Positions 1 through 64,000 of a DNA stretch of 64,000 nt are shown one piece after another. Position numbers and translations under genes: made by a program. This DNA is from Oikopleura dioica. Its lineage: Eukaryota; Animalia; Chordata. The notes under the pieces were generated by a model. It searched no databases and had not been told where the DNA came from. It was given only the letters and a program-made list of their open reading frames with translations. Positions within the stretch are counted from its first letter, which is position 1; each line of letters begins with the position of its first letter. Where the stretch lies: contig OU015568.1 of the NCBI GenBank assembly GCA_907165135.1, positions 10,664,001 to 10,728,000 of the forward strand, in the 5' to 3' direction.

Positions 1-3000
1 GCGCTCATCACTCAACTTGTCACAAAAATTGAGGAGTACAAGAAGGAATACGCTGCTTTAATCGCGAAAGCAGAAGCGATCAAGGCTGAGATGCAAACTG
101 TCGAATCGAAGGTCAATCGATCCGAAGGTCTTCTCGCGAATCTTGGTTCCGAACGTGAGCGTTGGCAAGAGTCCTCAACCAACTTCCAGGCTCAAATGTC
201 CACTCTTCCGGGAGATTGTCTTCTTTCCGCCGCTTTCGTATCATACGCTGGTTACTTTGACCAAGAAATGCGAGCCAACCTCGAAAGTGCTTGGAAAGAC
301 CGTCTTCTGGAAGCTGAGATCACATTCCGCAAGTCTTTGTCGCAGTCTGAATATCTCTCAACCGTCGATAAGCGAATGGAATGGCAGCGAAATGACTTAC
401 CAGTTGATGATCTTTGTATTGAAAATGCGATCATGTTGGAGCGATACAACCGATACCCTCTTATCATTGATCCTTCTGGACAAGCGACCGGCTACATCAA
501 AAAGCAATATGCCGACAAGAAGATCGTGTCAACTTCGTTCCTTGACGATAGTTTCCGAAAACAGCTCGAGTCCTGCTTGCGATTCGGAAACCCTATCCTG
601 GTTCACGATGCAGAATCATATGATCCGATTCTGAACCCAGTTTTGAACCGCGAAGTTCGCAAATCTGGTGGACGTGTTTTGATCACCATCGGCGATCAAG
701 ACATTGATCTTTCTCCAAGCTTCAAGATTTTCCTCGCAACTCGTGATACGACTCATGAATTCTCTGCGCCCCTTTGCTCGCGTGTGACTATGGTCAACTT
801 TACCGTCACCCGAAGCTCGCTTATGAGCCAGTGCTTGAGCTCTGTTCTGCGTGCTGAGAGACCTGATGTCGACGCAAAGAGAACTGACATGTTGAAGCTT
901 CAAGGAGAATATCAGCTACGACTTCGCCAGCTCGAACAACAGCTTCTTTCAACTCTCAACGATGTCAAAGGAAAAATCCTGGACGACGATAAAGTCATAA
1001 CTGCTCTTGAAACACTCAAGAAGGAGGCTAAGGAAATAGCCCAAAAAGCGTCCGAAACAGAAGACGTAATGAACGAAATCGAGCGAGTATCTGCTACTTA
1101 CCAGCCTCTCTCAACCGCCTGTTCGTCCATTTTCTTTACACTTGACTCGCTACATAATATCAACAGGCTTTACCAATTCAGCCTCAACTTTTTCTTTGAT
1201 ATTTTCAACTCCGCCGTCGCTGATGGGCCTGCGGGAGCTACTGACAAGGCCGAGCGATTGGACAAAATCGTCAAATTCCTTTTCACGGCTACATATCTAC
1301 GAGCTTCTCGATCTTTGCTCCACCAGGATCGTATCTGTTTCGGACTCCTTCTCGCCAAGATTGAGCTCGAACTTTTCCAAAACAACATCGCGCTACCAGA
1401 ACTCAATCATTTCCTACAGAATCAAGACATTCTTGTCAAGCCAAACGAAATCGCTGCTTGTGGATTCGATGATAGCTTCACGGAGCAGCAGAAAGAAAAT
1501 CTCATTCGTCTTCAGAGACGAGTGAAGCATTTTGGCAACTTGGATTCGGCAATCTCCAGCAACCTAGCGGCAATCAAATCATGGATGGATAATAAGACTA
1601 CAGAGCTTCCAAGTCTTTACGACTCGTCTAACGACTCTCCAGTTTGGCAAGCAGCTCAAAAGCTTCTTATCAATCAAGCTTTGAAGCCATCAAAGGTAGG
1701 AGTTTTTTTTACCTAAAACGTTCAACGAATATTTTAGATCATTGAATCTTCTCGAAACTTTGTCTCCACAGTCTTCAACGGCCTTTTCGATCAGTCTGAG
1801 CTTACTTGCGCCGATGTTACCGGCCAAGTCGCCCCGAATCAGCCTGTCATTCTCGCCTCACTACCTGGAACCGATGCTTCTTACGTCGTAGATGATCTCG
1901 CACGTTCACTCCAGAATGAAATGACATCTGTTGCGATGGGATCTCCAGAAGGATTCACAGAAGCTGAGAAGGCGATTTCAACTGCTTCTCGATCTGGAAA
2001 ATGGGTTCTTCTCAAGAACGTTCATCTCGCACCAAGCTGGCTCCAGCAGTTGGAGAAGAAACTTCATTCACTTAAGCCTCACTCAAATTTCCGCCTCTTC
2101 TTGACGACCGAAATCTCGCCCAAACTTCCTGTCAATATGCTCCGCACAGGACGAATCCTTACTTATGAACCGCCACCAGGAATGAAAGCGTCTCTCACCA
2201 CCACGATGACGAACAACATGAACCGAATGGGCAATCAGCCTGCTGAACGAGCTCGTCTCTACTTCCTTCTTGGATGGTTCCACTCTGTTGTTCAAGAACG
2301 AATGCGATACACTCCTCTTGGTTGGAGCAAGGTTTATGAACTCTCAGATGCAGAACTACGATCTGGAATGGATACCATCGATACTTGGATCGATTCTGTT
2401 GCTAAAGGTCGCTCTAATGTTGCGCCAGAACAAATTCCATGGAAAGCCATTGGCCGTCTCCTCTCGCAAACCATATACGGAGGAAAGATGGACAACGCAT
2501 TTGATCAGCGACTTCTTGAAAGCTTCCTCGACAAAATCTTCACCAAAAAATCTTTCGAGGACGCTTTTGTCTTGGCAAACCCTGAAAACGCTGACGCGCT
2601 TGATGCCCCTAGCGGCACAAAAGCTGCGGACTTCCAATCCTGGATTGCAAAGAATCTCCCAGCTGTCCAAAAACCATCGTTTATGGGTCTCCCAGATAAT
2701 GCTGAGACCGTCCTCTTGGCAACAAGAGGTCGTGAAATGATTAGGAAGGTGCTTTTGGGAATGACCAAGGAGCAAGAGAAGGCAAAACTCAACTTGGGTA
2801 ACCAGCCAGACGCTTTCTTGAGGCCAGCTTGGATGAGTTCACTTATGAGTCAGGCTCAGATTTGGATGAACAGCTTGCCTGCGTCCCTTCAAGTCCCCAT
2901 GATGGACCAGAGAGATCCTCTTGCTCGATATTTCACGAGAGAAGCGACACGAGGCTCCAAACTTTTGAATAAAGTCCAAAAGAATATCCAGGTGATTAAT

Positions 3001-3709
3001 TTTTCATAGATAATGCCTCAAAATCTATCTTAGGAAATCATGGACATCTGCGAAGGCAAAGCGAAGCAAACTAACGAGTCGAGAAAATTGTGCGACGAGC
3101 TGACGAAGCAGCAAGTTCCAAAATCTTGGACCCAATACAAATTCAGGTACATTCTCGTTATATTTAAGATTTTTATTATTTAGTCCTCACTTCTCTGTTA
3201 CTCAATGGATCCTTGATTTCGCCTCCCGTGTCACGCAATTAGCCAGCATCAAGGCTAACGATATGGAACACCAGCAAATTTGGTTAGGTGGACTCTTCCA
3301 GCCAGAAGCTTGGATAACTGCAACGCATCAATCTGCTGCGCGCAAGTATAACATGTCCTTGGAAGACTTGGAGCTCGAGCTACAGTTCGGAAATGTCGCA
3401 GATGGCTTTAAAGTTAAAGGTAGATAAGGGTTTTTGCTTATCACAATATAAATGACCCTAGGACTTCGATTGTACGGGGCAACGGCTGTTGGCGCTGACG
3501 CGATCAAGCTGTCTTCTGAAATTGAAACCGAAATCGAGGTTTCATCGATCATCTGGAAACCATGCTCTGCCATCGAGAAGAAAGCATGTGTCCTTCCAGT
3601 TTATCGCAATTCTGCACGCGCAGATCTCCTTTTCACCGCCAGTCTCAACTCAAGCAATACTGAGGGTTCGCTCTACGAGCGTGGCGTGGCAATTACTACT
3701 GCAGAATAA
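1..3709 (+). CDS. DYNC1H1: Cytoplasmic dynein 1 heavy chain, C-terminal part (stalk, AAA5, AAA6, C-terminal domain); 5' end outside window
   Basis: ORFs 91-1716, 1921-3009 and 3452-3709 join through short GT-AG introns. Dynein motifs include RYPLIIDPSGQA, WVLLKNVHLAPSWL and LYERGVA at the C-terminus. Confidence 0.97.
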
Positions 3710-3977
3710 CTTTTCATTTTTTCTTAAATCCTCAACCCCCACATCTCCCCAAATGCGTATAACAAATTACATGTACTAACAAACTACTTATATTCACCTT
3801 TAAATCCCTTCATTTACTGTTCAAACCTGTCCTTGCATGTTCAATCACATGTCGAATACATGTCAATTAAAATAACAAATATTTGTTATTTAACGATTTT
3901 TGGTAATATTTACAGCAGACAAAATGAGGTCAATACTATTGACTCAATAGCAGGATTCTGATTTCTTTTTGATAGAC

Positions 3978-4928
3978 TTAACGACTGAGGGATTCTTGAT
4001 TCGCATTATTCGGTTTCGCTGAACGTTGAGTTTGATCTTTGGAAAGCTAAAGTCTTAATACCTGCAGAAAGCTAAGGTCAGCATTGGGATCGATCATCGC
4101 TACTTGTTCTTTGAGGTATTGATGGATGTTGAGGGCGATGAGTGAGTGATAGTATGGATGGTCCCCTCGCTTCGACCTTGACAGGCTCGATGTGCCTGAT
4201 AAACTTTGGGAGAGGCGTGCCTTTTTCCAGCGGATCAGCTTCTGCGCGGTAAAGATACAATATCCAAGCGCAGCAGAGGTGAAACAACCGACGGATGTGA
4301 ATGATGCATAGGCGGCTAGAATTTGATAGCTTTTCGGACACTTGAGGAGTGTTTTACCTTTCGTCGAAACAGTTCCAACCACGAACGTATTGAAGAAGTA
4401 GACGGACATTCCCACGGAGATACAGTTACAAACAACTGATAAAAGCGACAAAAGCGGGGCAACAACGGAGTCGAGGGTGAACAGTCGCTCGAATGTGAAC
4501 ATGACGAAGCCGATGACAGCACAAAGAATTGGGACACTAGAGTTCTTGATAATTTCATTATAAAATTTTATAGTTACCATTCAAGGGCAATACTGAGGTT
4601 TAGAAATTGATCTTCAAGCTCTAGTTTCAACGAGACAAGGGAGATTTTGACGACGGAAATGACGAACAAGGTTGTTGACAGGACCAACGTAAGGTTAACG
4701 TATCTCTTCACCATTTTGTGGGTGAATTTGTAGAATCTGTTTTCTAGGGTTTGTTTGACAATCTAGTCGACTTCCCTCTACGTATATAACCTCGTGTGCA
4801 CCGAGCGTGAAAGCAGTAAAAATTTTGATTTTATGACTTTCCGGGATGAAAATTAACGAGTAAGGGAGGAGCTCAAACAGGGACCGACACAATTGGAACT
4901 CTTTTAGGTCAATTTTCCCTCCGGTCAT
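3978..4928 (-). CDS. Multi-pass membrane protein of unknown family
   Basis: ORF 4047-4580 has 3-4 hydrophobic segments. There is an upstream hydrophobic exon near 4590-4700 and a short last exon ending near 3978. Exon structure is approximate. Confidence 0.5.
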
Positions 4929-5090
4929 GTGATTCCCTGATTGATAAGTTAGAGGCTGATTTTCCGAGTAATTAGGGCTTTTTGATCATGAATGCATGTT
5001 TATTGCTATTGCGGTTATTTTGATAAGAAGGATTAATTACAGACATGTACAGTATCAAAGCATAAAATAGGTCAGTTTGTCAGGATAAGG

Positions 5091-6340
5091 TTAATTGGAG
5101 TTTAGCCTAATTCCGATACGCTGTGAGGCCTTCGAAGGAATTTCACCAGTTTTTGAACGGACAATTACTCGGAATCGGTAACCAACACCTGGCATCAACC
5201 CTAAATTAAGTTTTTGTAACGTAAAAATGTGACGAAAATTCCGTACCGGTGACGATGTGAACATTCTGGTCGATCTTGTCAGAAACGTCTGTCCATGCCT
5301 GATTCTCATTCGATCGAACCTGAAGACGATAGAGACATCCAGGACCGGCATCTTAAAATAATTAAGAGCTTGAAAGGAGCTTGGTTTACCTTTCCAAGTA
5401 AGCCAGATTTTCCCATCGACTTCTCGAAGCGTATACGGAGCACCTGGACGATCAGCAGCCTGGGGCTTCCTCCTTTGATCACTCTCGAATGTCAACGGAC
5501 CTCCTCGTTGAGGAACGTCTTCTGAGTCGTGTCCTTTATTTCGCATCCTCAGATTTGTCTAAGGTACTTTAGTTGAAAGAAAGAAAGAAAGAAAGATAAT
5601 TGAGATTAATGATTGCGAAGATAATTAGTTTCTATCATGATTGATAACTCAGACAATAGCTCTCACCTTTGTCTTCTGAGAAGGATATGTAGGTAGAGCA
5701 GAATCAACAGATGACCCTCGCCTAAAAGCGAGTCTACGTCTTCCTGCAGAGTCATCAGATTGCTTTTCCGTACTGCTTTGATGTTTAAGTATTCCCTACA
5801 AAAGTATTCAGGCATCGTAAATTATTCGCGCACGTACCTTTAACCGCGGATGTTCACTTCGATCTTCTACAGGTGCACGATTTTTGCTCTTTCTTCGTGG
5901 TGGCTTAGCAGGTGCCTGGCGATAGGTCTCGGGGTCAGAGTCCGAACTGCTCTTGCTATTGTCTAAGGATCGACCTCGGTTTAGGGTGCCTCGTGTTCGT
6001 GGCTTCTTGACTTTTCTTTCTGGAGTTGGAACGACGAAAGTTTGCATAGGTTCATTTCGAAGCATTTGGTCTTCAAAGCTCACTTGTTTTCTCCACCCAG
6101 CATTTTTAACAGGAGCGTTTGAACGAACAATTGTCGGGGTGAAAGTCTAAGATTCATACTTGATTTCAAAAGTTCAAACGAAATATTACCTTTGGTAATT
6201 GAGGGACTTTCTTGGTAGAAAATATATTTCTCATTTCTTTATCGTTTCCGTTAACCTTTTGATCTTCTTGAGATTCTCTGGATTGATCGATACTTCTTGA
6301 GGATTTCAGAGGGCTCCGCAGCGAAAAATTATCTGCTTGC
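5091..6340 (-). CDS. Low-complexity region plus one fibronectin type III domain; possibly the 3' end of the obscurin-like gene
   Basis: ORF 5091-5546 has FN3 signatures (PGAP..LTW..L.PGVGYRFRV..S.PSKAS). Upstream exons at 5650-5790, 5808-6083 and 6190-6340 are linked by GT-AG introns. No clear start codon of its own. Confidence 0.6.
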
Positions 6341-7199
6341 GCTTGTCAACAAGTGGTAGAATTTATATGTTTAAGTGACGTGGAGGCCAACTGAAGTTGA
6401 AGACCAGTAAATCCCGGGGTTCAAACTCGTGATTTCTATCTCTCTATTTTCTAAAGCTCTTCCGAAAGATGGATAACTCTGAGACTGAGAGTTGTGAAAC
6501 CTTTCTCAGTGTATGTCTCCTAATCTGAGGACGTGGACCTAAACCCGTAGCTACGGTAAATAATTCATCAAAATGTGACCGCACCCGTGGACGTGGGGAT
6601 TACAAAACGTGGCGTTTTATAAGCTGCGAAGTAGAATGAAAAAGCACATTAGCTGAGCATATAAACTTTGAAATATGTGACAGCTGTAGAACACACTTTG
6701 ACCTTACATTATTGCCGATGAGCAAATTTTGACAAAAATAACTATGAATAATTAATTTATGATCGCTTTCTTCTCGCAATCGAAATCATAGAAGAGAACT
6801 CAAAAAACCTTTCCTAGAATTTGAAGTATCTTCTTGTGCATCATCGAGTTGTCTTTTGTGGCGTTCAAGCACGAGTATCATGAGGCAGAGTGGAATCAGA
6901 CCAACTGTCATGATAAAAATTATAAAACCGATCATTGTTTAATGTCACGATGTTTTTGGTGGAACTCGATAGACACTAGACCTGGGATCAACAAGTTGCT
7001 CACTGAAGAGAAAAAGCTTATAAGCCTGATAATAGAACATGGAGAAGACCATGTCGTTTACTTTATGATCCAGTACTTATCGCTTTTATGCTCGCCCATG
7101 AAATCTTTATCTCTACAATTTCCTCCGTTCGCGATGGAGAAAAAGACGAACTGGCTGGAAAAGTGCATTATCGAGTTCTTTTATTAGACGCCGCTGTCA

Positions 7200-10100
7200 A
7201 AGTTATAAATCTATACGTGTAGCACAAACCAGTGTGCTTAAAACGCTTCCTGTGGGAGGTCTCGATGACTGACGGTGACTCTGCCGAACTGCTGAGGCTG
7301 ATCATGCTACCAACAGGTGTTGGTGAGGTGATTGAAATATTCGGAATATCCAGTGATTCTGGCCACGTGATCGTTGGTGTCAGGCCGTATTCCTTCTCCA
7401 GATCGCTGAGTAAAAGTGAAAGTGTTGAAAGGATTTAAAGCAGGTGATATACCGTAGCTCCTGTGCTAGTTCCTCCTCTTCTGCATCTTCTTCTGAGTCA
7501 GATGAGTCAGACAAAGATGTTAATGCTGAGCGTTTAGCTAATGCTGTTGGATTCTGGTCGATTTCATTAATGATATCATGGATTCTTCGAGGTTCTAGAT
7601 GGCTGCTAGAGCAGCTTCGTTTCCTATTGTATCTGAAATTAAATTTGCGTAAATATTTAATTTAAATCCTGGACTTGCCTTTGTCGCGTGAAAAAGTATT
7701 TAAGTTTTTTCGAGTCAATAGTATTTTCGTCAGAAAACTCGAGGGTTGAGACATCTTCGGCGATTTCACTGATTGATGGCCGCTTATGGGCCTCGCGAGT
7801 GAGACACTGAAGAACGAGGTCTTGAGCTGTCTTCGATAGTTTGCCATTCATCTCAGCCTTGAGTTTCTCGTGATCGTTAGTTTGAATGTTCTTCAAAGTT
7901 TCTTTATCTGTTCTTCCTTGGAATGGAGACTCGCCGGTAAGGAGAATGGAGAGAAGAATTCCGGATGAGAAGACATCGCTGGAACAGTCGACGGGCATGC
8001 AACTCGCAACTTCTGGTGAGCAAAATTCAGGCACTGCACGATCTAACGGTTCCAAGAAATCATCTTGAACTTCCCTTGCATTTCCAAATCCAATGATGAT
8101 CAGCCTCCTATGATTTGCTGCCAACAACAAGGACTCACTTCGCAAATCCAAGTGCGCAATCGATTTTGAGTGCAGAAATTCTAGTGCATTGCAAATCTGT
8201 TCAAAGAAGAACATCACTCGCGATTCCGAATATTTTCCTTCGTCAATCAGTTTTTGAAAGAGATTTCCACCGGAGATCCACTCTGTTACCAAGACTAGAC
8301 TTTCGAGGGTATGATATCCGGCGATAAAACGGACAACGTTCACATGGTTCAATTGCTTTAGAATGATGGTTTCCTGGTTTCGTTCACAAACTTATTTTAG
8401 CAAAAACTTTCTCCTTAGATTTTCGAAATTGACTCGTAATTTCCATTATCTGTGAACGCAGTGCCTGTCTAATGCCCGTTTTGTCGACACTTTTCCGGCA
8501 AACGGATTTCAGCGCCACTTCGACGCCACTTTTGCGCTCGCTCGCACGTTTCACGATACTATAACTTCCTCGACTCGTGATACCGCTGTGAATGCGGTAT
8601 TCTTCTTTCAGTAGGTCGTAGTTTCTTTCCAAGTTCGATTTCTCCAGCGAAAGGTCTGCTTTACATTCGGCTTGGCCAACTGCGTTGCTGGCGTAGCATG
8701 CGATTGTGCCCTGAAATCAACGCTCGATCGGGACTTTTTTGGTTCGTGTACCTGTGTGACCCAGTTTGATAAAATAAGAGTCGACTCGCCATTAGCAGAG
8801 GAAGTAATTTCCACGTTTTTATCGCCCAGAAGGAAGGCACGGTCGTTAAGGGACCATCGTATCACCGCTTTAAAGTTTTTATTCGTTATCTATATTTTTC
8901 TTTTACCTTGCGGGTTTGATTTGACGCTCACAAAAAATTTTGCTGTGCCACCGATTGGAATCGTTACGTCTTCAACGATTTGGTCGAAGGCAGGCGTCGC
9001 TTGAGAGGAAATTCTGGAGCGAATATCTGTATGGTTGAGTTTGATAACGTTGACAACGCATCTGGACTCGACTATTCCAACATTGTTTACAACTCGACCA
9101 ATGTACGCGCCGTGGTCTTGCTGAAGAATCGGTTCTATGATCAGATCGTACTGATTTCGAAATGACGATATTTTCATCCTCTTTGTTTCTGTCAGCTGAT
9201 CTCCATTTTTATAAAAAGAAACAGGGCCACCAGTCGCTTCCATTGAAAGAACAAGACGAGATCCTTCATTGACTGTAGTATTGCTGAGTCTACGAAGAAT
9301 CTCTGGTTTCTGTGGCAAGGCCTGATTTTCAAATTCAAGATTATGTTGTAAGTCTAAATATTTATATACTCTTTCGCGAGAGGTTAATGCACTTTCGCGG
9401 GTATATTTGAAGCAAAATATTGCCTTATCCAAAATAAGTTTTAATAAAAATTCGAGAAATTGGGAAACGAGATTATTTAGAAACCACGCGCATATTTCCG
9501 TGTAAATACAGCAGATTCTGAGTCCAATTTGAGAAACGGTGGAAAGTTGATTAGGCGAATTTGGAGTAAGTTGGTTAGTATTCTTGAACTTTTCCTTGAC
9601 GTAGCTGGGTCTAATCGAGCGCCCGTGTTCAGTATCAGTGTCGTCGCTGAGATAGAGGTCAGAGCGGGAACAGTACTCGTCACAAGAGCTCAGTAAATCG
9701 GGCATGGCGGGCGGCCTCATCGCATGTTCCACTACTACATGACAAGCTCGATAAGCGCTTCCTTTGTAGTTATACACTGATATTGCATACTCGCCACCAT
9801 GTTCCATCGCGGCCTGTTTTTGTTTCAATGAAATTTTCCTCGTGATCAAAAAACTCGGGAACTTTGAAACTTTCCTGGTTGACAAACAGGTTCCATTTTC
9901 CGTTGCAAATTTTTCTTATTTGATAGCCATTTTGCCCGCTTGTAAGCATGTTCCCTTCACGAAACCACTTCACGTCGGGCTCAGGAACACCTAGACATTC
10001 TAAAGAGGCTGGCGGGTATTTTTCTAAAATACCTGTGACCTCACAAGAAAGTGATAACGATGAGAGAAGAGGAATATGCATCGGGCCTTTGTTGAAGAAT

Positions 10101-13100
10101 GATATCTTGGGCAAGGACTCGGCAAGATCGTCTGAGGAGGCTTTTGCAATCTGATTATTAGAGTGACACTTCCGAAAGAATGGGGTTAAAAGCATCAAAC
10201 CATTCGAAGCCTTTCCTTCTACTTCCGTGTCTGAACCGCCACCAGCAGTTAGATATTCTTCATCTGTTGTTGTCATGTTGCTCACGTTAGATGGTGTTCG
10301 TCTCACAGAAACCTACGAAATATGCTCAGTTGTTTCGAATTGACGTTTTCCCTCGTACCTTCAAATTTACATCTGAATCGTACGCTTCGTTAGAAGTCAT
10401 ATATTCCGAATCAGAACAAAAGGAGTTCCTCTTCATTTCATCAGAACCTCCAGGAATCAGAAGCTTATCCGGCGGAGTTGGTGATTCGCGGGGACTGGCA
10501 GTCGGTGTCTCCATGCAGGCACTTTCATATCCACCAGAATAATATTCAGAATCCGTGGGACTTGGTGCCCGACGTGAGCGGTATTCCAAAGGCGGGGCAC
10601 AGTAGCTTGGGGAGATTCTTGCGATTTCTGGTTGTTGTGGGGCAAAAATCTTTGCTCGAGGAACTGGAATTGGTTCCGGAAGATGAGGTGGATCAACTTT
10701 GTGAAGAGACTGATCAGACGTTGATGACGATTCCGTTGAATCAGCCTTGTCTACAGGGAGAATACAGAACTGACGCAAAAATCTAATGATAAGCCAGAGT
10801 TATCTGTATCCCTGCCCAAGCTGTTGCCAAATGTAGGTGCCAGGCGTCGCTGCTTCATTTGTGTCTTGACGTCGGCCAGTGTTCGTTGGTTTTTTTCTAA
10901 GTGCGTGGTAAAATTTTATTGCAAAATGAGCATGTTACCTAGGGAGCCATTACTAGGACTTCTGGTGCTTAATGACGTATCTGCTGGGAGCCTTGGACTA
11001 GACAGGGCTCAATTTGTGTTTTCTAGTACACATAATTATCCGACCGCTACCGTAATACAAGGTTATTTCCCTTGTCAGAAGCTATTTATAGAGCCCAGTC
11101 CTAGGACGCTGAGGCGTTACCCTCGTCAAGGACGGAGGAACTACCGGCGGAAGACTAGTCAAAGACTCGGGACGGGACTTCGGAGAGTTAAAAGAAAGCA
11201 CATTCGCCTTGCTTGAAACGGATCCATGCGGATTTTCGGCAAGTATTTCGTAAAGCCCAGTGGGCGTCTTTGATGATTTCAAAAAACTTTTTGCGGAGCC
11301 GGAAATCATGAAAAAAGTGCTAGTGCAGTTTTGTCAGGCTCGTCGAGACGAGTCGATTGGTATACGTCACTCTTGAAAATTTTAAGGATTTACCGGTTAA
11401 CCGGCTGATTACCGGAAATCACGCTGTCAGCTCCCGTTTTTGTTCTAGTCGTCGGATTTGTATGTTTGAAGCGTCAAAATGATCCTTATGATCAGGGCTT
11501 CTGTAGCCTCCGAGATGAGACCCATATCTCAACTCCTGCCGAGCTTATCACTAAAAGTTTGATTTTTACGCACTTTTTGCAGTTTGAAAGTTCATAACGT
11601 AAAATTTGTACGGTAAATACTAATAAATCTTCTTCGGTTTTGATAGACAATTGAAAATTAATAATACCCATCGTTCAAAACCTTGTAACCAGCCGGTAAA
11701 AAAGCCCTGAATCAAAATTATGCCCTCAAAGACCACTTTTTTGATTATATTCACCAAGATATGTGAATTTCAGGAAATTTAAATTATTCTAGTGATGATT
11801 TTTCGGAGATAAGGGATATAATGATGAAAATGCGCTTTTACGCAACTTCAGCGGCTAAATGAAGTGCAGAGGACTCCAGCGACACAAGTTAAACTACCAA
11901 TAAGTGCGAGAAGAAGACTTCGCTATAAAAAGGCTCAGAAAATGCGGACTTAGGTATTTAGATCGGTATTCAATTTTTGACCGAGTCTTATCACTGACTT
12001 CTTTGAAGAAACAAATTATGTATGAATAAATAAATGATGTGAGTGAGAATTACGGGGAAGCTTTCAGTTCGAGCGGGGTCTTATAGTCGACAGTCCAGCC
12101 AGATTTTTCGTACTTGATTCTACATTTTAATTCTCGGCAAGCCGGTCATCTATTTTTGTTAATTAAACCAACTGTGAGAGATCTAAGCCTGCACGATTAT
12201 GAGTACTGCTAGAAATCACGAGTTAGTTAGAAAGACTCATGGATCTAATGAGAATATTCATCACCTGATTCCTGGCATAGAGGGCTCGAAGCTTTATAAT
12301 TTATTTAGCATCAACATTAGAATAATTTAAATTTCCTGAAATTCACATATCTTGGTGAATATAATCAAAAAAGTGGTCTTTGAGGGCATAATTTTGATTC
12401 AGGGCTTTTTTACCGGCTGGTTACAAGGTTTTGAACGATGGGTATTATTAATTTTCAATTGTCTATCAAAACCGAAGAAGATTTATTAGTATTTACCGTA
12501 CAAATTTTACGTTATGAACTTTCAAACTGCAAAAAGTGCGTAAAAATCAAACTTTTAGTGATAAGCTCGGCAGGAGTTGAGATATGGGTCTCATCTCGGA
12601 GGCTACAGAAGCCCTGATCATAAGGATCATTTTGACGCTTCAAACATACAAATCCGACGACTAGAACAAAAACGGGAGCTGACAGCGTGATTTCCGGTAA
12701 TCAGCCGGTTAACCGGTAAATCCTTAAAATTTTCAAGAGTGACGTATACCAATCGACTCGTCTCGACGAGCCTGACAAAACTGCACTAGCACTTTTTTCA
12801 TGATTTCCGGCTCCGCAAAAAGTTTTTTGAAATCATCTTTGCTGTTTTGTGCAGTTGGCTTTGGGTCATGATCGGTTCGTCATCGTCGTCCTTGTAGAAT
12901 GTGACCACCGGAGCGGGATAGCCTAAGACCTCGGCTCTCAGAACAAAACCGCCGGTTTCGTCTAGTGTTACATCACGCATTGGAAGTGGGAAATATGGCT
13001 TCGGAGAGTTCTTCGTCTTTTATTTGGTTTGCGAGATTTTTCTCGCTAGCGTAATTTGTATTTTATCAATAATATCCATTTGCTTTTTCTATAAACATCT

Positions 13101-13856
13101 ACATGTAAAATCCTAAAAAGCAAATTACCTACTTCCTGATTGAACTTTTCTTTGAAATGTAGGCCTCTGTCGTTTACGATTATGTAAATCATACTCGAAC
13201 ATGTTCTTGTAATAACAAACCTTTTCCTTTGGATTGTTGTCCATTACAATTTCCGTTCGTTGGGTGAACACTGGTCGCGCGCCACTTCGGCGAATTGATA
13301 ATTCAATTTTAACCAAATACTTTTGTCCTGAAAATTCTGTGTTTCGACGCCTTGTTCTTCCTCGGTCGGTGCCGATAGAACGGTTACTCCTAGGCGGTGT
13401 TGGAAAAAATAGTCACTTAGCACTTGAATCTTTGCTTTTTGTTGCCTTCAACAATCTCTAAAAGTTCCATCACCATTCCTACTACTTCTTCCACTTCTAA
13501 GCGATTCGTTATCACGCATTGATCCAGCATCATCCTTCGAATCGCCGCGGAAAAGTTTTTTCAATCGGTTGATGCTCGTATCTCGGAAAGACTTTCGCGA
13601 TCCCGTCTCCGAGTTTCGATCGAATCCTAGGACCGCGGATTTTTTTTCAGGGAAGAAAAATTTGAATTTACCAGAATTGAGTGTTGATGTGGAGCCGGAT
13701 TTGACCAATTGTCCCGGCTCCGTTGATTGAACGGATGGAGGGCGGTTGGTACTCTTGTCCTCTTTTTTGCTTAAAAATGTTCGCGAAATTTTAAAGTTTA
13801 TCGGGTGCTATAACAAAAATCGTATCCGGAGTAAGCTTGTTTATGAAAGTCTGCAT
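7200..13856 (-). CDS. Obscurin/UNC-89/SPEG-like protein: several Ig I-set domains and an MLCK-family kinase-like domain
   Basis: Ig motifs at 12845-12980 joined to 11190-11270, at 9900-10050, at 9050-9300 (HGAYIGRVVNNVG) and at 8800-9000. Kinase exons at 8470-8620 (GSYSIVK..VALK) and 7657-8352 (HLDLRSES, SPEV, TGESPFQG). Further acidic/Ser-rich exons at 7230-7630. Both ends are approximate. Confidence 0.8.
11273..12836. mobile_element. Non-autonomous foldback DNA transposon, 1564 bp, with 519-bp terminal inverted repeats
   Basis: 11273-11791 is the reverse complement of 12318-12836 (no mismatch seen by eye), with a 526-bp spacer. Direct repeats CTTTG flank it at 11268-11272 and 12837-12841. 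No transposase ORF. Confidence 0.95.
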
Positions 13857-14799
13857 TGTTATCTGATGATTTGATTATTTAACTGTTACGTCTTAACATT
13901 TTAACTTTATTTTTAGCGACCATTTCCCATATCTGTCTCGTGAAAGAGATCTTCCGATTCTTCGTATTGCTTTCTTCATTTTTCTTCGTTAAAATCTCTC
14001 TAGGGCAGTCAATGATGTCGATTTTTTCCGGAAGAGATCTCAAGGTCACTCGCCTGAGGCGTAAATCCCAACTGTCCACTCAAGCTCAGAGGAGCCGCAG
14101 CGGGCAGCTGATTTCGGCTGATCCCCTATCAATCCTTTATCAATTCGCAAAAGAAAGGAGGAGCGTCAGGAACCAGTCTCACGCCCCCGGGGGCACGTTG
14201 CAGCGATTCTCGCGTCCCGCCGCTCACAGTAAATTTCGCCTGATCAAAAGCAAAAGCAATAAACTACTGTATGCAGGATAATGGCGCTAATTTCATGTAC
14301 TTGCATCAGAAAGACCATTGGTCACAGCCACTTGCCACTCAGCACGCCGTTGATGGAAAGTACAACCTTGACTTTTGAACCGATCTAATTTCTCAAATCG
14401 CGTAGTTGGTATTCTGTGGCGACAGGGAATCAACATCGCCGTCTGGAGCTCTTGGGAGTTACTCGGGAAGGAAAGGCCTCACAGATTATCACAGATGATA
14501 GATTTTTATGTTGAAAGAAAAAATATAATTTTAATAAACACTTTCAAAAAGGAACACTTTGACCAACCTTTTCTTGCTGGCGCTTAGTATTTTACGAAAC
14601 GTTTCTAAAGCCAAGACTTCAAACAAACCGCCAAAGCCTACCATTTGCATGAACATCGAAATAAAGAATCTAAAGATGTTTATTAGGCTTAGCAATTGTC
14701 AGAAACCAGCCGTTCTGTAAACAGTTGATTCTGGGTGAGCGTAATTTTACTCATTTCCGCATAGTACCTTGATGATTAAGTTTGTCGTGAAAGAAATTT

Positions 14800-16975
14800 G
14801 TGATGGCGAGTTTTAGAGAAATAACATTTGCAATTTCTTGCTTTGTTCTGTTGATTGGGGGCGCGTTATTTGCTGGGCTTTCGATTGGGATACGTTCGAG
14901 ATATTCTATTTCAAAGCGGTGTTAAAACCCAGAATTATAAAAAACTGACCAGCTGGTTAGAAGACACGGAAATAGTCTTAAATTTCGTGCTACTAATAAA
15001 CTGTTTAAATGCCCATCCAAATATGAAAATATAACACTCGGGCGTGGCTGGGGAATTACTGAACGTATCGAAAGACTCTTCGTGACTCCGCCGCCTATAA
15101 TGGCCGCAATTGAATCTTTCATCAGGGGCCATGCTGATCTTGATCTCAAATCATTGAAGGTACGTTTTTTTGGCTCTGATGTTTTGTATTCTTTTTTCAG
15201 GAACTGAATCTTCTGTTGGCTGCGATCGAGTATTTATCTTTGTCAATTGGTGGATTACTATTAATAATTTCGATAACAGGACTTTTTGCATCATGTTATC
15301 AGGAACGGAGTTTATTATTAACAATCGACGATTCTTGTTTCAAATAACATGTTGCATCTTCTCGACTAATTTTGAAGAATTAGATTGTAATCTTGATTTT
15401 AAAAGTTGTCCTGCTCAAGTAGCGAGAGGATATTCTGACCACTCCCTCAAAAGTCGAAATTGGTGCTCTCCCTGTTTGCTGGTGCGCTCACAGTGCCAAT
15501 TTTAGGACTCAGTTGTCCTCAGCCAGCGCTTCCGAGGCTTATCCGGCCTTCCGTCAACGTGAATAAGATTGAGATTTCCTCTTAGAGAGGAAAATGCGAG
15601 TTATATTTATATAACACTTGTGTGGGTGATTAAAATCGTGTAATTACTTGTTACAACAAGCGGGAAATTAGGCATCTAAAATTCAACTTTTCTTCATGAT
15701 TTTATGTAACCAGTGTTTTGGTGGTACGAAAAAAGAGTAGTTTTCGAGATACTCTCAACTGAAAAGCAATTTGTAATTGAAACAACCGACGGAGGGCTCC
15801 GCCCAAAGTAACAGAAATAATTTTTGTTTAGACACGGTGAATAATAAAAAATAAAGCGACAACTTCCTACAGCTAAACTTGCGCTGTTTGCACTCGCTTT
15901 CGTGTTCTATCCAAATATTGCCAGGTCGTGGTGAGTTAATAAATAAAGAAATAATACAACTAGCATCTAAACACCGAAAAAGGATCTTACATCTTATGCA
16001 AGATAATTCTTAAAAACATGCGTCAGAAGATTCATTTGATTTTAGAGTTAAAAGTAAAGGCTTTAAATATAGCTCACACTTATGTTAGGCGGATAATCTA
16101 ATCCGAGCTCTAGCCTCTCTCGTCTGCGGTTTTGATGCGATATTTTCTCACCGCCAAAGCTAAGATAGTGTTTTCACTGCACACGTGAAGGATTATGCTG
16201 TAGACATTGATCAGAAGACACAATTTACTGAATTTATTGATACTATGCAGGTATTCTGGAGGCTCCTTATTTCATATAATTCGTTCTTAAATGAGTTCAT
16301 CAGCGATGGGAATGGTTCGTTTTAGACAGATTTAGGTCGAAAACGACAGCCTCCTAGATGCAAAGCGGAAAAGTTTTTTTAGAGTTCGATGAAGTGCTGC
16401 GGCTGGACCTCATTTCGTGAATACGAGAACGGATATCCCTCATCATGCTGCTCAGGCCAGGTTCTCACCGAATATCTAATCACTATTTCGCGTTTTCTAG
16501 CGTTTCTTTGGTGACTCTTTATAAGCTTATGCCCTGGATCCGGAGAATATCCGCCAAATATCAAGTTGGACTTGTAAAAAGGTAAAAAAGGCTACCAGAC
16601 AGTAGATACAGCTAGAATGAATAAACATGACGGAGAAACGTGAACAGCTCGTAGTAAATTAGAAAAGGGATCTGGGAGGATGAAGGCGCATTGAGCAGTA
16701 CACGCATGTTATGTGACCCCTACATGACCTCGGCTTTTACGTTCTTTAGCCGTTCACGATCGCCTGCGAAGAGGCGGCCTTTGGTGTGCTCAAATGGATC
16801 ATTCTAACGACGATTATTGAAATGGTTCGGAACAGTACTTGTTTTCTTCTATATCTCGAAAAAGAGTCGAACCATGATTTCTGCCATAATTGTTGAAATT
16901 GCGGCGGCTTCGCTTGCCATTTCTCTCATTCGAAAACCGCAAACTCACAAGCCGGAATATCTTTCTTATATGTGA
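14800..16975 (+). CDS. Tetraspanin
   Basis: Exons give TM2 (LSIGGLLLIISITGLFASCYQERSLLL, 15201-15320), TM3 (about 15870-15930), the large loop DTMQ/SSMKCCGWTSF..PSSCC (16180-16460, CCG and PxSCC motifs) and TM4 AIIVEIAAASLAISL ending with TGA at 16973-16975. Start not resolved. Confidence 0.8.
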
Positions 16976-17259
16976 AGGACTTTCTAATTATGCCGCAGAT
17001 ATTTTTCTTTCATAAACCGGTATATGCATTTTTAAAACTTCGCAACTTTCCTAATTGGAGAAATGCACAAAAAAGAGCTTCTAAAAGATAAGCCTCTCAA
17101 TATGTTTAGAAAGCCCTTGATCTGACAACTAAATAGACGGCGCAGTTTATTTAATATGGAATGAGTTTTATTGACTGAGATGTTCTTTCTCGGTTGTTTT
17201 GAATACAGATATGTACAAATAAAGAATACAAAATATCGTTTTCGATTCTTTTTTCATTT

Positions 17260-20200
17260 TTAAACGGCAATTTGTGTTGGAGGGTTGACGTCCTGAAGAA
17301 GAATTTCAATCTTGTGTCGAAGGTCTCGTGAGGTCGGCCGGAGTTCGGCATTCTCTTCCCAGCAAGCTAACATCAAGCTGTGCATTTCTTGCAATTCCGG
17401 GAAATCACAATTATCTGGCGGAGGCAGTCGCCAGCCGGAGAGTACTGCGTCCACAAGTTGTCTCCTGCTAAGTCCCCAGAAGGGCACAGACGTATTTCGA
17501 CAGCAAACCGACCACATGAGGACACCGAGCGCCCACACATCGGACATTTGTGAGAAGATACCCTTTGTGAAAACTTCAGGTGCACTGTTTCGTAATGGAA
17601 TGTAGCCGGAAAGTTCATCGGTTCCACGATTGCTCACGATGTCAAGAACTGGTTCGACATCTGTTTTGCTCGAAAGTTTGATCTTGAAGGTGTTTCCAGC
17701 TACCAAGACAGTATCCACACCCAAATGTCGCAGGATAAATTGGTTCGTATGAAGATAGGCAACTCCACAAGCAATCTGCTTCGAAATGGCAACGGGGTGC
17801 ATGGTTGGTCCCTCAGTAGCGAAATACTCAGCTAGGTTAGACTCGCACATTTCCATCACAACGAGTTTGGGATAATTGGCGGTCATAAATCCTTCGATCC
17901 GTAAGGTGTTCGGTTGATCCAATTGAGCCATGATCTTAAGCTCGTTGAGTTGTTCCTCCGTAGTGACCAAAAGCTCCTTAATGGCCACTGGTCTTCCGTA
18001 TAATTTTCCCGCCGAGATTTTCCCAAGTCGTCCAGATTTCAACGTCACGTCAATCGTGAGTGAGTCACGTGGAAGTTCGCCAGTTCCTTCTAGGATGCTC
18101 GCTTGACGAGAGCAGGGGACGAGGTCGACAGTGCCACTGATAGTCCCATGCCCGTTATTTGCATGGCTCGAAGTTGTAACCACAGAAAACTGCTCTATCG
18201 AGGATCGAGTGCCTTTTAGCCACTGAGGGTCGCCTCGTTTGCGGTAAAGTACGACCGCGATGACAAGTAAAGTGAGAGAAAAGAGGATCGCACCCGTGAT
18301 GATGCCAGCCAGCCACTGAGTGGTCGTCGAAGAGCCCCTCTTATACGGTCGTAGCAATACATCATCTGTCGTTTTGAATCGGATTGACTCAGACCAGTTC
18401 GAAGCTGAAATGCCGGGCGCAAGTTCAGAGTCGGGATGAACACGGACACGAGCTGAGTATTGAACTAGCGGTTGTAATTTGTCCAGCACAAAGGTAGACT
18501 CAGCGGTTTCAATAATTCTTTTGAGGCGGATGTTTGAAAGCTCTTCTATCAGCTCGATTTCGATCTTTTTCTGCCTTCTGCTGCTGGATGTTCTTCAAAG
18601 AAAAGGAGGAAATCAGCAGAATCGTGCGCTAAAAATTAAATATGAATATTTTTCACTCATCTTTTATAAAGCATTTGCATGAAGAACTTTTTCGCACGTA
18701 CCGAGTGACAATAGTCGCAGGTTTTTAACGACCAAGCGGTTTGGAATTGTTCGGGCGAGGGTGACCGCAATCTTCTTGGTGGTATAGCCAGCTTCTAAGG
18801 CGCTTTCTGAGGCGGCGTTTTCACTTTGAACCTCAAAGCGATATTCTTTGCTCCGATCCAAATTGGCGAGTTCTACTTCCGTGCGGTCGATTGTGCCGGT
18901 TGGTAAATCTACGTTTATGCAGGGCATGCAAGAGGACTCTTCCGCACACTCGCTGCACAAAACGCGATAGACGGTTTCATCTCCTATTCTTGGCCGTTTC
19001 CAGGATAGAAGTACATTCGTCGAATTCAAACTCTGGGCTCGGAGATTCTCGACTGGACCAGGAAGTGCCAGGCACGGGCCTGCTGACCCAGCGCGGAAAT
19101 GGCCGCTCTCACACGTGCAATCCTTTGATCCTGGGCGCGACGAGGAGTTTCGCGGACATCGTTGGCACTGACCGCGGCCGGGCGAAGACTTGTATGTACC
19201 AGCAGGGCATTCTGAAATTATTGCGTTATTACGAGTAGACACTAGAAAGTGGCATTTTCAAAAAACGAAAGGGTCTTCCAAGAGGCGAGTTAATTAAAGT
19301 CCTGTCACGGGTCGGACAAGCTCATTAGCGCGTAAAGAAGTTCCGAGCTTCTAAAAGAAATTCCGAAGCTGTAAGCTAACAAATGTTATTTTTACACCAT
19401 ATTTAGGCGGTGTCTAAATAGTCGATTTTCGGGGTGATTTCTAATCTGCTGGATTTTGATAACGCCGCGTCAAAATTGAAGAAGCGCCACTTCCGCCGAA
19501 AAAGGAGGCTGGTGAGAATGGTTGGGTAAATTCCACGACGCAAGTGCTCCCAAAATCCGCAAGCTATAACGCTATAAATGCTCCTCCCAACTCACAACAA
19601 GTAATTATCACTTGCATTTGCTGACGCCGCTTTTGGACCCGCTGCGCCCGCAAAGAAAACATTAGAAAGAAAAGGCGTTCTATTTTGGATTTGACGTCTA
19701 TTTCCGATATAAATCCACATGACAGCGAACTTTTGCATAAATTCTTGCAAATTCCAAATTTCTAATCTGAGGACAAAAGACTCTAGAATTTCCGCCGAGG
19801 ATGTGCGCCCAGCCCATTGTTGAATAGATAGGAAATGGGATACTCGATTGCCAAAAGAGGGTACTCTATTCATGCATTATCTTTGCGGTTAGATTGTTAC
19901 CTAAGCATTTTTGGCCGTCGTCGTCGCCCTGGTAGCCAGATTTGCAATTGCAGGAAGCAGAAGAGAGTCGCCAGAAACCATCTGATCCGCAGTGATAAGA
20001 AGGTTTGTCTCCTTAATTTAATGCACGATTAATAATCAAGTTTTAAACGAAGACACGTGATTTTTACTTTTAGTATGGTACTTGTGCTCTAAGTACTCTA
20101 AACAGGGCGCGTCGCGAGAAAAATCAACGCGGCGGAGGTCTGTTGCCCCAACACATGTGACAAAGAAAAACAACTTTACCGTTTTGAATTGCGTTTTCTA

Positions 20201-23200
20201 CACAAACGCCTTCTTGATTGATGATTGAAGCCGCTGTTGCTCCAGTGTGGGTGCGGCCGAATTCGGCGAAATCGGCCACCACGGCTGGGCAATACTTGTA
20301 CGATACTTTTACGTGAGAAAGCTCCATGCAGGCGCCTGTATTGACGAAGGCAATGAAGATGCCGTTTCCAAAGAGGGGACCAATGTTGATCTGCTCGACT
20401 GTTATGTCTTCTGTACTTGCAACTGTGTCGACAAGAGTCCATTGCGTCGTATCCTGAGTCGAAGGAGCGATTCTTGGTCGATCCAGAGAAGTAGATTGAT
20501 TCACGAGAATGGAAAATTTCTCGCGGCAGAATGATCCGGACATTTTCGCGCAAGATCTAAAAAATCGTTATTGCCACTAAAACGCTACGTTGCGCATGTC
20601 AAGCTTCACTTAGAAAGGCTGCTTTACAAGTTATTGTTTTGCCTAAATCGGCTAAAATTCGTGCTGCCGCAGAATCAAGCTCGGGGGCCATCCGGCTCAA
20701 GCTCGCTCAGCGGCCGCCTTGAATATGCACCCACAAACAGGCCTGAGCATGTAGCTGGTTGACAAGTGAGCGCTTGTTTCCGCAACTTGCGCGAAATTAT
20801 CAGCCTCTCAGAATAACGGCAGTACTTTTGCTTGCAGCCCTTTAAATCGATAATTGCGGTCATTCATTGCCGCATTTTAATAAGAAGGAAGCGACGATAA
20901 ACAACATAAAACCACTGACTTATCGACATGTCGGTTACTTTGCTAATTAAACACAAGCTGCACTCTGAGCGGAGTTAATAAATTATCCACTCATGTACTG
21001 CAGAATGGGAAACAAGGGGCGTCGCTTTACCTGATGGCGTATTTAATCTCCAGCTCGACGTTTCTAGCTCCTTTGGTGTCGATGAAGGGGCTTATTACCC
21101 AGCTGTCTTCGCTCTTTTGTCGTGGACAGGCTTGAAGAGCCCTGATCATGTCGCGGTTTTCGTCGTAAGAAGTCACATCTTGCCACTGAACGATTTCGGG
21201 TTAATTCTGCACCAACTGTAACGTGTTAAATGTTTAAGGCATCTTGAGGACCCGTCTGTTGTCTTTCAGAAGAGAGCTACTCGCTGAATAATGCACCTCA
21301 TGAGGGTTCAATCAACCACTGAGTGCTTACACATGTATCATACTGTAGCAATAACTTTCTAATTCAACTCGCGATTATTCAATTCGGTATCTGTTAAGTA
21401 TTGCTGAAATAGCTTGAGGTCTGGGCTACTTCATCGACGCACGTTGAGGTCGGTGAAAATGCAAATTCACCCTGTGCGGAATACTTTTTACGAATCGTCG
21501 GAAAATTAACTTGCGAAAAACGTGAAGACATCGTACGGGAAAAAGTGCAAATTACGATCTTAATTCTGTCTTTTCTTCCCATGAAAATTTAATCCCGAGA
21601 CATTTTCAAGAACAAGGAACTTTTTATTGAAACAAAAAAGATGTTCTTCAGTATGACCTCGTTTTATTTCATGGTTGCTCTACAAAAACAAGGGATTACC
21701 CGATACTGCGGTAACACCACGTTTTTTTACGTTGATACTTTATCTACGGAAGAGTTGAGAGGTACTTAACTTAATTCACAAAGCAAAAAATGTAAAATTA
21801 GAAAACGGGATAAATTGATTTGCTCTGTGGAAACCTTCGCGGTTAGAAATTAATCGAGTTAATTGTTCTGGGGCGGGTACGGCATGTTGCCTTGAGTGAC
21901 GCAAATTTGAATTCCACCTGTACCGCAAATTGGCCCACTGGGGCCGATAGGTTAGTTCCATCGTGCCGCAACTAGCTCCCCTGTGTACCCACGGCGACGC
22001 CCTGAGCCGGATCCTGTGGCTCAGTTCATCACCCTCAATTACTATCTTTAGTGCTCATTTATATTTACGATTCAGCAAGGAAAACACATATTTTGAAGAC
22101 TACCTTTATTTAATTTGTTCATTTTACACGCGTGCGCAAGCATCAATTTTAAAGATAAAACCAAATCGAGCACCAATCAAAAATAATCGACTCTGACAAG
22201 AGTCGGATTGTTTGGAGCTCTTGACCGGAAGTGAAGGATTAATCACGTGGCTCAAATATTTAAATCTGATTTTAACACAGCCGTCACCAGTGTTACTTAT
22301 AATTTCCAAGCGTTTATTCTTGAGATGAGCCGCTTCTAACTAAGCAAACTCTTCTTTTTAGTGTTTACCTTCGAAGAATCCGGAAAGTGCCATCCAGATC
22401 GGCTCAGCTCGGTCGTCTGCTTCGACGTATCCAGTAGATATTCTGAAATAAAGAAATTAGCGATCCACGTGACGATGACAAGGAGTTCGAGGTTGAAGCT
22501 GACCGCGAATATCAGCTGATATAAAAATCACAGCAGGGTGCCAATATTTTTCGCCTTATCCTCACAGCAGGGGGTGCCGTGGAAGATTATCTGCCCACAG
22601 AGACATATGGACTAGGGGTTTGATAAGCCGAATGGCTGACCTTTTTCTGTGTTATATGGTGTGTCTTTATTAGTTCGTTTACTACATGAGAAGATCACAA
22701 AAAGCAACTTCGAAAAAACTTCAGTTCCAGTTTTTTTTGTAATCCGACCGTGCTCTCCTTTCCGTTTTCCTAGATGCACGGAGATTTTTGATAAACTCGT
22801 ACGGGCTCGTACTTCCAGTGCTTTGGCGTCGGGTTTATTTTCATATCCCTATCCCGAGTGGTAGTTTATGGATTACGAAAGATGACCATCATCACTTTTA
22901 AAGCGAAAAAGGTTGAGAAGCATGTTCGCTTTTAATTTTATATGACAGGCTGTGTCATAGCTCGGCTGCCCTCTTCCTTCCGGAAAAGGTCAATCTGTTT
23001 CAAAGGTGACCAAACCCAATTAACTCTCCGAAGGTCGCTTTTTTGCAGAGCGGCATTTTCTAAATTGATGCTGCATCTGGCCCTTCCAAACCTTTTCAAA
23101 AATGCGTGAACGTGACCAAATTCGTCCCATGAAAATGCAAATGAGGGCAGAAAAAAAAGTGTTCAACCCTAGTTTCGCCCAAGTTTCAACAGAAAAAGAT

Positions 23201-26200
23201 ATTGCGCAAGGGTTGGGACAGAAGTTGAATAATTTACTTTCGCAGAAATAATTATCGTAAAAATAACTATTCGCACAATGTTGGATGATCAAATTAAATT
23301 ATGATCAAATAGATATTTCATTTGATATTATTTCATTATCTAGATATGCTCATATTTCTAGCTCCCAACTTATATTATCAAGACAAACGAAGACACATGT
23401 TTTTTCTTGATTTCATCACTCCTTTTTTTCCGCGCGAATGTGTTATGCGACAAATGAACGGAGAAGATGGGCAAATTTGCAATTTGGAAATCGTATAAAA
23501 CGAATTTTAAATTTCCCCCAGTCCACGAATGCAAAAACATAAATCTGCCTTGCAGCTGGTTAATTTGTTCGAATTCGCGTTAAAATTCGATTTTATGCCA
23601 AACAGAACTTGCCGCGCGCAGCGGATATAATATTCTGGGTGAAAAGAAAATCTAAAGATCTTGGTTAAAGTTCGATGAAACGAAGTTCAAAACTCCGGAA
23701 TTTATTGACCCAACTTCAGGATAATCTTGAGCGAGGACAACATCCGTCCGAGTTCACAAAATCTCGACAGGAAGAAAATCTTGTACCTAGCAATCTCCAG
23801 TTATTTCATATTTTGTAATCTTTCCTCTGTTTCCATCCGTAATCTTCCTAATAATCTCCCTATCTGCATCTTGCTCCTGTATTAAAACAGTATTATGCTA
23901 AAGATATTTACTGGAAAATGACTCACAATGGTTCGCCTGAGCGCTTGTAAGACTCGATGTTTTACAATTGTTAAAATGAAAGAGTTCTAGCGCGTTTTGC
24001 ATTTGGCCAAAAACAGTTAAAAACGAATTGGAGGAAGATTCGGAGCTATTTTTATCACTGACATCACTGTTTTCGTGCTCTACATCGGAGTCGCTCAAAA
24101 TCACAGTTACAACACTGAAGCTCACGTTCGCACACGTGATTGTTATGCCGCGTTAAATTCCTTGCTTTGATACTTCGAAATTTCGAACCTCATTCGAGCT
24201 CGTTTTACTTTTAGAATACTACCGTACCGCGCTCTTGGATATTCAATTGGTACTCTGAATTTTTAATCGCCAGGTTCACCACAGAGTACTTTGGTTGCCC
24301 GGGCGTTTACGCCTTGTTGGTATTTTTCAAGTGGCAGTGTTTTTTCACTCTGCGCATTTTACGCTAAAATCGGACGGCTTGATGCTTCCCTCGAAAAGAG
24401 AACATATCTGGCCGGCTGGGACAGATACACGGAAGGTACAAAACGGGACGAGTCTGCTTCCTAATGTCAGTTCAATATTCAAATAGTCTTCCGTCGCTGG
24501 ATGCATATTTAATGCATGCGGCACCCCTAAGGGACTGCAGAGGAGTTCATATTTAATCACGCTTAGCGCCCGTTTAATTCATTCAACGTGATACGTAGCA
24601 CCTGCTGTGGCCACTCTAACGATGCATAGTTCGCGCGGTGGAAAGATGTTCCTAAAACGCTCTAAATCGACTTTCAATTAGAACTCGGAGTGGCCGGCCG
24701 TTCAAGAATTACTGCTTTTTAAACGCAAGACTCAACTTTTTCTAAAAAAGCTTTAGAAAATTTATCAAATGAAGGCAAAACTCGAAAAATCTTCAGTTTA
24801 GTTGATATTCCAAAAATTGATTTACACTCTTAATCCATTTATAAATTTGCTGACCTCGTGATGCGATTTTATTTCGTGGCATTATAAATCTTCAAATTTA
24901 ATCAAGTTGGTTCCTTTCATCCGCGATAAATCTGATGAGATTTATGAATATAGAATACCGCTTTATTAGTCCCTTAGGGTTGGCACTCATGGCTGATAAA
25001 AAATGCAAATTTTTAATTCACACTCGAGGACCTCGTATTCTATCGTCTAATAGAAAGTTCACTGAAAGTAATTTCCATTAAGACAGTGTTAGAGACATCC
25101 TTTGTGTCAGTAATATCCCGTGAATTTGCTTCCTTCGTCCGGTATCTCACGGGCCGGTCCAGCCTCCCGAGCCCTTAATTTTCGCCTTATCGGCTCAACT
25201 TCCAAGCCACTATCAGATCGCTCCAAGAAGTCGAAACTCTTCTTCAAAAGAAAATAACGATATATAAATCGGGTTCAAAGCCGCTTCCTCAATACTTATT
25301 TTATAGCTCCAATAATTTTCATACGAAAGGCGTTTTTTCCAATGGATGATCCCCCGTAAAACAGGATTTATAGTACTCAGGAATTAGGTGAGGTGTCGAG
25401 TGATTTAGGTCATGAGCCCTGGGTTTTTTTACAATACTTGAGGACGAATTAAAGTGCCAAAACATGATTGACAGCAAATTTCACGGCAAAATGGTGGTCT
25501 GAAAAATCAGAGGCGCTGCCGGACACGGGTAAATTTTCACCATCAAAGGTCCTATTTACTTCTAAAATTAGCATGAGTATTTACTGCTACACAGCAAGCA
25601 GCTCTAATCGTTCCGATTTTCGGCTAATCGGAAGCTCATTGATCGTCAGAGCCGAATGCTGAGCTGTCAATCACGAGTCAGCAAGAAAATTATTTATTGG
25701 TGATGTCGGAAAGACGAAAAGAAAATTTACTATTTTCATAGAAGTATGTCAGATCCGATTGTTTGAGTGATGGGGCCCAGGCATGCCGCCAACAGCGGAG
25801 ACATCTGACGGCGGTTTTTATTTCCCCTCGGTGAAAATTGCCAATCGTGGAAATACGACACTCTACGAGGATATGTGTTTGCCAACTGACCGGATATTCC
25901 GAGTGCGATCGCTCATTCAGAAAACCGAAACATGTTCAAAAGCTCGCTCTCAGCGCCGGGGCCAATTTTGAGCTCCAAATTACCCTCGACAGCTGGGATT
26001 AAAACTTGGCAGTGGAGAAATTGGCACCGACTTTCTTCGAAATACCCATGTCAAAATCTGCATAGAAAAAAAGGACAAACCTCTTAACTCATCAGTTTTT
26101 CGATTCAGTTTTTGTTCATAGAAGCAGCAAAACTGGAAATCACAGGTTTTGCATCATTATCAAATGCTAGGGTGGGCTATTTTGACAATAAGCTTCTAAA

Positions 26201-29200
26201 ATGCCGTGTTCAAACATAGGTCCAGGTTTTCTTCCCTTTTGGTTATGAGAAGCGTGTTAGAGCATAATTTGAGCCCAACTCGGTGGGGGACGGCTAATGG
26301 GATTCAAGCCGCGGTCTAAGCCATCAGAGGGGTGGACAGAGTGGATTAATCCACATGAGCCAGCGCCTCATCTCCGAGGCCGGGAAAGAGCCCGGAAGGA
26401 CCGAGTTAATCCCCCTCCGAATGCATCCTCCAACTTGCTAATATCTTTACTAAATACAATTCTACGCCCGCCAGAGAGGAATACTCGCTCCTCCCCTACT
26501 GCCGTAAATTGTTTAAACTAGGGTCTGTTGGTGTCTGTCCATTTTCTATGCACCAGCCCGCTTTTACTGGCGATTTATATGGACGTTATGTTAATTGGAA
26601 AGAGGATTATCCGCTGGGGAAGCTACATATTCAGCGGTGCGCTTTGATATTCAATGCACTTTGTACATGCATCCGGAAATTTGCATCAGCGTACATATGT
26701 TTGAAGATTCCGCTCTTGAGAGACCCAAAATTGAAACATTTACGGTTTTAAAAATCGTATCAAAGGCTCCTCTAATCCGGTTAACATGTAAAGGACGGAC
26801 TAGCGTCGTTCGAAATGTAGAATAAACCCCCAACGGCTGAGATTTCAATAAACCATAAAGTTCAACAAAACTTTTGTTTTCAGAGACGAAAGAGTCTACT
26901 GATTGTTCAGTGTGCATCCCGCTACGTCGCGACATTACAAAGTAGCGTGGCCAAATGTTTACATTTATTACAAAAATGGAGGGCTCGGCTTCGTTTGACT
27001 CTTTTGAAATTCTAGGGCGGAAATAGGCGGAAGAGCGCGCGGCGGATTTACGCTTATCGAGGGCATCTTCAGTCAGCTTAACGTGCCGAATTCAGCGGCT
27101 AACGAGCGATAACATCAATCCGGATTGAATTAGGCCTATTGCTTCCCTTAGAAAAAATAACGCTAATCCGCAACGCCGTAATTGTCTCGCTCGGCCAAGA
27201 GTTCCACGAGTGAGGATGGATTCCCAAATTTGCGTGGAGCTGTGGTTTGGCATCGGGCGCGCCTGGGGTGCCAATCCGGCAAATCCACCGAGATTAGCTC
27301 TCGACGCCCGTTTGAAGTTGGCCAAGGCTGATCACGAGCCACTCCAGATTACTTTCAGCTCTGGAATTTCTCCCAGCCGCAAACTTTGTTATACAAAACT
27401 TTCAACAGATATATCGATCCTTGTTTGTAAGAAAATAGTGGAGAATGCGCATGTGTAATTTTTGATGGTAAGAAAACACCGCAGTTGTTGAATTTGCAAC
27501 GATTAACACGGTGTGAACGCGTTGTTTTGCGCATATTTTCCACAACCGCGTGTTGGAGTGTGATAAGCCCCCGCTGTGCATGCTGTGTGGGACCGCTATG
27601 TAGATAGCTTACCGCGGTCTACATTAATTTGGCGGAGGTGTAACATTCCGTTCTGGAGCAATTTGATGAGTACAAGTAACGCTCATGATTGCCTTGAAAA
27701 TAAAGCTGCGAGAAACGCGCTTGTCGTGATTATTTTCATCAATATTTTTTGTACAAGTTCGGAGGAAAACTGTTACTAATTAAACTATACAACAGCTTCG
27801 TTCACGTTTTCCTCGAAATAGAATCATGCATCAGCAACAAACGGTTTTTCTGTATTTTAAAGGAAGTCGTCTCGCATGTCAGATTGACCGCCATTCAGGA
27901 AGCCCGTCTGATCGGTCAAACAGGGCTGGGTACTTCCGATTGTCAAAAAATAGAAAATTTCCACAAGCGATTGATCCAAAACTTTCGTCGCTCTGCCGGA
28001 TTCTTCCAATTATCTGCAGGAGTTATTGCCCTGTCAGTAGAGTGCATTAATAATTTTTAAAGAAATTGAGAAGCTCCTTGATTATGGATAGTTGGCGAGG
28101 GACCAAGAGAGGGAGGATATGAGGGTTTAACTATTGTTATTTGGAAATGATAATATTCCAAAATCAATTGAGCCAGATTGAGCCCCGCCTCTTTCGCGCC
28201 TAGACCTGTCAGAAAGTGTCGGCAGGGAATTACAGTAAGATGCTGTATAAAAGGAAGATGGCGCACCGATCGATTTTCCAGTCAATGGAGCAAGTGCGGT
28301 TCTGCCGATTGAAGTCATCACCCATGTTCTCTCCCGGAGGAATCTTATGCTTGAGAACACAAGGAGCATTGTGGGTGATAACTACCCATAAATTTGGGAT
28401 AATTAGATGCTCAGTATCGATATCGGTGGATGAAAGCGATTTCAGTTCAATTTGAGGACTTTTCTTTCAACAACGAAGAAATGAATTATTCCGCTTTTGA
28501 GAAATGAGATTTTCATTCTCTAAGAAATTCATAAGTCATTATCGCCATAGCCAAAATTAAAATGACATTTTGTGCGAAATAATAATGAGTTGTTTACGCT
28601 GGTGGAAGAGCCCACGGAATGCGGTCGGATCCCTCGCGCAATCTGACCGTTATGTCAAAAGTATTTCCCTTCCGAAGCGGCCAGAAACAAACACTTCTGT
28701 TTGGCAACAACGTTGTGACTAATTGTTCTGAAAGGTGGGTTTTAATATTTGTGAGAAAACACGAGCCAGCTGGACTCTTCACACCAGGTTCTTTGTTGCT
28801 TACATTGTTTTGGATTACTCGGGCGGGAAGAAGTGCCCTCTTAGGCGCTTACAGGTTAAGAATCTTATTTGCAAACTTTTTCCAGGTGACGAGCTCAAAC
28901 TATGTCCAATTTAAAATACAAATTTTATTCAATAAAACAAGTTTTTCGAGGAAACCGGGCTTACGTGAGAAGCACTAATTTGCGTCACTCACTTTTTCGA
29001 GGGTTGAAAATGAACCCCTATTGATGACGAGAAATCCATCAACATTTGAATTTGAATTTCAAAACGGGGGTGACAACAGTGCACAACAGTTACGTCGTTA
29101 AATTAGCACGCGGCCCATTTCACACCCTTGGCAACCCACAAGGGGCATCTATCATGGGCAATGATGTTAGAGGTCACTTGACATCTGTGAGGTCGACGGG

Positions 29201-29901
29201 ATCCGATAAAAAGCGTGCTCAAGTGTGCTCTAAGTCGGATAACCCAATTCGACTACAGATGGTGCTCCAGCTCGTTGCACTCGCAGAAGAAAAAACGTTG
29301 GAATTGGAATTGTTATTTTTTCAATCAAGTAGGTCAATTTTTGACTTAACTATCTGTGTATTTTACAAGCAATTATTAATTAAAACTCTTGTAGTGAAAA
29401 CAACTTTCTCAATATGTAATTCAAATAATAAAACAACGTAAACGCAAAATAATAACCACTAACGAGTCCTAATTAACTCGCAAGAACAAAGTGCATAATC
29501 CGATAAACTTGAATTCTACAAAGCCGACTTGAACAATTGAAATGACAAAGAGCAGCAGACAGATCACTTCCGAGTGCCCTTACTACCCATTCTATTAAAT
29601 TTGGGCGCAAAGAAGGCATTTGCCAAGTCATCATGTTCCTAGGTAATTATCGACAAGCTCTGATATTTTGGCAAAATTACGGCGCGCCAAAAAATCAACC
29701 GGAAATTTCATTTTCGAAAAAGAATCCAGCTAAAGAAATTAGCCATCGTGTCTGTCTGTATCTGTCAGCCCCAGAAGAGAGCCCTATTAGCCGTGGTTTA
29801 TTGCGGCCAGCTTCATTTGAATAATTTGAAATAAATGGTTAGTAACCTTTTTCGGCTCTCGCCAGGCCTAGTAAAAGGCATATCCCTGCCCAGCTGGGCA
29901 T
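17260..29901 (-). CDS. Eph receptor-like protein with a pseudokinase domain
   Basis: Signal-peptide exon MPSWAGICLLLGLARAEK (29847-29901) splices in phase to EYLLDTSK (ends 22442). Ligand-binding-domain exons lie near 21040-21200, 20700-20790 and 20170-20500, followed by sushi/EGF (19901-20020; 19080-19210), FN3, TM and the kinase-like ORF 17260-18489. Confidence 0.9.
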
Positions 29902-30280
29902 TCTTCTATGTCTTCTTTCTAAGGGTCTCTGTTAAGTGTCTTCTATACAAATCTTTCTCAGTAGTAATTATTTATAGTAAAAAAGGTTGAGGATTTCGAG
30001 GATTCGACGGGCAAATTCCGAGCGGCGGGGCGAGAGGGAGGACCGCCGTAGAGCGCCGAAAAGCTACTGAGCGCCCTCATTTTCGCGCCTCGGCGGGGTG
30101 GAGCGCAAAACGCGCCGCAACTATCGTAAACCGATAGAAGTAATTTGCCTAATTAATGATCTATTTGGTCCGTCAATAAACCTAATGCATCTTGCTGCTT
30201 CTCAGATGGACAAAAGTTTTCGAGACACTTGAAAAGGTTAATTCAGTTTTTAAAGAGGGAGTATTTGGCGTGGAACCCAG

Positions 30281-30940
30281 ATGATTTCAAAAATTTCGCG
30301 GGCCTGGAAATCGTCAAAAAACTTCTTGTCTAGTTTTGAAGAGCTCGTCGAGACGAGTCGAATGATATATAAAACTCCAGATAGTTTTAAGATTTTCCGC
30401 CAAAAGTGATAAGAAGGTGTCTTATCAAAAATTTTCTGACCGGCGCCGTTTTTGTTCTAGAAAAGCTGAGGTGATGCTTGACCCCGGAAAATGATCCTCA
30501 TGGTCTTGTCTATTCCGGCAAAAATTTCAGCTCGCCCTCACATATCCTGCTGTGCATATCAGCGAAAAATCAAAAAATAGTGCATTTTGTTGTCGCTGCA
30601 CGTTCCTAGTTTCATACCCATTTATAGTCCCATTTTCCTTGGAAAATGAAATTTAACGATAAACTCGGCTGGGTAAATGATGACGAGCTGAAATTTTTGC
30701 CGGAATAGAACAGCCCATGAGGATCATTTTCCGGGGTCAAGCATCACCTCAGCTTTTCTAGAACAAAACGGCGCCGGTCAGAAAATTTTTGATAAGACAC
30801 CTTCTTATCATTTTTTGGTGGAAAATCTTAAAACTATCTGGAGTTTTATATATCATTCGACTCGTCTCGACGAGCTCTTCAAAACTAGTCAAGAAGTTTT
30901 TTGACGAATTCTGGGCCCGCGAAATTTTTTTTTAAATCAT
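30281..30940. mobile_element. Foldback MITE, 660 bp, same family as 11273-12836
   Basis: Imperfect inverted arms 30281-30534 and 30684-30940. Direct repeats CCCAG at 30276-30280 and 30941-30945. Shares the ATGATTT terminus, GCTCGTCGAGACGAGTCGA, GTTTTGTTCTAG and AAAATGATCC with the larger element. Confidence 0.92.
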
Positions 30941-31378
30941 CCCAGTCGAATACCAACTCAGCTAATTAATTCAATTTGCATGTAGATTCAATTGAATTCA
31001 AAGTTGCTGTGGAAAATAATGCTCGAAAGGGAAATAAATAATCGAGTTTTGAATTAATCAAATGAATTACAGATCCGATTTTACTGTAAACGCCTGTAAG
31101 AAAATTCGCTTTTAGTGACAATTACGATTATTTGTGATTATCACCAATATACTTGGATATTTCAAGTCATATTTATATTCTCAAGATGCAGAAAGATTGA
31201 GACAGCCTAATGAAAATAACTTCTAAGGCGTTAAAATTTAATAATCGCGGTATTATCTCGGAGATTATCCGTCAGAAATATGTAATTAAGAACCTGAAAA
31301 ATAAATTTTCGTCATTCTGGATTATTTGAATTTCATTTTTTCAATAATTATCGAAGATTCAAGCCGAGAACTCATTGT

Positions 31379-32917
31379 TTAAAATTCTTCACTCTTTTTG
31401 TTACGCTGTTTGAATAGCTGATTTTGGTACTTTAGCCGATTTTTGGCGATAGAATCAGATTCGCTCGGGCGAAGTTCAATGGGATTTGTTGCTGGGAAAA
31501 CTGTTATGAGAAGGATTGTCTTTCGCTCCCTGCTTTCTTTCAAAACTACTCGGTTGCACTGTCCAACTTGTGGATACATATTGAATAAAATGAATGAACT
31601 TTCGACAACTTTTGCCAAAAAAGAAAGGGTAAGAAAACTAGGAACGTCTAAAACAAGTCTCTGAAAATGCATTGTAAGAGGAGCTGTGTCGATATCCATC
31701 ACACGTCCCGTCGGACTTTCCTAAAATTGCAATTACGTTCCGGTGCAGAGCTTATCTTCCACGTGCCCAGGCTCGATCAACTGTACTAGGGTTTCCCATG
31801 TTTTGACTAAGCCACTTTATTTGACAAGTTATATGTGATGACAAAAACTGAGATTGATGAAGATTTGATAATGCTATTATTTTGGTATTCAACGAGGGGA
31901 TTTCCATTCTTCCGAGTCGGATAAACAAAAAAAAATGGACATATACAGATGGATGTTCGGGTAAAGAATTAGAAGCAAGTTCACGCGAATCCGAATTATT
32001 TTCTGCGCCCCAAATCCATTTGCCGATAACGCGAATTTCTTCACTCTTAAAACTTCTTAAATTTTATCGAGTTTAGCGGATTTAGAATTGCAGCCATTAA
32101 AATCTCCAAATCCGTCGGCCCGTTTTTTCTAAGCTCGTCTATATAAGCCCCTTTTCACCCGTCTTCGCTTATCGCTGCTCAGGATGCTCACGTCACCCGG
32201 AAAAGAAAATTATCAATTTTTTTGTTTATTTGATGACTAGAACAGTTTCTACTCGAATATTAAACTTCTTCAATAGAAAAGTTGTTTCTCAAGCATGCAC
32301 GTTGTTCGAGAGCATTCAAAACTATCAACTTTTGTTTTAAATGAAAGATTAATAATATTAATGTCGAGCAGGCCGTCATCTAAATATTTTTCTTCGACAA
32401 AGCATCTTCTTTCAGATTCAGGTAGAGACAAAACAATAAATTACTCGCCGTGTAATGACGGAAAATGCATTCTGAGTACGACAGTTTAGTATCAACGAGT
32501 CGATGTAAATATTTTGACGCGACGGCGAAAATTTTCCGCGAAAGTGCAAGAAAGGTCGTAATTCCGTGAGTTTTTAGTCTGAGAGGTCATGATGCATGAA
32601 GATGCACAATGAGATAAGGCTCTTGAAAACGTGAGGCAAAGGCGTCTTCCCATACTGGAGTGTCTTATCGAATAGAAGAAAGTGCGCACATCCTTTGTAT
32701 GCTTGTCGCTACTCGAAATTTCAAGGCGGAAAAATATTCCATATCTGACATGCTCTCCGTCCTCTTCCCTTTGTCCTGCTAAAATAAGCGTCTCTCCCAG
32801 CACCTGATAAAACGACACGGGCTCGATGCTAAGCCCGTCACGAAAATAAATCATCCCTATGAAAACGGAAGCGCTCAGGATTACCGAAGTTGGACACAGC
32901 ACGAGGTGTACAAACAT
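31379..32917 (-). CDS. Possible orphan gene(s) with a hydrophobic N-terminus
   Basis: Minus-strand ORFs 32492-32917 (signal/TM-like start) and 31379-31702. No recognisable domain. Confidence 0.25.
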
Positions 32918-33426
32918 CCGCTACTAAATAGACAAAATTTTAGAAATGTCCTGATTCCTTTGGCTAGCGTTACGAAACTTGTTTAAAAAAAGTCTGATGA
33001 AGTTTTTTAAAGCTCACATCTACATATTTTAGGAATCACAGCGCATAAGTGTATTTTTAAAATTTCCCTGTATTGCCAAAGCAAAGCCAGTACGTACTTC
33101 GTACACCGTTTCGTTAAAAATAGAACAACCCTAGAAAGACAGTGCTGCGTTGAATGTTTTGAAGGCTTGTGATGCTCAAAGCCGACAACTTTTTTTGCGC
33201 AAAGCGCCGCTAATATAAACTTTACCAGACTGTCTGGCGATCATTGAGAACTTATATTATCCTATTCCTAACGAAAAAGGTTCAAGAAGAAACAATTCTG
33301 CGAAGCGAGTTATTCATCTTCATTTTGAACATTAATAAGTTTGAAATCGGCAGAAATTTATTCTCACATTGAAGCTAAGATGTGTAATTAAATAAATAAT
33401 AATTTGTTAATTGAACTGAATTAAGT

Positions 33427-34778
33427 CTAATTGATTTCAAAGCAAAGTCCAGCATCTTGGAGATTTCTTACAATGTTCGTTCCATCAAAAGCAAGCGCGC
33501 TTGTTGATACTCCTCCTTGATCTCCGAGATTTTCCTTGACTTTCGCTCGCTCTTCCAGAAGTGTGAGAGCACAAGAAACGAGAATTTTTGATGTAGCGTC
33601 GTAACCAGGCTCGGGACCAGAGACTTTGGCAATTTTGGTCAGAGGCGAATCGTCTTCGCCAACTCCCTGTCCGAGGAATGTGACGTCAAACGATGTATCG
33701 GCGATAGATTCTTTTGGTGGCCCTTTTCTCGAAAAAGCACCAAAAGTAAAAAATTCAGCAAACTTCATCAGTAAGGATTGCCCCGACGAAAATCGCGAGA
33801 ACAGGCTCAGGCAGAAACCTGATAGAGTTGATTTTGAATATCAAATTTGCCTTACCAGTAAAAGAGATACCAATGAGCGACGCAATAGATCCTACTACAG
33901 CGTAAATAGAAAATCGAACCGGAGTTTTATCGCGGAGGGCAAATCCTTGTTGACTCCTTCGAACAATCGAAGCATCAGATCCTGGGAAGGGGATCGTTCG
34001 GTTGCCATTTAGTGCGGGGATATTCTAAGAAAGATACTTGCATCTTCAGTAAGTTAAATATTTACATTAATCTTTGCACCGAAACTCCGGGCTTGAGATC
34101 TTTTGCCCTTGTACTCAATTCTTGGGGCTTTTCTCAGTGCTCGAAGTGCTTTCAGCGCATCCTGGCTACCAAAGCCCATCACGGCGCAATCCCAGGTCGT
34201 GGCATGCCCGCAGTATCCAGGAGCTGGATTTATGTTCAGAAAAGCTTCAGCTTGATGAAGTTCTCCTCCAAAGTTATCACGGAGGAAATTGAGTCCAATC
34301 TCAGAAGGAATGGAGTCAAATCCACAAGCAGAGATCACAATTGATCCTGATTGACGGGCGCTTTCGTTGTATCTGAGCTCCATAGCTTCAATGAACTCCG
34401 GTTCGCCGGAGATATCAAGATAGTCAACTCCGTTTTCGACGCAAGCTTTCACAACCGGTTCTCCAAGAAGTCTGTACGGACCAGTACAATTCAACACGAG
34501 CTTTGCTTCTCTTACAGCGCGTTCGATTGTATCAACGGACGAAATATCAACCTGCACACATTTAGCAGTAGTACCGACGGCAATTTCCTCCAACCTCGTT
34601 ATATTTCGCCCGGCAATGGCCCAAGAATACTTATTTCCTGCTATTTATTGGTTATTCAAGATCTTATTATTCATAAATCAATGAAAAACGAAACCAGGCC
34701 TACAGTATTGAAATAATTAACGACCCATTGCCCGGTAAAGCCCGTCGCACCGAGGATAACAACATCGAACGTCGGCAT
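33427..34778 (-). CDS. SCCPDH: Saccharopine dehydrogenase-like oxidoreductase
   Basis: MPTFDVVILGATGFTGQ Rossmann start, LNCTGPYRLLGEPVVKAC, YLDISGE, CGFDSIPSE and GPEPGYDATS. Confidence 0.93.
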
Positions 34779-35075
34779 TCTGAGATCGAAAAAAATCGTA
34801 TTTACAACTCATGAGATCAGGCAGCTAATCAAAGACTGTCTGATCTTTTTTTCAGCTTTCATGTTTTGAACCGTGTCTGGAACATTTTTATTAGCCTAAG
34901 GAAGAAAGTCCGGAGATTCTGCAGATGGACTTTGTACATTCAAAAACGCATTCAAGAAAGAAGACAGGTTTACCAATGCCCCGCCGAGTGGTAAGACCCG
35001 GCGAGGCGCCATCGTCATAAAATTAGCCCAAAATAAAGACAACTTATTTTGGAGATAGGGATTTGCATTCAATGT

Positions 35076-36571
35076 CTAGGCGGCCAATTCGAGGTTTTGC
35101 ACTTCTTCGATACTCAGACGGACGTTTTCAAGGTTGTTCTGCCAGCTGGATAGCTTCTCAGCGAGGTCTTCCCACTCAGCGCGGCCGAATTCTCGCTGGA
35201 TGGAGTAGGTTGTCGATAGTCTTTCGTTTCCTATTCAAGAAGATTAGACATAATATTTTCTAGGCAGGATTACCTTGGTCCAATCGACCTCGGAGGAGTT
35301 TCAGCTGGAACGCTCTAACAGCAAGATCTTCGACACCATCTTCATCGAGTCCAAGCTTATCTTGGATAGCCCTAGAATTACAGTAAGACTCATCTCACGT
35401 GCTAGCTCGTACTTGTAAGTAGTATCAGGATTCGACTTGCACAGGCCAACAAGAGTCAGGAGTCGCATTTTTCGTCGAAGAGTGTTCAATTTCTCTTCGT
35501 CAAGAGCGAATTCGGAGATATCGGATCCTTCGACAAATTTCTCAAAGGCGGCCAAATCACCCGTGATAAAGATTTCGAGAAATTCGTAGACGGATGTTCC
35601 TTTGTGAGCTTGAATGGCATCGATCTCTCGGAGGTGGTCGAATCTGTATTCGCCCTCGGTACAGATTGACTGAGAGTAGTTTTATTGGTTGATGCGATTT
35701 CAAATCTACCTGAAGAATACAGAGTCGAGCATCAGCTCTTGCCTCCTCTCCAGTGATATCAGCGTCGCTATAGCTATTGAGAAGATCTTCCATAGCACTG
35801 GCAGCGTTCTGGTAGCGACCAAGTCTTAGAAATTATTTAAATAAATTGATAAGAGTATCGAATTCACCTATGAAGACAGGCCTGGTACTCTCGTCGAAGG
35901 ACTCTGATTTCTAGCTCAGTAATGTTCCAGTCCTTGGCCCACTTTTCGAGGAATCGCTCAATTTTGCTGCCCTCGAGCTCGAGAAGATAAATTGAGTTCT
36001 TTCTGGATGCACACTGGAGCCAAGTGCAGTAGATCAAATACATAGCCTTCGATTTTACAGGGAAGGCCATTTTAAACATGTCGTATAGAATTCGGCACAC
36101 AATTTTGCCACGGCCGGCTTTCTCGCCTTCCAACATGGCATCGCAGAAGCTTTTGGTGACTAAAGTGAATAAGTACATTTAGATTGCGTTGAGAACTTAC
36201 TCTTGTTGCAATCTTCAATTTCGCCAGGAGATTGGAAATCCATCAATAAACCGATAAAGATAGAGCTCTGCTTGGTAACTTGGAGAACATCATTTTCGCT
36301 CACTTTCTCGGCCTAATAATTATTCTTGTTTGTTCTCAAAGAAATAAAACTACCCAGAGAGGAGCAAAGTTCTTCGGCACAAATACACTAGCAACGGATG
36401 CACCGAGGTTTTTCCCTTCGATGGGGTTAACATCAGCACCAGCGGCAATGAGCTTTTCTCGGATGCTCTCGAGCTCTTCAAACCTAGATCCATCATTAAA
36501 AAGAGCGCACATGAATGAACTACAGACCGATCACTATCGTTGAGGTCGTCCGAAAGGAAAATTTCCGCCAT
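35076..36571 (-). CDS. EIF3M: Translation initiation factor 3 subunit M
   Basis: ARADARLCI..FDHL, KMRLLTL and the C-terminal QREFGRAEWEDLAEKLSSWQNNL match the eIF3m PCI-domain pattern. Multiple short introns. Confidence 0.88.
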
Positions 36572-37067
36572 AGCTTGCTCGCAGCCTAGCCCTGAATGCA
36601 AAATTTCGTTACTAAGTATACTTTGAACTTGTTTCTATATTTTTTAAAAACAAAAACGAATAGATTCGCAAGTTGGTTTTCGATTAAAGTCGCAGAAGTT
36701 AAAGGAAAATAAACGTAAATAAGGTCAACTCGAGTGGCGGCTTAACGTAAAAAATATCGTGGGAATGATGGGAGAAAAAAATTAGAATGCTTTACTCTAA
36801 AAACATGAAATGCCCCACGAAAAGACGAGGGTCGAGGTTTGTAGAATTTGCCTGCAAAAACGTAAAGGTATAAAATGGAAAGGGAAATGAAAAGAAGAAA
36901 GTTAAAAAAAATTGGACCATCTGTCCAAAATAGAAGAGTTTATTTGCATGAAGAAATGATAATGGAGATCACCAAGCGGTTTGGCGCGAAATGATATTTC
37001 TATCGGTTAAAATAATGAACGGAAAGGGAAGTTTAAACTCGTAGGAAGACGTCTTCGTTGAAAGTGG

Positions 37068-39050
37068 CTACCAAATCGACATCCAGTCGGCTGTTTTCAT
37101 GGGGATGAAGGACTCGGGAAGCGCCCACGTGGACTCTTTCTTTTCTTTCTTTTGCTCTTGGGGACGGGCTTCCGCAATGGAGGAACAAAGAACGGGCGGC
37201 ACGATTTCATAAGATGATCCAGTGAGTTCACAGGACTCAAGATCGTCGAAGATCATTTCAGCTGAGCGCGCGGCGACTGAGGCTGCTTGCGCCAGGCATT
37301 TCTGTTCTTCCTCGCTTTCTAGTTCTTCACTGTTGCTGTAGCCATTAGTGGACCAGCTGTTGGTTGGACGCTGAGCGTCGTACGAAAAGCTGTCAGGAGA
37401 TATCGACGGTGTCATCATGTCAACATGATTCATGTCGTGCATCTCCTCCCTAAAAATCGATAAAAACGTAAAGCAACTTCGGACTTACGGAATGTTTAAC
37501 CGAGGTGCAAAGAAAAATGTTCCATTCGTGTATTTAACGTGTTGGTTCTGAACCATATTTTTCCAAAGTTCCTGGTCATCGCTCTGGCCAGAGAGGTTCT
37601 TCACAAACTCGAGCGCTTCATCAATCGATAGTCTGTCGAAGTTCGCATTTTGCGCGATTTGTTTTACAGCTTCTCCCTCTACAGCGAGGTTTTCTGCAAA
37701 AAAGAGTGTTATTGTTACATTTTTATGATAAGAATTACCAGATTCTGTGACCGACTTCTTTTTCCTGCGGTTTCTTCTTCGCCTTTTCTTAGTAGGTGTA
37801 CTCTGCTCATCGAGCTTTTCTTGCGGCTTAGGCTGCGCAATTTGCGGCTGCTTTGTTTCTGGGTTTTTCGGTTTTTTTGGTGACTGAGATTTTACTTTCC
37901 CAGTCTGACTGTGGATTTGCTGCACAGCATTTTGATTTTTCTTGTTACGCTGTTCTTGACGCTGCTGTTGACGCTTGGATCTTGGATTCTTGAAGGCAAA
38001 GCGGAAATTATTATTGTTCTTGTTTCCATCACCGCTGCTCTGTGGGCGAGCGGGCATTGTAGACATGACTCCGTCGAGCTCGACTTTCTCTTCAATCATT
38101 TCTCGTGTGTCCATTTTGGGCATGTAAGCCAACGACGGAAACTCGTCCTCATAAGTAGAAAGCGTGCTCGAGCTAAAAGTTTGAGTCATATGCGGATCCT
38201 GAACGTTACATGAGTCGGTCTCGAGACTAACAAGACAATTATGTTTTTACTCTCATGAAACGGTGTCTAGCCATGTCTTGAATTTACTGTCCGAAGTTAT
38301 TCACTGTAAAAATACTGTTAAATTGTAGCTTTGTTTACGAAGACCGTAAATTATTCTTTTTAAAAAGTTTTCAAGAATAATCTTGAAAATTGAGGACTGA
38401 CCTGGAAGATGATGTCTCAGAAACATACGAGTTAATTCTCTGCCGCCTTTTTGAGTCCATTCTCCGTCTTAGACGTGCGATGATCTTATGCACTGCGTCT
38501 TCGGCATTGGCCGCCCCGGAGATCGCCGCTAGTTCGACCATGACAATCTCCTCGGGCGAGCGCTTGTCGAACACGAGCTCCATATCGGTATGGTTTGCGT
38601 TTGGACTTGGAAAAGTTTATTTAGTCGGCTTAATTTATTGGCGGAAAAAGCGAGGAAGCGGCGCTTTCGAAGTTTTTCTTACCTCGGCCTGTTGTAAACG
38701 AAGAGCTCTTCCTCTAGTCGGGGTCGATCTCGTCTGGGCTACCGGTCATGACCGAAATAAGCCATCTGGCGTAATACTTGGACTCGTTGGGGTCCAGTTC
38801 GAGCGCGCCTTCCAGCCGGCTCATTAGCCATTCTTCGTGGCTCTAAAATCACATTTATTTTTCACGAACTAGGGGACCAACCAGAGGAAATGGCCGACAT
38901 CCCTACTGACACGGCTTTACTAAGTAACTTACTAAACAAAACTGGGAGCCAGATGAAAGCCGTTTTACATCAAAAAAGCGAATTAGGGAGCATTAACTTA
39001 CTTTGAGCTGGCTGTCGCAAAAAATACTGAGAGCTTTTGTTCTCATTGAT
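37068..39050 (-). CDS. Unknown multi-exon protein with basic/Gln-rich low-complexity regions
   Basis: Codirectional ORFs 38371-38583, 37485-38189 (EDEFPSL; KKRRRRNRRKKK) and 37068-37442. The 5' exons could not be joined unambiguously. Confidence 0.5.
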
Positions 39051-40499
39051 GGTGTTTGTGTTTTGTAAAGTCCGTTAACAGTCAGGCATCTCGTCCAATT
39101 TCTTCGATCGTTTCGTCTGCCTTACCCGCTCATTTCGATCTTGTCTAGAAACAACAAAGAATTAATATTTGATCTGGAATCGGAGCAAGTTTAATTAATC
39201 TGACTAAATATAATCAATTTGGGCAACAAGCGGAAAAATATCAAACTGGAATGTGATACGTGGTGGCAGATGGATGATTTTTGTACAAAAGGGTGGGTTC
39301 AGGTCTTGCTGGTGATAATAAATAAAAGTAGCGGTAGTTAAGTTTAAGTTGGAATGATTTCTCTTTTCGAATGTATAAAACTCAAATAAAGCTATGTTGA
39401 ATCACAAAGTGCAGATAAAAATAACATTGAACGTGGGGTGAGCTAAGTACAGTGCGCTTTCCAGCTGAATGACTCACATTTGAAATATTCTTATTTAAGA
39501 TACCGGCGTTTGCGTGCTGTCGGGACTTAAGTTCCTTCAGCTGTCAATCACCAATGTCAAGAGTTCTCATGGAGACAGATAGAGTTCGAAAGACGCGTTT
39601 TTATAACTTTTATGGAATTAGAAAAGTGTGATAACAGTGGCCTGCTAGACTACGGTAGTCTGGGGAGCGTTTGATTTTTTCGCTTTAGGGGGCGAGGGAA
39701 GGTCGATCAGATCCGCCTGGGTTAGGCTTGTTCGTTTTCGAACAATCTCTGCCGAGTTTCCACTTGCAAGATGCTCGTTTCCGTTCGAATCCTCTGATGT
39801 TGAAAGCTTCTGAAAGTCAAGTTACGTAACGCTTTGTTTTGAACTCGTCTTTGGGGAGTCTCAAAGAATTTATTTAGGGGGAGAGACAAAAACACGACGG
39901 TGGAATTTACATTCGTGATGCAATAATTGTGATCGATTCTCATCGTTATTTCTAAATTCAGAGGCTATTTATGTCACTGTCTGGGAATAAAAAACAGCAG
40001 TGTTTATTTAATGACAGCAACTTCCATTTATCTTTTCATGAGATTGAAAATATGCATTCATCTGGAAGACAAAGATGAGAATCGCTCCCGCACTTGTTTT
40101 TCCAGCTTTGGATAAAAATATGAATAAGAAAATCAAGAATTATTTTGAAGTTCAAAAAGGTATTTAAATATTCTTCTCTTGGTTGATATTATTTCAAAAA
40201 TATAATATTGGAAAACTTCTATTGTCAGAAAAATAAAGGAGCGCTGGTCAAAAACACATCCATATTTACGCACCCGCTGACGTAAATTTCCATCGCGATG
40301 GCAAAGTTAACTTTTTTCTTTGAAAACAGTAAACAAATCTTCTTTTGTTTCTCATAGAACAAGAACATAAGTGTGAAATTTGAACTTGATGGTTATGAAA
40401 TGAGAAAACAAGGAAAAAAGACACTGGTCACCAGTGACTGGTGTTTACAAAGACGGAGTTGTTTTTAAAGACAAAAATACCTGAAGGCGTTTTCTTTCT

Positions 40500-43219
40500 A
40501 CAGGAATAGGAAGATCGTTGGTCGAGTCTCTCAAGATCGAAGAGCTGCAAGAGCTCGTCTCTGTGAAGGCCAATGAAATGGATGAGCCGCCAAAGGCCCC
40601 GTCGAGCCCGTGGGAGCCATCTGGCCCGTCGCCAATTGAACCACCGAAAAGCTCATCGGCCTCCTCGTGAGTGGGAATCCGCGCGTCCAGGTCAAAGTTG
40701 TCCTTGTTATTTTCTTTGTCAGCATTTTCGGCCGGGCGCAGAAAGTCTGGCAGAATGAGGTCGTTTTTATTGAGCAGGCCGCGCTGGTCCTGGAGAAGCA
40801 GGTGCGCAAATGGACAGAGGATATTAAATATTGGAAATTACTTCCGATTTATTTATGCCGGCCTCGTAAATCGTCAATCGTTGGGATATATTCTTGGAAG
40901 ACTCCCAATTAAAATATATTTTACTGTTACTCAAATTGAAGCAAAACGCATTCGAATAAGGTCAAGAAAAACTATCAATTATTGAAATTACTTTCAAAAT
41001 TGCGTCACCGTTCCTGAAGTTGACCCTGTCCACCCAAAGAAAGCCGATTATCAAAATCGGCCTTGGCCTTGTTCGAGTCCTGCGACTCTTCGATTCCAAT
41101 ATTAACCGCGGAAATCCTATTCAATCCGCTCTCTCTCGATCTTGATCGCTTGCGTATGCCGAGGCTGTCTCTCCGCCGCCTCAGCAGATCAAGGGCACTT
41201 TGCTGCACGTCAGACTTGGGTCGCTTCGGCTCCACCGGCTACGCAATTAATATTTAGTCTCTTTCTCTCTTCAGCTAACATAAACTCTCGATTTTATCTA
41301 CCTTGCGGAATTCGTTTTCTTTGAGCTCGAGGACGACACGTTGCTCTTTTAGCGTACTGACGGGATCCATCATATTCACTGGGAGCTTTGTGCCGGCCAG
41401 GCGCACAACCACTTGACTAAGAGTACGGTCGGGAATGTACCGGGCCATGATGGGCTGGAGCACTTCGGAAACGGGCTTGTGGATCTTTGAACGAATCCCG
41501 ATGCTCCGTTTTATGTGAACAATGTCAAGCCTAAAATCGTTACGGTTAGTTTTTTCTTGTTAGTTCTCCTTCAAAACGCGCGCAATTTGTTTTTTCTTTG
41601 AAAATTTATTTGTGGCTACCCAATCTTTCTCTGAGAGCATCAAGGTATGTTGGCCTACGAGACTTAGAATCGGGAAGAAGCATTCTGCCGCTTTTTCGAC
41701 CTTGAATGGCATATTTTTCAGAAGAAGCCCTTGAAATAGCCTTCGGCGGAGACACGGTCATATTCGGAATGATCAAAGATTCATGATTCCGTAGAAACTC
41801 CAATTTCTCCCTGAGAAAAAGCCGGGTCACCATTATTTTCAATTATCGCCTTTTCATGGTCGATAAGAAACTAACCTGAACGTGACACGGAGTTCGCCGC
41901 GAATGTGTCTACCAGACAGACACATTGAGTCTGCGTCCAGCGAGAGCGAATCTGTGTTAGAACCTTCGTTCAGGAGCAGCCAGTCGATGCATCCGGGACT
42001 GAGGCCACGGCGGCTTGCCACATTATTGAGGAGTGAACGAGCTGGAACTCCACTTTTGAGTGCGATAGTTGTTGATCCCCCATCACTGAAGGCCAAGCTT
42101 TTAGAGATAAACATTCAGTTTTAATATCTGAGTTTATATTCACGGATGGATCGATAAGTTTTAAAGAAGTGCCGGTAAGTTAACCTACCTGAAATGAATG
42201 TGGCAAACATTGCCGTTGAATTTTGCATCGTCAGCATCTAGCTCAATGCTAGAAGCAGAGGAGTGCGCGCTGGAGAGAGTCGAGCTGGAGCCCATCTCTT
42301 TATCCTTCGTCTTCCGCCTCATTATACTCGACCGAGCTTTATCATTTCGTTTAGGCTCGATGGCGAAGAGCTCGGTCTTGCGCCCAATGAGCTTCTGTAG
42401 CGTTGATTTTCTCTTATCTTTTTCCGCACTGGGCTCTGGCCATTTTCGATCCGGCGAATATCGTCGACAGTAATTTGGTGTCCCTCAAGCTCAAGTTCGA
42501 TCAATTTCGCGTAGAGCTCATTGCGCAGGAATCTATTTAGACACTGTTATGCTAAGAACGGCATGAGAGAGCCTTTGGCAATGTCTGCCCGACAAGAATG
42601 AAACTCAACAAGTGCAAAAGATGCAATTAAATCGACGTCGCTATGGTTAGCAATAACTTTTGCAAACAAAGGCTGATTTAGAAGGAAAACGAATTTTCTC
42701 TCAAAATTCGAACTCGAAATTGTAAATTAGCAAACCTGGAGTAACTGTCGAATTTCATCAAGTTGTAAATGGCTTCTTTTTGTGGAACAAACGAAGTTGG
42801 TTTTGGATCGTGAGCTTCAGCGAGTGCTTTTTGCGACAGATGATCGGGGATGTTCACTGGACTCTCTGCATCTGGCCCGATAAAACGACTGATAATATCT
42901 AAAATTTTCTTTATACCCTTTTTTTAGACTTCATATCTACCTTTTACTCTTGTAGAAACAATCTCTGGGTCTGTCTCTAGCTCCAATCTTGAGCCTGAAA
43001 AATTGATAGAAAACTGGCGAAAAAAGGGAAAGACTTACATTCGAGCCAGAATTGAATGTTTTCTTCAGAGTATTCTTTTCTTAAAAATGAGGAGATAGCG
43101 GCGATCCCGAGTTCGTCCTGTAGCACAGCGTCTAATGAGATCGCCCAGCGGGAAATATGACCTTGAGCTCCAGGCTCAGACGGGTTCGAGATGTCGGAGA
43201 GAACAGATTGATGCGACAT
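40500..43219 (-). CDS. RGS12/RGS14 (loco)-like protein: RGS domain, two Ras-binding domains and a GoLoco motif
   Basis: RWAISLDAVLQD..FLRKEYSEENIQFWLEC; PVNI..AIYNLMKFDSYSRFL; RBD-like exons at 41280-42110; GoLoco DQRGLLNKNDLILPDFL near 40740-40800. 3' end approximate. Confidence 0.88.
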
Positions 43220-43639
43220 ACTCAGCGCTAGAAAAAATACGATCCTCAAAAATATTCTAGAAGGATTTCAAGTTGTTTTCAGCCTTCTCAACAACATTCA
43301 AGAGTAAATTTTTTACCTTTTGAATTGGCCAGTAGTTCTGTGGAAAATGACAACTTAGATAATAAACTTGTTTTGGAGGGACTCTTGTGTTTTGCTTCAA
43401 CAGGACTTTGTAATAAATCTGAGCTAGCCCGCCTTTGGCGCCGATTTCGTTTCTCAAGCAAAAGGTCATCCTGACTTGAGTTGTGAACGAATGGGGGATC
43501 CATTCTAAAGAAACAAGGTCAACACTTTCCTTTTGAATAAAAATAAAACTCTTCTCATGAAAAAAATAAAATGGAAGCAGAGAGGGATAAATCTGAGTGC
43601 ATAGTAAGTGAAGGAAGAAAAATAACGGTGGAATGGAAG

Positions 43640-46179
43640 TTAGGGAGAGGTAGGAATCTCTTCTGGATGAACTTGATTCACAGTTACAATGGAGCGGATC
43701 TGGCTGGATGATCTGGAAATGTGAACTTCAGACTGGTTGCTTCCCTCGCGTTGGAGTCGCTTGCGCTCAAGCTCTAGCTGCGTAAGACCCTCAAGCACAA
43801 GTTTCTTTGAGCCTTTGCTAATTGAACTCGACTCAAGCAAGACTTCAACCGCATGATCCAAGCCAATCTCGAGGCAGCGTCCCTGGAGTCTTTTGTTCAT
43901 CATTAAATTGTGGACGATTTCGGCCACAACTTGAATCACTTCCGAAGGCTGCGTTGACGAAGTCTTGAGCCAGTCGAACATAAGTGGGAAAACGGCATCT
44001 TCTAAGAGTTGCTCGCAGTTTTCGGGGCCGAGGGAGACGCTTTTGATAACCTATAAAGTTTTATCATTGTCAAGAAATTGAGGAAAAAGATTGATGAGCT
44101 TGCTTTTTTAGAAAGAGCTTCCGACTCGTGCCCATAAATCAAAGTCTATCAAAAAAGTGACACTAACCTCATTAGCAAGCTCGATGGTCGGCTGATCAAA
44201 GGTCCTGAACTGAATGGAAAAGACTTCATCGATCACCGGAAGCGCCACTCTGACCGTCTCATCGCGTGCAATAAAAGAGAGTGTATCGAGTGTTTGCCGT
44301 TCGATATCTTCATGTCCCGTGTTTCGTAAGGTTTTGCCGCAAGAGCTTGCGCACTGAGTTGCGTCTGCGGGGACACCAGAACGAAGAAGTTGGTTCATGA
44401 TCGAAATCATCAAAGCCATCTCTCGATCTGAGAGATCATCTGAAAAATACCAATAAGATATACACCGATTTTCAGCCCTCAGATATTCATTTTTATTAAC
44501 GATACTCCTCTATGTTTCCAATATATTTACTCACCGATTGTATCAATAGCCGTATTTATGTCCGATAAAACACAGTCAAGAGAATATGCGTGAGATTCGG
44601 CAAGATAGGAAATTCCGTTCAATGCTTCTAGCCGGGCAGCGGAAGATATTTGGGAATAAATGGCCGCTGATAGGATGGAGACGTCGCATCGGGCGATATA
44701 ATGTTCTCTGATGCTTTCCTCAGTCAGCAACTCGGCAACAGCTTCCGCTGCATGTTCCTGAATGGCGGCTTTATTAGGTGCCCGTCATCCGATATCCCAA
44801 AGGAGCTATCTTTTCTCTCCAACGCCGGAGGTTCGTCGCCCCAAAAGGGAACGAGGATTCACTCTTCAATCAGCCAGGATTTATTACCTTTGTGTAGCGG
44901 TCGTTACTAGCGATTAAATTATTCAGCGGATCGAGCAGATCCTTTTCCACAATAGCCAACTTCTCGTTCTCTCCAAGTGCTACTTCTGTGGACAGTTCAA
45001 ACGCAGCTAAATTCGAAATGAAAAAGATATCTTTAGTTTTGTGCATTACCTGCTCTCTTCAACGCTGGATCTGTGGACTTCAAAGCGTCGGCGAGACCTT
45101 CTGAGGTGCCAAATTGAGACAATGAGTTTGCAATGAGCATTCCCGGCTCCAATTGTACGTTCGAGTAGGTCTAAAATGTTTGTCTGAGTAAACAGAAGAT
45201 GTGCCATCCATCTCTCTTACCATAATGACAAAAATCTCTGCGATAAGCAAAAGGGCGGCCGTGATGCCGAATATAACAGCGTCGTAAATTTTATCTGTCG
45301 CCGCGAAGCCGACGATGATCGAGTAGCCGGCGAACAGCACCAAATTGGATATCAACAACGCGAGGAAGACCTGTTTGTATTTCTTATACACTTTCGCTTT
45401 GCCCACCCAACCGGATAGATACGTGTACCCAGGAATCCAAAAGAGCCAGAAGCTTGGCCAGATGAAAGAGACGAAGCCCATGTACCAGAATTTCTCTGAA
45501 AAGAAGGCCAAAATCACCATCGGATAAATCGCCATGAGGGAAAGCTTCACGTTTCTTATCAGATCTTCTCTCTTTATCAACGGTCTTCATCATGTTCTTA
45601 CTCTTTTTCATATATTTTCCGTGATTTTGCTCAACAAAAATTTCGGACAATTTCCTCAAAGCTGCCCGCGGGCGCTTCGTAGGCGCACTGCGCGCGAAGT
45701 TCAAAGCTCACAAGTGAGCGCGACCAAGAAAATCGATTAGCGTAACCAAATTGTCACACACGGCCTATTATAAAAATGATCTGTTTGTTGAGTCAATGCT
45801 GGAAAATATTTAGCGCGGATGAGCGACCACCTGCCTTGTGGAAAATGTCGATCTCGCGCCGCAAGGCCTTGAGGTGAGGCTCCTCGGGCTTCTTCCCTGG
45901 CGGGATGTAGCGGTAGAATAAATCTCGCTTGAGCTCTTCCCCTGTCGCCAAAGTGATCAGTTCGACAACGGTGTTGTCGTAGATTTCGCACTCTTCAAGT
46001 GTCAGTTTATCTTGAAGGTAAACATCTTTGTACTTCAGGCGAAAAGGGTGCTTGTGATGGCCGATCTCAGCTAAATTGTGTAGAATCGACCCTCTAACGC
46101 GAGAAACAGTCCAGTCTGCCTCGACAGTAACCACGAAGGTATTAAGTGGGATGAATTTACTATGAACGAATAATATCAT
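43640..46179 (-). CDS. Unknown protein: N-terminal ubiquitin-like domain, multi-TM segment, then ARM/HEAT-like repeats
   Basis: Ubl exon (FRLKYKDVYLQDKLTLEECEIYDNTVVELI). The TM exon ending FVIM splices via a roughly 50-bp GTAAG..TTTTAG intron in phase 0 to TYSNVQLEPG..ALKRAAAFELS..., followed by helical-repeat exons to 43640. The Ubl-to-TM junction is not fully resolved. Confidence 0.65.
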
Positions 46180-46416
46180 CGCCTCATCTGAAGTCAAGTA
46201 TTAATTTCAGGAAAACAATCGGGCGCCAGACTTGGCTTATTTAGATTACAGAAAAGACACAGAGTCATTAAAAACAGGAAGAAGAACGGGTGGACAGCTG
46301 GTATTATAGAAAGAAAAATTGAGTAGTATCAATGTACTTTAGAGAGGAATCATGGAATTTTTCGTTGTTTCTGATCAAGCGATCATATGATCATAAAATA
46401 AGTTGAATAGTCTGGT

Positions 46417-47472
46417 TTAGTAGTCTTCTGCCCACTCGTTTTCCTCGAGAAAAGTGGAGACAACTTCTTTCATGACAAGATTGGGAACGAGCATGTCAGA
46501 GGTAAGCTTTTTAGATGATACCGGGTCGAAGTGGCCGACTTTTTGAAGATGCTCTTCGATGTCTAATCCGGGATAAGATGACAGCAAGAATCAAGCTTTT
46601 TACCTTTTCTATTGTAAGTTATCCCGCTGGGCGTGATAACAGGGTTTTTCAAAAGGTCGAAGGATATTTTATCGCAGAGGTAATCCGGAACTTCCCGAGT
46701 CTTTCGCCTCTCGTCGATTTGGGAAAAGAGGGCTTTGACCTCCTCGCGGCGCGAGCGGATTTTAGAATCGATCTTTTTTATCTTCTCCGCGTACTCCTCA
46801 TCCCCTTGATCCACTTCTTCAGTTTGTTTTTCCTTGTCGAGGCTTATCAAATTCATGATGTAGGATTCGAGTTCCACTTCTTGCGAAATACGCTCTTGCT
46901 CTCGCTTCTGCCAACGTTTGCTCTTGGCCAAGCGTAAAGATTGCGCGATCTCTTCTCCAAAGTTTTTATGCTGATCGAGAGCGTACTTCTGCGCCTATTA
47001 AATAATTGCAATCTACCCTCGATCGATTAGGATAAACAACTTACTGTCTGCAGCGCGATCACTGCGTCATCAAATCTCTCCAAATTTATCAGCGACTGTC
47101 CGAGCAAGTAATGACCTTTGACACTAAAATCAGTAGTGTTTTTGCATATTCAATGTTTTCGTAGACACCTGCTCGGGCAGATACCGATTGCCTCACGCGC
47201 TTCGCTGCATGCTTCGTCGAAGCGCTTCAATTTTATGTAGCAAAGAGCCTTGTTTGTATACAAAACATCGTTCCTGGGCGCCTTTTGGATCGCTTTTGAG
47301 TACGATTTCAGCGCTAAAAGCTGTTTCATCCTATATTACCTTATTGAGGATAATTACCTTGCTCGTACTTTTTGTGCGAGTAGTATTTGTTGCCTTCCTC
47401 TTTCAACGCCTCCCATGTGTCCTTTTTAGGCGGCTCTCTCTTCTCGCCCTTTTCATACTTTTCTTTTGTCAT
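46417..47472 (-). CDS. STUB1: CHIP E3 ubiquitin ligase (TPR plus U-box)
   Basis: [28 protein letters not shown] TPRs; AKSKRWQ; U-box [38 protein letters not shown]. Confidence 0.95.
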
Positions 47473-47633
47473 ACTGAAACACATTTTAAATTGAAAAAAT
47501 CAATAAAATTTCTTTCGCTCTGAATAAATAAGGCAATTAGCACGTGTGAACAGTGAGAACGGAAGTAGAAACTTAGTCTTGATTGTGCCGGCAGTGAATT
47601 AGAGATAAGGAAAGTGATCGGCAATCAACGGGC

Positions 47634-48126
47634 TCAGGCGAATACATCGTCATCCTCTGATGGGAACTCGGCGTAGCTTTTATCTTGCGCGAGCTTGAGC
47701 CTGTTTGCCTAGGAGGAAATATGTTGACTCTTGTGCTTTTAAAGTGCTTTTGATACCGTCGCAAGGGCAGTCAGCGCGTCCTCGTGGTTTTCCATAGACA
47801 TGTGAACGAGGCCGAGGTAGTGATGGGCATTGAAGTTGGATGGGCAAATGCTGATGAATTCCTGAGCATCTGTAAGTGCTTGATTCATGTCACCTTGCTT
47901 CATGGAACTTTTTCACGGTGAGAATTTGAAGCTTTCGAAAGTTGATATCATGGAAGACTAATCTTCAAATTTCACCGTCCCAGAGGATCTTACCAGAGCA
48001 GAACATACTTGGATCGACAGGAGAATTCAACAAAGCTTCCGAGAAACTTTCTCGAGCTTGACGATAATTTTTCGCCTCGTAATGCTCTTTACCAATTTTA
48101 TGTAATTTTTCAAAGATATCTTGCAT
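47634..48126 (-). CDS. TPR-only CHIP paralog lacking the coiled coil and U-box (may be a pseudogene)
   Basis: MQDIFEKLHKIGKEHYEAKNY..., MKQGDMNQALTDAQEFISICPSNFNAHHYLGLVH..EDALTALAT|ANRL. Aligns to the neighbouring CHIP TPRs and shares its phase-0 intron after AL.T. Stop at 47634-47636. Confidence 0.7.
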
Positions 48127-48314
48127 TCTATAACGAAGACTCTTGATAAATATTTACTTTGTTTCTTTTTTTTTATTATAGAATAAGATCATGAATGGGC
48201 ATATATTTGAACAATTAATTGAATGAAAATGAACTTTACAACAGTGAAGAATATAGAAGGATAGTTTTCGACGAGTTATTGCTAGTAGTTTATACTTCAT
48301 GATAATGGCTTGAG

Positions 48315-48967
48315 GGCTGGGGGGACAAAAGTCTAGCACCGCCCGAGGGCCAGGATACCACACTGCGCTACTAGCCAAGTTATGGGGGCGCAACGGAGCG
48401 CGCCCGCTGAAATGAAAAGCACTTCCTCAGGAGATTGAAGAATAAAAGCTTATAATAAGATAATTTATCTTTAGATTTTAAACCAAAAGAGTTGGTACAA
48501 ATAATTAATAATTACTCTTTAATTAACTTAACGAAATCACTATAATTTAAAGTCTATAAATCAAGTTTGTTGACAAATATTTACAAACCACATTGAATAA
48601 TGACTAGATAAACTTTATCCGCAGTATTAATTATATGAATTCAATGATCCTGAATGATAATATGAGCAGAAAGTAGCCTATCCCCCTCGGGTGAAACTGT
48701 TCTGTCATTTTGCGCGGTGCCCCCTAACCCTAACCTTTAAATTAAGTCAATCACTAATTAAAGCCAATCATAATTTTAATAAATTAATTTAGTAGCAAAT
48801 CCCATAAGAGTCAAGTCAACAGAAAAGAGAAGGGATTTTGAATTGCCAATTCAGAATTGGGCAGCTCTCCAGCGAGAGTCTTGCTCGCGAGCGCTACTCA
48901 GCGAGGGCCTGTATCGCGGTGTGGTAGCTCGGCCAGGAGTTGGTGCTAGACTTTTGTCCCGATTCCC
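48315..48967. mobile_element. Non-autonomous MITE with 10-bp target duplication (Mutator-like by TSD length and GG..CC ends)
   Basis: ATGGCTTGAG at 48305-48314 and 48968-48977. The TIR core GGGACAAAAGTCTAGCACC is inverted at both ends, with imperfect subterminal inverted repeats. AT-rich non-coding interior. Confidence 0.85.
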
Positions 48968-49089
48968 ATGGCTTGAGTGGAACGCGAAATTTGTAAATGC
49001 TTGAATAAGAGAAAGTAATCTAGGTATTAGAGGAGGTTCGTTAAATTATCGTTCATTTTAATTGCAGCACCCGGGTGAATGAAACATGC

Positions 49090-50836
<1,747 letters not shown>

Positions 50837-51049
50837 TCTAGGAGGGATAGGATTCGAAAAGGTTTAATTACGATATTTCTAATTGCTCAACATTTACAAG
50901 TCCAGTGGCGAGTCAGGTGAACAGTTCGGACTCTAAAGTGTGAAGAGTTGGAGGAAGAACATCAGTTAGACATATTATTGCAAATTGTTAAAGATTTTTT
51001 TCGGTACTAGAATTCTTGCGCAGCTACTAATCGTCTTTCTACATCGCGT

Positions 51050-51401
51050 TCATTCGGCATCAACGAATGATTTCATCATAGAGGTAATGAATTTTTCTAA
51101 TCGCTTGACGTCATTACTGTACTGGGCTACGAACTGGAGTCTTTTGGTGTCGTCCGTGAAGGCTATCACAAGCTGAAACTCATTGTTATTGCAGTAAGGA
51201 AGGCAAAGGAAATACCTTTTTGTCTTCGTGTCGGTAGCTGGTAGTGATTCGACAATTATCTGGGGAGGAAGCTTATTGCTGGTTCGAAAATCAATTTATC
51301 AATAAATAGGGAAAGAGTCAAATGCATTTAACAATTAACGAGCCCGTGGCATAGAGTTTCTCGGCTTCTCTGGTGAACTCTTCCCAGGTTGCAAAATACA
51401 T
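51050..51401 (-). CDS. SRP9: Signal recognition particle 9 kDa protein
   Basis: MYFATWEEFTREAEKLY..CRITTSYRHEDKK|LVIAFTDD..NDVKRLEKFITSMMK matches the SRP9 pattern. Confidence 0.88.
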
Positions 51402-51579
51402 CTCTCCGGATTTCTTAAAAAGTATACTCTCGTTTGTGGGTGTTTTGTTTGAACGAACGTGCTAAGTCACAAGCGCGAAAAGCAAGCTGAAATGGGAAGT
51501 TGGCAAAGGCGGCCAATGAATATACAGAAAATCGATGAAAAACTTGAAAATTCGAACTCAAAATCAGAGTGAACATGTT

Positions 51580-51927
51580 TTAAACGGAGAGCAGGACGAT
51601 TATGACGATGAAAAGAGCTCCAACGATCATCCAGAGAGTGCAGTTTCCCTTGTCCCGAGCGAGTAGAGTTGTGATGTTCTCAGTGTTGCGGTTCAGTCGA
51701 CCTCGGCTGTTCTCGGTCATGTCAGTGATTGTATCAATGACGACTGAACATGCATAAGAGATAAAAAAAACGAAGTACAAACCATTTTGATCGTCGACTT
51801 CATTTCCAATGGTTATTCCGATATCGCGTTGTCTTCTTATAATTGCCGCAAGATCATCGAGCGCCTGATCTTGTTGTTGAATCGTTTGTTGCTCTGATAA
51901 AAGCGGCGCTTCATCCGAGTCCGACAT
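51580..51927 (-). CDS. Short t-SNARE, syntaxin-8/Qc-like
   Basis: QQDQALDDLAAIIRRQRDIGITIGNEVDDQN SNARE motif plus a C-terminal TM helix; one intron. Confidence 0.85.
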   Translation of the reverse strand: MSDSDEAPLLSEQQTIQQQDQALDDLAAIIRRQRDIGITIGNEVDDQNGLYFVFFISYACSVVIDTITDMTENSRGRLNRNTENITTLLARDKGNCTLWMIVGALFIVIIVLLSV

Positions 51928-52064
51928 TCTTAAATACTCAAGAATTGATATTTCATAGATTTGAATAATGAAATCTGGAAACTTTTTTCAATGAACAGGA
52001 GTGGTATCTGTGGATAAGGATCAATCTAGCTGAGAGAAAAAGGAGATAGAATGAAATATTACGG

Positions 52065-53290
52065 CTACATTTCACCCTGGAAAGCAGCAGCACCTTGCTG
52101 AGCTTGGGAGATGATATAATCTTCAGGGGATTGTGGCATTACAGAACGGTGGGAGCTGGCGGTTAGGGCTTCTTGAATTTCTGGAACGGGTTCGGGCGGT
52201 GCGTTTTCCGTCTCATTCGCGATTTCGTCCACTAAAAGAAGAAAATAATGGGGCAAATACTGAGAACTGTAGTACCATAATCCGCCGAGAGTATTTTGCG
52301 TCCCTTGAAGCCAGCCACAGGTTGGAACTTCTCATTGTCAATGATAGGATAAAGATTCTCGCCGCCATCGAAAGTCAAAGGACCGACTGCGCCAGGATAA
52401 CAGAAGACAAACAGGGAAAATATCATCACGCAAAGAGCGCAAGCGGAACCAGATTGCGGGATCTAAGAATTTTTACTAAGAAATAATGACGAGTTTCAAT
52501 TACCATCATGACTGACTCTTGAAGTTTTCGAAGCTGGTTCATCAGGATCATGTTTTGACGCTCAAGAAAGTTGACTCGCTTTTTCAAGTCATCGTTTTCA
52601 TTTTGATATCGTCCAAGTTCCCCTTCTACTTTGTCGAAGTGCTCTTTCTTTCTCCTCCTTGAGATCAGAAATAACTAGATATTGGTGTTTCAGATCCTAC
52701 CTTGACTCGACAGCGGATCTTTTGTTCCTGATCTTTCTGCGCACCTTTTTCAGGACACGTTCCTCTGCCTTTGTCAGAGGGAGATCCTCGGGAAGTTCGA
52801 CTCCTTCCTCTTTGAGAAGTCTTCGCTCCTCATCTGTCAAGTTCAAGTTAGTCTTTACCCCAAGCTCTTTCTAAAACAAGTTTAAAAACCGTCAGTCATG
52901 AAAGCAACGAGGAATACCTTCACGCGCTCGCGTACGTCTTGGATATGACGGGGCAAATCTGACGTGCCATTACACGAAAATGTCACGGACTTTTCCATCT
53001 CCTGCTCGTCCTCAACAAAGTCACAAGAAACGGTTGTCGAATTAGACGACGTCGGGGAATCTCTCTCTTGCGCATCTTGGACCTCTGGCTGTGCAAAGAA
53101 GCAATCGATTTCAACCTGACTCAGTATTAGAAAAAAAAAACTAATTGTTTTTGCAAGTATGACTCACGTCTCGCTCGTATTTTTCTGGTCTTTCCTTGAA
53201 CAAGTCTTCCAAGTCTGCTTTATAATTTTCGAGCTGGGTCTCAGCCGAGTCGTGAAAAAGCAATTCAAAGATGTGAGCCGAGTCCTCCAT
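52065..53290 (-). CDS. CREB3/OASIS-family membrane-anchored bZIP transcription factor
   Basis: [32 protein letters not shown] basic region, leucine zipper, then TM segment ([14 protein letters not shown]). Confidence 0.9.
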
Positions 53291-53357
53291 TGTCACATTT
53301 CTACAACACAAACGGACATAAACAACTGTTTTGTTTATTTAGCATAATTTATACACC

Positions 53358-54766
53358 TTATTGCGTTTTGTTTTTCTTTTGGCCGCTAGCTGGCCATTTT
53401 GCACAGAATAATTTTACTAACAGAAGCAAATGAGTGAACACTAGAAGGCAAGATGAAAAATTTGTGCTAGGGAAGACGAACCAGGAATACTCATATGAGA
53501 AGAAAATCAGAATTGAAACTAAGGAGTTGAAACCAGCCATGCGGACCAAAAGAGGCAGCGAATGGTAGTACCAGACATAGAACTTATTTTTGTTAATCCA
53601 AAGCTCAATTCGTGAAAGTACCTGATAGTGCAAACTACGAGCGAAAACGATTCCAATGAAATTTGAAGTAAACAGAATATCAGCCGTTAGAAGAGGGCAA
53701 GTCTGCTCTGAGCCATGATTTCTGATCGTGTTAAAAACTGCGAGAGGAAAAGACAAGAGCGTCGTCCCGAATCTCTTTGGCATCCATCGCTTTGAACAGA
53801 ACAGAACTAAGAAAAGCAAGTGAAGACCAAGAAGGGCTCTGTGGAAGTTATCATCTAAAAAGACATTCAAACTCGAAACATGCTGATAATAATACCGAGA
53901 AATGTCTCCTCGTCGAGGAAGCGAAAGTTGACTGTCCATTTATGAAAGAACTTTCTGTTGAACTCAAACGCCTTTGCCATATATTCTCGTGGATATGTTG
54001 ATAAAAATTCATAACCAACAGCGACTGAAACTTGGTTAGAATCAAACTAAATTGACAAGCCTAACCTTGGACAAGAAGAATGACTATAAATTGAAAGATC
54101 GTGTGTGGTATCCTCAAGTTGCGCATGAAAACGACGCAAATGCCGGGAAGAAATAAAAGGTTGTTCATTTTTATCGAAATAGCGAGTGAATACATGATCG
54201 ATCCAAAAGTCCACTTCTTGTTCATAAAACAGTAAACCGCAATCCAGGCGAGAATGTTTGCCGGACCATCGTTGAACATCCTCAAGCTGAAAATCGAGTG
54301 TACTCTGTAGCCAGAAATGGAGGCAAAAATCATCATCCACGGAGGAAATCTGGCCTTTTCTGCTAGTTGACAGTAAACCATCAGAACAACCAGAAGCTGC
54401 ATCATGTAAAAACCGGCGAAGATCTGCTGTGCTTTGAAAATGTCTGCGCCATTGTCCGTAATTTTGTACAAGAAGCTGTAAAGATAGACGAATCCACCGG
54501 GGTATACAAGCGGTCCTGTATCTCCCTTTAGTTCCCTTGAGAAAAAATAACGATATTGACTAAGGGCGTAGCTAAGCTTACATATAATTTGTAGATCCAT
54601 TTAGGTACCCTTCAACCTCCTGCATATAAGCCTTCCAATCAATCTCAGTGTACTTTCTGTATTTGACGATTCCATAGTTGAAGACAAGTTCTGCGAGAAA
54701 AAGTAAAACGGCAAAGTGTCGCGAAAAGCGGGGCGAGCAAAACAAATCGATCAAACTTCGAATCAT
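53358..54766 (-). CDS. ALG3: Dol-P-Man:Man5GlcNAc2-PP-Dol alpha-1,3-mannosyltransferase
   Basis: [60 protein letters not shown]. Confidence 0.95.
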
Positions 54767-54817
54767 TTTTGCTCTCTGCTTGTGAATAAAACTCGCGCTT
54801 TTGCGGGCCCACTCAGC

Positions 54818-54889
54818 GGCTGTATAGCTCAGTGGTAGAGCACTTCACTCGTAATGAAGGGGTCCTGGGTTCGAACCCCAGTGCGGCCT
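54818..54889 (+). tRNA. tRNA-Thr(CGT)
   Basis: GGCTGTA/TGCGGCC acceptor stem, D arm AGCTCAGTGGTAGAGC, anticodon arm CTTCA-CTCGTAA-TGAAG, T loop GGTTCGAACC, followed by a T-tract. Confidence 0.95.
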
Positions 54890-55164
54890 ATTTTGTTTGG
54901 CTCTAAACTGGCTTTTTTGAATAGAGAAAGGATTGGGTAAATCAAGAATGGCTGGAGGGCATGTAAGGCTTTGCCTGAAGTAGTTTTTTTAGCAAAGCTT
55001 CTTCCAGACATTTTTAGAACAAGAAATGGGGCAGGAATCTGTTTGAAGTCAATACGGTCAAAGAGAAATACTAGAATTAGTTTTGCACAATTGATAATTT
55101 ACAAACATGTTACATGTCAGAAGATTTAACTTTTGGAATTCTAACAACGCATTCGTTGGTTGAT

Positions 55165-55830
55165 TTACTGTCCGCCTCCGAGATTGACAAGGACGAAGAA
55201 GCCGATGGCGACGTACATCCAATTTCTTGACAACCACGAGCCTTGTGGAGCGTTTTCTTTCTCCTTCTTCTCTTTTTCTACTTTTTGAAGAAAAGCCTAA
55301 ATTGAGAATTTACATAATGCTTGAAAAAGGGGATTTGCACCTGAGTTTCTGGGACAGGGCCAGCAGGAATCGTGGAGATATCGACAGTTGTGGAGATGCT
55401 GTTTGGTCCTTGGAAACTGTCACCTTTGCTAGAAAAGAAAAAAAGCTGAAGAAAGTTGAATTGAAAGAAAATCAAACCTGGAGATCGAGAGGAAGTTGCC
55501 TTCGGAGTCGGTCAAAATATCGAGTCTGCCGGGTTCGTAAACAGTCGTCGAAATGTACTTTTGAGCTCTTGAATCGTAAGATAAAAGATTCGGGGAGTTT
55601 TCTTACCTGATTTCGTCCCACTGAATGCTCGCAGGAATTCTGACAACGCAGGGGAAGGAAATCGACCCGTCAAAATCCAACGAGGCTTCTGGCTTCGTCG
55701 ATTTAACGTTTGAAAGCAAAAGCTTCGTATTTGTTACACCCAGTTTATCGGTCAACACCGCTTCGAGCTGATGCGTTTCGCCTGAAACACATACAGAGAG
55801 CGCAAGAACTGCCAAAGAAAATAGCCGCAT
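55165..55830 (-). CDS. EMC10: ER membrane protein complex subunit 10-like
   Basis: Signal peptide MRLFSLAVLAL, IPAGPVPET, and the C-terminal GSWLSRNWMYVAIGFFVLVNLGGGQ match the EMC10 pattern. Confidence 0.75.
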
Positions 55831-56241
55831 GCTCTGCTCTGAATTCAAAAAGATTGAAACTTTGATTGTTTTCATAAATAGAATTTATTGAGAAGAATTG
55901 CACAAACTAGTAGTAAAAGGATAGATTCTTTGAAGCGATTTTTCATCAACAAAACAGCGAAGAATAAAGTTACTAGCCCCTTGACAAGGAGCGCTGAAGG
56001 CTTCCGCATTTCGTTCTGGAACCGTTTTTGCACGAAATGGAACGCCTAAATTTTTCATTTTTAACTCTTACTCATACAGAAAGTTATTTATTGCACTATT
56101 TTTTGGAGATCAAATTTTGAATGAAAGATCATTAATTGAAAGAATTGAAATGAACTACAATCGGAACAAGACATGATGGTCATTTTCGCGCTTCATTTTT
56201 TGGCAATGGTGAAAAAATGAAATGCGAGTTGCGACTAAAAA

Positions 56242-57391
56242 TTAAAGATCTTCGTGCTTATTTTTGGCAAACGCGTCGACTCCGAATCGCGGATCAGGCG
56301 TGGGTGGTGCTCTTGTGGTGCTACTTTCGGCAGTCGTGCTCGGTTCTGGAGGAGAATCGACCTCCTCCGAGTTTGCTGGTGGCTCTGGTGGGTCTCTTAC
56401 CTCTTCTACACTTTCTGAAATGAGATTGTTAGAGGGGGTGTATTTTATTTTTACGTACTTGAATCGAGTAAGCCTTGATCGTCTTCTTCGGGTTCTGGAA
56501 TTTTGGGCTTGGGTTTCTTGCAATCATGAGTTCCATCTTCTGCGATTTCTCCTTCAACTTCATAACCATCTCTGCAGCCGAGACATTTGCCTTTTTCTCC
56601 TTTGCATTGCTATAAATAAACCGCTTAGTATCCCCCTTTCATTGATTGAAAATTCCTACTTTGCATTTATGCAGGCATTTGGTGCATAGTGGCTTTTCAG
56701 TCATCGAAACTTCTTTTTCCAAAAAATATTCGGAAGAGCATTCGTCGCAGTGTTTCCCAGAGTAGCCATGATTGCACTTGCAGCCGCCCTTGCCTTTTCG
56801 ATCACCGGCGCCTTCGCAAGTTCCGCGACCGCTGCAAACTTCTTGATTAACATTTGTTGGGCAAGCTTGACAGTCTTTTCCGAAGCTGTTCTTGTCTTCG
56901 CAACATGACTTTGACTTTTCAACGCAGAATTCTTTGAAGAAGCTAGAAAATTTATACAAACGAGAATTCTTGAAAGATTCTCACTCGATGCGATCTTCTT
57001 CGGGAGCAGAATCGGGGCCAGTTTTGAACCAATCTTCGACGTCTTCTTCGTATTCTTCCAAGAAGCTCGAGCAGCGGAAATCTCCTTCACAGGCATATTC
57101 AATCGTTTGGATCATTCGGGACTCGCTTGTTGCCCAGGGACCTACAGTTTTCTTTGAGTTCAAAGATACGATATCAATTAAATATCATATCAAAGTAACG
57201 TGATTGGCAATCATAAATATAAACTAACCTAGCCTTGACTCTTCCCATTTCGAGTTTCCTCCGCCGAAGTTCTGATTTTTCGTCTTTTTCAAATTTCTCT
57301 CGATTCCTTCTTGAAGTCTCTTGCAAGCTTCGCATTCTGTCTTCGTTTTCGCGACTCCAAGTCCGGCCAAACTCGCCCAAATAATCTTCAT
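56242..57391 (-). CDS. CRELD: Cysteine-rich with EGF-like domains protein (CRELD1/2-like)
   Basis: CEACK..NFGGGNSKWEESRLG..SESRMIQTIEYAC..LEEYEEDVEDWF; FCVEKSKSCC; CSGRGTCEGAGDRKGKGGCKCNHGYSG. Confidence 0.92.
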
Positions 57392-57503
57392 CGGACGCTC
57401 TCTTTTTGGGATTCTTGAGACTATTCTAGAGCGTGGAAGAAAAGGGAGGAAACTGTAACATTCTTCGTTTCTCCAAAGATGAAGGGAGAATTCGGCGAGA
57501 AAC

Positions 57504-57532
57504 GACACGTAGCTGGGATTTTCAAGACACGT
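57504..57532. promoter_or_regulatory. Two tandem GACACGT elements (XBP1/CREB3/ATF6-type core) upstream of CRELD
   Basis: GACACGT at 57504-57510 and 57526-57532, 113-141 bp upstream of the CRELD ATG in the divergent CRELD/Rab7 interval. Function is inferred only. Confidence 0.35.
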
Positions 57533-58156
57533 CGAAAAAGAGGCGCTGTTGATTCGCGAATTTTCGACAAATCGAGGGGCGCGAAAATTGCTGATTCAAG
57601 ACTGGGAAAATCCGAGCCTTCAAGTCTCGAACAAGTGAAGAAACGCTGCACTGGGAATTATGGTTCATGCCAAAAAATATTTAAGAAATACTCGAGTATT
57701 TTAATAAGTGAAAGTTATTTTTAAAAGCGTGCCAAAATATTGTAAACAAAAATTGTTATTTTATTGTCAAACAATTTGATCAGATCATTCTATTAAAAAT
57801 CTATTATTCTTCCTTTTGCGATGTCTAATTGATAGATAATACTGTAGTTCTCCTGTGAACATGGGAATTACTGTAGCTGTGTCTGCAATCTCCAGACAAA
57901 CAAATGAGACTGCCGCATGACTGGTAGTCATTCTTTCACACATCTCCCTCCAATCCGAATAACCCTGCTTCTCGCCATGCTTTTTCAAACTATCCGAGAC
58001 ATGAATGCTTTTACTCTAATATTTATATCTCAAAACTGTCCCCCAAGGGTCTCAGAAAGAAAGTCATGTGAGACTCTCAATCTCTGATGCTCAATAACAA
58101 ACTTGTCGCAAAGTTATTAAAATAAAAAAATAAGCTTATTTCAGATTTTTACGTAA

Positions 58157-59019
<863 letters not shown>

Positions 59020-59417
59020 ATTTTTTTCCAGTCCAGTTTTCCCTCTCTTCTAGCATTTACTGTAATAACTACTTTTTCATTTATGCATAAACAAACGAAA
59101 AACTACTGATTGAAAGAATTCTTTCTCATGTCCACTATTTTCTTCTCCAAAAGCAGAACTAAATGCATCTTCACCTCAAGATTTATCATTTGAAATATCA
59201 AAATCGTTTGTTTGAAATTATCAGAATAAAGATAAAAAAGAGTATCCATCTTCCCCGTCTTCAGTTTATTTACAGTCATCTCATCTTATTCTACATGTTT
59301 TCCTATTTGGTTCAATTTTAATTGCGTCTCTCGTGTATCAACTTGCCTTATTTTTCGACAAAATTATTCACAATAAATTCAAGAAAACAAATTTAAAATT
59401 TTTTTTCTTTAGAAAAG

Positions 59418-60426
59418 ATGGTTATTCTCACAGTCAAGCACGGCACCGACCTCCAGTTTCTCTACGAATGCACCAACAAAACTCCAATAAGAGAGCTCAA
59501 AGAAGATCTTCGGTGAGAATAAATGATCTTCCTCATTTTAGGAACACTCATTTTCTTCAGAAAAATTTACAACGGTCGACTGAAAATCGAGCGAATCGCA
59601 ACAGAGTTAGAGCAGCTCGCAGAACACGGAACGATTCTCCCTGAAAACATGCAAGGATTGAATGACAGCCAAGTCGCAGACCTGAAACTGGTCGATCCAT
59701 TCACAGCAAAATGCATTCCAAGCGGCGGCTTCGAAATGAAAAAAGACATTTACGGCCGACGAAACGGACAAGCGCCAAATGAAAAGATGTCGAAGTTGCT
59801 AAAGGATACAGCGCAGAAAGCAAAAGATCTCGTTTCGAAGAAACGAATCGACGAAAAGTTCAGCATGACTTATGAAACCGTCGACGAAGCCCTCCAGATC
59901 ATGAAAGGAGCCGTGATGATCGTGTATCCTATGGATTTGCCTCCTTATGATCCCGTCCGAGCAGAACTTGAAAACAAGGAGGACTTGTCTGGTCAACAAG
60001 CTTCTAAATTAGTCATTCCTGAGCACAGCATGGGTGAGTCCGTTGAGTGAATTAAGATTTTTTAAAAGACTTTTTTAGCGATTTGGTGGGCGAACAAAGA
60101 ACTCCACGACGAAAAGCTCTTGTGCGATTATTCGGGAAAGAATGACCGGACCAAGCTCGCCGTCAAAATTCAAAAAACAGGTCAATCAGCGCCGGCACGA
60201 GAGCCTGTTGTCACTGAAGAGCAACAAAAGGAAATGATGATGCGCGCCTATCGACGACAGGAGGAGTTGAAAAAGCTCGCCGAAGCTGATGGTCACTTTA
60301 CTTTCAAAATTCACCATTAAAAATGCTCGTTTAGATGATGATTACATGAACGCAGCATGGGCAGACTCTGGAAACCTGAAACGATCTCTTACTGGAATGG
60401 GAAACATCAAATGGGGCCCTCGCTAG
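59418..60426 (+). CDS. CFAP298: Cilia- and flagella-associated protein 298 (C21orf59/Kurly)
   Basis: YNGRLKIERI..LAEHG, GRRNGQAP, GAVMIVYPMDLPPYDP, WWANKEL, APAREP, AYRRQEELKKL. Confidence 0.93.
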
Positions 60427-60562
60427 ATCTATCTTCCGAATTCACCAATGCGCAATTGAACAATATAGAATCATTTAGACTTTTCTGCCGATTAGATTCT
60501 TCTGTATTTTCCAAGCAATACATTTCTATTTTTATAAATTTATCGTCAGTTTTTCGGTTCAG

Positions 60563-61393
60563 ATGGGAGGTGTATTTAGTACATCCGGCCAGAAGACCAC
60601 AACGGTCTTCAGCCAGATCCCTGCTGAGAACGAGGTCGCCCCGGGCATTAAGCTTACCAATGCCGTTCTTAATAAAATCTCGCAAGGTGACAGTGGACTT
60701 ACCAACCAGGTTCAGCAGACTTCCCTATTACATACATTAAATTTTTATGCAGCAATTGAACTCCATTCAAAATCAGTACAACGCTCACCTGGAAAGCATT
60801 CACGCTGCTCATGAGCAAGAAAAGGCCGATCTTATGGAGAAGTTCGGCGCCTCCAAATTCGACCCCGCTGATGAGGTAACGAAATGATGACAATTTTATT
60901 GCCAACTGATGACCGAAAAAGTATCGATTAAAATGTCGAAATTCAGTCCGCTGCGGCGCGAATTCAAGCCCTCCGAGCAGCTGCTGAAGCTGTCAAAGAC
61001 GCTTCCACAAAAGTAGAAGAAGAGCGACGACAATTTTTGCAAATTCAAGAAGAAGAGAAAGAGAAGATTATCGAGAAGACGAAGCCGTTCTTTGCGCCAA
61101 AGGATATTGTCAACCCATGCGAAGATCTCATTGCTCAAGTCGCCTCCTGCTACAGGTACTTCCACCAAGCTTCAATAGTTTTAAATTGTTTTGTGTTCAC
61201 TTTGATTTTACCCGAAACACCTGTTGATTTTGTTTTACGAGAGCGCAGCCAGTGAATCATTTCTTCCAGCAAAGACAATTAATTCAGAGAAAACCCGCGA
61301 AACTCGCTGCTCTGCGCGGAGGTCGTAAGAAATCTGAAAGCAGGCGTGGAGGAAGAGAAAAAGAAGTATTTTGCGCGGGCAGCTTCGGCTTGA
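60563..61393 (+). CDS. CHCHD3: MICOS subunit MIC19/CHCHD3-like
   Basis: MGG myristoylation start, GIKLTNAVLNKI, coiled coil, then PCEDLIAQVASCY CHCH-like motif. Confidence 0.7.
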
Positions 61394-61758
61394 AGAATTC
61401 CAATCTCAATGTGTGTAATATTATCAAAACTACAAATACCTGTAACGATTATTTCAAGTTCAATCTTATTGATCTCTATTCTATTTATTGCGCCAACTGT
61501 TCAAAGGCGTCTTTTCCTCCGATTCCTAACTCATGACCTTGGACGTTGAAGCCTTTTAGTAAAACTAATCGATGACCATTAAGATGAATCAGCTGGGACT
61601 GAGGAGTCCCTCCTTGAACTCGCCAAGGGGGATTCCTGAGAGCAATGGGAGAGCTGTAATTTCGGCCCTGCGATCGTTACAGGAAATTGTTAATCAAATA
61701 TTTAACTGGCTTAAAAACGAAGGATTTATTTAACAAAAATCAGGGAAAAATCAAAAGT

Positions 61759-63340
61759 ATGGAGCGAGAGCGATCGGAAAGCAACACTTCATCTGCAGTA
61801 ACAACTCCTCGTCTTCCAACAAGCGAGTTGCCGATCATGAAACGGTTCATTGCCCGCTCGCGCTCGCAATCAACTGATGCAACACTCACGGTTAGTCCCA
61901 GTGAGTCCCAGAAAACAGATAGCAGCGGGAGCAAAGACAATCAGTCCAAGGGAGAGTTCTTGACATGTTCTGGCCCCAAACGAGTACTCGTGTAAATATT
62001 TGGCGGGTACTTGTAAGTTGCCAATTTGCACTTTCACAAACTTGTGGATTATTTATTATGATGAATTACTACCAATTTTATAAAAGAAAACAGTATCAGT
62101 GGACATGCAAGAGCTCCTCGGAGGTACTCGAGGATGAACTATCCCAAGCTGACGAGCGATGCCGTCTTTTAGAAGAAAAACTAAACAATATGCGATTAGC
62201 ATTCGTCAAAGCCGAGACCGAACGCAACAAAGAGAAAGAAGCAAGAATCCGCTCCGAGCGCGAGAGAATCGCAGCTATTTACGCAAAGACCGAGCAGAAG
62301 CAGCAAACGCCTATCAGTATCAACCGCCATGTCTACGAAGTAGCGCCTATCTCTACCAAATTCAACGGTTTCGATTCCGACGAGTCCGAAGTTGAAACTG
62401 CCGAAATGCCCCTGACAGTCGACTCCGAAGACAACGAAGAGAACGAGCTTCAGAAAATTTTAAAGCAAAACAGCAAAATAAAGAAAGCACAAAAAACAAA
62501 GCGCAAAAATCCCTCCCCACCGACAAAAACGCCGAAAAGCAATGACCGAGAAAAGATGCAATTTCCATTTTGCGCTGGATCAGCAACGAAGAGCCACAAT
62601 GTCGGGCTAAACTTGCAAGGTAAACATGAACTTTGATAACATTCTGCGATTTCCTACATGTAAATTATTTGCATATGAATCACTGGACTAATTTACTTTC
62701 TCAGAGACTCATTAATATGCGTATCATCTAGGTCTGATGCACCAGGTGAAAACACAATCTTCTCGCAGAGGTCCGCATTATGCAGAGTCTACTAGCAGCA
62801 AAACAAGTGCCAAAAGAAAAACTGTTGGAGGCCATGAGCAGAATATGGACATTGCTACTACTAAAGAAATTGGTAAATAGATTTTTCTTATGAAATCTGT
62901 GAGTTCTCTTTTTTTCTATCATCTTTCTTTAGAAAATTTGTCGACCCTTCTCTCTGAGCTTCAAAAAGAATTCGCCGACTTAGCGGTCTCCTGCCGCGAA
63001 AAAGAGTAAGTCGTAACGGAAGTTACTGTAAGTTACAGTCTGTAACTAACTCTGTTGTAGCTTAGATTGCGAAGACCTCCAAGATAAACTGAAGGACATG
63101 GAGAAAAAGGGTCAACACATTTTGGTCGTCAAAAAATTGCTAAAACAAAAGAAATCGAAGCAAACAACTAAGGAACAAGGTGCAGTCAATACAGATTGTT
63201 TGAGTGAGATTTATGGGCTGGTTTTTTCAGATTTGCCAAAGAGCATGCAATCATCGCAAAGAAAAGGCGGCGCGCGCCCAGCTCAGAATCGGGCGATTTT
63301 GAGAGAAGTTAGAAAACTTCAGAATGCGATTCAGTAAGAT
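61759..63340 (+). CDS. Unknown coiled-coil protein
   Basis: Codirectional exons 61759-61950, 62090-62620, 62930-63010, 63065-63180 and 63230-63310 with heptad-rich sequence. No family recognised. Confidence 0.55.
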
Positions 63341-63756
63341 CAGTGCTTTCAAGCCGCCATTTCTAGCGCTTCTTTTTAGTTCTGACCAAGTGCTATAAAA
63401 TCGGCGAAAGCGGCAAATTCCCATCATAACATCAACTAACAACGAATTAAACCATTCCTGCCTCTCTCGAATTGTAACAGAACTAACTATCCCTGTATCA
63501 TATTTCTGAGTTCATTCGATTTCCTTTTTATATTTTTCTACAATTCACTCTAATCTCTAAAGCAGCAAGTTGCTGCCAGCAACTAATTTTATACGCACTT
63601 TACATTCCCCTCTTTCGGGCTTTACGTTTTGTTTTCTTTCACATTCCCATAGAAAATCTACGAAATCACATTTTCCTTTCTTACTTTGTTCATAAGGTTC
63701 ATATTTTTATTTTTGACTTGTTGTGACTTACACTCATCGCTATTAGATCTAGATTC

Positions 63757-64000
63757 ATGGGAAAACCCATCCGAGTTGTTGTCGCAGGAGGGCCGAGTTG
63801 TGGGAAGACTTCGATGCTCGAGCGCTTGATTTACAATAACTACGATCCCGATAAGAAAATGTTCCCAACGCAGGAGGACATTTATCTGGGGCAAATCGAC
63901 GTGCGGAATAGAATGGAGACCTTGCACATCCACGACACCAGCGGCGAGGAATGGATCAAAACCGCCTCTCCGCCGCGCCACTTGTGCTACTACGGCGAGG
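63757..64000 (+). CDS. NKIRAS: kappaB-Ras (NF-kB inhibitor-interacting Ras-like), truncated by the window end
   Basis: MGKPIRVVVAGGPSCGKTSMLERLIY..TQEDIYLGQI..HDTSG matches the NKIRAS pattern. Confidence 0.85.
   Translation, partial: MGKPIRVVVAGGPSCGKTSMLERLIYNNYDPDKKMFPTQEDIYLGQIDVRNRMETLHIHDTSGEEWIKTASPPRHLCYYGE

Follow-up and report, generated by a model that had tools for sequence, protein, structure and literature searches.

An apparently very young foldback transposon insertion in a constrained exon of an Ig-repeat and kinase gene of Oikopleura dioica

We analysed a stretch of 64,000 nt of Oikopleura dioica DNA (contig OU015568.1; hereafter the window), in which a foldback transposon lies within a coding exon of a gene for a protein with immunoglobulin (Ig) and kinase domains. 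Our results are probably best accounted for by an ordinary insertion allele of very recent origin, which on the haplotype carrying it truncates a gene under constraint and which is absent elsewhere in the genomes that were read. A preliminary description of the locus had presented the element as a candidate introner that could be removed as an exact AT-AG intron. This headline is not supported by the sequence: the donor lacks a G at +1 and the splice sites would lie in or beside a duplex of 528 bp. The same description offered a recent disruptive allele as its other option, which fits all our findings.

The foldback element and its family

Comparison of inverted repeats within the window revealed two arms of 528 nt each, rather than the 519 initially given, that are 100% complementary and separated by 510 nt (Table 1). 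The identity of the arms indicates that the insertion is very young, in agreement with the preliminary description. The element is flanked by a duplicated target, which reads CTTTG on the forward strand; the sixth base agrees too, by chance. The limits of the duplication can be drawn in two ways. Since a G precedes all the ends of the family that can be read (8 of 8), the element most likely starts with GATGATTT and duplicated 3 bp of target, TTT here and CCA in the second copy. Alternatively, the duplication may span 5 bp of the form C-NNN-G, here CTTTG. The empty site is identical in both cases. The element measures 1,564-1,566 nt, with ends GATGATTT...AAATCATC, and the whole insert including one target copy reaches approximately 1.57 kb.

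Neither the arms nor the loop encode a transposase: the largest open reading frame (ORF) has 59 aa and no Pfam match. A search of the element against Rfam gave 0 family matches, and the fold of the loop is not beyond chance (z = 0.69). Given its target duplication, its terminal inverted repeats and its multi-copy family, the element is a non-autonomous, foldback or MITE-like DNA transposon.

Table 1. Features of the insertion, of the host gene and of the second foldback copy, in positions of the window.
Feature	Position	Strand	Remarks
Left target copy, CTTTG	11268..11272		or 3-bp TTT at 11269-11271, with G11272 as base 1 of the element
Left foldback arm, 528 nt	11272..11799		carries the family 19-mer
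Loop, non-repeated, 510 nt	11800..12309		protein, RNA-family and fold tests all without match
Right foldback arm, 528 nt	12310..12837		100% complementary to the left arm
Right target copy, CTTTG	12837..12841		from the duplication and the empty-site joint in X2
Smaller foldback copy, 660 nt	30278..30940		GATGATTT ends, 19-mer, duplicated CCA/CCCAG target
Interrupted exon, 5' half (TKNSPKPYFPLPMRDV...HKTAK)	12837..13016	-	start at 13016 predicted
Interrupted exon, 3' half (TPTGLYEILAENPHG...PPSLTR)	11121..11267	-	donor AGG|GTAACG predicted
Upstream intron, GA-AG, AAG|GAAAAG...AAAAG|ACG	13017..13226	-	predicted from sequence
Downstream intron, GT-AG, phase 0	10770..11120	-	predicted from sequence
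Protein kinase domain, same gene, downstream of the insertion	7660..8391	-	Pkinase, 2.6e-38

The smaller copy, the only other full one in the window, shares several inner blocks with the element in the exon, and no recognisable coding exon was found around it. Approximately 65 nt inside each end, both window copies carry an invariant 19-mer, GCTCGTCGAGACGAGTCGA. A scan of metagenome contigs for this word retrieved five marine contigs whose terminal 90-95 nt are 80-85% identical. We located it at 11338-11356, 12753-12771, 30343-30361 and 30857-30875 in the window, and also in the contigs L004, L006, L014, L016 and L017. It holds a short hairpin and is unchanged in all copies of the family, even where the ends are only 80% alike; it is likely to be a transposase-binding site. 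The same word occurs in tandem, with a spacing of approximately 181 nt, in the metagenome contigs L003, L008, L009, L015, L021 and L022. These are otherwise dissimilar to the element and are probably unrelated repeats.

The abundance of the family can be seen in the DNA run X2, where depth reaches 4,500-12,700 over the terminal 100-200 nt of the element, compared with 55-500 over its interior and 56 over single-copy flanks. Depth over the ends is thus 80-220 times that of a single copy. The foldback family is multi-copy and its members are alike mainly at their ends. To our knowledge, the combination of GATGATTT ends, 19-mer and duplication of 3 or 5 bp does not fit the hallmarks of hAT, P, Tc1/mariner, piggyBac, CACTA or Drosophila FB elements. 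Judged by these features, the family is unclassified, and its matches place it in marine metagenomes.

The interrupted exon and its empty sites

When 1,569 nt (the element and one target copy) are deleted in silico, the flanks join into a single open exon of 327 nt on the minus strand, which reads ...HKTAK|TPTGLY... (more fully, ...EPIMTQSQLHKTAK|TPTGLYEILAENPHG...). This bears out the earlier statement that such a removal restores the frame. In the filled form, this frame continues as ...HKTAK MISKNFLRSRKS and reaches a stop after 12 extra codons (ORF 12798-12980). We placed the start of the exon at 13016 from the in-frame AAAAG|ACG, where the next four codons differ only synonymously from those of L001, a genomic contig from a Logan assembly. 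The next exon begins after TGCGTCAG|, in phase 0. Between the window and L001, the exon shows a dS of 0.42 and a dN of 0.035. The resulting dN/dS of 0.08 identifies it as constrained coding sequence, and the substitution pattern clearly points to strong purifying selection.

The assignment of the exon to an Ig I-set domain, which the preliminary description regarded as rebuilt by the removal, is weaker than was implied there. The alignment to the I-set profile (positions 19-88) includes one stretch that crosses the insertion junction, but the match of the intact exon of the relative to Pfam PF07679 is below threshold (18.3 bits for a gathering cut-off of 23.7). A single-sequence AlphaFold model of the rebuilt domain has a pLDDT of 40, too poor for judging the fold. 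In the neighbouring exons of the gene, Pfam clearly identifies an I-set domain, as well as a protein kinase domain that is closest to the kinases of DAPK2, twitchin, MLCK4 and titin. A search among 1.84 billion protein representatives retrieved nothing beyond ORF fragments from genomic sequence and distantly related titin-like proteins, and the protein collections searched held no transcript-derived ORF of this gene that spans the junction. By analogy with its Ig domains and its DAPK/twitchin/MLCK/titin-like kinase, the host is plausibly a muscle gene.

Two observations concern the neighbourhood of the exon. The predicted downstream intron (10770-11120, 351 nt) is 95% identical to that of L001, whereas synonymous sites in the flanking exons differ by 21-32%. 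An intron more conserved than silent coding sites may contain a functional element; an ORF of 130 aa on the opposite strand (10824-11216) overlaps it. Upstream of the gene, the minus strand at 17263-19257 has long open stretches with a cysteine-rich segment (CPAGTYKSSPGRGQCQRCP...) that resembles a region of Eph-receptor type and probably belongs to a separate gene.

The insertion site is empty in three other sequences. Run X2, which comes from another individual, yielded a 1,474-nt contig of single-copy depth (56) in which position 11266 is followed directly by 12836. Exactly 1,569 nt are missing from it; there are 6 ambiguous letters at the joint and 19 single-nucleotide differences from the window. 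Contig L001 is colinear through the site and lacks the element, while being 91.5-94.2% identical over 3.5 kb, introns included. The same colinearity and absence are found in L002, a marine-metagenome contig from ENA. Because these three independent empty sites are exact, the insertion is derived, exonic and not universal. Together with the uninterrupted conserved frame, they bear out the initial view that the transposon landed in a coding exon and not in an older intron. A word-index protein search with the downstream junction ORF gave a single cluster with two members, both of them empty-site genomic contigs (L001 and L002).

We then asked where the filled allele is present. The share of sampled words was 0.90 in data set X1 and 0.37-0.59 in X2 to X7. 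The value expected in the absence of this copy is approximately 0.65, and X2 to X7 are at or below it; X1 is probably the source sample. The junction ORFs of the filled allele had no match in any other assembly searched, and no direct record of this allele was found outside the present one. In the data that were read directly, the filled allele appears confined to the haplotype of this assembly, and it looks rare.

The fate of the filled allele

The explanation that we favour starts with a recent jump of a non-autonomous foldback transposon into a constrained exon of a gene encoding Ig repeats and a kinase of CaMK type. On the carrier haplotype, the short flanking introns would be spliced normally and the insert would stay in the mRNA. 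Translation would run 12 codons into the element and then meet a stop, leaving a product that lacks the kinase domain and the downstream Ig domains. Such a truncation would make the allele a loss-of-function or a strongly hypomorphic one, presumably tolerated through its rarity and a probable heterozygosity, and not through splicing out of the insert. Two points temper this explanation. It is mildly surprising to meet a null allele of a constrained gene in the single animal sequenced, except in the heterozygous state. Moreover, introns without GT may be helped by stems in this genome, and a hairpin element might be handled better than textbook rules would have it.

Re-initiation of translation within the insert is conceivable from the sequence. 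Both ends of the element read ATGATTTC (11309-11268 on the minus strand for the end in question), which supplies the insert with an ATG close to its 3' end. This ATG is in frame with the downstream half of the exon and opens an ORF reading MISGSAKSFLKSSK-TPTGLY....

We aligned to 3,101 letters of the locus the reads of the DNA run X2 and those of three bulk oligo-dT RNA runs (X20-22), whose labels give the same species. Depth over the exon in the RNA runs was 0-3 reads per bin, with no joints, a depth that is unusable for splicing. Nearly all the RNA reads were partial matches, at less than 95% identity, to the conserved ends of the element. Their loose ends match the subfamily of the metagenome contigs L006 and L014 and not this copy. 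These runs probably represent a different lineage; alternatively, their expression of the gene is very low.

The junctions at the edges of the insert read GCAAAG|ATGATT and ATCATCAAAG|ACG on the gene strand, as first described. As a result of the short target repeat, the insert can be cut in seven equivalent registers that lead to the same mRNA. A terminal AG is found in just one of these, whose first two bases are AT. Hence, scar-free excision could only be of the AT-AG kind: no GT, GC or GA donor gives exact removal, and the register starting with AG ends in AA, not in AC or AT. In an introner, the element and its target duplication supply both donor and acceptor; here the acceptor AG is present and the donor is AT. 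Nor does exact excision combine a 3' AG with the G at +1 that is common to the GA-AG and GC-AG types of O. dioica. The stem occupies the would-be intron from position +1 to 5 nt short of the acceptor. Transcription of the second arm would therefore leave the donor, along with the branch/pyrimidine region, in double-stranded RNA. In general, an intron that has A in place of G at +1 together with a 3' AG fails at the second catalytic step of splicing, for which these sites are a particularly poor pair. Taken at the level of sequence, these features argue against the AT-AG intron. A GA-AG reading of the end of the element was also tried and rejected: the reading frame would be displaced by one base, and the AG|GAA context described for the species is absent (PMC7072748).

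It remains to consider whether the transcript could be rescued in part by imprecise splicing, which we regard as unlikely. A GC-AG intron could combine the same acceptor with the donor ACA|GCAAAG, located 6 nt further upstream; its product would be in frame and lose Ala-Lys. Alternatively, the whole exon of 327 nt could be skipped: it has phase 0 at both ends, so that the frame would be kept at the cost of one Ig-like domain. Imprecise splicing of transposons from host transcripts has long been known in maize and Drosophila, and GC-AG is a known intron type in O. dioica. Against the former product, the GC donor is weak, as it lacks the exonic AG and has A at +5. Against the latter, the skipped exon is strongly constrained, and the median intron length of 49 nt (PMC8008620) suggests that introns are recognised instead of exons, which would make exon skipping unlikely.

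The birth of an intron, in which the element and one target copy would be removed exactly as a polymorphic AT-AG intron by a spliceosome using the 528-bp stem, seems to us improbable. The removal would be in frame and without scar, the target duplication would supply the 3' AG, the stem would bring the junctions together, and the donor AAG|ATGATT agrees with GTGAGT at four of the six intronic positions. In the non-GT intron next to it, the terminal stem shows a compensating change when compared with the relative. There are also precedents: gains of introns by transposon insertion have been listed for Oikopleura (PMC3443670), and non-canonical introns derived from MITEs have been described for Fritillaria (PMC11282704, citing Henriet 2019). 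Yet A at +1 is absent from the types of odd introns named in O. dioica, which are dominated by GA-AG, followed by GC-AG, and whose GA donors are flanked by AG upstream and by A downstream (PMC7072748). The Fritillaria system is tied to lineage-specific duplications of U2AF and has AG-AC or AG-AT ends, not AT-AG (PMC13326754). In addition, the donor and the branch/pyrimidine region would be buried in the duplex where the neighbouring intron leaves 5 and 9 nt free. Finally, the allele looks rare, and no junction read was found in X20-22, although their exon depth is as low as stated above.

RNA structure may matter for the odd introns of this genome. In the apparent GA-AG intron upstream of the exon (13226-13017 on the minus strand), the bases +6 to +11, GGTTTG, pair with CAAACC located 10-15 nt before the acceptor. 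The same stem recurs in two independent relatives, L001 and L002, as AGTTTG/CAAACT: both of its sides have changed, and the outer pair has been preserved. This intron keeps its G at +1 and has 5 and 9 unpaired nucleotides at its junctions, unlike the foldback element. Elsewhere in the window (47908-47980), a hairpin of 73 nt has a stem that extends from a putative GG donor to 5 nt before a CAG, a register identical to that of the foldback element at 11272-12837.

That a long-read assembly created or misplaced the foldback, leaving it absent from this locus in the animal, is very improbable: perfect palindromes are a known type of long-read artefact and the filled junction was not found in the other data sets searched, but artefactual foldbacks copy local sequence, whereas this is a foreign element with ends typical of its family, a clean duplication and an exact empty site, and the word share in X1 requires a near-identical element sequence in that data set.

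Relation to known systems and implications

The favoured explanation, a young truncating allele, places the insertion next to the exonic insertion alleles of foldback and MITE transposons. Like these, it is bounded by terminal inverted repeats and a duplicated target, and other individuals have the exact site empty; it belongs to a multi-copy family that shares just its ends, lacks a transposase and brings a premature stop into the host frame. It differs from the named transposons of this kind in that its family is unclassified.

The resemblance with the introners of Micromonas, Aureococcus and other aquatic eukaryotes is less complete. According to the summary in PMC11282704, these too are DNA transposons with terminal inverted repeats and short target duplications that insert in exons, and the duplicated target could supply one of the splice sites. 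In the same account, introners have a working GT or AG and are spliced in hundreds of genes (Huff et al. 2016; Gozashti et al. 2022). Here, the end of the element gives AT, the element is approximately 10 times longer, the intron is only putative, and the sole other local copy lies outside any recognisable coding exon.

Among larvaceans, the MITE introns of Fritillaria borealis share with our case the type of host, intron ends that would pair through terminal inverted repeats, and dinucleotides other than GT (PMC13326754). They are mostly AG-AC or AG-AT, short and fixed, their splicing has been demonstrated, and they occur with duplicated U2AF subunits (Henriet et al. 2019; PMC13326754). The odd introns of O. 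dioica itself are closer, being from the same species, with an apparent GA-AG intron bearing a terminal stem directly upstream in the same gene. They keep a G at +1, and the neighbouring one leaves several unpaired bases at both junctions; excision of the foldback element would instead involve an A at +1 and a stem starting at the junction. Introns made by transposons have already been described in small numbers in Oikopleura (PMC3443670), in Fritillaria (PMC11282704, PMC13326754) and, as introners, in algae.

The locus provides a clean case of a constrained exon split by a transposon that inserted very recently and that the other genomes read do not have there, and it defines an unclassified foldback family that is present in marine metagenomes. 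Oikopleura has an unusually fast turnover of introns and many introns without GT. In the Okinawa assembly, non-canonical introns account for approximately 11% of the total (PMC8008620). Both the filled and the empty allele exist. If carriers of the former were to make a correctly joined mRNA, they would offer a direct view of the origin of an intron in a chordate and a gauge of the degree to which RNA structure can stand in for the sequence of splice sites. Precise removal, if true, would mean that newly landed hairpin transposons can be working introns at once, while still polymorphic, in a chordate.
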